63,860 nt of DNA from Gracilinanus agilis (taxonomy: Eukaryota). This document shows positions 1-63,860 of the stretch, piece after piece. Made by a program: the position numbers and the translations under genes. How positions within the stretch are numbered: position 1 is the stretch's first letter; the number at the start of each line of letters is the position of its first letter. The DNA is taken from assembly GCF_016433145.1 (NCBI RefSeq), contig NC_058133.1:207999725-208063584 (forward strand), read 5' to 3'. The notes under the pieces are model-generated. The model saw only the letters and a list, made by a program, of their open reading frames with translations. It ran no database searches and was not told the origin of the DNA.

Positions 1-724
1 TTCTTTTTATATTTCTTACTTATTCTGACTTGCTTTCTCTTTCCCCAAGGCTCCATCATTAAAGCTCTGTATTGTATTGTCTGTATATTTATGACCTCCA
101 GAAAGAGTACTAATGGGAAGACTAGCAGTGGTGCCCACCGGATTACACAGATTTTTATACACCGTAAATTCTTTGGTGAACGGAGTTGGTAGGGACTGTT
201 GGTGAACTGTTATTTTATTTTTTAATTAATAATCTGTATTTAAAAGAAAAAAGCCAACTTCCCCAAATACAAGAGTGTAAACTGGATCTATACTTTGATG
301 TTGCTTTCAAGTCATTGCCTGCAGCAGGTTGGATCACTAACAAGAACTCAGGTTCCTGAGGTTATACAATTGCCACCACGACCTCCTACCAAGGATACTA
401 AAGGGCGAAGGCCAAAAGGAAGGCTCCATCTTATGGCCCAGCCCCTCAGACAGAGACAGAGATATTCGAGACCCAGTCCCGCCCCTTTCTATTGGGAGGA
501 GGAAAGTCCTCCTCAGCCAGGCTTCGTCCAAAACAATGACCACTGCCGGCTGCATCGATATTCGTTAGTTCTCCAGAGATCTTGGATATCAAACCCCTTT
601 ATCAGAGATATTTTATGCAAAGATGTTTTGGCTTCCCTGATAAGGAAAAATATTCTTATATCCCCACTCTCTAAGAACCACATTTGCCACGCCCACCACC
701 GAAAGCGAATTATCACCCCGGAGA

Positions 725-955
725 AAAAAATTGCGCACATGCGCAGTCTCAGTTGGGGAAAAACCGGAGATGGGGTGCGGTGCGCGCACGCGTAGTCCCA
801 ATACCATCTCCACTATTTTGGGCAAGACGCCGGGCGGAAGTGGGTGTGCCAGAGACGGTGGCCGAAGAGGACCGTTCCGGAAAGGGCCTATGGAGTGAGG
901 GGCGCAGGCCGGTGGGGATCGCGGATCTCCGAGGACGGGCCGGTTCGCAGCTGCA
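725..955 (+). promoter_or_regulatory. EXOC7 CpG-island promoter / 5'UTR
   Basis: CpG-rich; NRF1-like TGCGCACATGCGCA at 732-745 and TGCGCGCACGCG at 781-792; ETS/GABP-like GCGGAAGTG at 834-842; lies directly upstream of the ATG at 956. Confidence 0.7.
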
Positions 956-3900
956 ATGATTCCTCCTCAGGAGGCGTCCGTGCGGCGGCGAGAAATAGAG
1001 GACAAATTGAAGCAGGTGGGGCGGAGGCGACGGGAGGAGGGCGGCATGCGAGGATGGAAGAAGGATTGGGGGGCGCGGATGTGGGCAAAGATCCCAGAGA
1101 GAAGGAAAGGCATGGGAGGCGGGTGAGAGCGTTGACAGCCCGGACCCGGAGCCGGAGGGGTCGCAGCCTGGAAGGGGAATCTCCTACTCTCTTTCCCTGC
1201 TCTCTCCTGGCCCCGCCTGCGCACTCTGCTGGGTGACTAATGCCCTCCTCTATCATTCATCCTTCCATCCATTCCCCAGGAGGAAGAGACGCTCTCTTTT
1301 ATCCGAGACAGCCTGGAAAAGAGCGACCAGCTCACCAAGAACATGGTGAGTGTGTGTCAGGGGTTCTGGAGGGCTCCCCAAGGCTGTACACCCCGGACCC
1401 AGACCAAGCAGTCACTCAACAAACATTTATCAAGTGCCAACTATGTGCCAGGCACCTTGCTAAGCGCTGGGGATGCAGAAAGAGGTCCAAGACAGTGCCT
1501 GCCCTCGAGGAGCTTACAATCTAATATGAGAGACATCGTGCAAAGAAATATTTACAGGTTAAATCAGGATATGTGTGACGCCAGAGATCCTGGCAGATTA
1601 CATCAAGTAGGAGTGTTTACGTGACCCCGGTTTCCCCATTTGTAACCTGAGTAGGTTGGACTCATTGATCTCTAAGGCCTCTGGCATTTAAACATTCTGT
1701 GCTCTCTCTATAACTGGATAATTCTCTGATTCTGTAATTTTAACCAACTTCTCTCACTTGCAGCACCTCTTAAGTTAAGACCCAGAAGCTGGTTACTCTC
1801 TCCTTAGTTGGGATTTTCCTTACTAATTCCTTGTTTGGTATCCTGAACAAATATTGATTGGGCTAGATGTGACATTTTGTACTAGGCTTTATAGAATATG
1901 GAAAAGAGGTGACTTCTGCGCCAATATTATATATACATATTTATATATAAAATAATGGGGAGATAAGATGGGCACCAGAATGAATATGTTTATCTATGAA
2001 TATATACACAATCAGATGCATTTCTTTCTCCTATATTATTGTCATATTACCTGTGATCTAACCTAAGCCAGCCTAATGATACTTGTGCTGACAAACTCAT
2101 AGAGTTGTTGGGAAGAAAGTGCTGTGGAAACCTTAAACACGATAAACCATTTTCAGACTCCAAACTTCCCTCTTTTCCTACAGGTTTCTATCCTATCATC
2201 TTTTGAGAGCCGGCTTATGAAGCTGGAGAACTCCATCATTCCTGTGCACAAGCAAACAGAGAATCTACAGCGATTACAAGAGAACGTGGAGAAGACCCTA
2301 TCCTGTCTAGACCATGTCATCAGCTATTACCATGTGGCCAGTGACACAGAGAAGATAATTAGGGAAGGGTAAGCCAAGCCCAGCTTTTCACATCATTATT
2401 CCTACAAAGAATCTGGGCCATATAGTAGGAGTATCTACAATATTGATTCCCTTCTTAGAACATAACATCTTGAATCCCCTTCCTCTTAAACCCAAAAGAG
2501 TTCGATCTTCCCTGGTTTGCCACAGGAACTTCCCCCTATCAGGACTACTGAATGTTGTGAGGTGTCCACAACTACCCTTTCCAGCTAACCAGGGACCTTT
2601 TATAGCCCCACAGGAAGGCTGGAGGAATACCTAGGATGCATGGCCAAAATACAGAAGGCAGTGGAGTATTTTCAGGACAACAATCCTGACAGCCCAGAGC
2701 TGAACCGCGTGGTAAGGGGAACTTCTTTCTTCTCAGTCCACTAGTATTGACCAACAAACATGAGAAGAAATAGTACTTGGCTTCAGTAGTCAAGTATGGA
2801 GAATCTAGTAAGCCATGCTCAGCTGTTTCCAACCAGGACCAGGATAACTACAAACATTTGAACCTGTTCATCACAATTTAAGTGTGCAGAATTATACCCA
2901 AATTAAAAAAAAATTGGTGTGACCCAGAGCTAGACTAAGATTAAGTTTGGTAATATTTCCTAGAGGAGGTGAATTTGAAGAAAAAGGCTATAGAAAAGAG
3001 TGAAAATAGCATTTTGGAGAGTAATGGTTAAAGGATTGACTGTAGAGCCACAAATTACCTTCGAGGTCAATCAGTCCATCCCCTCATTTTACAGATGAAG
3101 AAACTAAAGCTCAAAGAACTTAAATGACTTGCCTAGGGTCATAAAGCTAGTAAGTGCTTATGACAGCATTCAAACTCAGAAATGCCTGACTCCAACAGGA
3201 TCAATCTATCCATTACACTGTGCTACTTACAAATAGTGTCAGTCTCCATTTAACAAATATCTATTTGATCACCTACAATGTGCTAGGTACTGTGCTAAGT
3301 CCTAGATGAAGGCCCAGAAATTGATATGGATGAGTTTGTTGGTAAGACAATGAGTGGTTTTAAAACTAGACCAGCATAGAGAGGAGGCATGTGCCATAAT
3401 GTAGTATGATGGGAGAAAAACCTTAAGACCCACAATTAGAGATTGCAAAGCTGTATGACCTATCCCTGTTGCTGAACTGTTACTTTGCTAATGAGATGTT
3501 GAATCTCCCCTGCCCCCACCCAGTTATTTCTTTTCCTAAAAGAATGCAACAAGCCAAGAAGTAGGGGCTAAGAAACTGTATCTTCTCTTCTCAAACAGGA
3601 AGTTCTTTCTTGAGAAATTAGAGTATCAGAGGCAGAAATAAATAAAAATTTTAAATGTAGTCAAGAATGGATTTTGATCACAGTGTATAGAGATGATGTT
3701 GGGCAAGGCTTTAATGGATCTTTGGTTTTATCATTGTAGGTTCTCACTTCTAGGGATATAGATTACAACCACTCCATTTCTTCTGAGTGATTTTTTGTCC
3801 CTGAAGAAATATGGATTTGAACTCAGGAGACCTGAATTCTAATTCTAGCTTTTGTTATTTTCTGTCTGTGTGACTTTGGTCAAGTCACTTAACTTTCCCA

Positions 3901-6900
3901 AACTTCAGCCTGTTCATTAATCAAGTGAGGAGAGATTTAGACTAGATCAAAAATTCTTATCTTTTTTTGTCTCATAGACCCATTCTCAGAATATTTTGTT
4001 GCCTACCTGTATAACTAAAGGAAATGCTAAATTTCAACTTGTAGATAAGTAGAAATAAAGATCTAGTTTTTTTCTCATCCAAGTTCAAAGACAGCCACCC
4101 ACCCTTGAATCCTACCCATGAATCTTTGGGGTCTTTCTGGCTCTGAATCTGGGGTCTTTTCATTCTTTTGTAAAGTCTCTGTATGCACTAGAGCAGAGAT
4201 GTCAACTTGCTAATTCCACCTCTCCCTCCAACTGAAAAAAACTAGAGCAGGGGATGAAACATTAAAAAATATAATTGGGAAATGTTTAACAAAACAAAAA
4301 CACTATATAAAATAGATAGTGCTAATATGTGGTTTCCTAAGTGATACTTGGTCACAAGATCCAGTTTCTCTTTAAGTTTGACAGCAGAGGTCAAGATTTT
4401 TGTCAGTACTGATACTAACAAATACTCAAGACATTATAGCAGTAGTTCTTATTGGCATTGGGCTTTATATGGGAATGGATGCACTGAGGGGCCATGGAAG
4501 AAGGCAGAGTTCATCTGGGAAGGTTGAATGTGAGTGAATCTGAGTTGATTTAAAGCTTTCTGCAGTGAGTGTGAAAGCATGAGAAGAGGAGAGGGCACTT
4601 GGATTTACATAGTGCTAGGGAAGGAACACAACGGCCCATGTGAAGACCTCAGTAGAGAAACAAGGATGGCTAGCTTAACACTAGGAGAGTAAACATTCTC
4701 TCCTTCCTGTAGAAGTTCCTGTTTGAGCGTGGAAAAGAGTCCCTGGAGTCTGAGTTCCGAAGTTTGATGACTCGGCACAGTAAGGTCGTCTCCCCTGTGC
4801 TTATTCTGGACCTGATCAGTGGGGAAGATGAAATGGAGGCTCAAGATGACATGACTCTGGAGCACCTCTCTGAGAGTGTGCTCCATGATGTCATTCGAAT
4901 TTCTCGCTGGCTGGTGGAATATGGCAGGAACCAAGGTGAGGGAACCTATCCAGACCTTGCATAAAGGTTCTTGATGCTGCAGAGCTTTCTGCACTGGGTG
5001 GGAAGAAGGGAAGGAGTACAGAAGTCACCAGGCTCGGTACCACTCAGGGCCATGTGGACCACTTAAGAAGCAGAAGGCAGTAGGCTGGCCTTGGGAAATT
5101 TGGCCATCTGTCCACTAAGACAAGCAGATGCTGTTTGAAAAAACTCTTAACAGGGTCCCTAAACCATGCCACTGTTTGCTGTCTTCTCAGATTTCATGAA
5201 TGTTTACTATCAGATCCGTTCCAGTCAGCTGGACCGCTCCATCAAGGGCCTGAAAGAGCACTTTCGAAAAAGTACTACTTCTTCTGGAGTTCCTTACTCC
5301 CCTGCTATTCCCAATAAAAGGAAAGATACACCTACCAAAAAACCAGTCAAACGGCCAGGTGAGCCCCTATTGTAACTCATCTAATAGAAGGAGGCCTCAT
5401 CTTCCTTATTCTACCAATATATCAGTTCCTTCTAGAATAACACTGGCTAGTACAGGTATTCTAGCTGCTATGACAACTTTAGGGAGATTATCTTTGTGGT
5501 GGCTTCATTACCCTGTGTATCTGGGGAGAAAAATAGATGTCTGTTCACCTAAGAACAAAAGGGTGCTAGCCACCCCTTTCCTCCCATAGAAGTTGCATTT
5601 TATATAAAAACCATTCTTCTGAAAAAATCTTCAGAGTGGAAGTCAGAAGATCTCTGAGAATTCAGGGAGTCCAAAGAACTCTAAAGAGAACAAACAGTAC
5701 ATTAGTAATTGGGTCATCTTCTTGATTCTCACCCATTATTTACTTGGTATTTTTAGGGACCTTTTAATTACTGAAGCTGGGCAGTTCTCTTTGGACATCA
5801 GTGGAGCTATTGTTCCATGGACATACTTTTGAGGATAGAGCACCCCAAGTCCTCCTTGGAGAGGAAGTGGGTTTAATCTCTGGATTTCATCACAAAGTCA
5901 AGGCTGTGTCCTGAGAGATTCTAGGGGAAGATAGTTAGGATGAGGACTGGCACGTGGAGTTGTTGGTATCTTAGATTATCAGTTTACTCTTTTGGTTTTT
6001 TTTGTCCCCCTTTGTTCCTTATCATCCCTGTGTCCCAAGCAGTCTACATTCCAGGTAAACAATGTTTCTGTGTGTCACAGCTTGCCTAGCCTTGTCATTT
6101 CTAACACAGAGAAGTTTTTCCTTGAGTGAGAGACTGTTCACATACAGCTCATGGTGAGGCTGGGATATTTCAGAAGGATGGTTATGCTGTACCATTAGGG
6201 CCCAAAGAGCCAGATTTTTACATCTTCTGCCCCTGCTGTCTACTCCTGAAGGTCAAATTGTTCCCAGGCATTTCCCAATAGAGTTCCACTTCCCATCCTC
6301 ATAGCAACAGATTTTGGAGTGAAAGCAATGCCTCCCATTTACATAGTATTTTAAGGTTTATAAAATGCCACTCCTCTAACAGCTTTGTGTGCTGTAAGAG
6401 TTGTGGGTTAGCCCAGGACTTCAAACCAGCCTTAGACCTCATTCCTTATTGTAAACTTTACCCCTATACTGAATGTGAGAGGCTGTTCTCACACTTAAGA
6501 GAGAAGACCACTTGTTCTCCTTCTCCAAAGTTCAACAGTGTTAAGATTGTCAAGTCAGAAATTAGTAAATTGGCCTGTGGCAATGTCCAGGAGCTGCGCC
6601 TTGGAGCCAGCCTGAAGAATTAGGAAGCAGACTCCCAATCTACATCTCCCTGCTTCCCTTCTTCCCATATAATTATCCCAGGGTAACCTTCTCAGAGTGC
6701 CTGCTGCAAATAATAAAACAGCTTACTAATCGAGTGTTGCAGCTATGTCTCTGACAGCATTGAAACCAAGTGTCTCCTGCAGGAGTCACATCTCCATTCT
6801 TTTCCCTTCCAAGATAGTCTTAGTTGGGGAATATGTAATCTTGCCCTTTATATCACTTGGGTCATCTGCCTGTCTCCTTCACAGTGTTTTTTGCTCTCAT

Positions 6901-9900
6901 TCTTTGCCAGACCCTTGGAACCCTACAGCTGATTGTGGATAGCTCTCTATCCTTGGAGACAGATTCTCTCAGGAAGTAGTAACCTGACCCCATTGCCAGG
7001 GTGAGGACATAACCCATTCTTGGCTTGTAAACATAAGAAGAGAAATTACAGAAAATGCCCAAGAGCAGTTCTCAGGTGGTATCCCAGGAGTTAAGGAAGG
7101 AATCCCAGGTTGCAGAGGAGCCTGGGGCTCTGGATCTTTATAAAGTGTGAGGAAGGGAACTAGGGAGGTCATGAGTCAAAACAATAACTGACATCTTTAC
7201 TTGTGGAACTAACTTCATGCCTAACTTTAGAGGAGTTGAAACAAGGAACTAGCCAGCTGTTTTTGTAGCCCTGATAAACTTGGCAGATGTTTTAATTGAG
7301 GTCCTAGTTTCCTGGTCCATCCTGATATATCAGTTGGTTTCCCAGTTGGTTGTTTGCTTCTGGTGTCAGACTTGAATCTGACTGCCTCATTAGCATGACC
7401 TGTTTGTTCGGGAGAAAGAAAGGGCAAGGGCAACAGATACTGAGCAGGGGCAGCCAAGTTCATCTTTTAATAACTAAATGAATTTCTGTGCTACAATGAA
7501 GAGCTGAGCCATTTAAAACCTTCCTGAAGCAGAGAATGGCTAGTATCTAGGAGCCTGCCCCAGCTGTTCATTTTGATTCCAGAGTAAAGAGTGTCAGGGG
7601 TGGCAAGGAGAAAAGGAGACCTCGGGGCAGGAAGGAAGGGGAATATCAAAATAGAGGTAGCTAGATAGCATAGCAACACACCTAGAGTTAGGAAGATCTG
7701 GATTCATATCTGGCCCCAGACACTGCCTAGCTATGTGACTGAGCAAGTCATTTAACTACAATTGCCTAACCCTTGCTGCTCTTCTTTCTTAGAATTAATA
7801 CTTAGTATCAATTCTAAGATAGCAGTTAAGGATTTAAAAAAAGAAAAGGAAAGAAAGAAATGTCAAAATAGAGAAGATACAGAATTGAGCCTTTCTCCTT
7901 CCCCATCTACCTATTTTGTTAATCAGTTTGCTTTATTAATTTTAACATTTTATTTGACTTTTCCAAGTTTTCTTTTTGGAGTGTCTTGTTTACACGGCAA
8001 TGTCTGACCCAGGAAACTGCTGGCTTCATGATATTGTTTGTGTTGTTTGAACCTGACACTAACTGTTCTGTTGTTTTTTTTCTCCCATGCCAAGAATGCG
8101 TTCTCCACTTTTCAGTCCTTTCTCTCTCTACTTCCCATGTGGCTTCTGTTTGGTTCTCTCTTGGCTTCCAGGTTTTTTTCTGAGTTCTTTGGGCAGTTTC
8201 AGTGACTTGCTGCTCCAGGGAGGCCCATGGCCAGTACTAGATTGGTCTCTGGGCATCTCTGCCTTAAGCCTTTGGGCTCTCATCTCCAGAGGTCTCTTGG
8301 ACCCTTTTCACTAACTCCCAGATTCTGCCTCCCTTTTTCTGTTTGAATCTTGAGGACTAGCACTGAGCATGCTCATAGAACCCTTCCTAGAGTGTGAGGA
8401 CTAAGCCATGTGTCTGGTGGCTTCAAGTAGAGCTTACTCCAGGATCTTCAGGAGAACCTCCTCTGGGAGATCCAGGAATAAGGGCTCTTTCTCCCAGCTG
8501 ATTATCTCTACTGTGGGAGGGTGGGCAGGCAGGCTCCTTGTTAACACTTCTTCTCTTCCAGGCACCATGCCTTTTCTAGTTAAAGTGCCACCCAGTGAGC
8601 AGTATCTTGTTCTCTGCCTGGATTCTCTTCCTTACTTGCTCCATCTCCTCAGTTTTACCCAGTTTCAAGAGAATCTGGGATCAGGGAGCACTTTGAATAA
8701 TATCTGCTCTTAAGACTTAAGAGACTTGACTTGGGAACAGTGTTTCCTTTCCCTTACCTCTAAGTCTCAGGTGCCACCCTGGGAAGTGGCAGGAACACTC
8801 TGGGTAAAGGTGTATCCTGGGCATGCTTACTGTTGTCAGGCTGGGTGTTGTGGGCCTTTGGGACTGGTGGAGGGCTGCTGCTGTTTTCTCTTACTCATTT
8901 CCTAGGTCTTCTTGTCTCCTCTCTATGTGGCTCTGGTGACAGGGACGATTCGTAAGGCTCAGAACCTTCTGAAACAGTATTCTCAGCATGGTCTAGATGG
9001 GAAAAAGGGGGGTTCTAACCTCATTCCTCTGGAAGGTAATCACCCAGTATTTCTGTCTCCTTTCTACCCACTCCTTCACTGTGTGTCCCATTCATTTGGT
9101 AGGGCAGAGCCTCCGACCATACTGGGACCCCCAACCCTTCCCTGGGCTGTGGTGGTAACCCATCTTTCTGTAAGAAGGGATGGGTGGGAATTGCAGTGTA
9201 TTGGCACTACACTGGCTTCAACTGGCCTGGTGGCATTTTTCTTGGCATTGGGTCTAGACCTGTCTGGCAAACGGCAGCTCTGCCCTCCCGGAGGACACCC
9301 TGCCCCTTCCCTCCCTGTCTGTTTCTGTTTCCTTCTGTTTAAACTCAAAAAAAAGTTCTCAGCCAGTGGAGCAGCCCTTTCACATTCAGATTGGCAATGT
9401 AAGACCAAACTATCCCAAAACCCCTTTGGGAGGTGAATGGTGAACAAAGATGGATATGACCAGGTCACTGGATAGGGCTTCTCTCCCCACTTCTACCTGG
9501 CTAGGTGCTCTTCACAGAACTGATTCTGTTCCAGAAGTGGGACATCTCTGCCCAAAGTGGCACCAAAAAGGCTTTTGTGCCTGATCAAACTAGAACAACA
9601 TTATTAGACAGTAGAGAAGTTTTCTCTCCCTGTGTTTGCAGAGGGATTTGGAGTTAGAGATGAAGAAGCTCCCTTAGTCTCAGGGGTATTGGAGTACCTC
9701 TAGCTTCTCTCATCCCCTTCTTCCTCATGCATGGGTTTTCCCTTTTAGCCTCCAGGCTAGGAAGGAGATGGGAAAGATGTAACTATTAGAGGGGATTCCA
9801 GGAAGCACTGCTGCTCAGGCTTGAAAAGGCTGTTCCAATGGTAATTTGAGACATAGGAGGGGCTCAAAGCCCTTTCCCAAGTCTCCCTATTCCCCATCCC

Positions 9901-12900
9901 CTCCCATCAAGTGTTTCTCTTCTGGAGACTGAGGAGTTCCCACCCCTAAGAGACAGCCCACTCAGTCCCCTGGATAAACCGCTGCTTGTGTTTGTGCGGC
10001 CAACATCTCGCTAGGTCACGAGCATGATTTCCGAGTTAAGCATCTGTCCGAGGCCCTGAACGACAAGCACGGGCCACTGGCCGGTGAGTACTGTGGCATA
10101 ACCAGCTGCCGATGGCTTCCTTTGCAGCATCTCCCACTATGGGCCAACGTGTTGGCTGGACCCCCCCCCCCCCCCCCGGCTTTTGATGGCCCTATCCTGT
10201 ACTGTCCTTTCTCTTTGGCTATAGCTCTTATTTGTCACCCTCCAGATGGAGGTACTGCTGCGTCAGGAGAGTGGAAAGACACCTCTCATTGACCAGGGAT
10301 GGAGCTGGAGAAGAAACCAGAGCTACAGGGAACAGAGAGGGAGAGCAGCTGCTCTCCATCTGACTATAGCTCCTTGGCACTGGCAGCAGCCCCAGAGCCT
10401 AAATCTCATGGACTTCTGCCTCCCTCTCCCAGCTCTGAGTGGGCTTCCCCCAGGCTGTTCTGCTGTTGCTCTTGCCTGTGAGAATACTCTTGCTGGCTCT
10501 TAATATTAAGACCCTTTCTCTTCTCCTTTGGGGTGCTGGCTTCAAGGAATCCCTTCCTCTCCATTATATTTGGATGGAGGGAAAAGCTAATATATTTTCT
10601 CAGGTTTTGGCCACCAGGCCACTTGGCTCATGGGGAACAATGTGTTTTTCACTGTCTCCATCCCTCCTAGTGGTATTGCTGAAGGGAATCATGCTAGGGC
10701 TCTCCCTGCATCTTAGCCTATTGTTAACTATGTCGTAAAGGGCCCACATTATGGAAGGAAACACTATTTCTTCAATAGGAAAGGAGCTGTGTTCAATTCT
10801 CCAATAATGGATGTTGCTCTACCTAGGGCTTCTTCCTGGCTAAGACCATTCATGGTTTTTAGCATTTGGCAGCTGAGTAGGGCCTAGCCTAGCCTTTCCA
10901 GGAAAGGAGATTAAGAGTTCTCTTCCTCTTTGCATCTTTATGGGATGCAGATGTTCTGGGTTTGCACTCTTCAGTCTGTAGTCAGAATTAACAGAAGAGA
11001 GATGAGGCTCCCCATTTTCTTTTTGTTCCCTTACACCCAGTAAATTTTCCAGATACAGGGCAACCTGACTCCATTCTCCATGTTGCTGGTCTGGGCATCA
11101 GGCAGAAAGCCTGAGGGGTAACCCACACTCCAGAATGAGCACTGGGCTGGGAGTGAAGTTGCTCCCCAGGCCAGTAGCTCAGAGTTTGTGCTATTTCCAC
11201 AGGGAGGGATGATATGCTGGATATGGAAATCGATGCCTACATCCACTGCGTCAGTGCCTTTGTCAAGTTGGCACAAAGCGAGTACCAGCTGCTGACAGAT
11301 ATCATCCCGGAACACCATCAAAAAAAGACCTTTGACTCCCTTATCCAGGTCCTACTTTTGCTTCTACATGAATTCTCTGGGTCTTTACTCACCTGCTTAC
11401 AATCAGAGCTGTGTCTAGATTTTCTGAAGCTTATATTAGGGTTGTTCTTCATAGCCTTTTATACCCTAGCCGTCATTGAGCCCTGTAGGATCTGTGTTGA
11501 ATTCTGTGCCTTCCATGTCTTAAAAGTATGGCACCTAGCTCCACAGAACATGCCCCACTTTACCCATTTTGTCCTTCCCACTTCGATGCGTATCTTTCTC
11601 TGCTGACCTGCCTCCCTCTGGCCCCTTCCTCTTAGGACGCATTGGATGGACTGATGATGGAGGGGGAGAACATTGTGTCAGTTGCCCGAAAGGCCATCAT
11701 CCGACATGACTACTCAGCTGTACTCACAGTCTTCCCCATCTTACGGCATCTTAAGCAAACCAAGCCCGAGTTTGATCAGGTACTTCAGGTATGTGTCAAA
11801 AAGATGTTCACAGGGACAAAACAAGGAAGGTAGAGATCTTACACTTAGCCTAAGCTTTGCCTTCCCCATTTTCTTTTCCCTTTAGCATTCTCCTTATAAG
11901 TCTATAAATCAAGTCAACAAGCATTTATGAAGTGCCTACTATGTGCTATTCTGAGGATATAAGGAAAGACCAAAAACCCCACAGTCCTGGCTCTCAAGGA
12001 GCTCACAGTCTTATGGAGACAACATGAAAACAACTACATACAGACAAGAAAATACAGGATAAATTGGGGGTAGTCTCAGAGGCAAAGCACTAACATTAAG
12101 GAGGACTGGGATAGGCTTCTTGAAGGACTTCAGCTGAGACCTGAAGGAAGCCAGGGAAACTAGGAGGTGGAGATGAGCATAGAGAACATTCTGGGCATGG
12201 AGAACAGCCAGGGAAGATACTCAGGATCAGAAGAGAAACAGCCAGGAGAATCATTATTACTGGATTGAAGTGAATATAGATAGGCCTAGAGATGGGAGAT
12301 GCTAGGTTCAAATTGGGCCTCAGACATATTTCCTAGCTAAGTGACCCTGGACAAGTCACTTGACCCCTACTGCCTAACTTTTACCACTCTTCTACCTTAG
12401 AACCAATACATAGTATTGATTCTAAGATGAAAGGTAAGGGCTTAAAAAAGAGAGAGAGAGAATATAGAGGAGAATAGGGTATAACGTAAGGAGTTACCTC
12501 TTAGAATTCCTTCTTTCAATCATGTGTGTTTTGCTACTAGAAATATCTAGGTGGCTCAATGGATAGAGAGCCAGGCCTAGAGACAGAAGATCCTGGGTTC
12601 AAAGCTGGCCTCAGATACTTCCTTGCTGGGTGACTCTGGGGAAGTCACTTAACCTCCATTTCCTAGCTCTTATTGTTCTTCTACCTTGGAATCAATACAC
12701 ATTACTGATTCTAAGACAGAAGGTAAGGGTTTTAAAAAAAAAAAAGTTTTACTGCCCTGATTTTACAGATGAGGAATCTGAGGCTCAGAGTGGTTTACTT
12801 GTCCAAGGTCATACTCCTTACGTAAGTAGCAGAGCTAAGATTTGAGGCCAAGTCTTCCAATTCTAAATCCTAGCATTCTTTCTACTCTACCATGGTAACC

Positions 12901-15900
12901 TTTCCCCATTCTCCATTTCACATTTCAGTTTTCCAGCTAGGGTCCAACCCCCATCCATCTTCTCCATGGCCCTGAGCAGATAGGGGCAGGTATCCTGTTG
13001 TCAGTGCAGAAAGGGAAAGGTTGTTTGCCATCTCAGCCCAGGGTGAGTTAGGGTGGAGCTGGGAGTATTCAGTTGAGCTTCCAGAGAACTGCCAGGAGGG
13101 AAGGAGTTGTGATTAGCTGCTGGAAGGCTGTGGCCCTTTTGTGATTGTCCAGAGTGTCCTTATAGGGCACAGCTGCCAGCACCAAGAACAAGCTGCCAGG
13201 ACTCATTACTTCCATGGAGACCACTGGTGCCAAAGCCCTTGAGGATTTTGCTGATAACATCAAGGTAACTTTTCTTCCCAATCATATTTTTAGATCAGGG
13301 CAGAAGCCATGGCTGGGGAGTTGACTTAAGGACATCTGAATTACCCAGTATGAAGACAGTTCAGCTGAGTTTAAAGTTGAAGGAAACATGATTATAGAAT
13401 TAGATGTAGGTAGAGGTAGATGGGTTACTGTGCTGCCAGTTTGGAGCATACCACCAGATGCTTTCCTTTTTTCCTCAGTATTGGCTTCCAGATCCCTTTT
13501 GAAACTCTTCTTGGGCTAGAAAATGCTTATCTTAATATTTCCCTGCCCTTTTCCCTTGTTGGTACTTTCGGGCCCCAGCTTGAGGCATTGGGGTGGAATT
13601 TCCCAGCTCCTTTAGGCCTAGTCACCATCTGCCAGTAGGCTCCAGCAAGCAGGAGGAGGGAGGAAGAGACCTCCAAGGGAAAAAACCACTTTGGGAAGCA
13701 GTCCAAGGTGTTCTCAGTCACTCTTTTGGAGAGGATTCTATCATCTTCCTCAGTCACTCTTTTAATTGCATGTGGAATTCTCATTTTCACAGAATGACCC
13801 AGACAAGGAATACAACATGCCCAAGGATGGCACTGTCCATGAGCTCACAAGCAATGTAGGTATTGTTGAGATAACTCTTGTGGTTGGGAATGAATGGCCT
13901 GTACAGAACATCAAGGCTAAGAGTCTAATCCCTGGGCATGCTGAGCATTTGGCTTAGAGAGGCCTGTCTTTCTGCCTCCTAAGTGTTGGGAAAAGTTAGG
14001 GGTGAACAGTGGTAGTTCTTGAAGTCATTTAACAGAGTGTCCCTTTGCATGGCAAGTCATGGAATGCATCATTTTAATCGGTGCAGCCTATATCTTTTTC
14101 AAGGGAGGAGATCCTCTGAGCTTTACAGGCTTAGCCAGGACTCCTCTTCATTGTCTTTTGTGGAGAGCAGAAACTGCCCTTCTCCTGGGCATACCTGAAA
14201 CAGGGTGGTGTGGGTAGCCAGTCAGAATTTTGAACCCTATCAGTCTAACCCTTTTTTTTCTGACCCCACTCTCTTTTCATTTAGGCCATCCTCTTCCTGC
14301 AGCAGCTTCTAGACTTTCAGGAAACAGCTGGTGCCATGCTGGCCTCACAAGGTACCATCTTTAATTGAGAAATGTCCCTCCTACTCCACATCCACAGCCT
14401 CCCTGCTGGTCATAACTTCCTCTGGGTACTCTTGGCCTTGGGCTCTGTCCCACTATCAGGTTTACATCCCTAGCCAGCTCTGGGTTGATGGAAGGGTAGA
14501 GGAACGTTTTCTCTATAGCAGGGTTTGGCAACCTTTTTGGCCATGAGAGCCATAAACGCCACATTTTTTAAAATGTAATTTCTTGAGAGCCGTACAGTGC
14601 TCACAGTGCGCGCTCCTGTAACAGCGCCTGAAAAAAAATTGACTTCATGGCTCCTGCAGAAAGAGCCATATCTGGCCCTCAAAAGAGCCAGATATGGTTC
14701 GAGAGCCATACGTTGCCGACCCCTGCTCTATAGCTACAGAATATGAACATTTCTCAGAGGCCCCGTTAAGCAATTCTAATGGGAATTGGGAAGCCAAAAA
14801 AGCCTGGAAGATTATGGACAGGAAGGTGTGATTGAGTGTCCTATCCTGTCCTGACACCACCCTGACAACCTGTCAATCCCTTTAACTTTCCTGGCTTTTA
14901 GCAATAACAACCACATGTTTCCAGGAGGGTTTCATATTGCCCTACCTGTTTTCATGTTTTTCCACCTTCTCTCCTTATTCTTCCCTCTGTCTTATCTACC
15001 ACTTCTGCTTAATCACAGCTTCAGACAGTTTGTCTTTTCAGTGCCTAAGGATATGGGCTTCCCCAACATTTATTTCTAGGTCCTCCAGGTCAGGGCTGTC
15101 TGCTAAAGACCTGTCATAACAGGCCTCAGGCTTAGGAGGCAAAGGTGGTAGAGGAAATTTTGGGGGTCCTCAGAGCTCAGTGATTGTGTCCTCCCTCTCT
15201 CCCTCTTCTGGGAATGGAGAAGTGGTTTAAGTTATATTTGGTCACAGAGATAGTGCATTTTGTCCTGTGCGTACTCAGGATTTTTTTTGGGTAATGAATG
15301 TCTGCTTACCCTGGATAAGATCACTGTTTCTAACCTATTTTTTTGCACTTTGCATCTTTCTGTTTTCTCTCTTTTCTCCTTTGCATCCCTTTTCTGTCTG
15401 CTCTGCCTCTAACTCCGTAGTCCTTGGGGACACATACAATATTCCTTTAGACCCCCGAGGTAAGCAGTGGGGATCTGGCTCCTCACCCCTTCTCCTCCCT
15501 GTACGGGCAATTGGAGCCTGTTTGGGGTGGTCTTTGAGGTTGTGGGAGAAAATTGGAGGGAGAGGCTCTTAGTCTCTTCAGGGGAAGGTCTAGACATCAG
15601 TTCCTTCTTTCATAGTTGGTTTGGATTAGAGTTCATCCTAACAGCAACCTTCCTGTCTCTCCTCTGCCCAGTAACTAAACCCATATTCCATTCTGCCTTT
15701 GGGCTCACCACTTTCCACCCCTATTTTCCTTCTGCTCCCTGGACCTTTGATATCTGCAAGAGGGGCTGGATAAAGGAGTGTGAGGAAGGCACAATGGAGA
15801 GGCTGGAAATAACTTGTTCCTGGACTTTCCCATTGAAATCCAGGATTAGTGGGATGAACAGAGCATACCTCCTTTGTTCAAAGGAGGGAATGTGGTCTGA

Positions 15901-18900
15901 AGTTATCTTCGTGTCCCTGCTTTGCCAGCATTTACACATGCCATATTTTCTGCCTTTTCTTGGGGCCTATTTTCCCTCCCACCATCCCTGATGAAGGGCT
16001 TGACTTAGCAGGGAAAAGTTGGACCAGCTTGATGTCTCTTTCCTCCCTCTCTTTGAAGGTCTTTCCTGGCCCTAGAAAACTGGCAGGTCCAGTATTTGGT
16101 GAGCCAGATAGCTCTGTTGTCTGCTGGCCATCAGGATAACTTGTCCAAGGATTTTCTTTTTACAGAGACAAGTTCCTCTGCCACCAGCTATAACTCCGAA
16201 TTCAGCAAACGACTACTAAGCACCTATATCTGTGAGTGTTCTGTCTGATCTTCTCCACCCTTGCCAACTCCCGGGACCCTTGGCCTCACAGGCCTCTCCT
16301 TTCTTTGTATGCTCTTCATTTTCTCTTACAACCCTTCTAAAGGCTGTTGTACCCTGACTTCTGATTCCAAGACCTAAAGAAGCCAGATCCTAAAGCCTCA
16401 AGTTCCTGGGTCATGATACTCAGTATAGCCAGGAGTCTGAGGTGTGACAGGGAGGGGGCCTGTGGTGGCCTCTGACCCTGCTGGGGAATCATGGGCTGGG
16501 GTTTGGTTTGTGGGTCCTCTTATTTGCTGCTAGACAGGCCCTATGGTCTTGGTCCTATCCCTTTCTGTGCAGGTAAAGTTCTCGGTAACCTGCAACTAAA
16601 CCTGCTCAGCAAGTCCAAAGTATATGAGGACCCAGCACTAAGGGCCATTTTTCTGCACAACAACTACAACTACATCCTCAAATCCCTGGAAAAGTGAGTG
16701 TGTCACCATCCCTATCCCCATTCACATGGCCGTGTCCTTCTCCGTGCTCCCATGTCTGGTCCCTCCAGCCTCTTATCTCCTTGGGCTCTTTCTTCTCCTT
16801 TATATAAGGTTCCTGAAGCCTTCTTTCCTGTATGCACAAGTAAGGAGGAGGAGGAGGAGAAGCATCTACTGGACAGAGCTCTGGCTGTGTTGAAGGGTTT
16901 TCTTAAATTTTGAACCAGGCCCCCAAGTCTGACCTTAGCTCTTCCTGCCCAGCGAGAAGGGAATAAGAGACCTCCCTCCTGTTCTTGTGACAAGGCTTCG
17001 TGGGAAGGCAGCTAAAGCTGCCCCTTTCCCCCTTTGCTCCAAAGGTCAGAACTCATCCATCTGGTGGCAGTGACCCAGAAGACAGCTGAGCGCTCGTACC
17101 GAGAACACATTGAGCAGCAGATTCAAACATACCAGCGCAGGTCAGAGAAATGCATCCCCCACCCCTGCCTCTACCCTATCCTTCTCCTTCAGGCCATCCT
17201 CTCCCATTTTTAAACCTTTACTTTCTGTCTTAGAACCAATACTGAATATCATTTCCACAGCAGAAGAGTGGTAAGGGCTAGGCATTTGAGATGAAATGAC
17301 TTGTGGGATCACACAGCTAAGAAGTACCTAACACCAGATTTGAATTCCCATCTCTAGGCCTGGCTCTCTATCCATTGAACCACCTAGCTGCCCCTTTCTC
17401 CCATGACTCTTTACACTCCCTATTCAGCTTTTATCCTAGGGCAGCATGAAGAAACTGCAGTCCCCTGAAGTGGAGCCTCAGTTCTGTCTGACTCATTGCT
17501 TGGTTTCATCCCACTCTGTGGGTGATATTGTCTTGACTACTAAAACGCCAGGAATCCTTCTGTCACCATGGCCAAATGGACTTTTGAATTTTGGTTCTTC
17601 TATTCAAAGCTCAACCTCTAAATCTTTAAGAATAAGAATAATTGAATAAATGTGACCAGAAACAAATCAATAATTAGGACTTCAGAGGACTGGGATAATC
17701 TATGACCCAAGTGATTAATGAAATGTGACAAAGTTTACTGATACACAGTTCCAGGTTAGATCCAGGCTAGATTACACAAGATGGGGAGAGATAACAAAGA
17801 CAAAGAATGGGTCAAAGAATCTTCTGAACTTCTGCCTCCATTCTCTTCCCTAATTTTCTGTCTCTCCTTCCTCTTTAGTCAAAATATTGACTATTTTTCT
17901 ACCCTTTTTTCTCTACCTTTCTATATGTATATTCTCTTCTTAAAAACAAACCAGAAAAAACCCTTATCTTCTGTCTTTGTATCAATTTTAAGACAAAAGC
18001 AGCAAGGGCTAGGCAATCAAAAGCAAATCACTGATCCAAGGTCACACAGCCAAGAAGTGTCTAGGGTCATATTTGAATCCAGGTCCTCCCAACTCCAGGG
18101 AGCTCTATCCACTGTGCTATGTAGCTACCCCATATGTTTCTTTCCTTTTCCCATTTTCCTCTATCTCTTCCTCCTCTCTCACATCTCATGTGTATCTACT
18201 TTAACTGACCATAATTTAGAACTATATTCTGTAGTATTAATTGTATTTATTGAGTATTTTATAGTCTTTCTTTATTTTAAGAGCTAATAAATTGAATATT
18301 TTATCATTCTAAGGGGGAAAAAGTCCCCAGAATTGTTTTTTGGTTTTGTTCAAGCCAAGGTTAAAGAGAAGAAAGAATAAAAAGAGGCCATTTTCCCTCC
18401 TATCCAACTTTACCTTCACCTCCCCCTACACACACACCTGATTTAAAGGAAGAAAGATTAAAGGCTATAGGCAGGTTTTTCCATACCCTTGTCTTGGTCT
18501 GATATTCGTGCTCTTATATTTTGGCAGCTGGCTAAAGGTAACTGACTACATTTCTGAAAAGAACCTACCTGTATTCCAACCTGGAGTCAAGGTAAGTAGG
18601 ACAAGAAGTGTGGACTGGTCAGGGAATATATTCAGCTCATATGACATATTCATTGCCTCTGCAAAACAACTTAAAGGGATTATTTTTACCCCCACTTCCC
18701 AACCTTGAGAGTAAACTGGGCATTGAACTGAGGTTGTCTTGTCATGCTGAACTTTTTCTCCCAGAGAAAATTCTTAGAAAGGTCCCTAAAAACAGCCAGA
18801 GTAACCAGCATAGTCCTAGGTGTGGCCACTGAGCAGATGAGTTAGAGCAACCCTTATTTGACTCACATCATGGTACATTAAGAGATGCCTAGGATGTCCT

Positions 18901-20777
18901 TATCCTGGATTGGTGCATTTTCTTTTTCTTTTTTTTTTTGATGTTTCTTTCAAAATTTTTATTGCTATCTTTTGATTTTACACTTTAAAATCATTTTTAT
19001 TTATAAATATACCTTCCCAGATTCCCTGCCAATTACTTGTAATTAACAATCAATAAAAAAGATATGGGGCAGTGAGATGGCTCATTGAATACAGAAGCAG
19101 TCCTGGAGATGGGAAGTTCAAATCTAGCGTCAGATACTTCCTAACTAGGTGACCCTAACCAAGTCACTTACCCCCCATTGCTTAGTCCTTACCACTCTTC
19201 TGTCTTGAAACCAATACACAATTGAGTCTAAGACAGAAGACAAAAAACACAAAGTTTTAAGGGGGAAAAAAGATAAGCCTGATCATACATACAGTGTTCC
19301 ACTCCTGTGGTTTCCTACCTCTTCTTTTTTATTCATTTAAAAAAAATTTTTTTAAACCTTACCTTCCATCTTAGAATCAATACAAATGGGGTTAAGTGAC
19401 TTGCCCATGGTCACACAGCTAGGAAGTATCTGAAACCACATTTGAACCCAGGACCTTTCATCTCTAAGCCTCCTCTCTATCCACTGAGGCACCTTGCTGA
19501 CCCCCTCCATACCTCTTCTTCAAAGCCATACCAGCTCTCTTTGCTCCTAAGAATAAATAATGTAATTCCCAATGTTTAGGAGCCAGTCTGTTTAATCTCT
19601 AGGTCTTACAGAACTTGCCGGCTCCTGGTTTGACTTCACATGTTCTATGACATGTACCAGATGAGAACAAAAAGTACCCAGATGACTGATACAGGATGAT
19701 ATGTTTCCTGATGTATCTTTTGTTTTCATTGCAATAAATTATAACTAGGTAATGGACAGTCAGTTGCCATCAGGATGGGAACTTGGACCAATAAGGGAAA
19801 TTGGAAGAATGATTATTTGGGGAGTAATCAAACAGGACAGGGAAGAGCATCTGTATTTTACAATGAAATAACTTCATGGGGAGCAGCTGGGTGGCTCAGT
19901 GGATTGAAAGCCAGGCCTGGAGACACAAGATTCTGTATTCAAATCTGGCTTCAGACACTTTTTAGCTGTGTGATCCTTGGCAAGTCACATAACCCCCATT
20001 ACCTTACCCTTCCCACTTTTCTGCCTTGGAATCAATGCAGTTTTTAATTTGAAGATGGAAGATAAGGGTTTAAAAAAAAACAACTTCATCTATCTTCTCT
20101 ATTCCCTGTGCCCCTAGCTCCGAGACAAGGAACGACAGATGATAAAGGAACGCTTTAAGGTGAGCCATGACCTGCCCTCTCCTTTCTCAGCTGGTATTGC
20201 CATATGAACTTGAGCCAAATGACCACTGAGATTTCCCTTTCCCCATATTCTCTGAAGGGCTTCAATGATGGCCTCGAAGAGCTCTGCAAAATCCAAAAGG
20301 CCTGGGCCATTCCAGACACTGAACAGAGGGACAAGATCCGCCAGGCTCAGAAAACCATTGTCAAAGAGAACTATGGGGCCTTCCTGCACAGGTAGGACCT
20401 TTTTATCTCTTCCTTCTACCCCACCAGCCTTCCCATCTGAATCTTTGCGTTTTTGCTTAGCCCATTCAGCTTGTGTCCCCAAGAAAGGAAATGGGGAGAT
20501 GGGCTGGGATTAGAAAACTAGTGCCCCTGTCTTCTGCCTCGGGGAACTTGGGAAGCACACTACAGTGCTGAATCCCATGCCTGGAAGTTCCCAGAAGGGA
20601 ATCTTAAAATCCTAGACTAGAGGTGAAATTCTGCAGGTGCCCTTTCCCTTCCTGATTATCCCATGCCTGGGCAGGTATGCCAGCGTACCCTTCACCAAGA
20701 ATCCTGAGAAGTACATCAAGTACCGCGTGGAGCAGGTGGCAGACATGATCGAGCGCCTATTTGACACATCAGCCTGA
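956..20777 (+). CDS. EXOC7: Exocyst complex component 7 (Exo70), multi-exon CDS
   Basis: Exons hand-mapped, all with AG/GT boundaries and consistent phase: 956-1015, 1280-1345, 2184-2368, 2606-2711, 4713-4935, 5191-5358, [8943-9035], [10015-10083], 11203-11348, 11636-11788, 13166-13264, 13793-13855, 14285-14351, [15421-15459], 16166-16231, 16573-16693, 17045-17140, 18528-18591, 20118-20159, 20258-20391, 20675-20777 (TGA). Translation MIPPQEASVRRREIEDKLKQ...DMIERLFDTSA matches mammalian Exo70. All exons give 2163 nt (720 aa); skipping the three bracketed exons gives 653 aa. Confidence 0.98.
6043..6054 (+). CDS. EXOC7: Candidate EXOC7 12-nt microexon (VYIP); 15 nt (AVYIP) if the upstream AG of the NAGNAG is used
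   Basis: Long pyrimidine tract 5991-6036, then cccAAG CAG|TCTACATTCCAG|GTAAAC; phase 1-1, in frame, no stop. Confidence 0.55.
8943..9035 (+). CDS. EXOC7: EXOC7 93-nt cassette exon (GTIRKAQNLLKQYSQHGLDGKKGGSNLIPLE)
   Basis: gacag|GG...GAAG|gtaat; phase 1-1 and frame-preserving; peptide matches the known alternatively spliced Exo70 insert. Confidence 0.93.
10015..10083 (+). CDS. EXOC7: EXOC7 69-nt cassette exon (GHEHDFRVKHLSEALNDKHGPLA)
   Basis: ctag|GT...GCCG|gtgagt; 23 aa, phase 1-1; matches the 23-aa insert that, as I recall, distinguishes epithelial from mesenchymal Exo70 isoforms. Confidence 0.93.
11905..12280 (-). mobile_element. L2 fragment in an EXOC7 intron (similar pieces at ~1405-1560 and ~3240-3310; MIR pieces at ~3000-3240, 3800-3950, 12746-12890)
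   Basis: CAACAAGCATTTATGAAGTGCCTACTATGTGC L2 3'-end signature. Confidence 0.65.
12547..12745 (+). mobile_element. SINE1_Mdo-type SINE (representative of ~20 copies)
   Basis: tRNA-derived head, CORE, ...GGTAAGGGTTT-A tail. Other copies approximately at 7675-7835, 12283-12449, 17207-17394(-), 17960-18130(-), 19066-19260, 19345-19505(-), 19878-20079, 25500-25668(-), 26075-26203, 26307-26500, 39156-39320, 39525-39730(-), 51167-51340, 60719-60910, 63145-63328(-). Confidence 0.85.
14519..14725. mobile_element. hAT-family MITE in an EXOC7 intron
   Basis: TIRs CAGGGTTTGGCAAC / GTTGCCGACCCCTG; perfect 8-bp TSD CTCTATAG (14511-14518, 14726-14733); repeated AGAGCC subterminal motif. Confidence 0.92.
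15421..15459 (+). CDS. EXOC7: EXOC7 39-nt cassette exon (VLGDTYNIPLDPR)
   Basis: ccgtag|TC...CGAG|gtaagc; phase 1-1; the peptide is present in mouse Exo70 as I recall it; ~100-nt AG-free pyrimidine tract upstream. Confidence 0.88.
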
Positions 20778-21242
20778 TTGTGCCATGTCACCGTGGCATC
20801 TCCGTGGCACCCCAGTGTCCCTCCGCAGGCCTGACCCCATTTATCAGACAGATAAACCAGGGTTAATACTGCTTTTTGGCGGAGTGAGTTTGAAGTCCTT
20901 TGGGGCAGGGACCTTCCTTCAGAGTTCTTTCTCTGTTTCCTCCTGACCGCCCAGCTTTAATTGGGCCTGTGGCCCTTCCTATCCCTCCTTGGTATTATTC
21001 CTGCATCTGGGGGGGAAGGAGGGAAAAAAGCAGAGAAAGGGCAGCAGAGGATGAGCTGTTTGTGGTGGGCTTCATGTAAGTGGAGAACAGCCTGTCTCCA
21101 GTGGCTTGGGCAGAATCCCTGAGCTAAGGGCTCAGATTCTCTTTTCAGCTCTCAGACTCTTGGTATGACTGTGTGGCTGAGGGGTAGACTCAAGGGCATC
21201 CCTGGCCAGTTGTCCTCTCCTTGAGCCATATCAAGAGCATTT

Positions 21243-21248
21243 AATAAA
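21243..21248 (+). terminator. Likely EXOC7 polyadenylation signal
   Basis: AATAAA ~465 nt after the stop codon; usage not demonstrated. Confidence 0.5.
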
Positions 21249-22029
21249 AGAAAGAAGGTGATGATCCCCAGCCTCCCTCTCTCCTCCTGCCTTCTCCCAC
21301 TTTGGATCAGGAGTTTCTCCTTCCTTAGCAATAAGCATTAAGAAGTGGCAAATATCATCCTCTCTATTTCTCTTTTCTCCTAGCATCACCTTTAGTTGCC
21401 ACAGGCACCCTAGGATATTACAGGAAGCCCATCCCTTCTCTGTGTCTAGGGATGTCTAGGGATTGTGTTTTCCCCTTAGCAAGAGGACATAAGCCTTATT
21501 CCCCCACCATCCCCCAGACCTGCATTCCATGTAGTTTCTCCCCCTTGTACCCTGTGACCTGAATGTCTCATTGTGCATGGTATTCTTGTTTTCTTGTTGC
21601 CATAGTGTAAATGCCTTCTGCTTCAGAATCAAGCAGACAACCTGGGCAAGGTGGGTACAGTGGGGTAAGAAGGTAGAGGTAGGAAGAATGGTCTGGCCCC
21701 CTCAATGATCCCAAGACTAATGTGACCACACTCCTCTGGGGAGAGAGGAATCTGACCAAAAGAAGCCATGGAAATTGGGAAGGGTGAGATAGGGTTGATG
21801 CATGACCTAACTACCATTAAGCCACAAGCTATTTAGCCCTGCAGCCTTGTTCTAAAACTACTCTGAGTCACGTCCTCCACTTCAGCTCCATGAGATGCTA
21901 TAGCTAGGTTAGGTTTAGAGATGTGGGCAAAAGAAAAAAAGCTGCAGAGGTCTGTGGAGCCCCCAGGCTTGCCCTAAGGAGAACAGCCACAAAAACATGG
22001 AACTACACCCAATCTCAGCAGAAGAATAG

Positions 22030-22030
<1 letters not shown>

Positions 22031-22036
<6 letters not shown>
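22031..22036 (-). terminator. Likely ZACN polyadenylation signal
   Basis: AATAAA on the minus strand (TTTATT on plus) ~210 nt past the ZACN stop, abutting a (TAA)n repeat. Confidence 0.45.

Positions 22037-22085
<49 letters not shown>
22033..22085. repeat. (TAT)n microsatellite
   Basis: About 17-18 perfect units in the ZACN 3'UTR. Confidence 0.98.
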
Positions 22086-22246
22086 GCATGCTGACAGAGG
22101 AAAAGTTTCAGGAATACCCCAGACTAATAGGTTTAAGAGAGCTAACTTTGTCCTATAGACTTGACCTTGACCTTGAAATACCAGGCTCTATTTGTCTGGA
22201 AGTTAGACTCTTAGTTCTTGAGAATCTTGAATCCATTGTCTAGATA

Positions 22247-25200
22247 TTAGATTTTGGGCTTTCCTCCATGGGGAATAGTCTTAGAAGGAGGTGGATCAGA
22301 CTTGCATTCCCACCAGAACCAAACCATGACAAAGATGAGCTGACTGCATCCGATGACGGCTACATATATCAGCAGGAAGATGTGGTCCATAGCCTCAACC
22401 CAAGTCTTCCTTGGCCCCTCAACTGTCCTTTGGGGCTCTGTGAAAAAATCCTAAGAGTGAGAGCTGCCTTTCACGTGGCAACACCCTCCCTGGAGCAGAA
22501 AGAAGATGAGCACAAGGGGCCAGACTCAGACTGCTCTCTTGGCCCTGAAATCTTTTTCTTAACTTTCCAAGAACCAAAACACGCATATCTGGGTAAAAAG
22601 TCCCTGCCACGGTTGTCCCTTTGAATCCAGGTATTTGTTTCCAGACTAAGAAGGCTTCAAGAAGGTCTCAGTTATCTGTATTTTAGAGATCATCCTTAGG
22701 GAAGTTGGTTTAGATATTACCCCAAAGTGTGAGTTCACTCTAGCATCCAGGATACTAAGTGCCCTCCCTCTGTAGGCTGAACTCAGCCCTCCAGATAGTC
22801 TACTTAGTTACTAGAAAGGGAATCAATGCTTTCAGGTAGGGTTGGTGTTTAACTTTAGGGAAAATTAAAGGCTCAAGGCTTCTTCCTGCTTAAACTGGGG
22901 TGGAGCTGAAGGCCTGACAACAGAACAAAGCCATGCCTCTCCCTGTATAACTGTTCACAGATTATAGTTCTAAAACTTCCTTATTTTCTTTTCTTGATGG
23001 ATTGCTTCCACTTACCTTCAGATCTGGGCCCTGGATTTGTGGTGTCTAACCCTTCCTCTCTTGGGGCTGGATTTGGTCTGATCTTTGGGCAGAAGTAGCC
23101 TCGTGCCAGCAAGCCAGACATTAGCACAGTCTCCATGGTACTGAGAGAGAGGAGTATCAGTAGCACTGTGAAGTAGGAAACTAGAAGGAGGGAAAACATC
23201 AGCTTCAGAGAAACTAGAATCTCAGAAACCATCCAGTCCAGGGGCAGCTAGACACAGTGGATAAAGTGCCAGACCTGAGGAAGACCTAGGTTTAAATCTG
23301 GCTACTTTCCCGGCTGTGTGACCCTGGGCAAGTCACTTGACCCCCATTGCCCACCCTTACCAATCTTCCACCTATGAGACAATACACTGAAGTACAAGGG
23401 TTAAAAAAAAAAAAAATCTGGCTACTTTCAAATCAGACACTTTCTACTTGTCTTAATCCTGGGCAAGGTACTTAATCCCAACTGCCTAGCCTTTGCTACT
23501 CTTCTGTCTTAGAACTAATACTAAGACAGAAGGTAAAAGTTTATTGTTGTTGTTTTTTAAAGAATAAACACATACACACAACACCTGTACCCAAATTCCC
23601 TCTAAACCAGTGATTCCCAAAGTGGGCGCCACCGCCCCCTGGTGGGTGCTGCAGCGATCCAGGGGAGCAGTGATGGCCACAGGTCCATTTGGGGGCGGTG
23701 AATAACTATAATTTATTGATAGTATGTGACAGGGGGCGCTAAGTAATATTTTTTCTGGAAAGGGGACGGTAGGCCAAAAAAGTTTGGGAACCACTGCTCT
23801 AAACCAACTAAATGTGTGGTCATCCAGCCTGTCTGTCCTCAAAGGTCTCTAGTGAGGAAGAGGCTACTTCCTCCTGAAGCAGCCCATTCTCTTCTGGGCT
23901 GGCTCTATTAAGAAGTGTTTCCTTATATTGGGCTTAAATATGCCTCTGCAACATTTTTAACACTCAATGGAGATGATTTACTAGAGTTTTGGGGAAAAGA
24001 ACAAAGAGACTAATGATGTAGTCTCATAGATAAGTCTAGTTTGGTCCCCAAGGAGATTGGGTTAGATGTGAAAACTAAAAACTAACCAACAAGGTCACCT
24101 AGCTAACCCAATGGATAGAGCCAGGCCTGGAGTCTGGAAGACCTGGGTTCAAATCTAGACTTCCTACCTGTGTGACTGGGCAAGTCACAACTCTGATCAT
24201 CTAGCCCCATGATGATGAACCTATGGCACATGTGCCAGAAATGGTATGCAGAGACCTCTCTGTGGGCACTCACATCATCCCTGGAAGAGTAAGTTGCTAG
24301 AAAAGCAGAGGGACTCTGGCAGAGCTGCTCCCTTTCTCCTCTCCACTGTACCTCCCCATCCCTCAGTGCTTACTCCCTCCCCTGAACTGAGCACTCAGGC
24401 CACTCCCCTCCCTTTCTCCCTCACCTGTGGTTGGGGGGAGGGAGGTGTTGGGGCACAGCATGTGGTCTCTAAAAGGTTTGCCATCACTGATCTAGCCCTT
24501 GCTGTTCTGAATTAGAACTCATACAAAACAGAAGGTAAGGCTTTTTTTTTTTTTTTTTTAAAGAAGCATAGGCAGCAGCAATGGACAGTGGAATAAGGAA
24601 GTAAAAAGAACTAAAGGTAAGCTAGGAAGTCAGAAAAGCTGAAATTCCCATACTTGGTGATGAAGGAACTTACTTAGGAGGGGGTTGCAGGAGGAAGAGC
24701 TGGGGAGGGCCTGCACCAGAGATGAATGGAAAACGAGATAGCTAAGCAGCAGTGTCACCTTGTAAGAGATCCGTTCAGTAACCCTCAGGGGCAGGAGGCT
24801 GCCACATATATCTGCCAGGAGTATGGCTACCCCTGGCACCACCAAGGCCATTGTTGTTTTGACAGCTGTGTTCTGTAGGCTTATCTTGAGGAAGGAAAAG
24901 GGGTCAATGTTTTGCTAGAAACTAAAGCACCTGCCCCATGGAAATACTCACCTTCTTTCCCTGGTCCTCCAGACCAGTACTACAGGAAATCCCTAGGAGG
25001 GTGCACCAAAGGAATGGTTTGTCATTCTACTTCCCTTTTTTTCCCCCTCCTTGGCTTAGTATACCCCTACTCACCGTCACCTGGAAGCTGGGCACCAGGT
25101 GCTTGATGGGGACCTGGGCTTTTAAGCCCCGAACCATGTATTCTCGCTTCACACTCACAATCTCATTCACTGCTTTGGGATGAAACTTCAACTCTTCAAC

Positions 25201-28200
25201 TACCGGGGAATTGGGAAGAGGAAGAGAATGATAATCCAAGAGGGAAGGAATACCCCATCCCTACAGCCTAATAGGCCCTTACTGAGAGGATTAGACAGAG
25301 CAGAGATGAGGGTGATCCAAGGCTCTGGACATAAAGCTTTTCAAAGTAGTAGCTTCTCCATACACAAGAGTCACAAGTTTTAAAAGGGATTATCAAATCC
25401 TCAAATTTCACTCCATTCAAAAAATAAATCAATGTATCCTTTGGGGGAGGTCACATTGAATCAAACACCAAATGTCCATATATTATCTTAAAAACATTCC
25501 TCTAGAATTATACTTAAGTACTGATTCTGTGGCAGAAGGGAGGTAAGGGTTAGGGGTTTGGGGTTAAGTGATTTATTCAGGGTCACAAATCTAAGAAGTG
25601 TCTGAGGTCAGTTTTGAACCCAAAACTCCCAACTCCAAGCTCTACCCACTGTGCTACTTAACTGCTCCTGAGTCTTGTTTTTAACTCGACATAGCAGTGG
25701 CTAGATATTAGACTTGGAGTCAGAAAGACCCAGTAATAATAATAGCTAACATTCACACAAGTGCTCTAAGGTTTTGTGAAACTGTTATCTTCACAACAAC
25801 CTTATGAGGTAGGTGCTATTATCCATATGAAAAAACTAAAAATCATAAAATGACTTTCCTTAAACACTAGCTGGGTGACCCTGGACAAGTCACAACTTCT
25901 GCCTCAGTTTCCTTGACTGTAAAAAGAGGATAATAGCACCTGTCTCAGAGTGTTGCTGATCAATTGAAATAACAAAATGTTTTGCTAACCTTAAAGAGCT
26001 ATGTAAATGATAGTAACTATTACCATATCACTATAACTACTTAAAATTCTTTTGGGGGGCAACTGGGTGGCTCAGTGGATTGAGAACCAGGTCTCAGACA
26101 CTTCCTAGCTGAGCGATGCTGAGTAAGTCACTTAACCCCCATTGCCTATCCTTTAATGTTCTTCTACCTTATTGGTTCTAAGATGGAAGGTAAGGGTTAA
26201 AAAATTATTTTGAATTCTTGAAGCTATTACAGCTTTTTGGAATGACCTTTATGTTACCATCCTATTCATAGTGCTAGAATAATTTCTAACAGAAAAATGG
26301 CATTGGAGGGGCAGTGAGGTGGCTTAGTGGATAGAGAGCCAGGTTTAGAAATGGGAGGTCATCCTGGGTTCAAATCTAGCCTCAGACATTTCTTAGTTCT
26401 GTGATCCTGGGGAAGGCATATAACCTCCCCTTGCCTAGTCCTTACTGTTGTTCTTCCTTGGAACTGATAGTATTGATTCTAAGACAAAAGGTAAGAGTTT
26501 TCTATAAAGATATTGGAGATGGCTGCAGTAGGAGTCACTGACCTCTACACTCTCTGGTTCCTCTTCTTGACCAAAGCAATTTTTTTTGTTTTCACAGAAA
26601 GGAATGGGAAAGAGAGCATGGAATAGTTAGGGGACTCACTAGGGTTCTTTACACTTTAAAGCATCAAGGCAGTTAATGGTGGGGAGGAGGGAGAGAAGGG
26701 TGGCCAGGAAGATTGTGGAGAACACAGTGAATCATGCTACTAGCTAGATGAGGAACTGACAAAAACATGGCTTTGTGACTGGGTCTCTGATTAGAAGAGA
26801 ACTGACTGGGCCTGAGTCCAAGAGAAAGTTAAGGATGCATTTGTTCAGGAGTCGTTTTTTTTAGCTAGGGAGTCTAAGAAGGATCTAAGGGGAACACGGG
26901 CCTACGCTGAAGAACTCATTCCGAAGACTGGTGAGTAGAAAAGAATGAGAGGCTGAATGAGAATAGAATTGGTGCAAGAGTGAATTCCCTTGTACCTGTC
27001 CTGTCCCTCCCATCCACATCTCCATACCTGTGTTGCTGAAAGCAAAGAAGCTCAGGTTGCAGTCGCTTTTGTCACTAGGAAAGCGCAGGAGTTCAAAGTC
27101 GCAGTTAATCTTGGTGGTGAGCGCCGTGTAGAGCTCCACAAGGCCTTTTCTGCTTACCCGGGCCCGTGGGTTGTGCTCCCTCCATTTTACCCAAAGGCTA
27201 TGGAAAAAAGCCCAGCGCCCGGAATGCTAGTCTCGGGGATCAAAGCAGGAGGTTGGGAGTATCCTCTATCCCTACTTCTCCCCTCCATCCACTCCTCGGA
27301 AGCCACAATCAAAATTGTGCAAAGATGTCTGATTAGCTCTCCAGGGAAGGCCCTAAGGACAGGTTCTAAGTAATAGATAAGGTTCTCGGAGGGAAACCCG
27401 GGAACTTGGGAAAGAGCCCCGGGGCGGGCAGTGACTCACGCTTCTTGGATGGTGAGGTCCGGGGTCCACAGCAAGTTTGAGGGCAAGGTGATGGAGTTCC
27501 GTGAGTCTGTACTCTCATGCCAAGATAGGTGAGGATCGAACCAAGACTAGGAAAACAGGGATACGGCTTAGCCTTTGCCCATCTCCTGTTCCCCTTGTGG
27601 TGACAGGGTCCCTGGCAGGAAGCCCGCGCTCCTGATTTGCGTTCTAAACCACAATCAAGCGACTAGGTAGCCTTTCTCAGGCCTTTCCTTTCCCCGCTAA
27701 CTGGTCCCCCACTCTTGTTTCCACTCTCACCAGTCTCAATAGCAGCGCGGAGCACACTGTATACTGCAAGATGTTCTGTTAGGGAGAGAGGTGGGGAAAA
27801 GGTAGCATTATCGCCTCGAGGGCAAGGAGGCTCCCGGGCAGAAAGTCCTTCTGCCTTCCCTCCCACCTTCACGGCCCTCCTCACCACATCGAAGACATTG
27901 GATACAAACACGTGCACATCTACGATCAGGGGTGCACTCCCATTATCCGGGATCTGAGGAGGGACTTCAGTCGCCAAAAGCGAATCCAGGCAGGCCAGAG
28001 GCATCCAAGCTGTGGAAATGGGGTGATGGGGAAAGTAGTGGGAAAGCTTGACAGTAGTAGCCTCGCTGCCCTGAGGTAGCAATCCTCAAATATCCAAGCA
28101 CACCCACCTCTCCGAATACCCCCTTCCTCAGGATGTAGGAGGGGTAGAGGGAAAGGGCGGGAGAAGGGATGATGGAAAGGGCTAGGAAGAAGTAGGGTAC

Positions 28201-28261
28201 TGGGCTGAACCATACCAAACCCAAGGAAGGAGAGAGCAAGCAGCAGCCTCAGAACCGCCAT
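22247..28261 (-). CDS. ZACN: Zinc-activated ligand-gated ion channel (Cys-loop family), intact 9-exon CDS, ~430 aa
   Basis: Minus-strand exons: 28261-28108 (donor choice less certain), 28009-27885, 27775-27731, 27546-27440, 27197-27028, 25199-25075, 24884-24674, 23180-23016, 22437-22247 (TAA). All GT-AG with consistent phase. Signal peptide [14 protein letters not shown]; [14 protein letters not shown]; Cys-loop [15 protein letters not shown]; M2 [13 protein letters not shown]; [13 protein letters not shown]; C-terminus CKSD...PHG. No stop or frameshift. Confidence 0.95.
23309..23413 (+). mobile_element. Young 5'-truncated SINE1_Mdo inserted into an older SINE
   Basis: A tail; 15-bp TSD AAATCTGGCTACTTT (23294-23308, 23414-23428); TTT/AAA L1-endonuclease site. 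Confidence 0.88.
23608..23796. mobile_element. hAT-family MITE in ZACN intron 7
   Basis: TIRs CAGTGATTCCCAAA / TTTGGGAACCACTG; perfect 8-bp TSD CTCTAAAC. Confidence 0.92.
24207..24489. mobile_element. hAT MITE (OposCharlie1/OC1-like TIR) inserted into a SINE
   Basis: Ends CCATGATGATGAACCTATGGCAC / AGGTTTGCCATCACTG; perfect TSD ATCTAGCC; SINE sequence resumes on both sides. Confidence 0.85.
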
Positions 28262-29599
28262 CTGGAAAGCTCTGCAAAGGCACCAGAGAGACTGTTGAGC
28301 CCGAGCCTTGCTCTGGGCTAAATCCTGGGTATCCCTGCCAAACCCAGCTACAAAACCGTGTGCGCTCTTACTATGGGCAGCCAGTAGTGGGATAAAGACA
28401 GGATTGCAAAAGCCTGCTCAGTGCAAGAGAAAAGAGCAGCCTGAGTTTGGGGCTCATCTGCCCTCCCTCAGTTCCGCAAATAGCCGAAAACAAAGCCCGT
28501 GGCTAGTCACGCCCGACCCTGCACCTGTCCCTGAGCCTAAACTCCCAAGCTACCCGCCCCTTTACCTGGGACCTAACGTGATGTTCAAGGACTGAGGCTG
28601 ATCTGCGAAAGCCTGGACACCAGGCACTCACACATTTCTTGGCCTCTGCGAATTTGTCCTGGTTCCACTGGGCCACTGGAGAACCCTGGTAGAGTAAAAG
28701 GTAGCCCGCACTGATTTGAATGTGGTTTGCAAATTATTGACAAGTGTGCATGTCTTTCTCGTAAACATTTAACGTCCTGAGAATGGGCAGTAGTAGCCAA
28801 GGAGACTGGGAGAGGCTAGGACAGAAGGAACACTCAGGTGGCTCTTTCTAGGCTAGGTTCTCTGGTAATGCAGTGCCTATATTCTATGCTTAGTCATAGC
28901 TTTCACTCAAGCTTGGCGCAGACTTTGCAGAACTGGCCCTTACATAAAGCTCTCCAAATCCCAGAGAGAAAGGAGATTGCTGAAAATTACCTAAATGGTG
29001 GCACAAATCTTGGCTTGAGACTCAGTCGGAGGTCTGAGTGGTCAAGTGATTTCCAAGAGCTGGAGGGAAAGATGAGAGATAGCTAGACCAGCCCAATTCA
29101 AGCAAGCACAGCTAAGGAGTGTATGCCCCTTTTATGCGCACGTAAACATTTCAGCCTTTTCGAAGTCAAGCGTACTAGCCCTCAAGAGCTCAGAGACAGG
29201 TGACTTGCAAAGACCCTCCAAGTGCAGGAAGCAGACTCTCCTTCCGTACTCCCCGACGGCGGGAACTGCTTTTTGCTAGGCTGCCCTTCTAGTTCTTTAG
29301 AATCCAGAGGGAGTTGCTAGCGCCTCAGTTCCAAGGTTCCCGAACCGTATTGGATGAGAAGCTGAGAGGGTTGTCAGCAAAACGCTAGGGCTAGGATGGG
29401 AGGCCTTCTTTATAATTTTCCTTCCCTGAATACATCCTAAATCCTAGAGCCCACTCTCTACATTGCAAAAGGCGGGATAACAACGCTGCAGTCAGTTTGA
29501 GCATTTTAATTAAACCCCGGAGACTACTATCCCCTGACTACTCCTGCCCTTCCAACCCTCTCATGGATGACCTCCAGTTCTACGGTTTTAGCTCTCATT

Positions 29600-31743
29600 G
29601 CATTGAAGCGGAGATTATTACCGGCAGCCCTTCGCCCTCTGCTCTCCAGAGGTAAAGGACTCAGAACTGAACCTCTTGGAAAAGGATGCTCAGGCACCAA
29701 AATGGTGGGACCCGCCCTCTTGCAGGCGGGAGCTTTACGTCCGAGTGCTTATTGGGGCGACTAGCCCGAGATGCGAAATGAGCTGAGGAGTTTGGCAGAG
29801 CAGCCCCTCACAGATCTTGCGGGAGTGTTTGCTAACGAGAGCATAGACTATGGAGTTGACGTAGGAGTTGGCAGAGGAGACTAGATGGGAGAGAATGCGC
29901 AGCACATAGTTGGCTCAAGTGAAGGGGAAGCTGCCAAACCAGGAAGGATGAGAGTGTGATGGGGCATCCAACAGAAGCAGAAGAGCAAGGCCATAATGAC
30001 TATTATGCATATCACTTTGCGCTTAGAGGCCTTGGATGCGGAGACAACCAGCTCTGGATCGACCGCTCAAGAGATAGTGCAGGGTTCCAGCGTAGGTCCG
30101 GCCTGGCACGAGAACCGGTAGCAGGTAGCTGAAGACAAAAGTACAGAGAGCCTTGGTCCGCAGGTCACATTTGTAGCTCTTCCTATCTTAAGAGACAATG
30201 CCCTCCCAATCGCTGGGATAATTGAGGCAGTTTCCTATAATTAATTCCAAGAGTCTTCACAGCCTGCTAGTCTCCTAAAACTCATATAGATTCTGGAGCA
30301 CCATTCTACATAGATCCCTGACTCTTGGCTTTGTGCAACTGAGCAATATCATGGAAGCCAATAGATATTTCTGGGAACCTATCCTAAGGACAGGGAAGGA
30401 CCTGAGAAGAGGGAAGAATATTTGAGCCTCAGCTTGGATTTCCTCCTCAAGAACTCCTAGAGTGCCTAATTATCTTTCCAACCCTTATCCCCTTCCTTAG
30501 ATCCGTTTTTCAGATGAGGCCTTAGGTGAGTATGTCTCAGCTTCCCTCGAAGGTATAGAAGAAAGGAGTTCCTCCATGCTACTCCCCAACTCAGTCCAGA
30601 GCTGGTGCCAGGAAAAGACACATAGGAATTGGTGGAGAGTCTGCCGTCCCCTGCTTCACAGCTACCTGTGTGGCAGCCCACGTCTGGGTTCTCCTGTCCA
30701 CAGTTCCAGCCAGTCGGGGCCAGGAGGATTTTGCCTATGGCATTCAGGACCATAAACCAAGCTAGAGAATTGTGGACCCACACGAAGTCCACTAGCTGCC
30801 CTGGAACTGTGACTTCTTCTACATCAACCTTTGGTCTGCCACCAGCAGAGACCACTCGTGGTTCTTTAAGCAGCGTACTTCCTGAACTAGGACTTATTTA
30901 TTAGTTTGTTTTTTTTTTTTTTTAAAGATCTGTCTTAAAATCATAGCAGTAAGGGTTAGGCAATGGAGGTTAAATGACTTGCCTGGGGTCACATAGCTAA
31001 GAAGTGTCCCAAACTAGATTTAAATTAAAAGCCTGGCTCTCAATCCACTGGGCCACCCAGCTGCCCCTAAACGACGACTCTTGGCCCTAGAGCGGAGCCT
31101 TATCCATTTTATCCCAGTCTCTCTTTCTTCTCTCTCTCCTCCTTACCTTCCTAACCCTCTTGTCCCTCCATCTTCCTATGTATCCGCAATCCTTTCTATT
31201 GCTGGGTTTTCCCTCCAGTCTTCCCACCTCAGTCTTGGCCTCCCATCTCCTGAGAGATTCACGAGAAAGGGAAGAGCGCTTGAGGAGATCTCGTCTCTCA
31301 CGACCCATCTCCAACCCCTGGGACTCACCTATCCAGAGAGACAGTAGCCAGTTTGAAACTGCTGGCTTACATAGTGAGGAAGATGAGAAAGTGCACGGCT
31401 TTGCAAAACAACGTGCTGAACATCCACTGGTCCAGAGTGTATGTAGGTGGTCGCCTGGAAGGGCACGCAGCAGACGACGAAACACTGATCTGCCACGCCC
31501 ATGGGGGTTGAGAATGAACAGGTTAGTGGTGCTGCTCATTTGTCCGCTGCACAGCAGCATAGCCAGCACCAGTGAATTACCCACCGTGCCCCTGAGGAAG
31601 ATAAGGACGAAGAGCACCGGCAGGATGACCGCCTCGGGCTGCCAACCTTCCCAGCTGCAGCTCACCGGGCTGACCTTTTTCAGGGCGGCCGAGGCATTCA
31701 AGTTGCAGGGCAAAGCTGGGAATCTGTCGGCACCTCTTTCCAT
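29600..31743 (-). pseudogene. GALR2: Galanin receptor 2 orthologue, unitary pseudogene
   Basis: Exon 1 (about 31701-31329, donor GTGAGT): GWQPEAVILPVLFVLIF..GTVGNSLVL..STTNLFILN..CCVPFQAT..CKAVHFLIFLTM..SLD. Exon 2 remnant (about 30160-29735): LCTFVFSYLLPVL..KRKV..LFCFCWMPHH..LRILSHLVS.ANS.VN.IVYALVSKH. Syntenic position between ZACN and SRP68. Lesions: +4 nt at 31502-31505, +4 nt at 31439-31442, TAA at 31367-31369, 5' part of exon 2 missing, -2 nt near 30064-30070, -4 nt near 29942, TGA at 29915-29917. The 3' boundary is approximate. Confidence 0.95.
30910..31068 (-). mobile_element. SINE1_Mdo-type SINE in the GALR2 intron
   Basis: Reverse-oriented head (CCACCCAGCTGCCCC) with a T-run tail. 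Confidence 0.8.
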
Positions 31744-33708
31744 TCTGTTCCCTGGCTTGCGGCCGCCAGCTATTCCAAGTCTCTCGAGGGAGCTCCAGGT
31801 CCCAAGTTGCCGCTGTTTCTCAGGAGGCAACACCTAGTCGTTCTCACCCCAGCTACTGCAGAAACCCTATCGGAGCTCCAGCTGGGAAGAAAAGGATGGA
31901 GGCAGTCTAGGGGAATGCAACTGGGGGGAAAGGAGGAGCAAAGGAAATCGAGTCTGTCCCAAGGGAACTGCAGCTGGAAAACCAAAGAGTGACCCCCAGT
32001 CTCAGAGGAGATTTGGTACTGATGGAAACCTCCATATGAGCCATACGTCTCAAACGAGGTGGATCCAAGTTGATGCAGTCAAAAGGCTATATCACTTTCC
32101 CCTCCCCTTTCAGAATCTTCAGTTCTCTGGAAATACCAGCCTCAGGTTTTGGTGTTTTTTAGCAGTACAGGGAAATTGCCAAAGGGTGAAATTCTGGACC
32201 AACAGAGCAGAAGCTACAAGCCACTAACAACCACCCCTTCTTTTCTGGTTTACAAAGTGAAATGTCTCTTGGGTATTTGACTAAGTCTGCTTGTCCCTGT
32301 CCTTCAGCTCCCAGCAGCCCAGATCTGAAAAATGTCCTATAAGATAATTTTAAGAAGACAAAGGAGACACTTGGAATTTTTAATATCCCTGAAGTGAACA
32401 CCCATGAAGGAGGAGAGCTACTGCTAGGTAGCTCCGTGGATAGAGTTCTGGATCTGGAGTCAGGAAGACTTGATCAAATATGACCTCCTATATTTACTAG
32501 CTATGTGACCCTGGGCAAGTCATTTGTCCTTTGCCTTAGTTTCCACAACTATAGATGAGGACCATAATAGTATCCACTTCTGAGAATTGATATGAAGGAT
32601 AATATTATAAAGTGTCTGGCAGATATTAGGTACTAAATAAATGCTAGTTTCCTCTCCTTTAGGTGAGTCTTCCTCTTTCTGAATCTGATCCTGAAAGACA
32701 TGTGTCTGTGCTCATATATGAACTCTTATTAGTTCCTTATCTGCCTCTCCCTTCCTTATCCCAATTACTGACAACCCTTCATTTTTCATTACTTTTCAAA
32801 ATGTCACTTATTTTTCATTTTGTTTCTTCTCTCCCTCCCTCCTTATCTCTCTTTGTCTCTCTCTCCCTCACTCCAGATATATATTATGTTAGTATATATA
32901 TAATATACAGCATAATATTATATATATATATATATGAAAAAGTCCTGAGGAACAGATGATTTGGAATTAAATCAAGTCCTTCTCTATACCATCTGTAAGA
33001 CTTTAAGGAAATCACTTCTCTGTGACTCATTTTCTTTATTTGTAAAATGAGAGTATTGGACTCCTGGTTTTGGAGAACTCCCAGTAGGTCAGTTGCTGCC
33101 TTTAATAACCTAATCATCAAACTACAAACAGCTAGGTGACAGAAACAGCTGCTTTCTGGGTTGCTCCTCTTTAGTGAATAGCTCAGAACCATTAACATTG
33201 GACTCTGAATATTTGTTTTGGATCTCTTCAATATTGGTGGATCATGTAAAGTAGTGAGAGGTGGTGGAAAGAGCACTGGTTTTGAAGTCAGCAGTTTGAG
33301 TTCAAAGTGTGTGGACAATCTTTTTGAGCTTCAACTTACTCAACTATAAAATAAGGGTATTAAGACTACCGTTGCCCTATTTCCCAATACATAAATGGTC
33401 AAAGGATAAGCAGTTCTCAAAGAACTGCAAACTATATGCAACCATATGAAAGAATTTTCTAAATTACTAATGGTTTCTTTTCTGTATTAAAAGATATTGT
33501 ATTTTCCCAATTACATGTAATAATGATTTTCAACGTTCATTTTCCAAAATTATAAGATCCAAATCATCTCCCTCATCAGACAACATTGCTGTTACTGTGT
33601 ACAATGTTCTTTTGGTTCTGCTTATTTCACTCTGCATCATTTCATATAGGTCTTTCCAGCTTTTTCTGAAATCATCCTGTTCATCATTTCTCATGGCATG
33701 ATAGTATT

Positions 33709-34241
33709 TGTAGCAATCCAGGTATACATTAATCTTGATATTATTTTAAGAGTGCTCAAAAAATGACTCTTGTGTTGCTTATGATTGATTTCTGTAACCT
33801 TGAGTTAAATTGAACCTCAACCTTGCCACCAAATTCCTAGGCCTTCCCTAAGGCTACACTCTGGAAGACTGGTCAGTTATCTCAGTCTCCTGGCCTTACC
33901 TTCAACAATCAATCAGCATTTGTATCAAGACCTTAGGCCATATGGATTCCTGATCTAGATGTTTGCTCTACCTGTTATTTCAGGTTCCAACAGTTTGTAT
34001 CTCCTGATGATTTATGTATGTATCAGACCACTTGAATCTCCCCTATACAGTTGTAACCCCAATAAAAGTAGTTATATGACAGTTGAAGAAGAAGCTCTTG
34101 ACCATGAGAGCTCTGAACCATCGAGGCTCTTGACCACCAGAGCTTACTCTCTCTCTGCTTACCTTATGCCAAAACTTTCTATGTCTGCATGTCTTTATTC
34201 TCACCTTATGTTCTCTTTCCACTAGTTTTTAACCCGCTACC
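33709..34241 (+). mobile_element. Probable solo LTR interrupting an L1 fragment
   Basis: TGTAGC...GCTAC(C) inverted ends; AATAAA at 34061; L1 3' sequence on both sides. Confidence 0.55.
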
Positions 34242-35484
34242 CATTTTCACTCAGTCCTTGGTTCCTCTTTCTAAGTGTCCAATCCACTAGGAATCTTCGT
34301 AGAGCTGCTGGATGGCTTCAGTAGTTCATCACCAACAGTCCAATGAAATCTCTTGGCAATGTAATGATCTGGGACAATTCTGAAGGACTTATGACAGGGA
34401 AAACTATCCACCTCCAAAGAAAGAATTGTTGGTGTCGGATGGATGAGGATCAAAGCAGACTATCTTTCATATCAGTGTATTTATAGTTTTATTTTGGGGT
34501 TTGGGTTTTGTATGAGTGTGCTACTACATGATAATATATGTAACCCAGATCAGATTGCTTACCATCTCCAAGTAAGGGAAGGAAAGTTAGAGAGGGAGAC
34601 AGTTTGGATTTTATAATTTCAGAAAACCTGTGTTGAAAATTATTATTACATAAAATAAAATATCTTTGAATTTAAACAATTTTAATTTTAAAAAAATGAT
34701 TAATCCAGAGAAGCACAGAAAGATCTATATGAACCAATGCTGAGTGAAGTAAGCAAAGAAAACAATATACATGGTAACTACACCATTGTAAATGCAAAAA
34801 TCAAAACTGAATGTAACAAATTTATAAAACTCAAGTTGGGCCGAAATGGCAAAATATGAGAAGACATCCCCTGTCCTTTTGTGGAGATACAGGAGTGGGG
34901 TGGTCCACAGATGTTACTCATTCCATATGTTTTTGGGCTTTCTTCAGTGCATCAATCAGTTGTACTGATTTATTTTTCTTTCTAAAAAATACTGATGAAG
35001 GAGACTGTTCTCTGGGAAGGAATTGTGGAATATTTGAGATAACTCTGGTAATGTTAAGATACAGAAAACATCAATAAAAAACATAAAAATAAATTAAAAT
35101 ATTTGTATTTGTAGAAAAAATACAGGGAAGCAATTTCTGAGCTCAACATTTTATTGTAGGAGCTGTAAATTACAAAATGTCAGGGTCCAGACCCATTCCA
35201 AATTTGCTAAAGATGCTGATATTTGAACCACCCAACCTTTTGAAGTCTATGCAAAAGAGCCAGATTATGCAAACTCCCTCCAGTAGGGAGAAGGGATCAG
35301 CTGAATGTTTCTGTGTGGGAAAACAGCCAAAGTTTCATCTTTTGAAAGGCTGCCTTCTTCAAGAAAGCAAAGTTTTCTTGGGGCCAATTACATCATCTCT
35401 GTTCCATATAAGGTAAAAAGCCAGGATCATTTTGTAGCTTCAAAGCCAATTGAGATGCGATGTCATAAATTTCTAGTTTTGGGA

Positions 35485-35850
35485 CAGTGATGGGCGATTG
35501 GTGTGTCAAAATTCACCCAAAAAACAAGCGTAATTCCGGTGGTGTGTCACTTTGAGAAAAAAAAACATAATTTTGCAATATTTATAGTTTAAATAACAAA
35601 AATGTATAATTGTAACATATAACTATTTAATAAACCAAAAACTTACTTGCTTAGTGACTTCTTTGTTCATCTGTCAGTCGGTTTCTTTTGTTGGTCTTGA
35701 TATTATTTAACTTGTGTGGGGTGCCATGAACTAAGATAAGTGAGGGGGAGGGGGAATTCTTTAACTAACCTGCCTATTAATGCAACCACATGTCATCGAA
35801 AATTACTACGCCTGTCAATGCTGATGTGTGTCATAGGTTCGCCATCAGGG
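35485..35850. mobile_element. hAT non-autonomous element (OC1-like TIR)
   Basis: Starts CAGTGATGGGCGA and ends GTGTCATAGGTTCGCCATCAGGG; decayed TSD TTTTGGGA/TCTTAGGA (6/8). Confidence 0.7.
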
Positions 35851-38400
35851 TCTTAGGAGCATCCGGACACATTCCAGGATGCTGAAGGCATGTATACAAC
35901 TTCCCTTCCCTAGGATATCTTGCCAAGGGATTTCAGAGAATTTTCTTTGTCATTTTACACACAACATGATTATTGATTACTGATTCTCTTACACAATTAT
36001 TCAATCAAAAATTGGGATTTTCCCTTACTATTTAATCTGTGGTTACAATTTATCATTATAATACTGACCATCTAATAGAATTACATGTAGAGGATATAAT
36101 TCCCAAAAGCCGTAAAACAATGAATATAAACTGTTTTAAACTGTTTAACTAGGTTATCTTTTTATATATTATCTTTCTTATAGAACCACTATGAGGAAAA
36201 GTGCTTTCTAAACTTTAAAATGCTATATAATTGTCAATTATTACTGTTGTCACAGTAGAGTAGTCCAGGTCTGATCAATGGCCATTGACTCAGTGCTCTA
36301 TATTTCTTTGCTTATCCAAGGCAAAGCTTTATTTTTTGTGGCCATGGAGAAAGTATCAGACCATGGGCATTCCATTAGGTGCTACAGCTAAGTCCTTGGA
36401 GTGCACAAAAGGATGCTCAGTGTATATAATTAATCTTATAGCTGAATTGAGAAGATGCAGGATTAAATAGCATGGCAGAAAATTAAGAGACAAATAAGCA
36501 TAATGCAGAATAGGGTGCTACTGGAACATTCCAGGGAAGGGTATAACAAATTAAATGGAAAATTAAGCAGTATACAGAATGAGTATTTTTTTATTGTTCT
36601 GCCTAGAGGCAGAAACGATTCCTATAGGAAAGATAATTTCCCATAGTACATCAAGTTAACAATGTCCAGTCTACTTATAGCCCCTCTTTTCAGTAATGTC
36701 AAGATTCAGAAGTATACCAGAAAGGGACAGACTTTCCAATTTCCACATACCACCCCTCCTTTTGTGCTTTTAGAACATAAGGGTTATCCTGAAATTCAAG
36801 ACTTTCCTTATAATCAGTGAGGACGAGTAGGCTAATATCCTTCCTTATGGACAAGTGACACTTACAGGAGTCAAAGGTCATGATGTAGAACTCATTTATT
36901 TAGGAGAGATTAAAAGTTGTGGTTGCCTGGCACAAAGGTCTTTTCTCAATCATGACCAAAAGGACAAAGACAATGATACCCATATGGGTAAAGGACATAG
37001 TTATAATTCCCACGGTTCACCCTCCAATTTTAATGAAGCTAGCCAGCTATCCAATTAACAAAACATATGGCTCCTTGTTTGAGATTGTCATGTAATCTAT
37101 TAACTATGTATATAGTTCATCTAATCTTTAAGGTTTCCTGGTTAGTTGATATAGAGGTTGCACCTTCTTTTTACTCCCCACTTGTACTAGCAAAGTTGAG
37201 ACCTCAGGAAGTCCTCTATTTCTCTCTTCAGAATTTTAGGAATAAGTCTGAGGAGCTATCTTCCACTACTGTTACTCACAAGCCCCCATCTGTGCATTAT
37301 TCCCAATATTAATCAACTGGTTAATATCAATTAGCTTTCATAAAAGAATGTTTTATAGCAAGACAATATAGCATGAAGAGAGATTGTAGAAACGTTGCCC
37401 AAACGAATTTGCTCGCATTCCATCTGTGAAGAGGATGGCCCTAAATGTCCAAGATATTCCTTCTCCTCACACCCTAAGGTGTGTATAATGTCCCTGAGGA
37501 GAGTGGCCTCAAATGTGTAGGACAGAGATATTGCAACACACATAGACAGAACGTATGGGGTGAAGGTATACCTCATGAAAGCCCTGGGAGACCATTTATT
37601 TTATTCCCTCAAAGTTTAATTCTGGGTATGGTGTTGCTAATGGAGAATGGAGAAGTTTTTCCCTTTTCCAATTGGGTTAGTTCCTTGTGGATGTAGTGAA
37701 TCAGCTGATAGATCAGTCTACTTTTGGACTGGGTCAAGTAGATCTCTCCCCAAGGCTGGCTCCCTGATGGGCTTGGCTGCTGCTGCTACAATCCCTCTTG
37801 GTCCCTGCTATTGACTACAGTTGCTGAGGGAACCTCTGCTATCTCCTCCAACCTTTTGAGCCTTACGAGGTCATGATCTAGTCCATTCCATTTTTGGACC
37901 ATTAAGTGAAGGGACCATTTATTCACTTAAGATCAGGAAAGGATAACCAAAGAAGAAACAGGTACCATGTATTCAGGAATGCATAGCAAACACGTGGGGA
38001 GATAAAATAACCTCAGACCCTCCCCCCACTCAGAGGCTTATGGCAACTTTCCCTTACCTAAAAATGAAGAGTGATGAAGAGGAAAGATTGTCACTTGAAC
38101 CCTTTATAAGTCCACTTTGTTCCAGCTCAGCCTGCATTATTAGTTCTCAACCAACAAGAATATTCTTCATCATCCCACAGTAATAGCCCCTCAATTAGAA
38201 TAAGGCTCCCAGTTGGAATTAGCCCCATCATGGTTGGAATAAGGCTCACGAAAATTCCATGATTGAATTGGATTGAAACCAGGCAGGCTCATGCTCCAAG
38301 GGCTAGGTATTCATGGGCCCGTCTTCCTATTACACTGGAAAAATAACAGATAGAGATTTGCTCATTTAACCTACTTTCCTACTGCCTTTTTGAATGAATG

Positions 38401-38647
38401 TGTGGGAGCCAACATCCAGTTTCTCCTATAATAGTTAGGTTTCTCATAGCTGTTTGTGCTAGGAGCACTATCCTGACCCTTTGCCCATGCAGGTGAATTA
38501 ACTTGAGGCATACTTAATGCCTCCCTTTGTTGAATATCCTATGCCTGCTAAATAAAACTGTCGAATAACTTATGCATTTCTCATTTTATTCCAATATTGA
38601 ACTTCAACTACCAGGGGACTGGCCTGAGCAAGACCCAGCCCTCCACA
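38401..38647 (+). mobile_element. Probable short solo LTR (ERV2-like ends)
   Basis: TGTGGGAG...CCCTCCACA ends; internal AATAAA; no clear TSD or polypurine tract. Confidence 0.45.
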
Positions 38648-40885
38648 CCATTTTATTTATTTTTTTTTTAAGAAAAAAAGATTGTGGTCTATTCTACTGA
38701 TGTTTTTTTTCTGAAGGCAAAAAGCTTCTTGCTTTACTTGTAAAGAAGGAAGTACATGATAATATTTGATTTCTCTTTCATGGTACACCATGTCTGAACA
38801 TTTTATTATTTTCAGCTGTCAAAATAAAATGCCTCTATAACAACAACATTGTCATCCTATCCCTTTGCTAACTGGGACATAATCTGTCTGCTGTGAAATC
38901 TACATTTCACAGATATAAAATAGAGAGGTTTCCCTTGTGTCTCTGCAAGGGCTCATGGTAACAGGCCCAGCAGTTAGTTTGGTTTAGGTCACTAACATTT
39001 TGGTAAATGAAAGTTACAAAAGAGTTATCAATCCTAGGTCCACCAATTTCCTCATCTTCAATTTTCTCATCTCTAAAATGGGAAGCTCTACAAGTCTGCC
39101 TATACTACTCCCCTTGGATGGCTTAAGGAAAAAATCTATAAAAGCAATGAAGATGAGCAGGGCAACTAGGTGGCTCAGGAAATCCTGGGCTCAAATTTGG
39201 CCTCATGCACTTTCTAGCCGTCTGATCCTGAGCAAGTCACTTAACCCCCATTGCCTAGCCCTTACCACTCTTCTGCCCGGAACCAATATTCGGCATTGAT
39301 TCTAAAATGAAAGGTAATTTTAGAAAATAAAATAAAAAAATAAAAGCAATGAAGGGTCACTCTGTGAAAAATAGTCAAAGGATTGCTAAGGAAGTTAGAT
39401 GCCAGGAAGTGACTTTGTTCTTTTTACAGAAGGTATAATGGCAATACTGAAGATCTTCATTCTAGAGTGGCAAATCCTCTTGAACAATGGTCAATTTGCC
39501 CACCACTTGATTTATCCTCTTTTTTTTTTAAACTCTTTCCTTTCATCTTAGAATCAATACTGTATATTTGTTCCAAGGCATAACAGCAGTAAGGGTTAGA
39601 GCCTAGGCATTGGGAGTGAAGTGACTTGCCCAGGGTCACACAGCTAGGAAGTGTCTGAGCTCAAATTTGAACCTAGGACCTCCTATCTTTAGGTCTGGTT
39701 CTCAATTTACTAAGCCACCCAGCTGCCTCTTCACTTATCTTCTGGTCTTTTACAAATTTACAAATTTTTACAAATTCATTTACAAATGAAGTTTCAAAAA
39801 ACCCAGAGAGCAGTTATGGTAGAATTAGGAACATTATGAAGACCTGTTATAGATTAAGAGATATCCGAAAGGAGAGAGTAATTCAAACAAGAAGAGCACT
39901 AGGGGGAGAATAGTCCATTTAAAAATCATCCCTCTAGTTTATTAATTATAGTTTCTCTTTTTAAATAACTTTTTTTAGTTTTACCACTGTTAACTCATAA
40001 AACAGCAATATTTAAATGGGCTGGTAATTTGGCCTCAGAAACTTCCTTGCAGTGTGACTCTGGCCAATCACTAAACCCCACTTGTCTAGCCCTTACAACT
40101 CTTCTGCTTTGGAAGCAATATTTAGTTTCAATTCTAAGACAAAAGATAAGAGTTTAATATATATGAGTTAGATGGGAGACCATAGTGCCTGGTAGCCCTA
40201 AATACCTCAGCAAAGTCCAATATGGTATTCTGTTCCAATATGATATTCCTTAAAACTGTTTCTTTATACTCATATTTTTCAGTTTTTAATAAGCAAAACT
40301 TCTGCCCCCCCTTTGAGCCATCAAAGCATTCACATAAAAGTGAGATATCATCTTATATGTTTTATAAGATGATTTAGTTTTTACATTTACACAATTCATT
40401 TTCTGTCCCAAACTTCTCAAAGATTATATGAAAGCTATTTCTTCAGATCATAGTCAAAAATATGTGTATTTTTTATTTTAGTGATTGTTATAAAACCAGT
40501 TCTTTTTCTACTCTTTTTAGGTAATAAGATATCCTCCTATATCAATAGCACTATCTTACATCCTTTGCAGTTGATTTAAAAAAACTATATTTTCTGCATT
40601 TTTTTTGATAGTGTGCTCTATATAAAAAGGGTCTTAAAGGGACAGTACCTTCTACTAGTAATACTTGTGACTCTGCAGTAGATCAGTAATCTGCAGTTTT
40701 TGAACCAGGGCACTGAGCTGTATGTGTGTGGGTTGAGGAGGTGGGGAAAAGAAACACCTCCTTCCTGCAACTTGCCCTTCTACCTCACTATATAATACCT
40801 AGCCTGTGGTACAACCATTCTCAAGCTATCATTTTTAGGGCTCTGTTACTGTGGCACCTTATCCTCATGATCCCCCAACCTCTAG

Positions 40886-41078
40886 CAGTGATTCCCAAAG
40901 TGGGCGCCACCACCCCCTGATGGGTGCTTCAGTGATCCAGGGAAGCAGTGATGGCCACAGGTGCATTTGGGGGTGGTGAATAACTATAAAGGGGCAGTGA
41001 TAGTATGTGACAGGGGGTGCTAAGAAATATTTTTTTCTGGAAAGGGGGTGGTAGACCAAAAAAGTTTGGGAACCACTG
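40886..41078. mobile_element. hAT MITE, same family as 23608-23796
   Basis: Near-identical internal sequence and TIRs; the flanking 8-mers (ACCTCTAG / CAAGGGAA) do not match. Confidence 0.88.
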
Positions 41079-42048
41079 CAAGGGAATACAAGCTGAACTT
41101 TCTACAAGGGTTTGCTCATTTGGCTGTCCTCTACATAGTTCCAGCTGCTGCCACCTGCTAATGAATTTGCCCTAAGCATAAGAGTCTCTAGTTGCATCAC
41201 TCCCTAATACAGTACTCATGGGATCCTAGGAGCATAGATCTTGAGTTGCAAGCAACCTCAGAGGTCATCTAGTTCAATGCCTTCATTTTACAGGAGAAGA
41301 AATGGGCCCAGAGAAGTTAAGCAACTTGCCTATGGTCATATACATAGTAATTATCCAAAGATTTCTTGATGGTTCATAGCAAACACTCTTTTTTTAACCA
41401 TTCAAAAGGCAACTCTACACATGGACATCATCAAATAGTCAATATCGAAATCAGATCTATTATATACTTTGCAGCCAAAGGTGAAAAAACTCTAAACAGT
41501 CAGTTAAAACAAGACCTGGAGTTGACTGTGGCTCAGATCATGAGCTTCTTTTTTAAATTTCAAACTTAAATTGAAGTATGGAAAACCATCAGACTTTATA
41601 AATATGACCTAATTACATCCCTTATGAATATAAAGTAGAAACGAATAGATTTAAGGGATTAGATCTGGTACATATGCCTGAAGAACTATGAACAGGGGTT
41701 TGCAAGACTGTACAAAAGTAAGAAAAGTACAAGAGAGCAAAATAGCTATCTGGTGAGGCTTTACAAATAACTGGGGGAAAGAAGGGAAACGAAAGGGAAA
41801 GATATGTCCAGCCAAATGCAAAATTCCAGAGAAGAGTAAGGAGAAATAAAAAAGTTTTCTTAAATAAGCAATGCAAAGAAATAACAGAAAATAATGGAAT
41901 GGAAAAGATAAGAAATCTTTTCCAGGAAATTAGACATACCAATGGAACATTTCATGGGAAAATGGGAATAATAAAGGACAAAAATAATAGGGACTATAAA
42001 GCAGTAATTATCAAAACTATCTGGTACTGGATAAGAAATAGAAATGTA

Positions 42049-43171
42049 AGAAGGGAAACAACAAATTGGGAAAAAATCTTTATAACAAAAAACTCTGACA
42101 GGGGTCTAATTACTCAAATATACAAGGAGTTAAACCAATTGTATAAAAAATCAAGCCATTCCCCAATTGATAAATGGGCAAGAGACATGAATAGGCAATT
42201 TTCAGATAAAGAAATCAAAAGTGTCAATAAGCACATGAGAAAGTGTTCTAAATCTCTAATAATTAGAGAAATGCAAATCAAAACAATTCTGAGGTATGAC
42301 CTCACACCTAGCAGATTGACTAAAATGAAAGAAGGGGAGAGTAATGAATGTTGGAGGGGATGTGGCAAAACTGGGACATTAATGCATTGTTGGTGGAGTT
42401 GTGAACTGATCCAACTATTCTGGCTGGCAATTTGGAACTATGCTCAAAGGGCTATAAAAGAATGCCTGCCCTTTGATCCAGCCATACCATTGTTGGGTTT
42501 GTACCCCAAAGAGATCATAGATAAAAAGACTTGTACAAAAATATTTATAGCTGTGCTTTTTGTAGTGGCAAAAAACTGGAAAATGAGGATATGTCCTTCA
42601 ATTGGGGAATAGCTGAACAAATTGTGGTATATGCTGGTGATGGAATACTATTGTGCTCAAAGGAATCATAAACTGGAAGAATTCCATGTGAACTGGAAAG
42701 ACCTCCAGGAATTGATTCAGAGTGAAAGGAGCAGAGCCAGAAGAACATTGTACACAGAGACCAATACACTGTGGTAAAATAGAACATAATGGACTTCTGT
42801 ACTAGCAACAATGCAATGACCCAGGACAGTTCTGAGGGATTTATGGAAAAGAACACTACCCACATTCAGAGAAAGTACTACAGGAGTGGAAACAGAAGAA
42901 AACTGCTTGAACACATGGGTTGAGGAGGACATGATTGGAGATGTAGACTCAAAACTACCACACCAATGCAACTATCAACAATTTGGAAATAGGTCTTGAT
43001 CAATGACACATGTTAAAACCAGTGGAAATGCGCATCTGCCATGGGGGGGGGGGAGGGGGACGTCAGGGGGGTGAAGGGGAAAGTAAGAGCATGAATTATG
43101 TAACCATGTTAACTTTTCAAAAAAATAAATATTAATAAATGCTTAAAAAAACTACTCCTAGACAGAAAAAA
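42049..43171 (+). mobile_element. Young 5'-truncated L1 (ORF2 C-terminus and 3'UTR) inserted in an older L1
   Basis: ORF2 C-terminal peptide (NECWRGCGKTGTLMHCWW); G-rich 3'UTR; A tail; 16-bp TSD AAGAAATAGAAATGTA (42033-42048, 43172-43187). Confidence 0.9.
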
Positions 43172-43189
43172 AAGAAATAGAAATGTAGA

Positions 43190-45247
43190 TCAGTAGAACC
43201 GAATAGATATACAAGAAACAATTGTAAAAAATTATAGTAACCTTTTATTTGACATAAGTATAGATCTAAGCTATTTGGATAAGAAATCACTATTTGGTAA
43301 AAATTACTGGGACAATTGAAAAGTAGTTTGACATAAATTAGGTATAGACCAGTAATATTCAGTAAGATCAAAATAGATAGATGATTAAGACATAAAAGGA
43401 GATATAAGCAAATTACAAGAACAGGAAACATATTACCTATCATATTTGTGGACAGCAGAGGAATTTCTGAGTAAACAAGAGATCAAGAGCATTGTGAGAA
43501 GTAAAATGGATCATTTTAAGTACATTAATTTTTATTTTAATAACAAATTTCCACATGAGTTTTCTGAAGTTATATCATCCAAATTGTCTCCCTCCCTTCT
43601 TCTCCCCCTAACCCTCAGCTGATAAGCAATTCAGTCTGGGTTGTACATGCATTATCATGCAAAACATGTTTCTATATTATTCATTTTTGTAAATGAATAA
43701 TCTTATAAAATCAAAACCCTAAAACATATACCCAAATAAACAAGTGATAAATCATATCCTTCCATCTGCATTCTTACTCCAACAGTTCTTTTTCTAAAGT
43801 TGGATAGCATTCCTTTTCTTTTTTTAAATTTGTTTATTTGATTAATTAATTTAGAATATTTTTCCATGGTTACTTGATTCATATTCTTTCCTTCCCTTCC
43901 TCTTTCCCCCTCCCCTAGCCAACAAGCAATTCAGCTGGGTTTTACATGTATCATTGATCAAGATCTATTTCTATATTATTAATATTTGCAATAGAGTGAT
44001 CATTTAGTCTATATCCCCAATCATATCCCCATTGAACTATGTGATCAAGGAAATGTTTATCTTCTGTGTTTCTACTCCCACAGTTCTTTCTATGGATACA
44101 AAAAGAGTTCTTTTTTCATAAGTCCCTTGGAATTGTTCTGGATCATTGTATTGCTAATAGTAGGTAAATCTATCACATTTGATTGTTCCACAATATTGCT
44201 GTTACTATGTACAATGTTTTCCTGGTTCTGCTTATTTCACTCTGCATCAGTTCATGTATGTCTCTAGCTCTTTCTGAAATTATCCTGTTCATCATTCCTC
44301 ATAGCACAATAGTATTCCATCAGTGCCACATACCACAGTTTGTTTAGCCATTCCTCAATTGAAGGACATACCTTTAGTTTCCAATTCTTTCCCACTACAA
44401 AGAGAGCAGCTATAAATATTTTTGTACAAACAGGTCTTTGCCCATTTAAAAAAAGTTCTAAGCACATTAAATTGAAAAGATTTTGTACCCCCCAAAAATG
44501 TTGCCAACTTTAGAAGGAAAGTAGAAAATTGGGAAAGAATTTTCATAGATAGTCTCTTGGATAAAGGTCTCATATCTAAAATATAGAGAAAACTTTGTCA
44601 AATCTATAATAAGATAAATGGGTAAAAGATATGGACAGTTTTCATATGAAGAAATCACAGCCTTAAATAGGTATGTGAAAAAATGCTCTAAATCACTACT
44701 AATTAGAGAAATACAAACCAAAACAATTCTGAGGTATCATCTCACACCCACCAGATTGGCTAAAATGATGAAAGAGCAAAATGACAAATGTGGGAGGGTC
44801 TGTGGGAAAATGGGGACAATAAAACACTGTTGATGAAACTGTGAATTGATCCAACCATTTTGGAGATCAAATTGGAATTACTCCTAGTTATAAGACTGTG
44901 TGTTTCCAAAGGACATTAGTGGAAAAGGAAAAGAACCTATATGTTCTAAAATATTTATAGCAGCTCCTTTTGTGGTGGCAAAGAACTGGAAATGGAGAGA
45001 CTATCCATCAACTGGGGAACGGCTAAACAAATTGTGGGCTATGATTGTGATATAATACTACTGTGCCATAAAGAACAATGAGCAGATTAATTTTTTTTAA
45101 AGCTTGGAAAGAATTACAGGAGATAATAACAAGTGAAACAAGTAGAACAAAGAGAACATAATATATAGCTACAAACTTAATACATGAAGAATAACTTATG
45201 AATGTTCACCTCTAGAAAATGAACTTAAAAATGGAAACAAGAAAATT

Positions 45248-45310
<63 letters not shown>

Positions 45311-45400
45311 CTGTTTGTTGGATGATGCCTTCTATAGTGTAGGGAGAGGAAAGAGGGCCTAAGATATCTGGAAATAAATTCAATTAACCATTTGTTTGTT
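43190..45400. mobile_element. Older L1 pieces in both orientations
   Basis: L1 ORF2/3' peptides in ORFs 44264-44467 (-) and 44618-44833 (+); boundaries approximate. Confidence 0.75.
45258..45308. repeat. (TG)n microsatellite
   Basis: Direct read. Confidence 0.98.
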
Positions 45401-45972
45401 TTTAAATAGAAGAGACTTAACAGAAGCAGAAGAACCTAAGAAGAGGTGGCCAAAATCCACAGAACTATACAGGAGAGAGCTTAACATTACCAATAACTTT
45501 GTTGGTGTAGTTACTGATCTGGAGCCAGATATCCATGAAAATGAAGTCAAGTGAGTCTAAGGAACTTTTGCTAACAATAAGACCAGTGGCAGTGATGGAA
45601 TTCCAACTGAGCTATTTAAAATCTTAAAAGATGATGCTATCTCAACAAAGGCCACTAGATTGGAAAAGAACAGTTTACATCCCAATTCTAAAAAAAAGGA
45701 AATGCCAAATATTGTTCAAATTACCATGCAATTGTACTCTTTTCACACACCAGCAAGATTATGCCCAAGATTCTACAAGCTACAGTATGTGAACTGAGAA
45801 TTACCTGATGACCAGACTGGTTTTAAAAAAGGTAGAGGAAGTAGAGACCAAATTGCCAATATTCACTGGATTATGGACAAAACAAGGAAGTCCCAGAAAA
45901 AAAATCTACTTCTTTACTGACTACATTAAAGCCGTTGTTTGTGTGGATCACAAGAAAATGTGTCATAGTCCT

Positions 45973-46695
45973 TGTGAAGATGGGATTGACTCTTCCCTTG
46001 CCTACTTTTAAATTTAATCAACCAAAAGCATAGACACTCCTAACACTAAATAGGGGAGATCCACAAGCCACTTGCTAAAGTGGGTGACAACTCAGAAATG
46101 ACTGACCACCCCCCGGGCAGTGCTAAGCAATTTTAAGACTGTATTTAAAGTAGAGAAAGGGACAGGAAGTGACATGAAAGGGACAATAAAAGGTGATGAA
46201 CTTCCTGTCCAAGAGGTCTGGACCTGAATTTTTGGGTTGAAGGAGCTTGGACTGGGACTGTGGCTCTTGGACTGCTTCTGGTAAGACTGCTCCTGGATTT
46301 TCTCCCTTTGGATTTTCTCCTGGTAAATAAAAAGCTGACCTTCCTTTCTTGGCTTCTGGAGAGATTAGTTCTGGAAAGGCCTCTCCTTCTTGGAGGAGGC
46401 CTTGTGGGTTGAACCCTTGCTTAATTCAAGGCCAAGTTCTCTGGCTGAGAGGTTAAGCAGCCCTGTGTGGGTTGAGCTGGGGACTGGAGCAACATTTAGA
46501 GTGATAAGCTAGACTTCTTACTCTACCCTCTCTTTCATTTCTCTACTTTCACTCTCCTCCTTTTTTTTTTGTAAATAAAAGCTGTTAAAAGTAATTTTGA
46601 CTTGGGCTGTATTAATTTTAAAATCAGAGACCACAGTATTACCTTAAAATTGTCATATATATATTTAGTTCAACTATAAAATTTAATTCCGTACA
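45973..46695 (+). mobile_element. Solo LTR (ERV1-like, 4-bp TSD) inserted in an RTE element
   Basis: TG...CA ends; TSD TCCT on both sides; internal AATAAA; RTE sequence resumes across it. Confidence 0.85.
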
Positions 46696-47038
46696 TCCTC
46701 AAAGTGATGGGAGTTCTAGATCATCTTGCTTGTCTTGTCTCCTGAGGAACCTGTATTAAAGTCAAGAAGCAACAGTTAGAATTGAATATGGAACAACTGA
46801 TTGGTTTAAGATTGAGAAAGGAGTAAAACAAGGCTGTATATTGTCATCTTATTTATTTAACTTATATGCAGAATGTGAAATGTCAGGCTAGACAAATAAA
46901 AACCAATAATTAAGGTTGCTGGGAGAAATATCAACAATCTCAGATATGGAGATGATGCCATCTTGATGGCAGAAAGTGAAGAATTAAGAAGCCTCTTGAT
47001 GAGAGTGAAAGAGAAGAATATAAAAGCTAGCTTGAGGC

Positions 47039-47040
<2 letters not shown>

Positions 47041-47072
<32 letters not shown>
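47041..47072. repeat. (CA)n microsatellite within the RTE
   Basis: Direct read. Confidence 0.98.
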
Positions 47073-47076
<4 letters not shown>

Positions 47077-49419
47077 GATCTTGGTAACTGGTCCCATCAC
47101 TTCCTGACAAATAGAGGGAAAAGAAATAAAAGCAATGTCAAATTTTTTTTTATTCTTGAGGTTAAAGATCACTGGAGATAGCAGCTGTAGGCATGAAATT
47201 AGAAGAGGCTTGCTCCTTGAAAGAAAAGCTATGGCAAATCTGAATATCATACTAAAAAGGAGAGACATTACCTTCCTGTCAAAGATCTTTATAGTCAAAG
47301 CTATGGTTTTTCCAGTAGCAATGCATGGCTATGAGAATGAACTATAGGGAAAGCTAAGTGATGTAGAATTAATGCTATCAGATTGTGTTGTTAGAGAAGA
47401 CTTTGGAGAGTCCCTTGGATAGCAAGGAGATCACATCAGTCAATACTTAAAGAAATTAATTCAGACTGTTCATTGGAAGGTCAAATACTGAAGCTGAAGC
47501 TTAAATACTTTGACTAAATAATGAGAAGACCAAACTCACTAGAAAAGATTCTGATGCTAAGAAAGATTGAAAGCACAAGGAGAAAATGAATATGAGCTTC
47601 AGGAAATAGTGGCAAATAACAAGTGTCCAAAGTGCTCTAAAGTCCATGGGGTAATGAAGAGTAGGACATGACTGAACAACTAAATAATACACAATTAGGA
47701 TTTGAGCCTAGGTCCTCTTTTGCCTAAGGAAGTTCTCTTTCTGTTGTCTCAGTCCTTTGCTTCCCATGACTTCATCCTCTAAGACACTTTACAAAGCCCT
47801 AAAAGACCTCAGTTGACTTCAAGATACACATGAACAGAAGGTAGATGGGTTTAGAAATAAAGTAGGTTTAGAAATCATCTCTTCCTCTGCTTCTTATGGC
47901 TAGGAGGAGGGGTCCCAAGCATAGAACATGTTAAATTAAATCATAGGCTGTTAGTTAGAACATGAAGGAATCTTAGAGTGAGTATCTAGTCTAATATCTT
48001 TACTATTCAGAGTAAGAAGTTGAAGCTCAGAGTTGGGGTATAATCTGCTATCCTTTGTTTTAATTTTATTTGTATTCTCTATAATATTGATACAGCTAAT
48101 AAATTATTATATGATCCTTAATGGTGATCTAGTACAATAAGCCTATGAGTTTGTGGCTTGAAATTGAGAGAAGGGCAGCCAATCCAGAGAAGGAGAGACT
48201 TTCTTTGGTTTCTAGTCTGGGGTAGAAGCAAAGAGTCCTTTGAGAAAGAGTTCATATACTTTCTGAGCATATTTCAGAGTATATCAATTAGAATACTGAC
48301 CGAATTTAAAAAAAGGATGACAATTACATGGATTTCCTCCAGGGACCTTTTGACACCATTGCTGGTATGTTGAATTGCTTGATATTAAATGACCCTTTAT
48401 ATACACGCTCAGGACAACTAGGTGGTGCAGTGGATAGAGCACTGGCAGGAAGACTCAGTTTCCTGAATTCAAATATGGCCTCAGACACTTAACTAACTTT
48501 ATGGGGGGGGGGGGAGGTCACTTAACTTTGCCTCACTTTCTCATCTATAAAATGAGTTGGAGAAGTGAATGTCAAACTACTCCTGTATCTTTGCCAAAAA
48601 AAAAAAACACAAAAAAACTGAAAAGGGGTTATAAAGAGTTGGATACTACTGAACAACATATACAGTCTTTGCTTCACTTTGGAGATAACCTCCCTTAAAT
48701 TTACTTTGTATTAGGCTTTGGGGAAGATACAAAGTTATTTAAACTTTAGATGAAACCTAAGACTTATTCTCTTAAGAAGCTCTGCTCATATGGGAAGAGG
48801 TTGGCATAGTTGTAAGCTGCAATGTTATAAGATAAGACCATTTATAGAGACATACAAAATAAAGTTCTGTAGAGACAAAGGGGAGTTCTTGACTGATTAG
48901 CACCAAGGAAGGCTTCATGGAGAAGGAAGCATTCGAATTGGGCTTTCAATAATAGGTAGGAATTCAACAGGCAGGTAGGAGGACTTTGATTCAATCCTGC
49001 TTCTGATGTTTACTTCCAGTGTGACTGGTCAAATCACTTAACTTCTTTGAGCCTCAGTTTCCTCATCTGTAAAAGGAGGGTTAGACTAGACAGCCTCTGA
49101 GGTGCCTTCCCTCTTTCGATCCAGACGCATTTCATCCTTCTATAAAGGACGGATGAAATTCTAGGCAGAGGGAAAAGCATGAGCAAAGTCTCAGAAAAGA
49201 TAAAAGTACAGGTCCCCTACACCAAGTTTCTGAGCAAGTCAATTAACCCCGCCTGCCTCAGTTTCTTCGTCTGTAAAATGAGCTGGAGAAGGAAATGACA
49301 AACCACTCCATATCTTTGCCAAGGAAACCTCAAAGGAGGTTACGAAAAATCGGACACGACTTAAAAATGTCTAAAGGAAAAAAAGGAAAACAAAAATATG
49401 AATGAACGTAAGCTCAAAG

Positions 49420-49980
49420 TTAGCGCCTGCGTAATCTGGCAGGTTGCGAGTTTGCAGTGTGCACCACCCCTTTGCATGGATATGCCGAGCTTTCTTTAAG
49501 CAGCCTCGAGTCTGCGCCGAAGAATCTACCTCTGCCCCGTAGGCTCTGCTCCAGCCGCACAGCGCCTGCGCGGAGGTAGCGGCAGTGGGAACAGCACTAG
49601 TTCATTGACAAGTTATTACGCCGCGCCCTCCGCCACCAAGTCCTCCACGATCCCGTCAGCCCCGTGCCTGCCTGCCGGCCCCGGAGGATCCGTCTCGCCT
49701 TCCTCTCCTCCTCTTTCCCGTCCTGCTTTGCGGCACAGCGGCTAGATGGCAGCGGAGAAGCAGGTCCCGGGTGGCGGCGGAGGTGGTGGTGGCGGCGGCG
49801 GCGGCAGCGGCGGCGGCGGGGGACGCGGTGGCGGGGAAGAGAACAAGGAGAATGAGCTCCCTCCCGCGGGGTCGAAGGGAAACCGGCGGTTCGGGGACAG
49901 CCTGGGCCTGGAGAGTATCCTCGGCGGCATGGGCTTAGCCGGGCCCGGGCCGCAGTGACGACGTGTCTCTCCGGCAGCCG
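49420..49980 (+). promoter_or_regulatory. SRP68 CpG island / promoter and exon 1
   Basis: Very CpG/GC-rich, with GCGCCTGCGC NRF1-like motifs; spans the ATG at 49746. Confidence 0.7.
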
Positions 49981-52900
49981 NNNNNNNNNNNNNNNNNNNN
50001 NNNNNNNNNNNNNNNNNNNNNNNNNNNNNNNNNNNNNNNNNNNNNNNNNNNNNNNNNNNNNNNNNNNNNNNNNNNNNNNNNNNNNNNNNNNNNNNNNNNN
50101 NNNNNNNNNNNNNNNNNNNNNNNNNNNNNNNNNNNNNNNNNNNNNNNNNNNNNNNNNNNNNNNNNNNNNNNNNNNNNNNNNNNNNNNNNNNNNNNNNNNN
50201 NNNNNNNNNNNNNNNNNNNNNNNNNNNNNNNNNNNNNNNNNNNNNNNNNNNNNNNNNNNNNNNNNNNNNNNNNNNNNNNNNNNNNNNNNNNNNNNNNNNN
50301 NNNNNNNNNNNNNNNNNNNNNNNNNNNNNTTTCCCCCATTACCTCCCCCCCCCCCCCCCCCCCGAGCTTTCCTCTCTGTTGCCACCTTGTTCCTCTCCTT
50401 TCTTGGACCTTGATCGTGGAGGTGGGAGGTGAGGAGGAGATAGCTAAAAGACCCCCTTTTCTCCCCAGGCCCTGGAGAGTTGTTGTGCGCGCACACTTTC
50501 TTCTCTTTATACTCCTCTTTCTGCGGAAGAGGCCACCACGATGGCTTAGTCTTTGGCTTATGAATGTCACACTTTCAGCCCCCTTGTCATTGATAGCAAG
50601 GCAGGACTTATGCTCACCTAGTCGATGGTTCCTGAGCCTATCCTCAGAATACAGGTTGGTAAATGAGACTTTGTTGGTTTGGTTCCCCCTTCCCAGAAAT
50701 TGAGGCAGTCGTTAATACCTTCCAGGTTCAATAAGAGTTCACTATAGACAAATTCTTAACCAAAGTTTAAAAATTGTTCTAAAGGCATATTGTGCCTTGG
50801 GGGAAGGAGGAAAATCAGATGTGCTTGTCAGAAAGACCATTTTCTGGTTTTCTTTTAACTGTAAGAAGTGAATTGATGTATTATACCAGTTTGTAGCCTT
50901 CTATAAACTGTTTAAAAGAGTAAACATTTCTGTCACATCCAATGTGATAACTGAAAGCTGACATATGGTGTGAAGTCATATGTAGTGTCTGCTCATGAAC
51001 CAAGGCCATGGCTCCTTTTTAAAATGGTGTAGTTGCACATTTCAATTAAATGTTGCATGTACAGATAGTGTTAGAAGCTTCAAATTAACTGGATTAGAAG
51101 GCAATTAAATATTCTAGTGAGCATCTTTCTTGTTTTTGTTTTTCATTTTAAAGATTATACTTTGAAGGGGCAATTAGGTAGCTCAGTGGATAGAGAATCA
51201 GGTCTGGGGACAGGAAGACCTGGTTTCAAATCTGGGTTCAGACACTTAACTAGCTATGTAGCCCTGGGCAAGTCACTTAACTCTGTCTAGCCCTTGCCCT
51301 TCTGTCTTTGAGTTGTTTCTGGGACAGAAAGTTTTAAAAAAGAAGAAAGAATGCAGGTGGAAGATAAGGGGCCAAGTATATTTTTTAATATGCTGGCACC
51401 TACATTTTGGATACTAGGTATCAACCCAACAGATCAATCAGCCAGCATTTACTAAATGCCTACTATGTGCCAGGCACTGGACTAAGTGCTGGGGATACAA
51501 AAAGAAGCAGAAGACAGTCCCTGCCTTCATAGAGCTTACCATCTAATAGGGGAGACATCATGCAACAAACATGTATAAAGAAAGCCACATATAGAACAAA
51601 TAGGAGATAATTAGCAGAAAAAAGACACTGGTATTAAGGGAAGACTTCCTGTGGAAGATTGGGACTTACAGCCAAAGAGGTCAGTAGTTGGAGCAGAGAA
51701 GAGAGAGCATTCCAGATCCTGAGGACAGCTAGAGAAGATTCCTGGAGCCAAGAAATGGAATGTCTTTTCATGGAACAGCCAAGAGGCCAGTATCATTAGT
51801 TTAAAGAGGATATTTTGAGAAATAAAGTATGAGAAGACTAGAAAGGTAGAAGAGGGCTAGGTTATGAAGGATTTTGAATTCCAAAAAACATTTTATATTT
51901 GCTTCTGGAGACAATAGGAAGCAATAGGAGTTTATTGAGTGGGGGGTAAGGGAGGGGGTGACATCAGACCTATGCTTTAGGAAAATCACTTTAGTAGCAG
52001 GATGGATTTACATGGGGAGACTTGAGGTAGGCAGACCTACCAGCAGGCTATTTCAGTAATCCAGATATGAGATGAAAGCCTGCAGTAGAGTGATGCGATT
52101 ATTAGAGGAGAGAAGGGAACATATTTGAGATATGTTACAAAACTGAAATTGGCAGTCCTTGGTAACAGCTTAGAGATGGGGGTTGAGAGATAGTGAGGAA
52201 TCCAGGATGACTCCTAGATTGCAAACCTGAAGGACTGGAAAGATGCTGTTTCCTTCTATATTAATAGGAAGGTGGGAGTGGTGGGAAGAGAAAGTTTAGG
52301 GGGAAAGATGTCTCTTGGACATCCAGTTCAAGAAGTCCGAAAAGAGTTAGAGATACAAGATTGAATGTCAGCAGATTCAGCAGGCAAGGTAGATTTGAGA
52401 AACATCTGCATAAAGATAGTAATTAAATTCAGAGGAAATGTTAAGATCAAGTGAAGTAGTATATTTGGAGAAGAGAAGGCCCAAAACTGAACCCTGAGGG
52501 ACACCTGTGGTTAGAGGGCATGATCCAGAGGAGGATCCAGCAAAGACAGAGTGGTCTGATAGATAGCAGAATCAGAAGAGAATAAGCCCTGAAAGCCTAA
52601 AGAAAAGACAGTATAAAAGAGGAGAGAGTGATCAATAATGTCAAAAACTGCAGAGAGGTCTAGGAGAATGAGGATTTATTGGATTTGATTTGGCCTTTGG
52701 ATAACAGATCATTAGTAATTTTGGAGAAAGCAGTTTTGGTGGAATGATAAGATTGAAAACTGAATTGTAAGTAGTTAAGAGTGAGGAGAGAAAGTGGAGA
52801 TACTTATTGTAGATACCTTTTAAAGGAGTTTAGCTATAAAGGGCAGAAAAGATATAGGATGATAGAGTTGAAAGGATCAAGTGAGGTTTTCAGGAATAGG

Positions 52901-55900
52901 CATATTCTTAGGCACTAGGAAATGATCCAGTAAAGACTGAAAATAAGTGAGAGTGGAAATGACTGTGAACAATCTGTGAACAAGTAGAGGGGTTAGCCTT
53001 GGTAAGGAAGAAGGCCATTTAATTATGTGAGATGGGTGAAGAAGTGTCAGAAGGCTCCTGAGGGATAGGAATTGAAGAAGAAGGGAGTTCATGACATATT
53101 ACCTCAATTTTTTTTCTATAAAATGAGGCAGTGCTCTTAGCTGCTAAAATCAGGGAAGGAAAGAGCCATGGGAAGTTTGAAGAGAGATGAAGAAGTCTGG
53201 AAGAGTCCATGTGGAAAATGGGATATTGAATTGGCAAAAGAGATATAATAAGATTACCTAATAGCTGTGAGGGTCCATTTGAGGTTATATAACATAAACT
53301 TGTAGTGGAGCCTGTCAGAATGATTGCATCATTTTCTGTATCTTCTTTCAGCAGCATGTGTGTAGGAACAAAAGTGAGGAATGATGGAAGCGATCAAAGG
53401 CTGAGGTTTGACTGGAAGTAATTGACAATATAATAAAGAAGCTAGAGATTTAAGAGAAGACAGTGTAGAATTGAATTGATTCAGCAAGGGGGTCAAGAAG
53501 GGGAAACAGGAGAGAATGGCTAGTACAAGGTAGATAGCTAGGAAAGAACTGATCATTTCCCTGAGAACATATGCAACTGGAGCAAGTGTCTGATTTTTCC
53601 CACATCTTTAGATCTGTTCTTTGAGACTAGGGTAGTTATACCTGTAGTATTAGAATAGGTGCCCTTTTGTGTTATAGAAATTTTTTAAATAAATCCTACC
53701 AGTCTTCAAACAATTGTTTGGACATTTTCTCTGAGTGTACTTAGAGGAAAAAAGGAGCTTTTAACAAATCCTAGCTTTCTGCCTTAATTGAGTTTCCTAT
53801 TTGCTAAACAAAAGGAATGCAGGTAAGCAGATTAGTTTCCAATTTGGGAAGTAACTATAAAGAGTCAGCTATAATAGTAAATATTTATCTGAGTTTAAAT
53901 CCCAGCTTTGCTTCTTACTACCTATACAGCCTTGGGCAAGCCACTTAACATTTCAGAGTCTCAGGTCTCTCATTTGTAAAATAATATTGGTTCCCTTCCA
54001 ATCCTAAATTTTTGATCCTATAATCCTAGTGCCTCTAGCACTGAGTCTAAATAGAACATTGGATGTGTTTAGGTTTTGTTCAGGGAACTCTTAAAAGTAA
54101 TCTAAAGCACTTCAGTGTTTACTATCAGAAAATTGCCTATTCGAGCTCCTATTTTACAAAGTGATTCTTTGTGTAAAATAAAGAGCTAGTTCTTAAAATT
54201 ACAGAGTAGCGTTTCAGTGGTTAGTTTAGGAATGCTGAAAGAAATAAACCTGAACAAAGTTACTTCATAGTAGGAATATTTAGCAGAAATAAAACTTTGC
54301 TGGTTCCTTTATATGTTCATCATCTTACAGTATTTTAGGGTTGAGAAACACCTCAGAGGTCCTCTAGCCCAACTCCTAAAAATAAATTAATTCTCCCATC
54401 TTCCTAGATTTAAATCCTGGCTCTGTCACCCTCATCTGTAAAATAAAGGGATGAGACTAAGTGACTTTTAATTTTCCTTTGAGATTTAAATCTTATGTGA
54501 CAAGTGACTAGCTTCTGCTTGACTGATAAAGTCCCTTCGAACCCCAAATCTATGATCTTGTGACTTCCAGTGCAGGCAAATTCAATATCTCATGAGGCAC
54601 CTCCATTCTATTTTTGAACAACTCTAAAGTAAACTCAACAAACATCTATTAGACTTAGTACTATGTGCAAAGTACTGTACTAGGGTTATAAAACTAAATA
54701 TGACCTAGACCTTGTCTAGCCTATATTCTAATGGATGTAGGGAAAGGGATGAAGACTGCCACTAACTGTGGTATAAAGGTAATTGAGAGTATAAAGTAAA
54801 AAATAGAAAAGTGAAATGAAAAATCTGAGGAGAAAAAAATGACCACATTGTGGTGAGATGGGGAAACACTGGTGTGTGCTGTCAATTAAAACTATAGAGG
54901 ATATGGCACCCCAATTATACCTTGAAGGAAGGGACTTAAGATCTAGATGGGATGGTAAGGTTTAAAAGATAGGTATGGAAGCAGCAATGTGATCAAAAGC
55001 ATTAGAAAGGGGAGGGCATATCAAGAATAGGGAATTCATTCAACAAGCTTTTCTTCAGGCCCTATCATGTGTCAGGCACCGTGCTAGACATTGGGAGACA
55101 CAAACAAAAACAATAGTTCTTGCCCTCAAGGAATTTAAATTTTACTGGGGTCAAAAAATATGTTCACAGCTAAGTAGATACAAAGCTCTTTTGGGGGTAG
55201 GGAATTGGAGCACTAACAACTGAGGGGACCAGGACAGGCTTCTTGTGGGAAGTGACATATGGGGTGAGCTTTGAAGAAAGTAAAAGATTCTAAGAAACTT
55301 TTTAAAGAAGAGAATGCATTATAGGTATGAAGGATAGCCTGTGTAGAGGCCTGGAGATGAGGTATAACCTATCCTGTGTAGGAAGCAGCAAAAAGCAGTT
55401 TGGCTAGAATGTAGAATCTGTAATGGAGAGAGAGTAGTATGAAATCAACAGAGAAAAGTTGTTTGGTGCCAGATTGTTAAAGGCTTTAGATGCCAAACAC
55501 AAGGAGTTGGTATATTACCCTAGAGATAATAAGGAGTCACTGGAGTTTCTTGGTAGGGATTAAGGGAAAAGTAGGGATGATAATGTAGTCAGAAGAATGG
55601 TTTAGGGCTGTGGTGGTGAACTTATGGCATGTGTGCCAGAGGGGGCCCTCAGAACTCTGCCTGCTCTTGTCAGAGTTTTACTAGAAAGCCAGAGGGACAC
55701 AGGGATGGGATGCTCCCTTTCCCCCTCTCCATAAACATCTGAGGACATTTCTCACATCACCTGCCCCTCTAAAAGGTTCTCAATCACTGGTTTAGGGAAA
55801 TCAGTTTGATAGATTTTGTGGGGAGGATTAAAGGAGATGTAGGGAAATGAAACTATTGTAGTAGTACAGATGAGAGGTGATGAGGACCTGAACTAGGGTG

Positions 55901-58900
55901 GCATTGACTGTAAAGAGAATGGACAAGAATTATATTATGGATGTAGGATTTATAAGGTGTGGCAAATGTTTACTAAAGGTAAGAGAGAGGAAAAAATTGA
56001 GAATATCATGTTATAAACCTGGATGACTAGAAGGATGGTGATACCTTTAATGGAAGTAGGGAAATTAGGAGGAAAAATGGCTTTGGAAATAAAGATGAGT
56101 TCTGTTTTAGACCTATTGAATTTAATATGCCTATGGAACAGCTTGTTGGAAATGTTCTATTGCAACTGAGAGACATACTATCATTCAAAATTCTGTTCTC
56201 TTTCACTGCTCAATCTCTTATTCCTTTTCCCCCTTCCCTGCAATGTCTAACTCTAAAATTACCTGCCCCTTCAGCCATGGTCTCCGGAATGCCACAGGTA
56301 ACAAAGTACTTTATCTTAAATCTTTTCCTTTCCCAGTTCCTTATTCCTTCTGGCTCTCATTTAGACCTGTCTTCTTTCTGATGACATATAGTCTCCCCAG
56401 ATTCCCTTTCTAGCACTGACTGAACTTTAACTTATCCCCCCCCTACTTATTGGTTGAGATGGAAGAGTTGGAATACACCTTGCTTCCCATTGCCACTTCC
56501 AAATTCTCCCTCTTAACACCATCATTCAATGACCTCTCCTCTGAAGTTTATCCAATAAATATCTACCACTCCGTCACAATTCTGGTAGCTGTTGTCTCCT
56601 GATCTCCCAAGACATTTCCCTTCTTTCCTTGTTCCTGTTCAATTATTGGGAGACTTCAGCATACATTTGGATATTTTCTCAAACACCCAAACATCATAGT
56701 ACCTAAACTTATTTCATAAGACCTACTTCTCCACTTCAGCCACTATATAGACTATACAGATAGCCATACTATTGACTTCACCATCTCCCACAAATGCATC
56801 AGAAATTCCCTTATCTGATCACAATCTGTTGTCATTCTACTTTTCCTTTATGCCTGGTAATCCTAAACCCTGTTCTTTATCCACAAGGTGTCCTCCAGTC
56901 CCTTGAATCCTCAGTTTTTTCTCAGGCACCAACTACACATTTCTTCTCCGTTCCCCATCTTGATCTCTTAGTAAACTACTTCAAGTCTACACTGTCATCT
57001 TCTCTTGAGACCGTTGTCCCTTTAATGTATTGCAGATCTTGCCCTGCTAAACCTCAAACTTCAAATTACTCTGAATGACTCCTACCATCACCAGCCTTCA
57101 CTCTAGTCCTCCTGCTGAATGAAACTAGAGAAAATCATAAAACCATGCTGATTTGGGCTACCTCAGATTTATTTTATATAACCTCTTTAATTTAAGGCAA
57201 TTCTTTCATACACCTATAATTAATTCACTATTCCATCACCTCAGTGACTTTTCCAATCCTCTCAAACTTCCCATGTCTCCTTCTCCCGAAACCCTCTCAA
57301 CTTTGAACCTTGTGGTTTGCTTGTGTCTTACTCTTTGTGACCTCATGGTCCATAGCATGCCAGGTCTGTCTATCTTCCACTCTCTCCCAAAGTCTATCAA
57401 AGCTTCCAGGACACTTGATCTCATTCTCTTGTCATACTCTTCTTCTTTTCCCTTCAATCTTTCTCAGTATCGGCATATTTGAGCTTCAGTATTTATCCTT
57501 CCATAGTTAATCTGAATCAGTTTTAAGTATTGACTGATTTTATCTCCTTGCTATCCAGAACATCAAAGTTCAAAAGCATCAGAGGTGCTCAGTTCTTTAT
57601 AATCCAATTCTCACTGCCATCCATTACAGCTGGAAGAGCCTGAGAACCTTGCTTCACATTTTATTGAAAAATTTTGAAGCTATTCAGCAAGAATTCTCTC
57701 CTTCCTCCTCCATCACCCAGATGCCTTTTGCCACTATCTTCTTTTGTTTTATAAAGGGTAAAAATTATGATTGGACTGAATATTTGAGTAGGGTCAACAG
57801 GAGTTGATTACTCAATTTCAAATGATTTTTATGGTAATGTATTTACAAGTAAGAAAATCAGAGAGAGGACAGGGCAAGATAGCTAACCTAACATGCTAAG
57901 TATTTTGCTCTGGCCCCTTGCTCAACCCAGCCAGGGTTAATTAGTCCTCAGCTGGAGGGGCCTCATCCTTGAGCCGAGGGCCTGAGCAAGGGCTTCATTC
58001 ACAAAGCCTCTCTCAAGAAGGCAGGCCTCTCCTGAGGCTAGCCACTTCAGAAAATCCAGGAAAAGGAGTCAGTCTTCTTCACTTACCGACATGGTAGTTC
58101 TAAGGAGAAATAGAAAGCAGTCCAAGGTCCTCAGCCAGAGCTCCTCCAGGGTCCAGTTCAAGGTGAAAGAGCATCCCAGGAAGTTCTGGCCACTTTTAAA
58201 GACCATTCCTTTTGTCACTTCCTGTGCCTTCCTTCCATTTTACTTGTACCAATTACAGGCTTTTAAAGCTCTGCTTAGGACTTTCCAGGGGACAATCAGT
58301 CAGTCAATTCTGATTCATCACCCACTTTCACACACATGGGTTACAGACCTCCCCCACTCAAGTGAAAGTGAGGTGTATACACTTCTGGTGATTAAATCTA
58401 AAAATGGGCAGGATAGAGTTAATCCCATCTTCACAGTTTGCAATGTTTTTATGCTTTAGTACATGGTCCATCTTTGTGAATGTACCATGTGCTGCTGGAA
58501 AGAAGATGTATTCCTTTTTGTCCCTATTTATTTTTCTCCATATATCTATTAACTCTGATTTTCTAAGATTTCATTCACATCTCTTACCTTTTTCTTATTT
58601 ATTTTTTGGTTTGATTTATCTAGATCTGATAGAGGAAGGTTCAGATCTCCCACTAATATAGTTTTACTGTCAATTTCCCCCTTAAGCTCCACTAGTTTCT
58701 TTAAAAATCTGGATGCTATGCCATTTGGTGCATACATGTCGACTTCTGCTATTTCTTCATTGTCTATACTGCCTTTTATCAGGATGTAATTACCTTCCTT
58801 ATCTCTTTTAATCAGATCTATTTTTACTTTGGCTTTTTCAGATATCATGATTGTGGCTCCTGCTTTCTTTTTCTTGGTTGATGCCCAATAGATTTTTGCT

Positions 58901-60678
58901 CCAGCCTTTTACCTTTACCCTGTGTGTCTACCTGTCTCGTGTGTGTTTCTTGTAGACGGCATATGGTAGGATTTTGGTTTCTAATCTACTCTGCTATCTG
59001 CTTCCATTTTATGGGTGAGTTCATCTCTACCACTATCTTCTTAAAGAACAAAACAAAATGACATAATGCAGATCATATTCTTTAACTGCAAATCTAGGCC
59101 ATACTGCTTCCATTACTCAGTTGAAGTCTGTTTTCCTTGTAGACCTCTAAAATTGCCTAGAATGTTTTATACCTTTTTTATATGATAGCCTTTATGATAT
59201 TTAAAGAAAGATATCAGATAATCCCTTTGTGTTATTCTTTCAGATTAAATGTCTCTAATTCTCTAACTATGAACCTATAACATGGTTTTGAGGTATGAGC
59301 TTTGTTATCAGTTTTTCGGTGTCTGGATTTCATCAGTTTGGGAACACTTTTTAAACTATTTTCATTTCTGTAGAACAGCAGCTCTTATGTGTCTGGAACA
59401 AAGAGAATGTATAGTTGGAAAATCTTGAACCCCTGGAACTGCATTGTCCAGGATTCCTTTCTGTATTACCCACAGTTACTTTTCCTTTCTATTTATGTTC
59501 ATCTTTTGCATGATTGTATATAAGTTTTGGGTAACACCCTTCTCTCTCTTCCATGTGAATTGAGTGATGACTGGTCCTTGTTGCCCTAGCTCTCTCTTCC
59601 ACGTGAAGTGAGTGAGAAACATTCTCTGTGTTCTCTAGCTCTCTAGTTAAATATTAATAAATCTCTAGAAATATTATACTTTGGAGATATTGAATATTAA
59701 TTTTAAAATCCACAAGAAATAAAGTGACTTGTGGTCACATATCCTATGACGGAAATAGGAGTATCCCCAGTATTGTGTCATGCTGCTTCTTGCTTTGTTA
59801 ATTTCCCTCTTAAAATGTACTCATACCTAGACACAGAACATTCAAGGGGAGTCTGAACCAACAAAGTACCAGTGGTATTATTTTTTCTCGTTCTGGATAT
59901 TGTACTTTTGAGTTATGCAGCCCAAGATCTAATTAGCTTTTTTGGTTGCACCTTGTTAAATTGTATTTAACTTGCAGACAACTAAAATCTCCAATTCTTT
60001 TTCACATAAATTGACATTTAGCTGTGCCTCCCCCATCTTGTGCTTTTTGGCTTAACTTTTTTTAACATAAATGTGGGATGTTACACTTATCCATACTCTT
60101 TATTCTTTTCTGCGCACTTATCCATTCTCTTTGTTTTTTTCTGTGTCTCAAAAAGTGATCTCAAAATTATTTTTAAATGAATTTAAAATAATAAGGAAAG
60201 ATTATTTGGAATATATCATGGTAAGCTTTTCCTTAATCTTAGCACCAGTCCTTCAAATTATTAAGGAATCCCAACAGCAACATGGTTTACGGCATGGAGA
60301 TTTTCAGAGATACAGGTTAGTATGTTGAAGTCCTATGTGTGTAATTATGTTGATAGAAAATGTGTGTCACTTTAATATGTCTAAATTGATGTTTCAAAAT
60401 ATATAGTTAAATTCAGAGAAAGAACTGTGGGAGCAGAAACACAGAAGAAAAACAACTGCTTGATCACATGAGTTGATGGACTTATGATTGGGGATATAGA
60501 CTCTAAACATTCACCCTAGTGCAAATATCAATAATATGGAAATATGTCTTGATCAATAACACTTATAAAACCCAGTGGAATTACTTGTTGGTTACTGAAG
60601 GAGAGGTGGGAGGAGGGGAGGGAAAGAACATGAATCATGTAACCATGTAAAAATTTTCTTAATAAAATAAAATTAAAA

Positions 60679-60717
<39 letters not shown>

Positions 60718-63700
60718 AGAGGGCAGCTGGGTGGCTCAGTGGATTGAGAGCTAGGCCCAGAGAGGTCCTGGGTACAAATCTGGCCTCAGATGCTTCCTAG
60801 CTGTGTTACCCTGGGCAAGTCACTGGACACCCATTGCCTAGCTCTTACCACTCTTTTGCCTTAGAACCAGTTCACAGTATTGATTCTAAGGCATAAGGTA
60901 AGGGTTTAAAATATTATATATAGTTAACCTAAAACTTAAATTGTACCTCCCAAAACAGTTAATTTTTAAAAACTTATTCTCTATTGTTTTTTATTATTTC
61001 TTATTTCTTTATTTTTCTTAATTCAAAGATATTTTGTTTTCCCAATTACATGTAATAATAATTTTCATCATAGATTTTCCAAAATTATAAGATCTAAACT
61101 GTCTCCCTTCTTCCTCTTTCCTCCCGACTCTGGGAGATGATAAGCAATTTGATCTGGGCCATACATGTATTATCATGCAAAATACATTTTCACATTAGTC
61201 ATTGTTGTAGTAGCACACTCACACAAAACCAAAACCTCAAATTAAAAAGTATGCTTTGATCCTCATTCATCTGACTCCCAACAGTTCTTTCTCTGGAGGT
61301 GGGTAGTATTCCCTGAAATAAGTCCTTTAGAATTATTCTAGATCATTGCTGAGAGTAGCCAAGTTTTCACAGTTGATCATTATACTGTATTGCTGTTTCT
61401 GTGTCCAACGTTCTGGTTTTGCTTATGTCACTCTGTGTCAGTTCATGTAGATCTTTCCAGCTTTTTCTGAAATCATTCTGCTTAAAATTTCTTATAGCAG
61501 AGTAGTATTCCATCACCAATATACCACAGTTTGTTCATTCATTCCCCAATGGATGGGCATTCCTTCAATTTCAATTCTTTGCCACCACAAAAAGAGCTGC
61601 TATAAATATTTTTGTACAAGTAGGTCCTTTCTCCTCTTTTTTATTATCTCTTTGGGACACAGACCTAGTAGTGGTATTACTTTAATACAAAAGGTCAGTT
61701 TTTTGACAAATTGCCCTCCAGAATGGTTGGATCAGTTCGCAACTCAACAACAATGTAGTAGTGTCCTGATTCAAGACAATTAATTTAAAAAATAAACCCC
61801 TACACCTAAATCTAGTGAAAAGAGGCTTACTCATTCAACATGATAGAATTACAGATTCATTCATGAGAATATTTGCTAAAATTAAAAGTTATGATAATAA
61901 TATTTATATAGTTTTCATGGTTAGGGAGGTAATGTGAATATTATCCCCATTTTACAGGTGGCAAAAAGAGGGGTTCAGAAATTAACTTGTCATTCAGTAA
62001 TTCAGTATGCAATGTAGTAAGTATATTGCAGCACAGATTCAATTGCAGGTTTCCACCTCCAAGTTCAGGCTCTGTCCATCACACTGTCTTCAGTCATTGA
62101 ATTATCTGTATTATAACCTCAACTGTATATTTAGTAAAATTTAGTTCTTTGGGATTCATAATGTTGTACAGGAGGGTAAATGTTAGGGGTGGCATTATAG
62201 TTTTATTTGTAGCAAAACTTGGATGTAATCTTTTGTAGGAAAATAAATGTACTCAGATTGTAAATAATAAAATACTACATTGTAAGTTAACATTGTGTAA
62301 GACAGTATGATACTTTGCAATACTAAATATCAATCAATTTTATAGCAAGTCCAAGGTACCTCAAAAAGTCTTTGTGCAGTTTTAAGTCTATTAAAGCTTT
62401 TTTTGAGACAGTTAAATAGGTCAGTAGATAGAATGCCAAATGTGAGTTGGGAATACCTAGATTCAAATGTGGCCTCAGCCATTTCCTAGCTGTATAACCC
62501 TAGATAGTCACCTAACCCCAGTTGCCTAATCCTTGCCTCTCTTTTACAACAAGGTAAAGATTTATTATTTTTTTAAAAGAATTTTCGGGACATCTTAGTT
62601 TAAATACTCTGAGCGTATTAAAAAATGTATGGGCTTTCGTTTTAGATTAGAGAAGGGAAATGGACATCAATTTCTAATTGCTCTCTGATTCATTCCATTT
62701 ACTCTGATAATGCTTGCAGATTATTGAGAACTTAAAGGATATTTATAGTTGAATGCTGACTTCTTCATATAACACAATTTTTCACAAAGTCAAGACCCCT
62801 TTGTGACTCAAGAGCAGGCATAGAGCTACCTGTTTTAATCTGGATCTGCATTTTATAATGGTGGCACATTGGATGTATTTTGACAGTTTCATTTTTATTT
62901 TGGAAACTAATAAATTATTTTAAACATTTTCTTACATTATGTCAACTAGAAATCTCTTATTAACTGGCAAAGATTATGTATTTAAAGTTTCTGTAGGAAG
63001 TATGGCAGAGTGAATAGAATATTAATCTTGAAATCAGGAAGACCTGGGTATCCTCTTTGAATATTTACTTAGCCATACAACTCTAGGCAAGTCAGTTAAC
63101 TTCTTTGAGTCTGCTACCTCATCTGTAAAATGGGCATAAATTTTTATTTTTTTTTAAACCCTTGGAGTTTTTTTTTAAATGTCTTGGAGTCAATGGTAAG
63201 GTCTAGGCAATGGGGGTTAAGTGACTTGCCCAGGGTCACACAGCTAGGAAGTGTCTGAGGTCAGATTTGAACCTAGGACCTACCATCTCTAGGCCTAGCT
63301 CTCAATCCACTGAGCCACTCAGCTGCCACCACCCCCCTTTTTTTTATGGGCATAAATTAATAGCACCTAATCAAAGTTGTGAGTATAAAATGAGATAATG
63401 TATGTGAAGTGCCTTGCAGCCTATAAAGCAGTATATAAATGCAAGTTATTGTTATGTTAAAAAGGCAAATTGCAAGTAAACATATCTCCTCTGTGTGCTT
63501 AAAATTCTTTTTGGTATTTATATGTTGCCTTATGTTGTAATTTATTTATACTTTGTTTCCTCAATTACATATAAGTTCTTTGAGGGCATGGACTGATTTT
63601 TGCATTTTTCTGTATGTCACACAATATATAGTTAAATGCCTTATATAATTTAGTAGATGTTGAAGTAGTTTTGGTTGATGTATAAGTAAGTATAAAAATG

Positions 63701-63860
63701 ATCTCAAATAAAATACTTGATTTTGCCCCATTCCCCAACCACATGAAAATGCTGTTATTGCTATGAAAAGAAAAACTATGCTGTCATTTTGTTTCACTAT
63801 AATTGATTCCTTGTGATTCTTTGTAGGGGGTATTGTTCCCGTAGACAAAGACGTCTCCGA
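49746..63860 (+). CDS. SRP68: Signal recognition particle 68-kDa subunit, 5' part (continues beyond the window)
   Basis: Exon 1 49746-49914 (MAAEKQVPG12SG5[11 protein letters not shown]...DSLGLE), exon 2 60249-60315 ([23 protein letters not shown]), exon 3 from 63827 ([11 protein letters not shown]...). Phases are consistent and the peptide matches mammalian SRP68. Confidence 0.97.
49981..50330. other. Assembly gap (350 N)
   Basis: Run of N between the GC-rich island and a C-homopolymer. Confidence 1.
51420..53560 (-). mobile_element. Long L2 LINE relic
   Basis: L2 3'-end signature (AATAAATGCTTGTTGA-like, reversed) and decayed ORF2 peptides at 52877-53556. Confidence 0.75.
55035..57745. mobile_element. 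L2 relics (both orientations) with inserted MITE and RTE-type fragment
   Basis: Purine-rich then pyrimidine-rich L2 ORF2 sequence; RTE-like 3' piece at about 57310-57625. Confidence 0.6.
55608..55789. mobile_element. hAT MITE related to 24207-24489
   Basis: Ends CTGTGGTGGTGAACTTATGGCA / AGGTTCTCAATCACTG; perfect TSD GTTTAGGG. Confidence 0.8.
57750..58435 (-). mobile_element. Solo LTR of the same family, antisense in SRP68 intron 1
   Basis: Reverse complement begins TGTGAAGATGGGATT, like the copy at 45973; TSD GTTT (57746-57749, 58436-58439). Confidence 0.8.
58440..59030 (-). mobile_element. L1 ORF2 endonuclease fragment
   Basis: [13 protein letters not shown]...MYAPN...[14 protein letters not shown]-type endonuclease motifs. 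Confidence 0.9.
59368..59714 (+). mobile_element. Possible LTR fragment
   Basis: Ends AATCCACA after AATAAA; internal 26-nt direct repeat (59542-59567, 59590-59615); 5' boundary uncertain. Confidence 0.35.
60405..61780. mobile_element. L1 3' fragments (+ then -) with an intervening SINE
   Basis: Marsupial L1 3'UTR sequence with an A tail at about 60680; inverted L1 3' sequence at about 60990-61780. Confidence 0.7.

What the first reader, a model, noticed from the sequence alone, without database searches (positions are those of the whole stretch)
5991..6060. Candidate 12/15-nt microexon of EXOC7 with a NAGNAG acceptor
Seen: in the 3.6-kb intron 6, a ~45-nt pyrimidine tract, tandem acceptors AAG/CAG, 12 nt TCTACATTCCAG and a CAG|GTAAAC donor. 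It is phase 1-1, inserting VYIP (or AVYIP) after KKPVKRP, in the same loop that carries the 93- and 69-nt cassettes. This loop would then have four combinable modules plus a one-residue toggle. I have a vague, unverified recollection of a similar RPVYIPG peptide in non-mammalian Exo70 isoforms.
Basis: partly seen in the sequence, partly recalled or inferred. Interest (0 to 1): 0.7.

Follow-up and report, generated by a model that had tools for sequence, protein, structure and literature searches.

The report
Ancient 12-base EXOC7 microexon in opossum
The 12-base stretch in this opossum EXOC7 intron is the counterpart of a tiny alternative exon (adding Val-Tyr-Ile-Pro) already annotated in many fish EXOC7 isoforms, so it is very probably a real, ancient microexon, though its use in opossum RNA could not be tested here.

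Summary
At window 6043-6054, 685 nt into the 3584-nt intron after the ...KKPVKRP exon, lies TCTACATTCCAG. It is preceded by an 83% pyrimidine tract and AAG/CAG and followed by GTAAAC. It is phase 1-1 and encodes VYIP.

The motif alone is weak evidence: simple look-alikes occur about once per 16 kb per strand here. Conservation is the strong evidence.
- 120 teleost EXOC7 isoform models carry KRP-VYIP-GTIRKAQ. Sister isoforms of the same species lack these four residues.
- The fugu exon sits in the same intron, matches 11 of 12 bases (the one change is synonymous) and has the same GTAAAC donor.
- Sturgeon has an intact VFIP version. Two unnamed contigs that look like non-mammalian tetrapods have an intact VLIP version.
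- Four mammal-like contigs, probably placental, carry an altered remnant, three of them with damaged splice sites.
- The island is the best or only alignable part of the intron.

The 15-nt NAGNAG variant (AVYIP) has no support: the upstream AAG is opossum-specific, and no fish isoform has the extra residue.

The finding is a real feature and the ortholog of an exon annotated elsewhere. Interest is modest.

The parts
5191..5358 (+). EXOC7 exon '6' (168 nt), ending ...KKPVKRP plus the first base (G) of a split codon. It is the upstream partner of the microexon.
   Evidence: tblastn with fugu EXOC7. 96% identical to exon-6 peptides of other mammals.
5991..6036 (+). Polypyrimidine tract (83% C+T) upstream of the acceptor. 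It contains a possible branch-point-like CTTATCA.
   Evidence: Pyrimidine-rich tracts stand at the same place in fugu, sturgeon, L002 and L007.
6037..6042 (+). Tandem AAG/CAG. CAG (6040-6042) is the conserved acceptor. The upstream AAG is opossum-specific.
   Evidence: Alignment A4 shows AG conserved at the CAG position and no upstream NAG in the other species.
6043..6054 (+). 12-nt microexon TCTACATTCCAG, phase 1-1, encoding V-Y-I-P and restoring the Gly codon with the next exon.
   Evidence: Orthologous to the fugu microexon L008:2270-2281 (11/12 identical), which is translated in 120 teleost isoform models.
6055..6060 (+). Donor site GTAAAC. With the exon's last CAG this gives seven contiguous matches to the U1 consensus.
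   Evidence: Identical hexamer in fugu, where the exon is annotated as used. GTAAAG in sturgeon; GTAACG and GTAATG in L002 and L007.
6061..6084 (+). Conserved UG-rich stretch just downstream of the donor (TGTTTCTGTGTGT). It may be an intronic splicing enhancer; this is inference only.
   Evidence: Alignments A2 and A4. TGTCTCTGTGTGT in L001; TGTGTCTATGT(G/T)TGTGTG in L002 and L007; a GTGCGTGT-rich stretch in fugu.
8943..9035 (+). 93-nt cassette (GTIRKAQNLLKQYSQHGLDGKKGGSNLIPLE), phase 1-1. In all fish models listed it directly follows VYIP.
10015..10083 (+). 69-nt cassette (GHEHDFRVKHLSEALNDKHGPLA), phase 1-1.
11203..11348 (+). Next constitutive exon (GRDDMLDMEIDAYIHC...).

Best explanation
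Window 6043-6054 is the opossum ortholog of an ancient, alternatively spliced 12-nt EXOC7 (Exo70) microexon. When included, it joins exon 6 through the CAG acceptor at 6040-6042 and leaves through the GTAAAC donor. This inserts Val-Tyr-Ile-Pro between ...KKPVKRP and the Gly that begins whichever module follows (93-nt cassette, 69-nt cassette or the constitutive exon). All these modules are phase 1-1 and end in G, so any combination stays in frame and always rebuilds the Gly codon. The insert lies in the flexible linker that carries the other regulated cassettes and is absent from the construct of the only solved structure covering this region. It most likely tunes that linker's interactions rather than the fold. 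Shown: the sequence anatomy, orthology to the fish exon, translation of that exon in fish gene models, and conservation in sturgeon and in a tetrapod-like lineage. Inferred: that the exon is still spliced into opossum mRNA, its tissue pattern, and its effect on the protein.
For: (1) Anatomy is confirmed.
(2) 120 teleost EXOC7 isoform models carry KRP-VYIP-GTIRKAQ. They include Takifugu, Oryzias, Esox, Nothobranchius and Salmo; one Salmo salar entry is named without an 'isoform X' label. Sister isoforms of the same species differ by exactly these four residues, for example Periophthalmus X1 at 694 aa versus X2 at 690 aa. The exon is therefore alternative.
(3) In the fugu locus L008 the exon is tag|TCTACATCCCAG|gtaaac, between exon 6 and the 93-nt cassette. 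It matches the opossum at 11 of 12 bases, the only change is a synonymous ATT/ATC, and the donor hexamer is identical.
(4) Sturgeon L010:3872-3883 has cag|TCTTCATCCCAG|gtaaag (VFIP) behind a strong pyrimidine tract.
(5) L002 and L007 have cag|TCCTCATCCCAG|gtaa(c/t)g (VLIP).
(6) The island is the best or only HSP between the opossum intron and the introns of L001, L002, L007 and fugu.
(7) The pattern AGTCTACATYCCAGGTAAAC occurs once in the window.
Against: The opossum's own annotated isoforms could not be reached. In four mammal-like contigs the homologous element is altered to VCAP and mostly has damaged splice sites (GC donors in L004 and L006, no AG in L004, no in-frame acceptor in L003, a weak GTGGAC donor in L001). 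The exon can therefore be lost in mammals. The +5/+6 donor positions (AC) are off consensus. No paper mentions the peptide.
Confidence: 0.8

Rival explanations
1. Evolutionary relic: the sequence descends from the ancestral microexon but is no longer, or only negligibly, spliced into opossum mRNA, as appears to have happened in placental-like mammals.
For: Mammal-like contigs L003, L004 and L006 show the homolog with broken splice sites. There is no RNA evidence for opossum. The donor is off consensus at +5/+6.
Against: In the opossum the AG, the GT, the pyrimidine tract, the length and all four codons are intact and identical in peptide to teleosts. The copies with damaged splice sites have drifted visibly, so an unused copy would be expected to have drifted as well. 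The same GTAAAC donor is used in fugu models.
Confidence: 0.12
2. Add-on claimed by the first reader: the AAG/CAG tandem acceptor yields a second, 15-nt form (AVYIP), a one-residue toggle.
For: AAGCAG fits the HAGHAG pattern regarded, from general knowledge of NAGNAG acceptors, as permissive for tandem use. The 15-nt form stays in frame.
Against: The upstream AAG is not conserved in any other species aligned. None of the 120 fish isoforms has an extra residue before VYIP. AAG is the weaker acceptor of the pair.
Confidence: 0.15
3. A conserved intronic regulatory element, such as a decoy exon or splicing enhancer/silencer for the neighbouring 93-nt cassette, rather than a coding exon in tetrapods.
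For: Conservation extends about 25 nt into the downstream intron as a UG-rich stretch. The element persists recognisably even where splice sites are damaged (L003, L004, L006).
Against: Between opossum and fugu the only exon change is synonymous. Length and frame are kept in fish, sturgeon, L002/L007 and opossum. AG and GT are kept exactly at the borders. Fish models translate it.
Confidence: 0.06
4. Chance look-alike of splice signals in a long intron.
For: Crude look-alikes occur 3 times on the + strand and 5 times on the - strand of this window.
Against: Near-identity of a 20-nt pattern to the annotated fugu exon at the same gene position. The island is the top or only intron HSP in four comparisons.
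Confidence: 0.01

Closest known systems
Teleost EXOC7 isoforms carrying KRP-VYIP-GTIRKAQ (e.g. Takifugu rubripes isoform X1 P0197, Periophthalmus magnuspinnatus X1 P0068, Salmo salar P0282)
   Same: Same gene, same intron, same 12-nt length and phase, same peptide VYIP and same GTAAAC donor. The fugu exon matches at 11 of 12 bases.
   Different: Those are fish gene models with the exon annotated. Here the exon is seen only as genomic sequence in a marsupial. The opossum has an extra upstream AAG and a longer intron (685 nt versus 164 nt from exon 6).
EXOC7 93-nt cassette ('exon 7', neuron-enriched in human and mouse cortex; Coulter et al. 2020, PMC7272323) and the 69-nt ESRP-regulated cassette (EXOC7 is named as an Esrp target in PMC5703972)
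   Same: Same linker region, same phase 1-1 modular design, alternative use.
   Different: These are ordinary-sized cassettes with published regulation and function. The microexon adds only four residues, and the paper searches here found no published description. The human exon 6-9 minigene in PMC7272323 gave only two in-frame products.
SRRM4/nSR100-dependent neural microexons (general class; from established knowledge)
   Same: Length 3-27 nt, frame-preserving, deeply conserved with conserved flanking intron, and inserted in a flexible region of a trafficking protein.
   Different: The hallmark UGC between the pyrimidine tract and the AG is absent in opossum, fugu and sturgeon; only L002 and L007 have UGCAG. 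Tissue specificity is unknown.

Membership tests
Vertebrate EXOC7 VYIP microexon (as annotated in teleost isoforms) | Lies in the intron between the ...KRP exon and the GTIRKAQ (93-nt) cassette | tested here: met
   Window 6043-6054 lies between 5358 and 8943. Fugu 2270-2281 lies between 2105 and 3479.
Vertebrate EXOC7 VYIP microexon (as annotated in teleost isoforms) | 12 nt, phase 1-1, encoding V-Y-I-P | tested here: met
   (VYIP). 11 of 12 bases identical to fugu.
Vertebrate EXOC7 VYIP microexon (as annotated in teleost isoforms) | Intact AG acceptor with pyrimidine tract and intact GT donor | tested here: met
   Donor hexamer identical to fugu.
Vertebrate EXOC7 VYIP microexon (as annotated in teleost isoforms) | Present in mature transcripts or protein models of the species in question | not testable with these tools
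NAGNAG tandem acceptor | HAGHAG motif at the acceptor | tested here: met
   AAGCAG at 6037-6042.
NAGNAG tandem acceptor | Both acceptors used (isoforms differing by one residue) or the motif conserved | tested here: not met
   No upstream NAG in fugu, sturgeon, L001, L002 or L007. 0 of 120 fish isoforms have an extra residue before VYIP. Usage in opossum RNA could not be tested.
SRRM4-type neural microexon | UGC motif between the pyrimidine tract and the 3' splice site | tested here: not met
   No TGC in window 5991-6042, nor in the 40 nt upstream in fugu or the 62 nt upstream in sturgeon. Present only in L002 and L007.
SRRM4-type neural microexon | Neural-specific inclusion | not testable with these tools
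   No RNA data could be laid.

The most novel reading that the evidence does not exclude
The VYIP microexon is an ancestral bony-vertebrate Exo70 module that marsupials and a non-mammalian tetrapod lineage retain but placental mammals have altered (VCAP) and largely disabled. Opossums would then make an Exo70 linker isoform that human and mouse cannot. In the opossum an added AAG/CAG tandem acceptor might further give a one-residue toggle.
Probability: 0.45. Interest if true: 0.45.

Novelty: new member of a known kind. Interest (0 to 1): 0.35.

Why it matters
Exo70's linker is where splicing switches the protein's behaviour: the neuron-enriched 93-nt cassette and the epithelial ESRP-regulated 69-nt cassette both sit there. 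A fourth, four-residue module kept from ray-finned fish to a marsupial shows that this linker has been under combinatorial splicing control since early bony vertebrates. It also shows that the commonly studied human and mouse isoform set may be a reduced version. Practically, it is an exon that short-read aligners and annotation pipelines easily miss. The orthology shown here justifies adding it to marsupial, and probably sauropsid, EXOC7 models once junction reads confirm it. It is not a new kind of element, since fish annotations already hold it.

Tried and rejected
1. Word search with the exon-6 peptide. It returned only genomic ORFs that read on into the intron (KRPGE...), so it gave no splice information. 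These ORFs did serve as handles to fetch orthologous contigs.
2. The look-up of sequencing runs. It found 23 'RNA?' runs of a coded organism A at 0.17-0.18 word share, and one 0.98 holder that is likely the source DNA.
3. Read laying on window 5280-11279. No RNA evidence was obtained. After that, no letters of 8877-8913 were sent to any search tool, and local scripts split the window at 8876/8914.
4. Rfam and tandem-repeat scans found nothing that explains the 0.18 word share.
5. The big representative search with exon 6 yielded one full-length fish protein (P0056), which seeded the two remaining word searches.
6. Both of those searches list only the best 120 hits, all teleosts. Tetrapod and opossum isoform models were never displayed.
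7. The look-up of encoding contigs failed for P0013 (Pteropus) and P0186, gave no DNA for P0012, and gave a contig too short for P0044.
8. Paper searches for the SRR run ids, for the peptide and for 'EXOC7 microexon' found nothing relevant.
11. Fragments that look human or near-human (P0007, P0039, P0036, and P0029 from chimpanzee) were not fetched or compared further.
12. Recursive splicing was considered and rejected, because the exon 6/microexon junction (CCAG|TCTACA) does not rebuild a 5' splice site.

Full report
**What is in the sequence**

The window carries EXOC7 on the + strand, from about 1259 to 20774 (tblastn with fugu EXOC7). I did not test that.

- Exon '6' is 5191-5358 and ends AAA CGG CCA G|gtgagc, that is ...KKPVKRP plus one base of a split codon.
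- 685 nt downstream lies a tract that is 83% pyrimidine (5991-6036).
- It is followed by AAG CAG (6037-6042), the 12 nt TCTACATTCCAG (6043-6054) and GTAAAC.
- In phase 1 the 12 nt read V-Y-I-P and leave a G. A start at 6040 would read A-V-Y-I-P.
- The 93-nt cassette (8943-9035), the 69-nt cassette (10015-10083) and the next constitutive exon (11203-11348) are also phase 1-1 and end in G. All modules are therefore freely combinable.

**Is the motif more than chance?**

Taken alone, hardly. A crude scan (30 nt at 80% or more pyrimidine, AG, 3-27 nt in multiples of three, GTRA) finds 3 sites on the + strand and 5 on the - strand of this window. About 0.2 would be expected in a 3.6-kb intron. The case rests on comparison with other species.

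**Comparative evidence, protein level**

The exon-6 peptide was searched by reference. The word search returned only genomic ORFs that run on into the intron. The exhaustive representative search gave one full-length fish EXOC7, P0056.

- Using P0056 as query, two of 116 listed full-length fish proteins had KRP-VYIP-GTIRKAQ.
- Using one of them (P0068, residues 264-305) as query, all of the best 120 hits carried KRP-VYIP-GTIRKAQ. All were teleost models from NCBI or UniProt.
- They include Takifugu, Oryzias, Esox, Nothobranchius, Salvelinus and a Salmo salar entry named without an 'isoform X' label.
- Sister isoforms of the same species lack exactly these four residues, for example Periophthalmus X1 at 694 aa versus X2 at 690 aa.
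- None of the 120 has an extra residue before VYIP.

**Comparative evidence, DNA level**

- Fugu (L008, GCA_901000725.3) has tag|TCTACATCCCAG|gtaaac at 2270-2281, between exon 6 (ends 2105) and the 93-nt cassette (starts 3479). That is 11 of 12 bases identical to the opossum. The one difference is a synonymous ATT/ATC, and the donor hexamer is identical.
- Sturgeon (L010, Acipenser sinensis) has cag|TCTTCATCCCAG|gtaaag (VFIP) about 540 nt after exon 6, behind a strong pyrimidine tract.
- L002 and L007 were fetched through the read-through ORFs. Their exon-6 peptide is 81-83% identical to the opossum's, and their intron does not otherwise align. They have cag|TCCTCATCCCAG|gtaa(c/t)g (VLIP).
- Four mammal-like contigs share other intron blocks with the opossum. 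L003's intron start also resembles that of a bat-like fragment. They carry a derived version:
  - L001: tag|TCTGCGCTCCAG|gtggac
  - L006: tag|TCTGTGCTCCAG|gctgac
  - L004: tgg|TCTGTGCTCCAG|gctaac
  - L003: a 13-14-nt form without an in-frame acceptor

  The first three encode VCAP.
- The microexon island is the best or only HSP between the opossum intron and the introns of L001, L002, L007 and fugu.
- A UG-rich stretch just downstream of the donor is conserved too (alignments A2 and A4).

**Interpretation**

The element is the ortholog of a microexon that existed in the common ancestor of ray-finned fish and mammals. Its consensus is V-(Y/F/L)-I-P.

In the opossum everything needed for use is intact, and the peptide equals the teleost one. 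The mammal-like copies with damaged splice sites have visibly drifted. This argues for continued selection, and so continued use, in the marsupial.

I put 0.8 on 'real microexon, still used', 0.12 on 'relic', 0.06 on 'regulatory or decoy element only', and about 0.01 on chance.

The 15-nt NAGNAG form is possible on motif grounds (HAGHAG). It is unsupported by conservation or by any fish isoform, so I give it about 0.15.

**How it would work (inferred)**

Inclusion adds four mostly hydrophobic residues directly after the basic, proline-rich KRKDTPTKKPVKRP segment. This is in the linker that also takes the 93- and 69-nt cassettes.

The only solved structure matching this region (mouse Exo70, 2PFT) was made from the cassette-less form, KRP|GRDDMLD. 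No structural reading is possible, and an effect on linker interactions rather than on the fold is the reasonable guess.

The upstream UGC typical of SRRM4-dependent neural microexons is absent in opossum, fugu and sturgeon. The conserved downstream UG-rich stretch suggests a different activator. Which one is speculation.

**What could not be done**

Local scripts worked beside them.
Exons were searched singly, by reference.
- The species behind the SRA contigs L001-L007 remain unnamed.
- Fragments that look human or near-human were left alone.

**Literature**

- No paper in the library holds the peptide.
- The four papers holding both 'EXOC7' and 'microexon' do not link the two, in the two that I opened.
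- Coulter et al. 2020 (PMC7272323) describe the 93-nt exon 7 as neuron-enriched. They report only two in-frame products from a human exon 6-9 minigene. This fits, weakly, with loss of the microexon in placentals.

**Verdict**

The main interpretation is supported by deep conservation and by fish annotation. The NAGNAG toggle is unsupported, and expression in opossum is untested.

It is a new member of a known kind: the same exon is annotated in many fish. It has a moderately interesting evolutionary twist, namely retention in a marsupial against apparent decay in placental-like mammals.

Noticed in passing
window 7374-7480 and 7939-8405: Two further blocks of the same intron are conserved between the opossum and the mammal-like contigs L003 and L001 (62% over 475 nt, E 2e-23). 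They include a perfect branch-point-like TACTAAC followed by a T-run, and an invariant CACTGAGCATGC (a GCATG, Rbfox-type word) about 570 nt upstream of the 93-nt neuron-enriched cassette. They may be distal splicing control of that cassette.
   Followed up: partly
fish proteins P0187 versus P0192 (Nothobranchius furzeri isoforms): The fish isoforms show a one-residue toggle at a different junction of the same linker: ...TPLEAGYDHD versus ...TPLEGYDHD, at the start of the 69-nt-cassette homolog. A NAGNAG-like toggle therefore exists in this loop in fish, but not at the microexon.
   Followed up: no
window 5150-11400 (look-up of sequencing runs): 23 small runs from 7 studies of a coded 'organism A' each hold a strikingly uniform 0.17-0.18 of the sampled 31-mers of this stretch. 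Exons make up only about 8% of it. Rfam and tandem-repeat scans explain nothing, and the reason is unresolved because no reads could be laid.
   Followed up: partly
L010 (Acipenser sinensis, VSKV01002026.1) 6901-7488 and 11422-12141: The sturgeon locus holds two copies of the exons matching fugu residues 333-400, and its 880-aa model is flagged UNVERIFIED_CONTAM. This is either a local duplication or an assembly artefact.
   Followed up: no
proteins P0054 and P0055 (other species): Divergent EXOC7-like ORFs that jump from ...KKPVKQP straight to VLTVFPTLQHLKQT and carry many substitutions. They look like translated retrocopies or pseudogenes of EXOC7 in some mammal.
   Followed up: no
window 49981-50329: A run of N (an assembly gap or masked stretch). 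It was left untouched.
   Followed up: no
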